DNA of 12,153 nucleotides, taken from an uncultured bacterium (GTDB lineage: Bacteria; CSSED10-310; CAZUFC01). Within the stretch, counting starts at the first letter, position 1. Each line of letters begins with the position of its first letter. The stretch lies in contig CAZUFC010000036.1 of the NCBI GenBank assembly GCA_964619725.1, forward strand, positions 1 through 12,153, in the 5' to 3' direction. Made by a program: the position numbers and the translations under genes. This document shows positions 1 through 12,153 of the stretch, one piece after another. Under the pieces are notes generated by a model. That model worked only from the letters and a program-made list of their open reading frames with translations. It ran no database searches and had not been told where the DNA came from.

Positions 1-87
1 GTTGTCTTTGGGCTGGTTGGGGGTATAGTTGGGTTGTCTTTGGGCTGGTTGGGGGTATAGTTGGGTTGTCTTTGGGCTGGTTGGGGG
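1..87. repeat. 32-bp G-rich tandem repeat, 2.7 copies, possibly truncated by the window edge
   Basis: Unit GTTGTCTTTGGGCTGGTTGGGGGTATAGTTGG occurs exactly at 1-32 and 33-64, and its first 23 nt recur at 65-87. There are no spacers. Confidence 0.95.
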
Positions 88-170
88 AATCACCTCCTTT
101 ACATATCCTGACATTGATCGGTAAAATTTTTGAACCGTTTAAACAACACACAACCAGATTAAAAATTTTT

Positions 171-231
171 GGGACTGATCAAACCGGGGTTTCACTTCTT
201 TCACTGATCAAAAATGAGGGACTGATCAAAA
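171..231. repeat. Three direct repeats of ACTGATCAAA (possible protein-binding sites)
   Basis: ACTGATCAAA at 174-183, 203-212 and 221-230. The first and third extend to GGGACTGATCAAA. Confidence 0.8.
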
Positions 232-254
232 CGTGGTTACAATTTTTTCAAAAC

Positions 255-401
255 ATTTGACAGTTTGTTTAAGTAATCGGGGGCGGTATCGGGATCGGTA
301 TCGGGTTCGCAATCGCAATCGAAATCCAAATCGAAATCGAAAAAAAATGATGGGATATTCCGCAGAATTGTAACCTCAATAGACGAATTTTCGATCAATG
401 C
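255..401 (+). repeat. Left copy of a long imperfect inverted repeat containing an (ATCGNN)x11 hexamer array
   Basis: Aligns with the reverse complement of 12018-12153. The hexamer array lies at 276-341. The unique part 342-401 matches at about 50 of 61 positions by hand count. Confidence 0.88.
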
Positions 402-460
402 CGAAAATTTAAACATGCAAGAGTAGAAAGGACGAGTGTTTTATTTACCTTTATGAGCGA

Positions 461-1873
461 TTATCCTCGAAGAACAGCCAGTGCGCCTTTAATCATGGTC
501 AGCGGTTTTATGGTGCGCCGTTTCAGATGTCTCAGGATCAGACGCGGTCTGGCATAGAAACGGAAAACAGCTTGATTTTGAATTTTAATCAGTTCTCGGT
601 CAGTCATATTTTCGGGTGTGAACAGCAATTTATCTTTCTTGTCTGCAGCATGCCAGCTTGAGAAGTATTCCGGTTTTTCCAGGGCTTTCTTTCTGACTTT
701 GATCTGCTCGAACAGTTTCGATCCGGGATAAGGTACGACGCGATTGAATTTGGCGAAGTCACAGTCGAGTTTTAAACTGAATTCAATCGTTTCTTGGCAT
801 GTTTTAACGGTATCTCCCGGAAGTCCCAGCATAAAAAAGCCCAGGCTGACGATTCCCGCTTTTTTGGTCGCTTGCATGGCGTTGTATGCCGCTTTTCTGC
901 TCAAGGGCTTACCGGCTCGCTTCATCACAGACTCGTTTCCCGATTCAAAGCCGTACATGATAAGCCTGAGTCCTGCCTCTTTCATTCTGGCCAGCAATTC
1001 GTAGTCGACCAGGTCCACTCTTGATTCGGTCAACCAGGTCATTTTGTTATGCAATTTTCTTCGGATAAGTTCGTCAGCGATATTAAATCCCTCTTGTCTG
1101 CTGACGGGAAATACCGAATCAACGAAACCGAAATGATTCACTCCGAATCGTTCATGCAACATTTCCGCCTCGTCGACAGCCTTCTCCACGCTTCTTTTCC
1201 TGAATGTCGGGAACATGACGTTCTGCGAGCAGAAGGAGCAGCGGTAGGGACAGCCTCTGGAAGCGGAAACCGGCATGATGACGCCGTTGAAAGAGAGCAT
1301 GGGCGCTGCTTTGTAATGCTTGAGATTCAGCAGGTCCCAGGCTGGAAAGGGCAAGGCGTCCAAATCGTCAACAGGATCGGCATCGCCTGTATAAAAAATG
1401 TTGCCGTTTTTGATGCAGGAAAGACCTTTTACTTTTTCGATGTCCAGGTTTTTCTCAAGAGCGTTCGCCAGTTCCGCCAGAATATATTCTCCTTCGCCGT
1501 GCACTATGAAATCGGCGGCTCCCTGATTAAGCAACTCTTGAGAAAAGTATGCGGCATGAATATTTCCCAGGACGACTTTCAATTTACTGTTTATCTTTCG
1601 TATTTCTGATACGGCATGAACGACGGCCGGCATGGCGGGAGTCAGGCAGGAAAAACCCACCAGATCAGGATCGTTTTTCATTATTTCGTCGACCAGCGTT
1701 TGAGTATCAGACTTATCGGCATACTGGTCGATTATAGATACTTGATGTCCTCTCATTCTCAGGACTGCGGCTATCGAGGCCAAACCGAGCGGTGCGACGG
1801 GAGTCATGAAAGGCCGGAAACGTCCCAGCACTTTTCGCAAATCCGCTCCTGGATTAACCAAGACAATTCTCAT
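461..1873 (-). CDS. Cobalamin-dependent (class B) radical SAM enzyme, probable methyltransferase, 470 aa
   Basis: N-terminal B12-binding-domain hallmarks (APLGLASIAAVL, GNIHA, GEGE), SRGCPYRCSFC CxxxCxxC motif, ESRVD, GFESG and FMLGLPGDT. ATG lies 1 nt after the upstream stop. Confidence 0.92.
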   Translation of the reverse strand: MRIVLVNPGADLRKVLGRFRPFMTPVAPLGLASIAAVLRMRGHQVSIIDQYADKSDTQTLVDEIMKNDPDLVGFSCLTPAMPAVVHAVSEIRKINSKLKVVLGNIHAAYFSQELLNQGAADFIVHGEGEYILAELANALEKNLDIEKVKGLSCIKNGNIFYTGDADPVDDLDALPFPAWDLLNLKHYKAAPMLSFNGVIMPVSASRGCPYRCSFCSQNVMFPTFRKRSVEKAVDEAEMLHERFGVNHFGFVDSVFPVSRQEGFNIADELIRRKLHNKMTWLTESRVDLVDYELLARMKEAGLRLIMYGFESGNESVMKRAGKPLSRKAAYNAMQATKKAGIVSLGFFMLGLPGDTVKTCQETIEFSLKLDCDFAKFNRVVPYPGSKLFEQIKVRKKALEKPEYFSSWHAADKKDKLLFTPENMTDRELIKIQNQAVFRFYARPRLILRHLKRRTIKPLTMIKGALAVLRG

Positions 1874-1874
1874 A

Positions 1875-2675
1875 TCAGACCTTCACAGCGCTGAAAACGA
1901 TGTCGAAATCGCCGCAACGGGAATCGAACGACCTTGCAGCGGCCTGCTCCGTCCTGAATCCATGTTTTTCGAGCAAATATTCCAGTTCGCAGCGTCCCAC
2001 CATTCGTTCCTTCCATTCCAGCACAACAGACCCGGCCGGCGTTCCCCGTTCAGACAAAAACTCAAACGTTAATCTCATCTGGATCGTCTGCTGAAAATAA
2101 TCGATATCGAGGACCCGGGATCGGGCGATAAATGAGCCTTCATTTTCAGGATGCGTGACTTTTACGGGGTGATGCTGGAAGGATTGCACGGCTTTCGGAG
2201 TGAGTATGTTCAGTAAAAATATGCCTCCCGGTTTCAAGGCGCGTCGAACGCCCTGAAGCAACTGAGATTGCTGTTTTTGTCCGGCGAGCAAATGAAAGGT
2301 GGCGCCCAGACAGACTGCCAGGTCAAAGGATTCCTTAAAGGGTAAAAACAGAAAATCCCCCTGTATGAGAGCGGCATTCTTTTTGACGCTGGGCGGCAAT
2401 TTTTGACAGGCGGCATCGGCATACCTCAGCAACTGTTCAGATATATCCAATCCGGCGCTGAATACATTGCGTTTCGCAGTCTCAAACAGAACCCGCCCGT
2501 AACCGCAACCCAACTCCAGCATTCGTGTTCCTGGCCGGCAATGATTCAAAACTGCAAGCACATCAACATCTTCTGAACCTGCCCCAGCTTCCTGCATCAT
2601 CATGGCTCGCCACAGGTCTCCATAGCATTCGTAAAGCCTGTTGTTTTCGTATTTCGGTTTTTTATTGGCGTTCAC
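1875..2675 (-). CDS. Class I SAM-dependent methyltransferase, 266 aa (start uncertain)
   Basis: Motif I LELGCGYGR, GLDIS, QGDF, FDLAVC and LKPGGIF. GTG start with a weak RBS. Confidence 0.9.
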   Translation of the reverse strand: MNANKKPKYENNRLYECYGDLWRAMMMQEAGAGSEDVDVLAVLNHCRPGTRMLELGCGYGRVLFETAKRNVFSAGLDISEQLLRYADAACQKLPPSVKKNAALIQGDFLFLPFKESFDLAVCLGATFHLLAGQKQQSQLLQGVRRALKPGGIFLLNILTPKAVQSFQHHPVKVTHPENEGSFIARSRVLDIDYFQQTIQMRLTFEFLSERGTPAGSVVLEWKERMVGRCELEYLLEKHGFRTEQAAARSFDSRCGDFDIVFSAVKV

Positions 2676-2707
2676 TTCTTCGATTCAGTCCATTCTGCTG
2701 CAGAAAA

Positions 2708-3958
2708 TTACCTTCCGACCAGGAACCTTCTGTAACGCGTCACTTTATAAAATATTTCCGCAATTTCGTCCATCTCTTCGATCGTTCCATTAAGCGCCGG
2801 GTGAGGCAAAAACAGGGTTCTTTTGCAGTAATCTTCGGCGACCGGGCATTCCATTTTCGTAAAATCGTGCTGTCTTTTCTGAAAGGGACAACTGACGGGA
2901 CATTCCTGTTTATCGAACATGCGATTCAGAAAGACAGGATTCTTGTAGACGGGATGCGGATATCCGGGAGCTGCAGGAACGCCTTCAGCGGTTAAGGCTT
3001 TAGCGACAGTCTCCGGCCTGGTTCCCGCGAATTTATTCAGGTCGATCAGCAGGACGAAAGCTGCAACAGCGCTGCGAAAGCCGGGCTTTGAGGCCGGTAA
3101 GGCTTTCCATCCCGGTATTTCTTTTATTTTTTGTCTCAGGTGATCGACGTTTTTTAACCTGTTTTCAATCATACCCGGCAGGCGGTCCAACTGATGATGA
3201 ACCATGGCCGCCTGGAATTCAGTCATCCGGTAGTTGGCGCCGGGGATATAATGAATAAAAGGATGACCGCCGGGTTTACGCCCGTAGTCTATGAGGGCTG
3301 CAGCTCTCTGATAGGTTTCAGAAGAATCCGTAACGATAAGGCCGCCTTCTCCCGCGGACAAAATTTTTCCTTCTGTGAAACTGAACACGCCGGCATGTCC
3401 GAAAGCGCCGGCGGTTTTATCCGATATTTCAGCGAAAGGAGCCTGAGCGCAATCCTCTATGACTTTGATGCCATATTCTTCGGCAATATTTTTTATTCTG
3501 GGCATATCGGCAGGATTTCCCCAAAGATGCACAGGAATAATCGCTTTTGAAGCCTCGGTGACGACACGCGGAATATCGTCGGGATCGATACAGTAAGTTT
3601 CCGGATCGATATCAGCGAACACGGGAACGGCATTGGCTTTCAGAACAGCTCCGGCGGTGGAATAAAATGTCGCCGCCGGCACAATAACTTCATCACCGGG
3701 GCCAATGCGCAAAGCATTCAAGGCCGTTTCCAGTCCTGCGCTGCCGCTTGAAACCGCCAGAGCATGCTTGCTCCCCGTCATGTCGGCAAAAGCCTGTTCC
3801 AGCCGAGCCGTCTTATCTCCTCTGGTCCATCTTGCTGAAGCAGCTATTTCCTTGATTTCTTGCGATAAATAAGACGGATCGACCAATGGAGTCCTTCCGG
3901 GACAGACCCTTATCCGGGGACCGCCGAATAACGCCAGCGGGTTCTTTCCTGTCGGCAT
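2708..3958 (-). CDS. DegT/DnrJ/EryC1/StrS-family PLP-dependent aminotransferase, 416 aa
   Basis: GPGDEVIVPAATF, PVFADID, IIPVHLWG, IEDCAQA, catalytic Lys in SFTEGKILSAGEGG, NYRMTEFQAA. Start re-placed at ATG 3958 (MPTGK), preceded by AGGAAGG and 1 nt after the upstream stop, instead of 4003. Confidence 0.93.
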   Translation of the reverse strand: MPTGKNPLALFGGPRIRVCPGRTPLVDPSYLSQEIKEIAASARWTRGDKTARLEQAFADMTGSKHALAVSSGSAGLETALNALRIGPGDEVIVPAATFYSTAGAVLKANAVPVFADIDPETYCIDPDDIPRVVTEASKAIIPVHLWGNPADMPRIKNIAEEYGIKVIEDCAQAPFAEISDKTAGAFGHAGVFSFTEGKILSAGEGGLIVTDSSETYQRAAALIDYGRKPGGHPFIHYIPGANYRMTEFQAAMVHHQLDRLPGMIENRLKNVDHLRQKIKEIPGWKALPASKPGFRSAVAAFVLLIDLNKFAGTRPETVAKALTAEGVPAAPGYPHPVYKNPVFLNRMFDKQECPVSCPFQKRQHDFTKMECPVAEDYCKRTLFLPHPALNGTIEEMDEIAEIFYKVTRYRRFLVGR

Positions 3959-3959
3959 A

Positions 3960-5273
3960 TTAACCTTCCTCTTTTGCGCCCAATCGCGACGCAGTTTCCA
4001 CAAACAAAGACCGCAAAAAATCGGCGTTGAATCCCTCGCCTTCCATTACCGGATTAAAATAACAGTATTTGTCCCAGTCATAGTGCAAAATATTCAATCC
4101 CATCTCCCGGCTCCGGCAAAACTGCGCCGTCCCTGGAAAGGGCGTGTTCAACCTAAGACAAATCTGAACGCCGTAAAGGTTCTTTAACCTCTCCGCATAG
4201 GCAATGGTCTTCTGCATCGTCGCATGCGTATCGCCGGGCAAACCCAACATGAAATAACAAAATACCGTTATTCCTGCATCTTTCAACAGATTTATTGCCG
4301 GTTCGACATCCTTCAATCTTAACTTCTTATTAATTCCCTCCAGAATATCCTGATCGCCGCTTTCTATGCCTATCTTTACCTTACGGCAACCTGCCACAGC
4401 CATTAATTCAATCAGTTCGGCGTCCAGAGCATCTATCCGGGTCTGACATTCCCAGGTCACATCTTCCAGATTCTCCGACATCAACTTAAGCAACATTATC
4501 GTTTTTCTCCTGTCATACGAGAAAAACTGATCATAAAAAGTGAAATGCTTCACGCCCTCACGACATAAATACACTATCTCCGAAAAAATGTTATCCGAAC
4601 TCCGGGAACGGATGCCTGATCCGAACATTTCCCTGGAGCAGCAAAACACGCATCGATGAAGGCATCCCCGGCTCCCCGTCAATGCCCCTGAATGACGATA
4701 ATGACCCACAGCAATCAATTCTCTGGCCGGTAAAGGCATCGAATCTAAATTTCGGACGCCTCGCTTTGCAGATTCTATAACCATTTTTCCATCATTATTA
4801 CTGTATGCCAGTCCGGGAATTTTGAATCCTGCCTCTTTCGCCTTGCCGCATCTCATGAGTTCCAGCAGCTCAATTAAACTCGAATCAGCCTCTCCGGCCA
4901 GAACGTAATCCGCTGTTCCCGGTTCGAGAAATTCTTCTGCGCAGAACGTCGTATGAACTCCTCCCGCCACGATCACGGCATTCGTCGATTTTCTTATTTC
5001 TTTTATGACATCCCTGGCCCGGCACGCGGTTTCGGTGTGTACGCTTATGCCGGCAACCCACGGATTTATTGTTCGTATTTTTTCTGTGAAATCCCGGCGA
5101 CTGACGTCCCGGTTTATCATGTCCATGACATGAGGTTCATAACCGTGCATACGCAACCTTGAAGCCAGGTAGAGCAACCCCAGGGGCGGCGAAGAGTGTA
5201 TTCCGTCCCGGCGATAAGCCAAATCGTAGAATTTCCTTAATGGCGGCTGTATCAGTAATACACGTTCTTTCAA
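3960..5273 (-). CDS. Cobalamin-dependent (class B) radical SAM enzyme, 437 aa
   Basis: PPLGLLYLASRL, GGVHTT, GEAD, SRGCLHRCVFC, TRID, GIESG and FMLGLPGDT. TTG start with GAGGA upstream. Confidence 0.92.
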   Translation of the reverse strand: MKERVLLIQPPLRKFYDLAYRRDGIHSSPPLGLLYLASRLRMHGYEPHVMDMINRDVSRRDFTEKIRTINPWVAGISVHTETACRARDVIKEIRKSTNAVIVAGGVHTTFCAEEFLEPGTADYVLAGEADSSLIELLELMRCGKAKEAGFKIPGLAYSNNDGKMVIESAKRGVRNLDSMPLPARELIAVGHYRHSGALTGSRGCLHRCVFCCSREMFGSGIRSRSSDNIFSEIVYLCREGVKHFTFYDQFFSYDRRKTIMLLKLMSENLEDVTWECQTRIDALDAELIELMAVAGCRKVKIGIESGDQDILEGINKKLRLKDVEPAINLLKDAGITVFCYFMLGLPGDTHATMQKTIAYAERLKNLYGVQICLRLNTPFPGTAQFCRSREMGLNILHYDWDKYCYFNPVMEGEGFNADFLRSLFVETASRLGAKEEG

Positions 5274-5276
5274 CGA

Positions 5277-5594
5277 TTAATCTTCCTCGGAAAATGTGGC
5301 CGTTTCAAAAGATATAAGCCTTATTTTCAATAAAGCATCCAGAAATTCAAAAACATGACATTGCAATTCCTCATCCGTCACCTTTTCGTCTTTATACCGT
5401 TCGATCACCTTATCCACGATATCGCCGACAGTATTCGATTCATCGATCATTTCCCATATTTCCGCTGCAGTATGATTCAATCGTTGCTCCATTTCACCGA
5501 ATATGATTATGGAACCGTCATCTTCTTTTTTCCACAGGAACGTTTCTTTTCTGGGCGTCTTTTTCAGCCATTCATTAAGAGCGGAATCTTCCAT
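5277..5594 (-). CDS. Stand-alone PqqD-family RiPP recognition element (RRE), 105 aa
   Basis: Short beta-strands followed by LNHTAAEIWEMIDESNTVGDIVDKVIERY...VFEFLDALLKIRLI, the typical PqqD pattern. GAGGA RBS 5 nt before the ATG. Confidence 0.9.
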   Translation of the reverse strand: MEDSALNEWLKKTPRKETFLWKKEDDGSIIIFGEMEQRLNHTAAEIWEMIDESNTVGDIVDKVIERYKDEKVTDEELQCHVFEFLDALLKIRLISFETATFSEED

Positions 5595-5595
5595 T

Positions 5596-5814
5596 TTAAT
5601 CCTCGCTTGCCTTAACGGGTATAATTTCTTTTATTTCTTTTAACGGACACCAGACAGAGAATCCCGTATCCCGGTCCAATTGCACCAGGATGCCTTCTTC
5701 GGAAGTTCCGGGATGATCGTGAAAACCGTACAGAATACCCGAAAACGACCCGTTCCGCTCTGTTCTTAACAGAATCCTGCTCCCGGCAATTTCCGTTATT
5801 TGGTCCCTGTTCAT
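5596..5814 (-). CDS. Small hypothetical protein, 72 aa, possible Sm/LSm-like beta-barrel
   Basis: AAAGGA RBS 7 nt upstream. It fills the gap between its neighbours (12 nt and 1 nt). The segment GSRILLRTERNGSFSGILYGF resembles the Sm1 pattern. Confidence 0.8.
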   Translation of the reverse strand: MNRDQITEIAGSRILLRTERNGSFSGILYGFHDHPGTSEEGILVQLDRDTGFSVWCPLKEIKEIIPVKASED

Positions 5815-5826
5815 CCCCGTTTCCTT

Positions 5827-7707
5827 TCAAGCGCCTTCGGGCAATCCTGTCATCATGGTCCGTGCTGTTCTGTCCGCACTGTCATCACTGAGCGGCGAGG
5901 TTTGGAATTCAGGCGTCCTGGATATCATCGGCGCTATTATTTTTCTTCGGATTCTTTCAGCTTTTCCGGCTGCATGCTGACCGGCGGCATCGCTGATAAT
6001 TTCATCCCAGCTTCTGTAGTTCAGTTCGCTCATCAGTTCAAAAGCCTCTTCATCTACGGATGTCAGTTTCGAGTTAAAAAGGTCAAAGACAAAATAACCG
6101 TTTTTCCATTTAAAAGGAAATATTTTCAGGCTTTTCGGACCTATTGTTTTTGTAAGCCGGTCCTGCCAGCGATTCAAAAAATCGTCAGCAGCCTTAAAAC
6201 GTTTTTCGAATTTTCTTACCGCTTCACGTAAGGAATAGAATCCCGGAACAGAATGCTCCGTCAAACCGATCAATTCTTCCAGGAAGTCCACTTCAGCCTC
6301 ATTCAACATACTAGTCAGAAAATGAAATTGATTGATCGCCTGCCTGGTGCGGGCCTTTCCTATTATATTTCTCCAGGGAATTGCATCAACTTCGATTCTT
6401 CTGGCCCGTCTAACGAAATTATGCATATATATTTTAGCGATAACGACCAGGCAATGGAAAACAAAAGCGATTCTCTCGTCTTTGAATCGGAAATGATATA
6501 AAAAACCCTCGCGAAAAAGGACTCCCGCCTTCTTCAAATCATCCATAACAGGCACATTGGAAAAGAGATAAAGGAAATTGGCGACGGTGACCAGGACGCT
6601 TTTTTTCCTTATTCTCTCCTTGTAGAAGTTCACAGTGGCTTTTAATTCCTGGAACGTCGTAAAAGGATCGAAAGCGATGTAGCCGATGGCTGAATTCACC
6701 TGAAGACTATCCAGTATTTCCAGGGCTTTTTCATTATCCCTGACGGTTTGTCCTTTTCTGTACATCCTGAGTTGACGGGGATTAACGGATTCTATGCCCA
6801 GGAATACGGATTGCAGTCCCACCTTTTTGAGCGTTTCGATTGTTTTGTAATCCACCTGGGAAGCCCTCACCGGCAGATTTATCTTCACCGGTATTTTTAA
6901 CTTCGTCATGGCCCTGTAAAGATCGTAGATGCGTTCTTTGGACTCTTTTCCAGGTACAATGAAATTATCGTCCACAAAACTGATGACGTTCAATTCGGGA
7001 AACCGGTCAAGCAATATGTTCATTTCAGCAACGATATTTTCGGCGCTGCGCGTTCTCCATATGCTGCCGGGAGAAGCGCCGTAGAATTTTCGTATGGCGC
7101 AGAATGCGCATCGCGCCGTGCAGCCTCTATCGGTCAACAGCGATATCTGCTCCCGCCCCAGGATCGTCCGTCTTGCATTCGGACGCAAAGGAAACGGCAG
7201 TTCATCCAGGTTTTCGATAAGAGGAGTCGGCGGATTGATCGTTATGTTTGACCCGTCGCGGTAAGCGATGCCGGAAACGCTGCGATGATTTTCCCCGCGA
7301 CGCAATTTTTCCATCAATTCCTTTATCGTTCTTTCACCCTCGCCGTACACGACGATATCGACGGAAGCCGCTTTTTCCATAAGTTCCCGAATGTTTCCCG
7401 TGGGTCCGTATCCTCCCATTATTATCACGCCTTCGTATCCTTGGCGTCGAATCTTCTCCGATATTTCAACCACGCAATCCAGGGATTGATCCAACGCCGT
7501 GAATCCCACGGCGCCCGGCGACAGTTCGCAGATCAACCGGATCGTCTGGTCCCGGCTCAGCTCATTCATTATCATGTTTACTATCAGCGTATCGAATCCC
7601 GCCTCCTCTAAAACCGCAGCCAGATATCCCACACCCAGATGATCAATGTAATATTCCGGGGTCTCGAATTCCGGTATGACTAAAATGATGTCGGAAACTG
7701 GTTTCAT
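5827..7707 (-). CDS. Cobalamin-dependent radical SAM enzyme with C-terminal extension (probable RRE), 626 aa
   Basis: HLGVGYLAAVL, GGYGPT, GEGE, RGCTARCAFC, FVDDNF and LGIES. Start re-placed at ATG 7707 (MKPVSDIILV), which overlaps the CPBP stop as TGATG. The ORF-track start at 7935 lies inside the upstream gene. Confidence 0.9.
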   Translation of the reverse strand: MKPVSDIILVIPEFETPEYYIDHLGVGYLAAVLEEAGFDTLIVNMIMNELSRDQTIRLICELSPGAVGFTALDQSLDCVVEISEKIRRQGYEGVIIMGGYGPTGNIRELMEKAASVDIVVYGEGERTIKELMEKLRRGENHRSVSGIAYRDGSNITINPPTPLIENLDELPFPLRPNARRTILGREQISLLTDRGCTARCAFCAIRKFYGASPGSIWRTRSAENIVAEMNILLDRFPELNVISFVDDNFIVPGKESKERIYDLYRAMTKLKIPVKINLPVRASQVDYKTIETLKKVGLQSVFLGIESVNPRQLRMYRKGQTVRDNEKALEILDSLQVNSAIGYIAFDPFTTFQELKATVNFYKERIRKKSVLVTVANFLYLFSNVPVMDDLKKAGVLFREGFLYHFRFKDERIAFVFHCLVVIAKIYMHNFVRRARRIEVDAIPWRNIIGKARTRQAINQFHFLTSMLNEAEVDFLEELIGLTEHSVPGFYSLREAVRKFEKRFKAADDFLNRWQDRLTKTIGPKSLKIFPFKWKNGYFVFDLFNSKLTSVDEEAFELMSELNYRSWDEIISDAAGQHAAGKAERIRRKIIAPMISRTPEFQTSPLSDDSADRTARTMMTGLPEGA

Positions 7708-8546
7708 CAGGATAAAAGCGCCCCAAAGAAACGATAATTGTCGATCAGTCCATGCACGGCTATTCCGGGTATTAAACTGCCCGAACGACGATAGACCTTG
7801 CACAGCGACGCATGAAAAATCAATACGGCCATTCCGTAAAAAACCGCATGCCCAACGCCGCCGACCTGAGCCTCTATCAGGACCGTACGCCAATGACTCA
7901 ACAAGTAAACCGCACCCGATAAAACAACAGCCCATCCCCGGGAAAACCTCCCCAAAAACGCAGGAAACAAAAATCCCCGATAATAGAACTCTTCCAGCAA
8001 AGCTATGTAAATAAAACCTCTGAATACTGCAGCCGCTGCGCCTGCTCCGGAAACAGGACGAACAGGAGGCGCCATCCCGGACATGAAAAGGATTCTCAGA
8101 AGCGTCGGAGCGATTCCCAGGAGCGTCAGCAGCAGAAGTCTTTTATCTATGACGAACCCTATATCCTTCAGGCCGGAACGGTCCAGGAGCATACGCCAGA
8201 TGAATGGAACAACGAGCATAATTAGAACCATAATGCTGGGAACCAGCATCGCCCTGGGCCCGGGAATTCCGCTTCCCGCAGGGAAATCCTTTAACAGCAC
8301 GGCCTTTCTTTGAACGGCCGTCAGTATTAAAGGAAGGAAACTGAAAAGCATCAACTCCAGGGGGCTGTATTTTCTTATCTCAATTTTTTTCCTGATTCGA
8401 GGATAAACCACGAAAGTTATGCAAAGGAATCCCAGCATATGCGTGATCGCATAAGGGTCTATAATGATCAGACTTATAACGTAAAGCAAGACGGCGCGGA
8501 ATGGATCGCTGATATAATTTTCAATTCTGGAAAGTATATTTTTCAT
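7707..8546 (-). CDS. CPBP (Abi/type II CAAX) family intramembrane glutamic protease, 279 aa
   Basis: Multiple hydrophobic segments with the family motifs EExxxR (EEFYYRG), F/YxxxH (YLLSH) and HxxxD/N (HGLIDN). Confidence 0.9.
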   Translation of the reverse strand: MKNILSRIENYISDPFRAVLLYVISLIIIDPYAITHMLGFLCITFVVYPRIRKKIEIRKYSPLELMLFSFLPLILTAVQRKAVLLKDFPAGSGIPGPRAMLVPSIMVLIMLVVPFIWRMLLDRSGLKDIGFVIDKRLLLLTLLGIAPTLLRILFMSGMAPPVRPVSGAGAAAAVFRGFIYIALLEEFYYRGFLFPAFLGRFSRGWAVVLSGAVYLLSHWRTVLIEAQVGGVGHAVFYGMAVLIFHASLCKVYRRSGSLIPGIAVHGLIDNYRFFGALLS

Positions 8547-8552
8547 TTCAGG

Positions 8553-9782
8553 TCAGTTCGGACCGGCAGCGTTTTTCGATTCACCCGGCAGGCTTCCTGT
8601 TATGATCATGCCCAGCAAAGGCAGAAGAGGATAAGTTTTAAACAATATCTCAATGACTGCGGCGGATTGAAGCATAAGGGTTGCGATGAGGAGTGAGACG
8701 CCGCCGGTTACGTTCATGACGAACATAATGACGGAATTTTCCAGGCCGCTTTCCACACGAATGAATTCCCGCAAGTTGGAGAAGATGAGATTCGACATAT
8801 ACGCTTCAGCAGCCATAAATAATCCCCAGCATATGATTTTGACGGGATCGTTGCGAAAAAACAAGGCGATGACGACCGAAATGAGCGTCATAGCCGCGAA
8901 AACCAGCCTGGAATGACTCAGTTTTATTCTGTCCGTGGACTGAAGCATTACCGATGATACCAGGAAAATAACGAAAGACAGCAGGACCAGTAGTCCGACA
9001 GAGGGCATTTCTTCAGCAGAACTTATTTTCAGCAAATGCACCGGTATGGCGAAAAGGTATATCGCTCCGCCATATCGCACAATCGATATCATTACGAACA
9101 ATCTGACTGTCCGGCGATTCATTATGCGGGCTATGGTTTTCCATCCTGACAGAATCGTTAGATCGGAAGCTGATTTCAGCTTTATTTTTCTTACTCCGAA
9201 AAAGAAAAGGAATGCCGCTGCGATTATGCCCAGAGCGCCGGCGATAAAGGGAAGGATGGTTTTTACTCCGTAAAGCGACATGCCGACGGGATACCCCAGC
9301 CAGCCCAGTCCTGAAAAGATCATTATGCCGATGTAAAAACGGGAAATCAGATCAGGCGGCAATGTGGAAAGCGTAAAAACTCGACCGGCCGTCTGACTTA
9401 AAGCCACGGCCATGCCTGCTGTGAAACCCAGCAGTGCGAGCAGCATAAAATTTTCAATGAAAAAGAAAAATAATATCGGCACGACGGAATAAAGGAGCAA
9501 AGCTATCGTCAATATCCTGCGATAATTGTATTTTTCCACCAGGTATCCTGCGAAAGGACATAATAACGCCATCCCCCAATAGGATGTCATCAGTAAAAAT
9601 GAAATATTCGAAAGCGTATACTCATTATCCAGCAAAAAACGTATCTCTGCCAGATACAGTATCGACCCCGCAATGCTCAATACTACGTCGCCCAGCAACG
9701 GGTATAAAAAAATTCTCTTTTTTATGATCTCAAGGTATTTTGTTGCAGGCGCAGCTATTGTTTTCTCCAGACCAGCGACCAT
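8553..9782 (-). CDS. MFS-type transporter, 409 aa (likely exporter)
   Basis: About 12 hydrophobic segments in about 400 aa and a motif-A-like loop GYLVEKYNYRR. Overlaps the upstream rSAM by 28 nt. Confidence 0.8.
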   Translation of the reverse strand: MVAGLEKTIAAPATKYLEIIKKRIFLYPLLGDVVLSIAGSILYLAEIRFLLDNEYTLSNISFLLMTSYWGMALLCPFAGYLVEKYNYRRILTIALLLYSVVPILFFFFIENFMLLALLGFTAGMAVALSQTAGRVFTLSTLPPDLISRFYIGIMIFSGLGWLGYPVGMSLYGVKTILPFIAGALGIIAAAFLFFFGVRKIKLKSASDLTILSGWKTIARIMNRRTVRLFVMISIVRYGGAIYLFAIPVHLLKISSAEEMPSVGLLVLLSFVIFLVSSVMLQSTDRIKLSHSRLVFAAMTLISVVIALFFRNDPVKIICWGLFMAAEAYMSNLIFSNLREFIRVESGLENSVIMFVMNVTGGVSLLIATLMLQSAAVIEILFKTYPLLPLLGMIITGSLPGESKNAAGPN

Positions 9783-11179
9783 AAAGCGTTTTCAAGACAT
9801 TCATAGTTGAATCGACAGAAAGGGTCTCTATCCTTCAAATCACCTCTCACCTGATAGGCGCGAGCCCTGCAGCCGCCGTTACAGAATGTTTGCAAATCAC
9901 AGAACGAGCAACCGACAAAATCGAATTTCCGGAGTTTCACATATTTTTCTATTGAAGCATCATGAATGGACTTCATGTCCTTCTCACGAAAATTGCCCAG
10001 GCGAAAATCATCTCGATGAAAAAAAGGACAGGGGAAAACGTCGCCGTTCGGAGCAACGCTCAATATGCTGCAACCCATGCCGCAATTTATTATGTTAACG
10101 CCTTCAATCAGTCCCGTGTAATCGTTCAAACAGGATATGTGCAGCCCGAAATCCGCCGGTTCTCTCCCATGAACGCCTGATGTCGTCAGTAACGTGTTTG
10201 CCTTCTCAGCCGTCTTCTTTAAACCGGCTATGAGACTTTCCCTCTCCGGCGCCCTTTCACCGGCTCCTTCATAACCGTGTACCGGCAACTCAATATTGAC
10301 GCGAAGAAAATTGCATCCCATTTCATAAGCCAGCTCCGCCATCTCCTCCAGGCGTTCAAAATTTCCCGAATGCACCGTGCAGCAAAGACCGATAGAAACG
10401 TCAGAATCCATCTTTAAATTCAACTTCTGAAGCATTTCCACGTTCCGCAACACTCTGTCGAAAACGCCCTCTCCCCTCGTCAAACTGTTCGTCTCCTCGT
10501 CAGGCCCGTCCAGCGATATCTGCACCAGATCGATAAAAGGCAACGCTTCTCTCCATAAGTCCTCGTCGCCGACCGTCCCGTTCGTCGGCACGGTAATGGA
10601 ACCCGCTCCCTTCTCTCTTACGGTCCTCAGTATTTCCGTGAACTGCGGGTGCAGCAGAGGCTCGCCGCCTGTCAGAACTACATTAAGCTGACTGAGAACG
10701 TCCCGGTCCATCCACTCCAGAAGAACTTTCATATCGTCAGGTTGAAGCTCCGTCGCCGCCGCTGTGTCGGATGAACAATCCACATAACAGTAAGGACATG
10801 ATAAATTGCACCGATCAGTCACATGAAGATACAACGTCCTCAAAACCGGATGAACCGTCGCCGGCTTATCGTTATATGAAATCTTCTCCGCTTCCGATTC
10901 TCTGAACGCTATTCCCAGCTCATTCGCCTCGCATAGAAAATTCATTACATCCGGCAGAATGACCGATTTCAAAAGTCCATACTTCGACGACAATTCTTCC
11001 GCCGTCTCTTCAACCGTCAAACCCTTCTCGCAAAGACGCAGAATCTCCGTTCCCACGTCGTTTGTTCTCATCCACCTGGCAGTATCGGGAAATAATATCA
11101 GATACTGAACGCCTCTTTGCCTTACCTCAAATGGATATACTCTAAACCGTTCTCCGGCATCAATGCTCCGACGGCCCAT
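9755..11179 (-). CDS. RRE-radical SAM-SPASM peptide maturase, 474 aa
   Basis: N-terminal PqqD-like domain (NDVGTEILRLCEKGLTVEETAEELSSKYG...DVMNFL), CNLSCPYC, TGGEPLL, QISLDG, and a full SPASM domain: CGMG...GDVFPC...CSFC-x5-CNGGC...DPFC. Confidence 0.93.
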   Translation of the reverse strand: MGRRSIDAGERFRVYPFEVRQRGVQYLILFPDTARWMRTNDVGTEILRLCEKGLTVEETAEELSSKYGLLKSVILPDVMNFLCEANELGIAFRESEAEKISYNDKPATVHPVLRTLYLHVTDRCNLSCPYCYVDCSSDTAAATELQPDDMKVLLEWMDRDVLSQLNVVLTGGEPLLHPQFTEILRTVREKGAGSITVPTNGTVGDEDLWREALPFIDLVQISLDGPDEETNSLTRGEGVFDRVLRNVEMLQKLNLKMDSDVSIGLCCTVHSGNFERLEEMAELAYEMGCNFLRVNIELPVHGYEGAGERAPERESLIAGLKKTAEKANTLLTTSGVHGREPADFGLHISCLNDYTGLIEGVNIINCGMGCSILSVAPNGDVFPCPFFHRDDFRLGNFREKDMKSIHDASIEKYVKLRKFDFVGCSFCDLQTFCNGGCRARAYQVRGDLKDRDPFCRFNYECLENALWSLVWRKQ

Positions 11180-11251
11180 AACGCGCTGTTCTCTCCAGAT
11201 ACTGCAATCCGAGACTGCAATTTTCCAAAAACGGGATGAAATAAATTAAAT

Positions 11252-11428
11252 TTATGAAGCCACGGCGATGCCTATGGCTACTCCGGCAGTCACAGCCGTA
11301 CTGCCCGCGGCTGTGCCTACCACCAGCCCGTCTCCGCAGAATCCGACATTATATTGAGCCTTCTCCGTGCCGCCCATGCCGGCTGCATTTATTTTCGGCG
11401 TAGTATAGATGACAGGTTTTACATACAT
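11252..11428 (-). CDS. RiPP precursor peptide A2, 58 aa: MYVKPVIYTTPKINAAGMGGTEKAQYNVGFCGDGLVVGTAAGSTAVTAGVAIGIAVAS
   Basis: Translated by hand; shorter than anything in the ORF track. RBS GGGAAAGGA at 11445-11437, TAA stop. 49/58 identical to A1. Confidence 0.9.
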   Translation of the reverse strand: MYVKPVIYTTPKINAAGMGGTEKAQYNVGFCGDGLVVGTAAGSTAVTAGVAIGIAVAS

Positions 11429-11476
11429 TAATCCGATCCTTTCCCGTGATCAATCGGTCCGATTCGTCCTCTTTTC

Positions 11477-11505
11477 TTTTAACATGAAAAGAGAAGACAA
11501 GTCAA
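11477..11505 (-). promoter_or_regulatory. Putative promoter-like motif upstream of A2 (TTGACT-N15-TGTTAAAA)
   Basis: Near-consensus -35 hexamer, with the same layout as the motif upstream of A1. The -10 match is weak. Confidence 0.35.
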
Positions 11506-11533
11506 GAAAACGGCATTTTTTCGGAACGTTCGA

Positions 11534-11713
11534 TCACGAGGCTACGGCGACTCCTATGGCTACGCCGGCAGTGAGGGCCGTGCTGCCCGCTGAAGCGTAT
11601 ACCACTAAAGAATCTCCGCAGAATCCGACGCTGTACTGCGCCTTCTCCGTGCCGCCCATACCCGCGACGTTGATTTTTGGAGTCGAATAAATGACGGGTT
11701 TTACATACATCAT
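11534..11713 (-). CDS. RiPP precursor peptide A1, 59 aa (58 aa if started at 11710): MMYVKPVIYSTPKINVAGMGGTEKAQYSVGFCGDSLVVYASAGSTALTAGVAIGVAVAS
   Basis: Translated by hand. Same RBS GGGAAAGGA at 11727-11719, TGA stop. Paralog of A2 with mostly synonymous differences. Confidence 0.9.
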   Translation of the reverse strand: MMYVKPVIYSTPKINVAGMGGTEKAQYSVGFCGDSLVVYASAGSTALTAGVAIGVAVAS

Positions 11714-11756
11714 TCGCGTCCTTTCCCTTACTGCGCAATATCTCCATCTTTTATTG

Positions 11757-11800
11757 ATTAACAGATTTCTCCGGTTAAGTCAAATTGTCAACTTTTGACT
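11757..11800 (-). promoter_or_regulatory. Putative operon promoter (TTGACT-N14-TGTTAAT) overlapped by the palindrome AGTCAAA-N9-TTTGACT
   Basis: Minus-strand TTGACT at 11783-11778 and TTGACA at 11791-11786. Perfect 7-bp inverted arms at 11778-11784 and 11794-11800. Confidence 0.45.
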
Positions 11801-12017
11801 ATAATCATCCTGGCGTTTTTAATCGCAGTGTTTTTAAGGATTTCCAAAGTATCAATTGCGGTGGTGATTATTGTATCAAGAAAATTGTGTTCCGGTGTTC
11901 CGTGGCTCAGAGCCCTGCCGAAACTCTTATGAAAAAAATATTTATTGTCCGCGAAACTTCGCGAATCTACGCGAAAAAGAGCAGAGCCATGTAAAGCAAA
12001 GAAAACATGGAAACGGA

Positions 12018-12153
12018 GCATTGATCAAAAATGGGTCTTTTGAGGTTACATTTTTTTCCGAATATTCCATCATTTTATTTCGATTTCGATCCCGATTACG
12101 ATACCGATTGCGATACCGATGCCGACCCCGATTATCGAAAAAAACTGTCGAAT
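12018..12153 (-). repeat. Right copy of the inverted repeat, with an (ATCGNN)x9 array; runs to the window edge
   Basis: Its reverse complement reads ATTCGACAGTTTTTTTCGATAATCGGGGTCGGC...ATCGAAATCGAAATAAAATGATGGAATATTC...TGTAACCTCAAAAGACCCATTTTTGATCAATGC, matching 255-401. Confidence 0.88.

Follow-up and report, generated by a model that had tools for sequence, protein, structure and literature searches.

Gene content of the operon

The DNA analysed here (the window, 12,153 nucleotides of an uncultured bacterium) carries a single minus-strand operon encoding 12 proteins (Table 1). They follow in the order A1 and A2 (two precursor peptides), an RRE-SPASM radical SAM protein, an MFS transporter, a CPBP protease, the B12-radical SAM protein B12_1, a 72-residue protein (small72), PqqD, B12_2, a DegT aminotransferase, a methyltransferase (MT), and B12_3. 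Positions 1875–3958 run exactly from the stop codon of the MT to the ATG of the DegT. With intergenic gaps of 1 nt (B12_2 to DegT), 32 nt (DegT to MT), and 1 nt (MT to B12_3), the DegT and the MT lie inside the operon. Precursor, RRE, maturases, protease, and exporter occur together, as in RRE-dependent RiPP clusters, and an equal set is present in a second genome (G203, see below). None of the 12 operon proteins matches a glycosyltransferase, NDP-sugar, or dehydrogenase family in Pfam or NCBIfam. A sequence-only reading of the locus had started from a DegT adjoining a methyltransferase, an operon with no sugar enzyme, and peptides ending in Ser; the coordinates, the Pfam and NCBIfam searches, and the sequences confirm these three points.

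Table 1. Features of the operon, with positions in the window
Feature	Positions	Strand	Remarks
Precursor A1, 58 aa	11534..11710	−	Uncharged Gly/Ala/Val core; ends AVAS
Precursor A2, 58 aa	11252..11428	−	Ends AVAS
RRE-radical SAM-SPASM maturase	9755..11179	−	Seven-Cys motif and extra Cys370; 28% to G203; candidate oxidase, or candidate thioether former on Cys31
MFS transporter	8553..9782	−	PF07690; ABC/FtsX genes instead in G203
CPBP (Rce1-like) intramembrane protease	7707..8546	−	PF02517; likely leader removal; CPBP at equivalent place in G203 (31% over 88 aa)
B12-radical SAM protein B12_1, 626 aa	5827..7707	−	Without clear ortholog in G203; 43% to a stand-alone paralog on contig C126
small72, 72 aa	5596..5814	−	Predicted Sm/LSm-like fold; kept in module; 43% to G203
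Stand-alone PqqD/RRE	5277..5594	−	PF05402; precedes B12_2; 41% to G203
B12-binding radical SAM protein B12_2	3960..5273	−	Immediately upstream of DegT in window and G203; 38% to G203 ortholog; candidate oxidase or C-methylase of terminal Ser
DegT/StrS PLP aminotransferase	2708..3958	−	BtrR-like group; PF01041; Lys198 intact; 41% to G203 ortholog
Class I SAM methyltransferase (MT)	1875..2675	−	Nearest to the peptide amine N-methyltransferases CorZ and CypM; absent from G203 cluster
B12-radical SAM protein B12_3	461..1873	−	Coupled behind MT; without clear ortholog in G203

The structure model of small72 (pLDDT 85.6) has its best fold matches in YaeO (Z 9.8), RimP (9.5), and Hfq (9.0). A C-terminal RRE in B12_1 is poorly supported (probability 0.1), and scans of the operon for promoters and terminators gave chance level only. 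A contig from Logan run X1, which may itself be where this DNA came from, is identical to window positions 400–11976, with 0 differences. Beyond the window, a same-strand gene ∼740 bp upstream encodes a membrane protein of 611 residues that has no Pfam match and is GT-C-like by eye; a GT2 gene is located ∼9 kb away on the opposite strand.

The DegT aminotransferase

The DegT matches PF01041 at 332 bits, its best PDB relatives are the BtrR-type cyclitol aminotransferases (193 bits), and every characterised close relative acts on cyclitols or sugars. With the equivalogs of NDP-sugar aminotransferases (PseC, LegC, ArnB, WecE, and DesI), the best score is 201.5 bits versus a cut-off of 420, and no homologue above 45% identity occurs among 7,998 scored candidates. 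In a quick tree of 41 rows, the window DegT forms, with P0253, P0143, and the DegT of G203, a four-protein clade within the BtrR group (SH-aLRT 98), and four further DegTs of this genome fall outside it. In a tree of 120 rows computed before G203, it groups with P0253 and P0143 (SH-aLRT 99), and there its end branch is the longest (1.46), so that the placement carries some risk. The two clade members of known context (of four) are both found in RiPP clusters.

Lys198, the catalytic residue, and Asp169, Ser193, and Glu204, which bind PLP (K192, D163, S187, and E198 of BtrR), are present and are kept in all four clade members. The substrate pocket follows other trends (BtrR numbering mapped by hand from the alignment). 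The position of BtrR Gln189 is Thr or Met throughout the clade (Thr195 in the window) and Gln in 79 of the 85 others; the Asn after the catalytic Lys, present in 77/85 others, is replaced in 4/4 members; and the position of BtrR Tyr304 is Ala or Leu in the four (Ala299 in the window) and His in 73/85 others. In docking and MD, Gln189 and Tyr304 of BtrR are reported to contact the cyclitol (PMC6429434). Since the PLP residues are kept and conserved pocket residues are lost, we infer that the PLP enzyme is active and that its substrate has changed.

A homologous cluster in a second phylum

A profile of the DegT clade, with which non-clade relatives score at most 461 bits, finds G203 at 650 bits, one among 401 genomes from the phylum to which Desulfovibrio belongs. 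The gene order in G203 is precursor, PqqD, B12-radical SAM, RRE-SPASM, ABC/FtsX genes, CPBP, small72, PqqD, the B12_2 ortholog, DegT, a CxxCxxCC protein, and a second CPBP. The block CPBP-small72-PqqD-B12_2-DegT is common to both genomes at 31–43% identity (Table 1), in addition to the RRE-SPASM. No dehydrogenase, sugar, or cyclitol gene is seen in either the window operon or the G203 cluster. Since a homologous cluster exists, the label "orphan" given to the DegT in the sequence-only reading is untenable.

Elsewhere the clade is rare. Searches of the large samples, with 4–12 candidates scored per genome, gave no clade DegT in 201 genomes of the phylum of G018, in 201 genomes of the G017 sample, or in 141 of the G020 sample; single matches in the G015 sample (1/401, 419 bits) and the G016 sample (1/301, 438 bits) stay at the non-clade level. 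With a single-protein query, none of 13 other genomes of the phylum of the window has one. In the class of G203, the matches in two overlapping samples (1/9 and 1/291) are both G203 itself. Only generic DegTs came from 20 loci on viral contigs and 10 plasmid records. A DegT scan of GTDB contigs returned 47 loci and no RiPP cluster (tblastn with the window genes; ORFs inspected at five loci), with radical SAM matches at three of them (L018, L010, and L039). In a SPASM scan of metagenomes, in which many contigs are short, a DegT occurs at 0/80 loci. One metagenome locus (L051) has the arrangement PqqD-B12-SPASM-ABC, and no precursor or DegT is seen there within 5.4 kb.

The precursors and their C-terminal end

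A1 and A2 both end in Ser58. This shared residue is weak evidence alone, since the two are paralogs with 84% identity and ∼10% of the short ATG ORFs of the source genome (2,770/27,724) end in Ser; it becomes strong only with the independent precursor of G203. That precursor is single, 77 aa long, preceded by a strong ribosome-binding site, and ends GGIFTVAVAS-stop. Its leader motif FTAPVL resembles YVKPVI of the window precursors. For a motif chosen after being seen, and with a single independent cluster, an AVAS end arises in 8 of 200,000 sequences obtained by shuffling the 30 C-terminal residues of the G203 precursor, and in 2 of the 27,724 short ORFs of the source genome, both of which are the precursors themselves. 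Over their whole length, the window and G203 precursors are not significantly similar (the score is reached by 142 of 2,000 shuffles), and the AVAS end, anchored at the stop codon, has thus been kept despite near-total divergence. Conservation of the terminal Ser in homologs was the check proposed in the sequence-only reading, and AVAS-stop does recur in G203, one independent cluster. The conservation of AVAS could also serve another C-terminal reaction or recognition.

The core peptides are uncharged and rich in Gly, Ala, and Val, which makes them similar to daptide cores; both precursor types contain Cys. Ser43 and Thr44 align in all three precursors, in an internal alignment that is uncertain and not significant. 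A profile search with A1/A2 among 1.84 billion sequences returned only the query itself and short stretches of two long proteins (2,278 and 3,148 aa). A metagenome search gave no precursor homologues, and Atlas matches reached at most 0.81.

Candidates for the oxidation

No dehydrogenase is seen in either cluster, which implies a radical SAM protein as the oxidase. In the RRE-SPASM, an extra Cys lies 4–5 residues past the first SPASM Cys in both orthologs and, among 120 SPASMs, in these two only (32/120 carry some extra Cys in that loop). In the window it is Cys370, which aligns with anSME Cys261 across a two-residue gap; in anSME, eight Cys make two fully ligated auxiliary clusters. The position of anSME Asp277, the catalytic base that follows the auxiliary-cluster Cys, is Pro385 in the window SPASM and Ser in that of G203. 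Fully ligated auxiliary clusters are reported to mark the oxidising enzymes anSME and BtrN (PMC6231123). The best solved match of the SPASM is the thioether former CteB, with StsB also close; the His363/Gln364 pair that follows the auxiliary-cluster Cys in CteB-type ranthipeptide synthases is Pro/Phe in the window and Ser/Leu in G203, and a thioether of another type may still be formed. These active-site positions are from PMC10288494, according to which the function of a SPASM protein cannot be predicted from similarity over the full length. As reported, anSME oxidises Ser or Cys to formylglycine and MftC carries out a C-terminal oxidative decarboxylation (PMC5682303). The window SPASM falls below the MftC family (118 bits vs. 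the TIGR03962 cut-off of 265), and the precursors end in AVAS, not in Val-Tyr. Splicease chemistry requires a Tyr-Gly motif; it was rejected, since the precursors have no such motif.

B12_2, with its own PqqD, is fixed beside the DegT in both genomes and is better conserved than the SPASM. It departs from its paralogs at positions that the two orthologs share, and the orthologs also have in common the Arg of RxNTPFPG (2/5 rows, a weak signal). BchE is described as a B12-radical SAM enzyme that oxidises to a carbonyl, and most B12-radical SAM enzymes are assumed to act as methylases (PMC13598231); B12_2 scores 150 with the BchE model versus a cut-off of 481. The oxidation assigned to the SPASM in the sequence-only reading stands on the extra Cys aligned with anSME Cys261, and is weakened by the Pro at the Asp277 position and by the B12-radical SAM protein, rather than the SPASM, being fixed beside the DegT. 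A block related to PqqD-B12-SPASM also occurs in L051 with no DegT in view, which counts against the SPASM in this role, as do CteB being its best solved match and the Cys of the precursors, available for a thioether. From conservation and gene neighbourhood, B12_2 with its PqqD would have an even chance of being the oxidase and the RRE-SPASM a chance just below that; B12_2 is slightly ahead.

The methyltransferase

The methyltransferase (METHYLTRANSFERASE), of class I (PF13649), has no match in the G203 locus; its sole match in that genome is weak (41.5 bits) and on another contig. Its top NCBIfam match is the daptide methyltransferase NF041820, at 68.2 bits versus a cut-off of 175. Two unrelated methyltransferases of the same genome, in non-RiPP contexts, score 105.1 and 67.7 bits with this model, and the resemblance was therefore rejected as specific evidence. 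The nearest solved relatives are CorZ (9SOT, aligned over residues 48–251, E 1.4e-15) and CypM. CorZ is described as an N-terminal methylase that acts once the leader is removed (PMC12951456). A structure model from the single sequence reached pLDDT 37.

The MT is probably an amine N-methylase and accessory to the pathway. Its position directly behind the DegT favours the new amine as substrate, and its relatives favour the N-terminus. The chances that it would methylate the new C-terminal amine appear roughly balanced, and those for the freed N-terminus somewhat lower. The coupling of MT and DegT put forward earlier is thus weaker than proposed, with the MT missing from G203, the daptide-model match unspecific, and the closest solved relatives acting at N-termini.

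A possible route to an aminated C-terminus

What the two clusters show directly is their genes and gene order, the catalytic residues, and the conservation; from these we infer all of the chemistry below. Since an operon of another phylum keeps both the DegT and the AVAS tail, the acid end of the peptide is likely turned into an amine. That the DegT acts at the terminal Ser, with or without decarboxylation, is fairly probable; that the two clusters encode a convergent, anaerobic, daptide-like route from a C-terminal Ser to a decarboxylated amine end is about evenly poised. In such a route, a radical SAM protein recruited via an RRE (B12_2 with PqqD, or the RRE-SPASM) would oxidise the Cβ of Ser to an aldehyde, the β-oxo acid would lose CO2 to leave an aminoacetaldehyde amide (−46 Da), and the DegT would transaminate the aldehyde into an ethylenediamine end (−45 Da). 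The BtrN and aminotransferase pair offers a reported precedent for oxidation followed by amination (PMC13707489). In a variant, a B12 enzyme would first methylate Cβ, which would lead to the propanediamine end of the daptides. The CPBP would cut off the leader and the transporter export the product; the MT, an accessory found in the window cluster alone, would methylate the new amine or the freed N-terminus. The sequence-only reading had proposed the same core steps, and its mass shifts, recomputed, are correct. The conserved terminal Ser, the DegT clade travelling with RiPP genes, the remodelled pocket, and the lack of any other encoded oxidase speak for that reading; its coupling of the MT and its choice of the SPASM come out weaker.

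The same AVAS end and the same enzymes would also suffice if the formylglycine made from the terminal Ser were transaminated at once, yielding a C-terminal 2,3-diaminopropionate with its carboxylate kept (net about −1 Da); the Arg of RxNTPFPG in B12_2 could hold this carboxylate (again a weak signal, 2/5 rows). However, a C-terminal β-oxo acid should decarboxylate readily, as reported for daptide intermediates (10.1101/2023.03.08.531785), and this outcome is unlikely. Marginally less likely still is an internal amination, where a radical SAM protein would oxidise Ser43, Thr44, Thr47, or Cys31, the DegT would form diaminopropionate or diaminobutyrate, and AVAS would be kept for another reason. 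No decarboxylation is then necessary, anSME is reported to oxidise internal Ser or Cys (PMC5682303), and the alignment places S43 and T44 of the three precursors in register; but it is not significant, whereas the four C-terminal residues agree fully and are anchored at the stop, and the buried DegT site would seem better suited to a chain end.

Two other rivals take the DegT away from the C-terminus. The DegT, with the MT and the B12 enzymes, could act on a cyclitol or sugar, like BtrN with its aminotransferase or the N- and C-methylases of gentamicin, and the product would stand beside the peptide or be attached to it. The BtrR-type PDB matches (193 bits) point that way, as do the many B12-radical SAM/glycosyltransferase loci of the genome (B12_3 is nearest to two of them, at ∼33%), a DegT-radical SAM fusion in the apparent glycosylation locus L018, and the upstream gene judged GT-C-like by eye. 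In another phylum, however, the DegT ortholog is again accompanied by PqqD, CPBP, and a precursor ending in AVAS, with no sugar gene, the cyclitol-pocket residues are lost in 4/4 clade members, and the genome's other DegTs fall outside the clade; this alternative is improbable, if a little less so than the diaminopropionate end. Least probable of the four is a DegT acting at the N-terminus freed by the CPBP or in non-transaminating PLP chemistry, with a SPASM thioether on Cys, B12-dependent C-methylation of the core, and an N-cap from the MT. It agrees with CorZ and CypM as nearest relatives of the MT, with CteB and StsB as those of the SPASM, and with the Cys in the precursors; it offers no reason for the conservation of the AVAS end, and the CteB His363/Gln364 pair is replaced by Pro/Phe in the window and Ser/Leu in G203.

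The preferred route to a decarboxylated amine end predicts an equal terminal shift in both clusters, with N-methylation only in the one bearing the MT. If it is right, C-terminal charge reversal evolved twice, via unrelated enzymes, and a peptide-accepting DegT would exist together with a radical SAM enzyme that makes an aldehyde from a C-terminal Ser. Enzymes of daptide pathways are reported to be under development as C-terminal labelling tools (PMC12338566), and the Mpa oxidase to reject Ser (10.1101/2023.03.08.531785); a route specific for Ser and using a short AVAS tag would supply an aldehyde as a handle. Literature searches, covering few subscription papers, found no RiPP pathway that combines a DegT, a radical SAM protein, and a precursor peptide; daptide and RRE-radical SAM datasets may list such clusters unstudied. 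The full proposal, a new RiPP class of anaerobes in which an RRE-equipped, non-methylating B12-radical SAM enzyme would oxidatively decarboxylate the C-terminal Ser and a DegT from aminocyclitol metabolism would aminate it, free of oxygen and NAD, to give ethylenediamine-capped membrane peptides and so reach the two-amine design of daptides by full convergence, is doubtful when taken as a whole.

Comparison with known systems

The daptide features compared here are those in the parts of 10.1101/2023.03.08.531785 and PMC12338566 drawn upon. Like the daptide systems (MpaABCDMP/DapBCDM), the clusters have a hydrophobic Gly/Ala/Val-rich core, an invariant β-hydroxy residue at the C-terminus, an RRE, a PLP aminotransferase, an intramembrane protease, and, in the window only, a probable amine methyltransferase, and the proposed logic is likewise to oxidise, decarboxylate, and aminate. 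On all five sequence-testable daptide features, the window cluster nonetheless departs from them. The invariant C-terminal Thr of daptides is Ser in all three precursors. The NAD-dependent DapB/DapC are replaced by radical SAM proteins, with no Pfam or NCBIfam match to the DUF-RRE of DapB, the PF00465 alcohol dehydrogenase of DapC, or a short-chain reductase among the 12 operon proteins. Instead of a class III PF00202 aminotransferase (no match here) there is a DegT of PF01041, and instead of an RRE-fused PF02163 peptidase a CPBP of PF02517. The MT is optional and below the NF041820 cut-off, and additional B12-radical SAM proteins are present. Since the daptide MpaC is reported to reject Ser (10.1101/2023.03.08.531785), no known enzyme sets a daptide precedent on that residue.

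BtrN with BtrR/BtrS, of the butirosin pathway, shares the anaerobic alcohol oxidation by a radical SAM enzyme followed by amination by a DegT of the BtrR group; there, the substrate is a free cyclitol and neither RRE nor precursor is involved, whereas here other residues stand at Gln189 and Tyr304. anSME and MftC provide the oxidation of Ser or Cys to formylglycine and the C-terminal oxidative decarboxylation, and the additional Cys lines up with Cys261 of anSME; unlike them, the clusters have no Asp at the 277 position and no Val-Tyr end, and the sources drawn upon mention no aminotransferase together with either enzyme. The N-terminal methyltransferases CorZ/BytZ (myxarylin) and CypM (cypemycin) are the closest solved relatives of the MT, at an identity too low to point to either amine as the one methylated. 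BchE and the gentamicin enzymes GenK and GenD1 share the B12-radical SAM fold and are precedents for carbonyl formation (BchE) and for a C-methylation that occurs alongside aminotransferases and N-methylases, whereas B12_2 is paired here with a PqqD and a peptide.

Flanks of the operon

The same degenerate hexamer-repeat element occurs at both ends of the operon. At the upstream copy, read depth is about 65-fold higher, and the element is therefore a multicopy repeat; possibly it is a sign that the operon was inserted here. A membrane protein (611 aa), GT-C-like in appearance by eye and without a match in a Pfam search, is encoded upstream of the precursor gene A1, at a distance of about 740 bp.

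Coordinates of the features discussed
Feature	Position	Remark
Degenerate hexamer-repeat element, two copies	window 233-420 and 11900-12153	
Direct repeat, 32-nt	window 1-96	
611-aa membrane protein	L048:456-2291 (G000:C36:12455-14290)	same strand as A1
72-aa Sm/LSm-fold protein (predicted)	window 5596-5814	counterpart L140:10091-10330 (G203)
CxxCxxCC protein (PF03692), 326 aa	L140:5967-6947	G203
G203 precursor	L140:18170-18403	
PqqD-B12-rSAM-RRE-SPASM-ABC block	L051:1980-4964	
FtsX permease fragment, small protein, CPBP, RRE-SPASM	L053:1-2883	
Stand-alone B12_1 paralog, 43%	L049:7648-9600 (G000:C126)	
DegT-radical SAM fusion, 652 aa	L018:9905-11863	Nanobdellota

Related clusters

In G203, a genome from another phylum, a CxxCxxCC protein stands behind DegT where the window has the methyltransferase, and is followed by a second CPBP protease gene. 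The G203 precursor has a Gly/Asp-rich middle region with three Cys and, upstream, a PqqD-B12-rSAM pair of its own, which suggests additional thioether or methyl tailoring.

The L051 block resembles the first block of G203 (B12 enzyme 36% identical); neither precursor nor DegT was found on its 5.4 kb contig. L053, on a short contig, is a related cluster type, its RRE-SPASM without the extra Cys 4-5 residues after the first SPASM Cys. Around the Nanobdellota fusion are several rSAMs, with apparent glycosyltransferases and a carbamoyltransferase (assigned by eye). No RiPP genes were seen in the vicinity of the stand-alone paralog of B12_1, one of the window's B12-radical SAM enzymes.

The 72-aa protein

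Among the module's best-conserved members ranks the 72-aa protein (43% identity, window vs. G203), its gene set between CPBP or B12_1 on one side and PqqD on the other. Structure comparison of the predicted model gives an Sm/LSm fold (best Z 9.8). It may be an accessory protein, comparable to DapB in the daptide pathway.

Follow-up and report, generated by a model that had tools for sequence, protein, structure and literature searches.

The analysed window, a stretch of 12,153 nt that begins at a contig end, carries a 12-gene minus-strand operon headed by two small genes, A1 and A2; the gaps around its enzyme and transporter genes range from −28 to +72 nt (Table 1). The maturase gene lies 72 nt downstream of the pair in the same orientation, and a dispersed repeat lies beyond the end of the operon. 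The first-pass annotation had placed both small genes on this strand, with differing stop codons at the same position and an identical ribosome-binding site, and each of these points was recovered. It had also described them as unannotated, which is true only of the open reading frame track used at that time: both peptides exist as called proteins in a public protein collection, and A1 and A2 appear in an ORF listing when the length threshold is set below 58 aa.

Table 1. Coordinates of A1, A2 and the other features of the operon in the window.
Feature	Position	Strand	Remarks
Ribosome-binding site of A1, GGGAAAGGA	11719–11727	−	8 nt before ATG at 11710; paralogous similarity begins here
Putative precursor gene A1	11534–11710	−	58 aa + TGA stop; open frame; dN/dS 0.07 vs. 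A2
Ribosome-binding site of A2, GGGAAAGGA	11437–11445	−	8 nt before ATG at 11428; paralogous similarity begins here
Putative precursor gene A2	11252–11428	−	58 aa + TAA stop; 84% amino-acid identity to A1
Radical SAM/SPASM maturase, 474 aa	9755–11179	−	PqqD 26–90, Radical_SAM 120–283, SPASM 366–427
MFS transporter, 409 aa, likely exporter	8553–9782	−	MFS_1, 1.5e-12; 28-nt overlap of its start with the maturase gene
CPBP/Rce1-like intramembrane glutamic protease, 279 aa	7707–8546	−	PF02517, 5e-13; predicted leader removal or immunity
B12-binding radical SAM enzyme, 626 aa	5827–7707	−	OxsB 6.6e-18, TokK; ATG overlaps CPBP stop by 1 nt
72-aa ORF inside the operon	5596–5814	−	Without Pfam family; closest ESM Atlas clusters consist of hypothetical proteins without a name (0.93)
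Stand-alone PqqD-like peptide-recognition protein, 105 aa	5277–5594	−	PF05402, 1.9e-11
B12-binding radical SAM enzyme, 437 aa	3960–5273	−	AprD4 2.1e-26, TsrM 9.3e-14
DegT/DnrJ/EryC1-type PLP aminotransferase	2708–3958	−	PF01041, 8e-99; BtrR 2c7t, 8e-56; ORF extends to TTG at 4003, with translation more likely to begin at the ATG at 3958
Class I SAM methyltransferase, 266 aa	1875–2675	−	CorZ 9sot 1.4e-15, near full length; CypM 7wzg 1.9e-10
B12-binding radical SAM enzyme, 470 aa, last operon gene	461–1873	−	AprD4 1.3e-20, OxsB, CysS, TsrM

The similarity between the two genes spans 190 nt at 77% identity and runs exactly from GGGAAAGGA to the stop codon; the flanking sequences do not align, so that the similarity is restricted to the ribosome-binding site and the coding sequence. 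A1 has an alternative in-frame start one codon upstream, at 11713 (ATGATG), which would yield 59 aa (11534–11713). The spacing from ribosome-binding site to ATG is equal in both genes provided that A1 uses the second ATG. The tandem order was also seen in a second sample, where one contig spans the A2 start, the spacer and A1 (11405–11670) with zero letter differences, and the arrangement is no artefact of a single assembly. The sequencing runs listed are four in number, all of DNA and all from a single microbial-mat study; over A1/A2, contigs from the three remaining samples showed no differing letters, at a depth of only ~3. Within 11000–12153 neither a sigma-70-like promoter nor an intrinsic terminator was detected, and the A1–A2 spacer and the region after A2 folded no better than shuffled sequences (z = −0.83 and −0.09).

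Selection and peptide character

The codon-by-codon comparison was redone over 58 codons and gave the 20 synonymous and 9 replacement differences originally counted (29/58 codons), with no indels. At the nucleotide level, 39 of 174 bases differ, distributed as 8, 4 and 27 over codon positions 1, 2 and 3; the chance of at least 27 of the 39 differences falling at one given position is P = 5e-6. The Nei–Gojobori method yielded a dN of 0.092 and a dS of 1.29, and the resulting dN/dS of 0.07 is approximate because dS is near saturation. Synonymous and non-synonymous sites are clearly separated by Fisher's test (p = 2.6e-12), and of the six frames only the A1/A2 frame is stop-free in both copies. 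The third-position excess, the low dN/dS and the single shared open frame uphold the initial proposal of protein-level purifying selection in this minus-strand frame. The A1/A2 pair also illustrates that a very small gene lacking homologues can be validated from no more than its two copies.

The two ends of the peptides differ in character. The N-terminal part has a dN/dS of 0.02 and carries all five charged residues, with no basic residue beyond position 23. The tail, residues 34–58, has a dN/dS of 0.18, is composed of Ala, Val, Gly, Ser and Thr, contains no charged residue and shows a mean hydropathy of 1.5–1.6; its replacements between A1 and A2 preserve hydrophobicity. The segments GMGGTEKAQY and VGFCGD and the terminal VAS are identical in both peptides, in agreement with the first-pass annotation. 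Cys31, within VGFCGD, is the single cysteine of each peptide, invariant and located just before the tail. Four of the nine replacements do fall in residues 34–40, as had been pointed out, but their clustering is not significant (scan statistic for at least 4 of 9 changes in any 7-residue window, P = 0.19). Small-xxx-small spacing occurs in A2 at G34, G38 and G42 and at G49, G53 and A57, whereas in A1 the first two of these positions are occupied by S34 and Y38. GMGG corresponds to residues 17–20; GxxxG spacing is present in A2 and partial in A1.

Enzymes encoded beside A1 and A2

Residues C124, C128 and C131 of the maturase and its SPASM cysteines are invariant among 39 homologues, its best solved relatives being anSME, CteB and PqqE, and the catalytic cysteine motifs are intact. 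A lysine of the aminotransferase aligns with BtrR K192, the PLP lysine. The CPBP protein carries the CPBP protease motifs EEFYYR, LLSH and HGLIDN, and its best NCBIfam matches are MrtS (26.7 bits, cut-off 130), Mrt_core (23.9, cut-off 100) and MrtJ (17.1, cut-off 75). For the methyltransferase, the best NCBIfam family was daptide_MTase (NF041820), at 68.4 bits against a cut-off of 175 and over profile positions 19–168 of 243 only. CorZ methylates the free N-terminal amine of myxarylin, and free RiPP amines are the substrates of all three closest characterised relatives of the operon enzyme (CorZ, CypM and daptide_MTase); judged by this kinship, it is likely an N-methyltransferase of a free peptide amine.

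No operon enzyme reaches the curated NCBIfam cut-off of a functionally defined family, so each reaction assigned below is a guess. Among solved structures, the aminotransferase and two B12-binding radical SAM enzymes have their best relatives in aminoglycoside pathways (BtrR, AprD4), not in peptide pathways, and Pfam and NCBIfam scans of the operon revealed neither a sugar- or cyclitol-building gene nor a glycosyltransferase. A predicted complex of A2 with the maturase scored ipSAE 0.54, 0.57 and 0.53, against 0.00 for the best of three controls; the runs share at least 20% of contacts, and the partner pLDDT is 34. In calibration, 58 of 80 solved complexes and 2 of 110 mismatches attained the ipSAE mark, and values that reached the mark without exceeding 0.60 came from 7 of the 80 solved complexes and from both mismatches. 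The model weakly supports binding of A2 by the maturase, with the caveat that the score may reflect likeness to the RRE–leader complexes that have already been solved.

Searches for relatives and comparison with known systems

The first-pass annotation had proposed a search for homologues and an estimate of dN/dS on them. The search was run and yielded none in any collection searched, and the dN/dS estimate holds for the A1/A2 paralogue pair, on which peptide conservation rests because no homologue was found. Within the same genome, the peptides matched just A1 and A2 themselves, plus three sequences at E ≥ 0.5, and 60 other genomes, of which 13 belong to the same phylum and 47 to the same domain, contained no homologue. 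In a word-indexed search of 5.8 billion proteins (lengths 31–102), two of three candidates passed, and these were the window's own A1 and A2. HMMER with a two-sequence profile against 1.84 billion representatives retrieved the own peptide and three long proteins, with no homologue accepted; the long proteins (3148, 2278 and 529 aa, matching in 18, 8 and 4 stretches, E 4e-6 to 3.5e-4) were taken as composition matches. A pattern scan of metagenomes gave 45 pattern matches and 0 confirmed peptides, and phmmer of A1/A2 against 544 small ORFs from 15 loci gave a best E of 0.53. The best ESM Atlas score was 0.84 (a lead only), and neither A1 nor A2 matched a curated precursor family in Pfam or NCBIfam.

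Relatives of the maturase were detected at 2 loci in species genomes (27–29% identity) and 10 loci in metagenomes (26–35%); the nearest proteins share 30–31% identity, and none above ~31–35% was found in the collections searched. The own genome holds no paralogue of the maturase above 31% identity, and its best relative in the phylum (29%) has no small precursor-like ORF beside it. Only one relative of the 626-aa B12-binding enzyme exceeds 36% identity: a paralogue (43%) elsewhere in the same genome, on a different contig. Its surroundings contain no other gene of the operon, and tblastn of the 12 products (E < 0.03) returned B12-binding radical SAM matches only. Literature searches found no paper in which four radical SAM enzymes occur together with an aminotransferase of sugar type and a methyltransferase acting on amines. 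Published surveys of daptide cluster diversity could list Ser-ended or radical-SAM-containing variants.

The A1/A2 cluster lies outside the definitions of daptides, proteusins, sactipeptides and mycofactocin, while sharing features with each. Daptide clusters (Mpa/Dap) comprise DapA precursors, an oxidative decarboxylase in which the alcohol-dehydrogenase-like DapC has DapB as its RRE partner, the DapD aminotransferase and the N,N-dimethyltransferase DapM. As in daptides, the operon encodes several similar precursors (here two, 84% identical) with an aliphatic, uncharged Ala/Val/Gly-rich core, a leader motif conserved at the N-terminus and a C-terminal residue that is invariant and bears a hydroxyl group, and it combines aminotransferase and amine methyltransferase logic with an intramembrane protease and peptide-recognition domains. 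In contrast, both A1 and A2 end in Ser, not Thr; the PF00465 dehydrogenase of DapC type is absent among the 9 operon enzymes and transporters scanned; the aminotransferase is of PF01041 DegT type whereas DapD belongs to class III (PF00202); and four radical SAM enzymes are present here, together with a CPBP protease where daptides have a site-2 protease. The methyltransferase has the daptide family as its best NCBIfam match, at a score far below the cut-off and over the SAM-binding core only. The daptide literature describes multiple similar short ORFs per cluster with aliphatic cores, and a class-defining C-terminal Thr, with Ser rejected by MpaC.

Proteusins of the polytheonamide/aeronamide type pair the precursor PoyA with the B12-dependent radical SAM C-methyltransferases PoyB and PoyC and the epimerase PoyD, and are defined by a long nitrile-hydratase-like or Nif11-like leader; polytheonamide itself combines B12-dependent radical SAM enzymes and a Gly/Ala/Val/Thr-rich uncharged core with a hydrophobic, membrane-inserting product. 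The operon resembles them in placing several B12-binding radical SAM enzymes beside such a core, for which a hydrophobic membrane-inserting product would be expected. Unlike in proteusins, the putative leader spans no more than 33 residues, Pfam and NCBIfam scans detected neither a nitrile-hydratase-like nor a Nif11 domain in it, and the three B12-binding enzymes score 122, 74 and 81 bits against the TIGR03975 cut-off of 281.85. Sactipeptides and ranthipeptides carry thioether bridges from core cysteines to carbon, made by radical SAM/SPASM maturases such as StsB, CteB and PapB. The operon resembles them in its radical SAM/SPASM maturase, which has a recognition domain at its N-terminus and is encoded right behind the precursor genes, in having StsB as the best NCBIfam match of this enzyme and CteB among its best solved relatives, and in the invariant Cys of the most conserved A1/A2 motif. 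However, each peptide has one cysteine only, the maturase falls short of the StsB (120 vs. 625 bits), SCIFF maturase (86.5 vs. 425) and PapB (95 vs. 340) cut-offs, and the B12-binding radical enzymes, aminotransferase and methyltransferase are added here.

The likeness to mycofactocin consists of a small peptide, a PqqD-like chaperone and a radical SAM/SPASM enzyme, with the MftC model aligning over the full length of the maturase as its second-best NCBIfam match. MftC is described as a radical SAM–SPASM enzyme of oxidative decarboxylation at the peptide C-terminus, MftA ending in Val-Tyr30; a reaction of this type could feed the aminotransferase in the A1/A2 operon. The maturase, though, scores 118 bits against the TIGR03962 cut-off of 265, A1/A2 end in VAS rather than Val-Tyr, and no other mycofactocin gene occurs in the window. 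Two further systems were compared. The C-terminal sorting signals MYXO-CTERM, Synerg-CTERM and JDVT-CTERM consist of a signature motif, a transmembrane helix and a basic tail; unlike these, A1/A2 lack a basic tail, and the CPBP protein stays below the Mrt cut-offs. Class IIb two-peptide bacteriocins are characterised by a double-glycine leader, a C39-peptidase ABC transporter and GxxxG motifs in both peptides; compared with them, A1/A2 offer GMGG and GxxxG (A2, partly A1), whereas the operon has no ABC transporter or C39 peptidase.

Candidate pathway and rival explanations

A1 and A2 are read as precursors because of the purifying selection, the shared ribosome-binding site and the co-oriented downstream maturase with its PqqD-like domain. 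In our assessment they are very probably translated, tandemly duplicated precursor genes of a radical-SAM-dependent RiPP operon (461–11713, minus strand), and the peptides are most likely the substrate of the adjoining radical enzymes, giving a modified, membrane-seeking peptide of an undescribed kind. The earlier suggestion of precursors processed by shared enzymes fits this context of an adjoining co-oriented maturase with a fused PqqD-like domain in a compact operon. The conserved, charged N-terminal part, from residue 1 to about 20–33, would serve as the leader. Two partners would bind it: the PqqD-like domain fused to the SPASM enzyme, and the stand-alone PqqD-like protein, which would act for the three B12-binding radical SAM enzymes. 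The uncharged tail would be the core that is modified. For the B12-binding enzymes, C-methylation or some other functionalisation of unactivated carbons is the most likely role. One radical enzyme may form a carbonyl at a conserved residue that bears a hydroxyl or thiol group, for which Cys31, S43/T44/T47 and the invariant C-terminal Ser58 are candidates. The DegT-type aminotransferase could then convert the carbonyl to an amine, which the CorZ/CypM/DapM-like methyltransferase would N-methylate, with the CPBP protease acting in leader removal or immunity and the MFS pump in product export. The expected products are two congeners, closely related hydrophobic, membrane-active peptides from one enzyme set. 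If this reading is right, the operon would represent a ribosomal-peptide family without detectable relatives. It would extend enzymology by new ways to place amines on peptides in the absence of oxygen, which could be useful in peptide engineering, and would provide a first natural-product lead from a phylum with 13 other species genomes in the collection searched.

Several other explanations were weighed. A non-coding duplication or chance ORFs would suit the small size of the genes and the absence of homologues, and nothing else; the third-position excess, the Fisher test, the sole frame open in both copies and the common ribosome-binding site effectively refute it. That A1 and A2 are unmodified small membrane proteins or bacteriocin-like peptides, next to enzymes that act on another substrate such as an aminocyclitol- or sugar-like molecule, we consider very unlikely. 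Such a reading would agree with the aminoglycoside-pathway kinship of the aminotransferase and two B12-binding enzymes, with the absence of a matching precursor family model, and with a Bacteriocin_IIc cluster at rank 11 in the ESM Atlas (score 0.77, a lead only), but the operon contains two PqqD-type domains, one of them fused to the maturase directly after A1/A2, and lacks any sugar-building, cyclitol-building or glycosyltransferase gene; the complex prediction speaks weakly in the same direction.

The polarity of the peptides could in principle be reversed, the N-terminal 33 residues being modified and released while the hydrophobic tail serves as a follower or membrane anchor for the CPBP protease and is then discarded. 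The stronger conservation of the N-terminal part, the hydrophobic nature of the tail replacements, the invariant Cys preceding the tail (SPASM maturases with recognition domains often form Cys thioethers, going by NCBIfam names) and the sorting-signal proteases among the CPBP protein's best matches all point this way. We still regard it as improbable: those matches are far under cut-off, the tail has no basic C-terminal cluster as in known sorting signals, the fixed VAS end and the retained S43/T44/T47 hint at a role of the tail beyond that of a greasy anchor, and an aliphatic substrate better suits three B12-binding radical SAM enzymes. An obligate two-component peptide, with A1 and A2 both modified and inactive alone, is a sub-case of the precursor reading rather than exclusive of it, and seems possible though doubtful. 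Both copies have long been kept under purifying selection without homogenisation (pS 0.62), small-xxx-small spacing is found in A2 while A1 has S34/Y38, and in daptides the several peptides of a single cluster are reported to act synergistically. Against it stand the 84% identity, which is far above the usual, the non-significant clustering of the differences and the single enzyme set. The halves of known two-peptide bacteriocins and two-component lantibiotics usually show identities much below this value.

Within the reading of A1 and A2 as precursors modified by the adjoining enzymes, a more specific and rather unlikely proposal is that the operon achieves without oxygen, by radical SAM chemistry and with unrelated enzymes, what the daptide pathway does, and represents a new RiPP class of two hypermodified hydrophobic peptides from a barely sampled microbial-mat phylum. 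The SPASM enzyme would oxidise the invariant Ser58, and the resulting beta-aldehyde acid would lose CO2; the aminotransferase would make a terminal amine for dimethylation by the methyltransferase, so that an amine replaces the carboxylate, while the three B12-binding radical SAM enzymes would alkylate the aliphatic core. As context for the proposed oxidation, anSME is a Ser/Cys-to-aldehyde dehydrogenase, and MftC, whose model ranks second for the maturase, is a C-terminal decarboxylase.

The paired reading frames A1 and A2

Counted from the second ATG of A1 (11710), the small minus-strand ORFs A1 and A2 align without gaps over 58 codons, and residues are numbered accordingly. A recount of the codons returned exactly the 20 synonymous and 9 replacement differences, without indels, that the first-pass annotation had reported, and the stop codons differ as it had stated. 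The 39 differing bases among 174 fall 8, 4 and 27 times on codon positions 1, 2 and 3, a split with a chance probability of 5e-6. Nei–Gojobori estimates gave dN 0.092, dS 1.29 and dN/dS 0.07 (Fisher test, p = 2.6e-12), the ratio being approximate because dS is near saturation. Among the six frames, this one alone is stop-free in both copies. The proposed purifying selection is thus supported by the low ratio, the third-position excess and the sole shared open frame; chance ORFs are excluded by the recount together with these statistics. Four of the nine replacements do lie in residues 34–40, as had been noted, but their clustering does not exceed chance (scan statistic, P = 0.19).

Similarity extends over 190 nt at 77% identity, from the common GGGAAAGGA to the stop codons, and neither the upstream nor the downstream flanks align between the copies. 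The ribosome site, correctly described as identical, stands 8 nt ahead of the ATG of A2 and equally far ahead of the second ATG of A1; to judge from this equal spacing, both products are probably 58 aa. A contig from a second sample spans the A2 start, the spacer and A1 with zero differing letters, and the tandem is therefore not a single-assembly artefact. The genes had been called unannotated, which holds for the ORF track then used but not for a public protein collection, where both appear as called proteins. We consider it likely that A1 and A2 are real, translated precursor genes of the operon; the earlier suggestion of a precursor pair with shared enzymes agrees with the selection, the common translation signal and the two peptide-recognition domains encoded alongside.

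Gene content and enzyme relationships

The window covers the initial 12,153 bases of a contig 66 kb long, from a genome of 9.17 Mb (344 contigs, 90.9% complete, 6.5% contaminated). From 11713 down to 461 runs a single compact row of minus-strand genes, spaced -28 to +72 nt apart (negative values are overlaps).

Features of the operon and its surroundings (contig coordinates; operon genes in order of transcription)
Feature	Position	Strand	Description
Gene 1, A1	11534-11713	minus	59 aa from ATGATG, stop TGA; second ATG at 11710
Gene 2, A2	11252-11428	minus	58 aa, stop TAA
Gene 3, maturase	9755-11179	minus	474-aa radical SAM/SPASM enzyme, N-terminal PqqD-like peptide-recognition domain
Gene 4		minus	MFS transporter
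Gene 5		minus	CPBP/Rce1-like intramembrane protease
Gene 6		minus	626-aa B12-binding rSAM enzyme
Gene 7	5596-5814	minus	72-aa ORF, no Pfam family
Gene 8		minus	stand-alone PqqD-like protein
Gene 9		minus	437-aa B12-rSAM enzyme
Gene 10		minus	DegT/DnrJ/EryC1-type aminotransferase
Gene 11		minus	class I methyltransferase
Gene 12		minus	470-aa B12-rSAM enzyme
Dispersed repeat, inverted copies	275-401 and 12018-12150
Dispersed repeat, further copy	12261-12342
59-aa ORF	237-416	minus	contains FDFDLDFDCDCEPDTDPDTAPD; no Pfam family
Tandem 32-nt units	1-96		three units at the contig start
Run of N	12154-12252		excerpt L006, 1155-1253; possibly a scaffold gap

The CxxxCxxC motif is visible in all four radical enzymes, and the SPASM cysteines of the maturase are invariant across 39 homologues. 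The aminotransferase carries a lysine aligned with BtrR K192, which we take to be the PLP-carrying residue; its nearest relatives are glutamine:2-deoxy-scyllo-inosose aminotransferases, BtrR among them (8e-56). No operon enzyme reached the curated cut-off of a functionally defined NCBIfam family. The maturase scored highest against StsB, which matures sactipeptides (120 bits; cut-off 625), and MftC, its mycofactocin counterpart (118 bits; cut-off 265). Among solved structures it is closest to anSME, the anaerobic sulfatase maturase (1.3e-16), to CteB, which forms thioethers (1.6e-16), and to PqqE. All three of the closest characterised relatives of the methyltransferase methylate a free amine of a ribosomal peptide. 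They are CorZ (9sot; 1.4e-15, near full length), described as methylating the free N-terminal amine of myxarylin once the leader is removed, CypM, the cypemycin N-terminal methyltransferase (1.9e-10), and the daptide methyltransferase family. The B12-rSAM enzymes lie nearest to AprD4, OxsB, CysS, TsrM and TokK, whose chemistries are mixed (dehydratase, rearrangement and methyltransferase).

The 72-aa ORF is separated from the large B12-rSAM and PqqD-like genes by 12 and 1 nt. Its nearest ESM Atlas clusters consist of small, unnamed hypothetical proteins from bacteria and phages (0.92-0.93), and it may encode an accessory pathway protein that has gone unrecognised. The next ORFs upstream of A1 include no further related gene: they lack a Pfam family or encode a secretion ATPase, a Ser/Thr kinase and a glycosyltransferase of unrelated systems. 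Since a copy of the dispersed repeat follows the last enzyme gene, the end of the operon probably falls within the window despite the contig end.

A putative maturation route and competing readings

All five charged residues of A1 and A2 lie in the N-terminal part (dN/dS 0.02 over residues 1–33), which would serve as a leader held by the PqqD-like domains. Residues 34–58, uncharged and with a mean hydropathy of 1.5–1.6 (dN/dS 0.18), would form the core. Complex prediction lends weak support to a pairing of A2 with the maturase: ipSAE was 0.54, 0.57 and 0.53, and the best of three controls gave 0.00, although leader-recognition complexes are already solved and the prediction may mirror that likeness rather than this pair. 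Of 80 solved complexes, 58 reach the ipSAE mark, as do 2 of 110 mismatches; among those that reach it, just 7 of the solved complexes and both mismatches lie at or below 0.60. The runs share at least 20% of contacts, and the partner pLDDT is 34.

That an aminotransferase and an amine methyltransferase occur together speaks for a carbonyl–amine–N-methylamine sequence on the peptide, in which one radical enzyme would make the carbonyl, followed by transamination and N-methylation. Precedents are the daptide route, outlined in its published account as oxidative decarboxylation of a C-terminal Thr, transamination and dimethylation, and MftC, described as an rSAM-SPASM enzyme that decarboxylates a peptide C-terminus. 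The carbonyl might be placed on Ser58, the invariant C-terminal residue, on the conserved S43, T44 or T47, or on Cys31 in the invariant VGFCGD; a thioether at Cys31 is an equally good guess for the SPASM enzyme. For the three B12-rSAM enzymes, the most plausible role is alkylation of the Val/Ile/Ala/Thr-rich core, as happens in proteusins. Leader removal or protection of the producer would fall to the CPBP protease, and export of the product to the MFS pump. The specific chemistry is a guess, and a daptide-like radical route is in our view rather unlikely.

The conservation pattern would also agree with the opposite polarity, the N-terminal part with VGFCGD being the product and the hydrophobic tail a follower or anchor for an intramembrane protease; we hold this improbable, as known sorting signals have a basic end that is missing from the tail, and the CPBP protease scores just 17–27 bits against sorting proteases (cut-offs 75–130). 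That A1 and A2 act only together is unlikely, if the best placed of these alternatives: both copies have long been retained without homogenisation (pS 0.62), and A2 has a GxxxG spacing partly missing from A1, but 84% identity and a single enzyme set suit congeners better. Two peptide-recognition domains and an operon without any sugar or cyclitol genes make it very improbable that A1 and A2 are unmodified small membrane peptides beside enzymes acting on a small molecule, even though the best matches of three enzymes are aminoglycoside-like.

Known systems, rarity and surrounding repeats

The operon works most like a cross between a daptide and a proteusin-type pathway, yet is a member of neither. 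It shares with daptides the multiple aliphatic precursors, but A1 and A2 end not in Thr but in Ser, which the daptide enzyme MpaC is reported to reject, no PF00465 decarboxylase was found among the operon proteins, and the aminotransferase is of DegT type instead of class III. The daptide methyltransferase family, the best NCBIfam match of the operon methyltransferase, is hit at 68 bits against a cut-off of 175, over the SAM-binding core only. Unlike proteusins, A1 and A2 lack a long nitrile-hydratase-like leader, and the B12-rSAM enzymes fall under the cut-off of the TIGR03975 methyltransferases. The maturase is likewise under the cut-offs of the sactipeptide, ranthipeptide and mycofactocin maturase families, and each peptide has a single cysteine, unlike sactipeptides and ranthipeptides. 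Aminotransferase uses described in RiPPs concern methanobactins and daptides. The literature covered, which excluded supplementary surveys of daptide diversity, held no RiPP cluster in which radical SAM enzymes accompany an aminotransferase of DegT type; a survey of PLP-dependent proteins in Bacillus subtilis proved unrelated.

A search for homologues returned the A1/A2 pair alone from its own genome, and no relatives in 60 other genomes, 5.8 billion word-indexed proteins, 1.84 billion representatives scanned in full with HMMER or a metagenome pattern scan; the phylum was represented by 13 other species genomes. The maturase had no relative above about 31–35% identity in any collection searched. 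We rate the system as a RiPP of the rSAM-dependent kind, its precursor family being new and its combination of enzymes unprecedented. As a lead to new peptide chemistry it is well founded, but it rests on a single locus without homologues. The DNA occurs in four runs, all from the same microbial-mat study.

One relative of the 626-aa B12-rSAM enzyme reaches 43% identity, a full-length paralogue in the same genome (contig C126, 15656-17596; excerpt L034, 3647-5599). Its neighbours are genes for a large surface protein rich in Thr and Pro on one side and for a membrane protein on the other, and no other operon gene occurs in its vicinity.

The operon is bracketed by inverted copies (81–86% complementary) of a dispersed repeat, about 130 nt long, in which a conserved head (...TTGAGGTTACA...) leads into runs of CGATNC-like hexamers. 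The repeat has at least 52 matches on many contigs of the genome (40 scored of 651 candidate places), and metagenome contigs carry it at a depth of up to 2628, compared with about 8 for the operon. Rather than being specific to the cluster, it is probably an intergenic element spread genome-wide, and it links the contig with the remainder of the bin. The run of N abuts the window end between two copies of the repeat. The 59-aa ORF is the translated hexamer part of the repeat and most likely not a gene. At the contig start, two of the three tandem units are identical and the third is 78% identical.

Follow-up and report, generated by a model that had tools for sequence, protein, structure and literature searches.

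A doubled YxxPxI motif in the leaders of two precursor peptides of an orphan radical-SAM-rich RiPP cluster

Gene content and genomic setting of the cluster

The stretch of DNA analysed here (12,153 bases, hereafter the window) forms the beginning, from base 1 onward, of contig C36 (66 kb) in a 9.17-Mb MAG, which is 90.9% complete with 6.5% contamination. The genome is the sole representative of its order, in a phylum that holds 14 genomes. All cluster genes (461-11713) were located on the minus strand, and the downstream genes were co-directional and partly overlapping. Two precursor genes, A1 (11534-11710) and A2 (11252-11428), are followed by the gene for a 474-aa radical SAM/SPASM maturase with an N-terminal RRE (9755-11179), whose nearest solved relatives are CteB and SkfB. 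Further genes encode an MFS transporter assigned by Pfam (8553-9782), a CPBP/Rce1-like intramembrane protease that is a candidate leader peptidase or immunity protein (7707-8546), a 626-aa B12-binding radical SAM enzyme (5827-7707) and a discrete protein of the PqqD family. They also include two other B12-binding radical SAM enzymes, of 437 aa (3960-5273) and 470 aa (461-1873), in which no RRE was detected, a DegT/DnrJ/EryC1-family PLP aminotransferase (2708-4003) and a SAM methyltransferase (1875-2675). The best NCBIfam match of the methyltransferase, daptide_MTase, was far below the cut-off (68.4 bits, cut-off 175).

The long ORF 5827-7935, which contains the 626-aa enzyme, overlaps the CPBP gene; translation probably begins at the ATG at 7705-7707, one base of which also belongs to the CPBP stop codon (TGATG, 7705-7709). 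The overlap is a sign of translational coupling between these two genes. Neither a sigma-70-like promoter nor an intrinsic terminator was detected in 11100-12153. The 15 kb flanking the precursors on the side away from the maturase gene carried unrelated genes (secretion ATPase, kinase, glycosyltransferase), and a plus-strand open frame running off the window (12031-12153) encoded an Asp-rich repeat (DFDPDYDTDCDTDADPDY).

The Pfam matches in 26 kb of the contig (C36:1-26000) included neither a lasso cyclase nor a B2 protease, and PF13471, the lasso B2 protease family, had no matches in the 90.9%-complete genome. These two results argue that the locus is, as judged from its predicted gene content, a non-lasso, radical-SAM-rich RiPP cluster. 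The presence of one SPASM and three B12-binding radical SAM enzymes in 461-11713, together with a Val/Ala/Gly/Thr/Ile-rich core, suggests a hydrophobic peptide product that is heavily C-methylated. The aminotransferase and the methyltransferase (1875-4003) accompany a radical SAM/SPASM enzyme whose second-best NCBIfam match was the mycofactocin maturase MftC. It is speculation that the C-terminal Ser undergoes oxidative decarboxylation, followed by transamination and N-methylation, to give a daptide-like amine C-terminus without DapB/DapC. The daptide pathway employs the DapB/DapC (PF00465) decarboxylase pair, an aminotransferase, the methyltransferase DapM and a C-terminal Thr (PMC12338566), whereas the cluster contained no PF00465 match and its precursors end in Ser, not Thr.

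The maturase has the same RRE - radical SAM - SPASM domain order as CteB (5wgg) and SkfB (6efn). A family profile, built from 10 sequences that were all 25-30% identical to the enzyme of the window, matched CteB (E 9.8e-54) and SkfB (2.4e-45) over nearly their full length. The best NCBIfam scores included 120 bits for StsB (cut-off 625) and 95 bits for PapB (cut-off 340), and no equivalog cut-off was attained. An RRE-rSAM-SPASM enzyme beside precursors with one Cys each (FCGD) would be compatible with a sactipeptide or ranthipeptide system. A difference lies in the leader: HIxxI, in place of YxxP, is the motif reported for sactipeptide leaders (PMC12710340).

Two precursor genes and their doubled hexapeptide

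Both A1 and A2 are minus-strand ORFs of 58 aa, with the stop codon included in the coordinates given. A second in-frame ATG at 11711-11713 provides A1 with an alternative start, which would give a 59-aa product. A common ribosome-binding site, GGGAAAGGA, was located 8 nt 5' of the aligned ATG in the two genes. The N-terminus of A2 reads MYVKPVIYTTPKINAAG... and that of A1 reads M(M)YVKPVIYSTPKINVAG...; the longer N-terminal stretches are MYVKPVIYTTPKINAAGMGGTEKAQYNVGFCGDG... for A2 and M(M)YVKPVIYSTPKINVAGMGGTEKAQYSVGFCGDS... for A1. The two proteins are identical at 49 of 58 residues (84%), and both have a Gly/Ala/Val/Thr-rich tail ending in AVAS.

The original prediction described two back-to-back YxxPxI hexapeptides at residues 2-7 and 8-13 of both precursors, and the translations of A1 and A2 bear this out: each opens M-YVKPVI-Y[T/S]TPKI. 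In A1, motif 1 (YVKPVI, residues 2-7) is encoded at 11690-11707 and motif 2 (YSTPKI, residues 8-13, followed by NVAG) at 11672-11689, both on the minus strand. The corresponding minus-strand positions in A2 are 11408-11425 for motif 1 (YVKPVI, residues 2-7) and 11390-11407 for motif 2 (YTTPKI, residues 8-13, followed by NAAG). The span 11387-11710, from the motifs of A2 to the start of A1, therefore has both motif copies inside it. YVKPVI and Y[T/S]TPKI each match the consensus [Y/W]xxPx[L/V/I/A/F/Y], to which PqqD-type RREs bind in the lasso, PQQ and LPP systems according to the available text of PMC13381572.

Downstream of the hexapeptides, residues 17-33 (GMGGTEKAQY(N/S)VGFCGD) are near-invariant between the paralogues. 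This segment contains a Gly-Gly, which is a possible cleavage site, and the sole Cys of each precursor, found in FCGD in a C-x-D arrangement, which is a possible site of a thioether or other cross-link. The spacer between A1 and A2 (11429-11533, minus strand) forms a stable stem-loop; the interval 11429-11540 folded with -36.1 kcal/mol (z -2.76), and 2 of 200 shuffles folded equally well. The stem-loop may serve in processing or stabilisation and thereby set the ratio of precursor to enzyme transcripts.

The frequency of the motif was determined in all six-frame open frames of at least 50 aa in the 9.17-Mb genome (8.27 million residues). The single motif Y..P.[ILV] occurred 2689 times in these frames, and the strict tandem Y..P.[ILV]Y..P.[ILV] was found six times, including A1 and A2. 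Approximately 0.87 tandems would be expected in these frames, assuming independent single motifs, in comparison to the six observed; A1 and A2, as paralogues, count as one event in this argument. Because the tandem is rare in the genome and is placed at residue 2, a chance origin at that position of a precursor adjoining predicted PqqD-type domains seems very unlikely.

The comparison of A1 and A2 revealed six synonymous changes and one non-synonymous change (T9S, at an x position) within residues 2-13. The codons of P5, I7, P11 and I13, i.e., four of the six motif-defining residues, differ synonymously. Across leader residues 1-33, pS was 0.69 and pN 0.04 (dN/dS ~0.02), while the core (residues 34-58) gave a dN/dS of 0.18. 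The paralogues are old by this estimate, with leader synonymous sites near saturation, and the leader pS of 0.69 excludes gene conversion as the cause of the leader identity. Judged from this one pair of paralogues, purifying selection acts on both motifs. Residues 14-33 were as constrained as residues 2-13, and the selection is thus not specific to the motifs.

PqqD-type domains and proposed docking of the leader

Three separate RREs had been proposed for the cluster. Two of them, RRE1 and RRE2, passed the PF05402 cut-off of 23.4 bits (44.6 and 35.3 bits), and the third, in the C-terminal extension of the 626-aa enzyme, did not. RRE1 is the PqqD domain fused to the radical SAM/SPASM enzyme (residues 26-90; 10910-11104, minus strand) and carries N40, Y67, D77 and F81, whereas RRE2 is a discrete PqqD-family protein of 105 aa (5277-5594, minus strand) with N40, Y67, H80 and F84. 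Their sequences are 16% identical, and they account for two of the three PF05402 matches genome-wide. The third PqqD-family gene of the genome (C111:13839-14033) lies upstream of two 350-aa proteins, beside large TPR proteins.

The C-terminal extension of the 626-aa enzyme is approximately 100 residues long, and the segment considered as RRE3 (5905-6135, minus strand) is supported by leads only. A single-sequence AlphaFold2 model (pLDDT 55) predicted the RRE-compatible order strand-strand-helix-helix-helix, the nearest language-model neighbours of the extension were PqqD clusters (score 0.94, 198 of 256 features shared), and a weak match (E 0.017) was obtained to the N-terminal 50 positions of a ScfB-related maturase model. 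The extension had no Pfam match at E up to 10, a probability of 0.8% against the RRE1 profile in hhalign, no Foldseek hit in the PDB at E 0.001 or better with the model, and a best Z of 3.6 in a wide fold search with VIA-align. By eye, it lacks the Tyr/Asp/Phe triad. RRE3 is thus kept as a candidate and, if it is a real RRE, it is probably not a YxxP binder.

A profile made of the N-terminal domains of the RRE1 family and RRE2 matched TbiB1 (E 3.9e-10), TfuB1 (6.7e-8), PqqD (5sxy, 2.2e-7), LppB (9x8z, 5.4e-7) and PbaB1 (9x90, 2.6e-6). Among these, the lasso and LPP RREs have been solved in complex with [Y/W]xxP leaders, and PQQ precursor leaders reportedly contain a lasso-like motif (PMC13381572, available text). 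The earlier statement that YxxPxL-type docking is known beyond lasso peptides is upheld by the PQQ and LPP leaders treated in the same source. In LppB, N33 fixes the Pro kink and its replacement (N33A) almost abolishes assembly of the LppB-leader complex, the Tyr hydroxyl is contacted by D70, with a weaker complex in the D70A variant, and both residues are conserved in many PQQ and lasso RREs (PMC13381572, available text).

The LppB contact residues were transferred by hand to RRE1 and RRE2 from the ungapped profile alignments and one further alignment. In this mapping, RRE1 residues N40, V42, I46, L63, Y67, I74, D77, F81 and I90 correspond to LppB N33, V35, C39, I56, Y60, V67, D70, F74 and L83, respectively. 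The RRE2 residues at contact positions are N40, I46, V63, Y67, L77, F84 and L93, and His80 occupies the Asp position, where the alignment follows a 3-residue insertion and is uncertain. RRE1 therefore keeps both the Asn and the Asp (N40, D77), and RRE2 keeps the Asn only. Since RRE1 and RRE2 match YxxP-binding RREs and RRE1 retains the Asn/Asp pair, there is good ground for reading YxxPxI as a putative docking motif of RRE1, and the same reading is plausible for RRE2. The lack of PF13471 in the genome further indicates that the two RREs serve this non-lasso pathway. As reported for SuiB, a fused RRE is not necessarily the leader-binding site. Co-folding of the RRE1 domain (residues 1-104), RRE2 and leader residues 1-36 was uninformative, with scores of 0.06 and 0.18 (mark 0.32) and no contacts.

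It is likely, from these sequence comparisons, that the leader is a PqqD-type docking segment in which at least motif 2 is in use. The resemblance to RRE motifs could instead be coincidental, with the N-terminus serving some different function and the RREs binding elsewhere, e.g., to the invariant GMGGTEKAQY.VGFCGD. The near-invariance of that segment between the paralogues and the diversity of RRE recognition sequences, of which 13 motif classes are described in the available part of PMC12710340, are compatible with a coincidence. The cluster's RREs, however, belong to the YxxP-binding subgroup with contact residues kept, and the tandem motif is rare in the genome, and we regard this explanation as highly improbable.

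The spacing of the two motifs bears directly on how a docking segment of this kind could be used. In solved complexes, the RRE footprint extends from K-18 to Q-7 in LppA and from K-18 to L-7 in PbaA; these approximately 12 residues comprise one anchored through its backbone 2-3 positions ahead of the aromatic residue, the six-residue motif, which fills two pockets, and 3-5 strand-paired residues (PMC13381572, available text). Motif 1 and motif 2 are 6 residues apart, and strand pairing by an RRE at motif 1 would engage residues 6-11 and bury Y8 and P11, on which an RRE at motif 2 depends. Two canonically bound RREs would consequently clash, and the leader probably cannot dock two of them simultaneously, assuming the canonical mode in both registers. 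The two motifs also differ in their surroundings. Upstream of Tyr2 of motif 1 there is only Met1, and the backbone-anchor residues are absent, so that motif 1 is without canonical flanks. Flanks for backbone pairing would take 2-3 residues ahead of the aromatic one and 3-4 past the motif; motif 2 is flanked on either side in this way and shows the spacing YxxPxIx3G, and the Gly of lasso leaders is spaced as YxxPxLx3G.

We propose that residues 1 to 16-17 of A1 and A2 would act as the docking segment for the PqqD-type domains of the cluster. The grip would be that of the lasso, PQQ and LPP RREs, in which the leader peptide is added as an extra beta-strand: the Tyr and the Ile two residues past the Pro would fill two hydrophobic pockets, while an RRE Asp would hold the Tyr hydroxyl and an RRE Asn the Pro kink. 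Motif 2 (Y8-x-x-P11-x-I13-x3-G17) would be the canonical site, because residues on both sides of it allow strand pairing, and motif 1 (Y2-x-x-P5-x-I7) would constitute a second register overlapping the motif 2 footprint. At most one RRE would occupy the leader at once, with RRE1 and RRE2 taking turns, and RRE2 would presumably work with the tailoring enzymes and with those B12-rSAM enzymes that have no RRE. Leader binding, the register used by each RRE and the mutual exclusion are what we infer here. The chances of the combined arrangement, with a canonical motif 2, an overlapping motif 1 and one RRE at a time, appear evenly balanced.

The original prediction had the leader offering two separate docking sites, each favoured by a different RRE-bearing maturase, so that the partition sets the order of modification. 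This is consistent with the divergence of the two confirmed RREs, which differ at the Tyr-hydroxyl position (D77 versus H80) and share 16% identity, with the differences between the motifs at x positions (VK.V versus T/S-T.K), with the purifying selection on both motifs and with engineered chimeric leaders, which reportedly act likewise. On the other hand, a 6-residue spacing is set against 12-residue footprints, making simultaneous binding unlikely, motif 1 is without upstream anchor residues and RRE3 fails the Pfam, hhalign and fold searches. Given the predicted clash, separate docking is tenable only if the two sites are used alternately or in sequence. That motif 1 is an independent second site is doubtful, albeit a serious possibility, and a partition of the two motifs between different RREs is unlikely, which holds equally for the two-site explanation as a whole.

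The simplest rival to two sites takes motif 2 as the docking site, with motif 1 in an auxiliary role. Motif 2 would then be the sole docking site and motif 1 an N-terminal extension of the bound strand, which might simply add affinity or be retained on other grounds, for instance because the CPBP protease or a B12-rSAM enzyme recognises it or because it is needed for export. Only motif 2 reproduces YxxPxLx3G, the Gly spacing of lasso leaders, with flanks on two sides; LppA and PbaA have an anchor residue 2-3 positions before the aromatic residue, which motif 1 cannot supply; and the remaining leader is equally conserved without being a YxxP motif. Nevertheless, an exact abutting second match to a 3-position motif is expected at ~1e-7 per position, and Y2, P5 and I7 are all kept, the latter two despite synonymous codon changes. 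We consider a sole site at motif 2 to have a limited, though appreciable, chance of being correct.

Within the arrangement that we propose, of one RRE at a time on overlapping registers, a more specific version may be considered. RRE1 and RRE2 would each prefer one of the overlapping registers, mutually exclusively, and the leader would be passed between enzyme sets. Such a register switch is a long shot on the present comparisons.

Relation to known systems, distribution and implications

Close parallels in motif form are found in lasso peptides (TbiA-TbiB1, 5v1v/5v1u; TfuB1, 6jx3). The YxxPxL form is alike, with a consensus-allowed Ile for Leu, and motif 2 has a Gly four residues past the Ile. 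TbiB1 and TfuB1 were the best PDB matches of the RRE profile of the cluster, and the Asp and pocket residues are retained in RRE1. Unlike lasso systems, the cluster has no lasso cyclase or B2 protease among the Pfam matches in 26 kb, and its precursors lack a Thr at the -2 position given by lasso spacing; the hexapeptide is present twice, and a radical SAM enzyme carries one of the RREs. The LPP system (linear polyphosphorylated peptides; LppA-LppB, 9x8z; Popov et al. 2026, PMC13381572, available text) is a non-lasso RiPP in which a YxxPxV leader is combined with a PqqD-type RRE, and equivalents of N33 and D70 are present in RRE1. The tailoring enzymes are different from those of LPP: neither a kinase nor a signal-peptidase-like leader peptidase was found among the Pfam matches of the cluster, and LPP leaders, as presented in the available text of that source, carry one motif within a longer consensus. 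With PqqA-PqqD, the cluster shares RREs assigned to the PqqD family by both Pfam and NCBIfam, and PQQ leaders have a lasso-like motif; no PqqB/C genes are present here, and the RREs scored 27.8 and 28.5 bits versus a PqqD equivalog cut-off of 46. In the engineered chimeric leaders of Burkhart et al. (from 2017), two recognition sequences are said to recruit two enzyme sets. Those leaders are artificial, and their motifs are of different types and placed apart, whereas the copies here are of the same type and abut.

Homologues of the precursors were sought in several collections. A word-indexed search of 5.8 billion clusters gave 3 candidates, of which only the window's own 2 proteins were precursors, and a HMMER profile search of 1.84 billion representatives gave 4 matches at E up to 0.001, one of them a protein of the window itself. 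The other three HMMER matches (3148, 2278 and 529 aa, with 18, 8 and 4 stretches, respectively) were read as low-complexity. In a metagenome contig scan, 45 stretches matched the pattern and 0 were confirmed. Against NCBIfam at E up to 10, the precursors returned only spurious NAD-kinase and MreC rows. The search for RRE2 homologues yielded 4 candidates, with RRE2 itself the only one retained.

The radical SAM/SPASM enzyme had distant relatives. Two were found in genome contigs, at 27-29% identity; within the phylum, 2 of 14 genomes matched, including its own, the other at 29% identity. The best non-self matches in a protein search were 30-31% identical, and a second metagenome scan retained 80 loci at 24-32% identity. 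Small ORFs with one Y..P.[ILVMF] near the start numbered 26 in these 80 metagenome loci, and none of the 26 flagged ORFs beside distant maturases had a doubled motif or likeness to the leader. There were likewise no doubled-motif small ORFs at 3 genome loci of maturase relatives. The pattern M-YxxPx[ILVM]-YxxPx[ILVM] had 6 matches in 5 of 401 sampled genomes of another phylum, none of them relevant, and the reversed control had 8. Single YxxP motifs are described in the available parts of PMC6784204 and PMC13381572. A natural tandem YxxP leader was not found in the open literature searched, a scope with subscription journals and supplements outside it. Within the collections searched, the cluster is an orphan on the basis of sequence similarity, having no precursor or RRE2 relatives and no maturase relative above ~31% identity.

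The doubled YxxPxI leader is a variation on a known recognition system, within an orphan cluster. As no relatives of the cluster above ~31% identity and no precursor homologues were found, the cluster probably makes a new peptide scaffold. The ordering of steps on a single leader is a general question for multi-enzyme RiPP pathways, and leaders that recruit several enzyme sets have been built by hand by peptide engineers. A natural leader with abutting copies of the best-understood RRE motif, accompanied by two RREs of the matching type, offers a small testable system. If the register switch were true, it would fix when cross-linking, B12-dependent methylation and C-terminal tailoring take place relative to one another, and the leader would represent a natural, compact counterpart of the engineered chimeric leaders.
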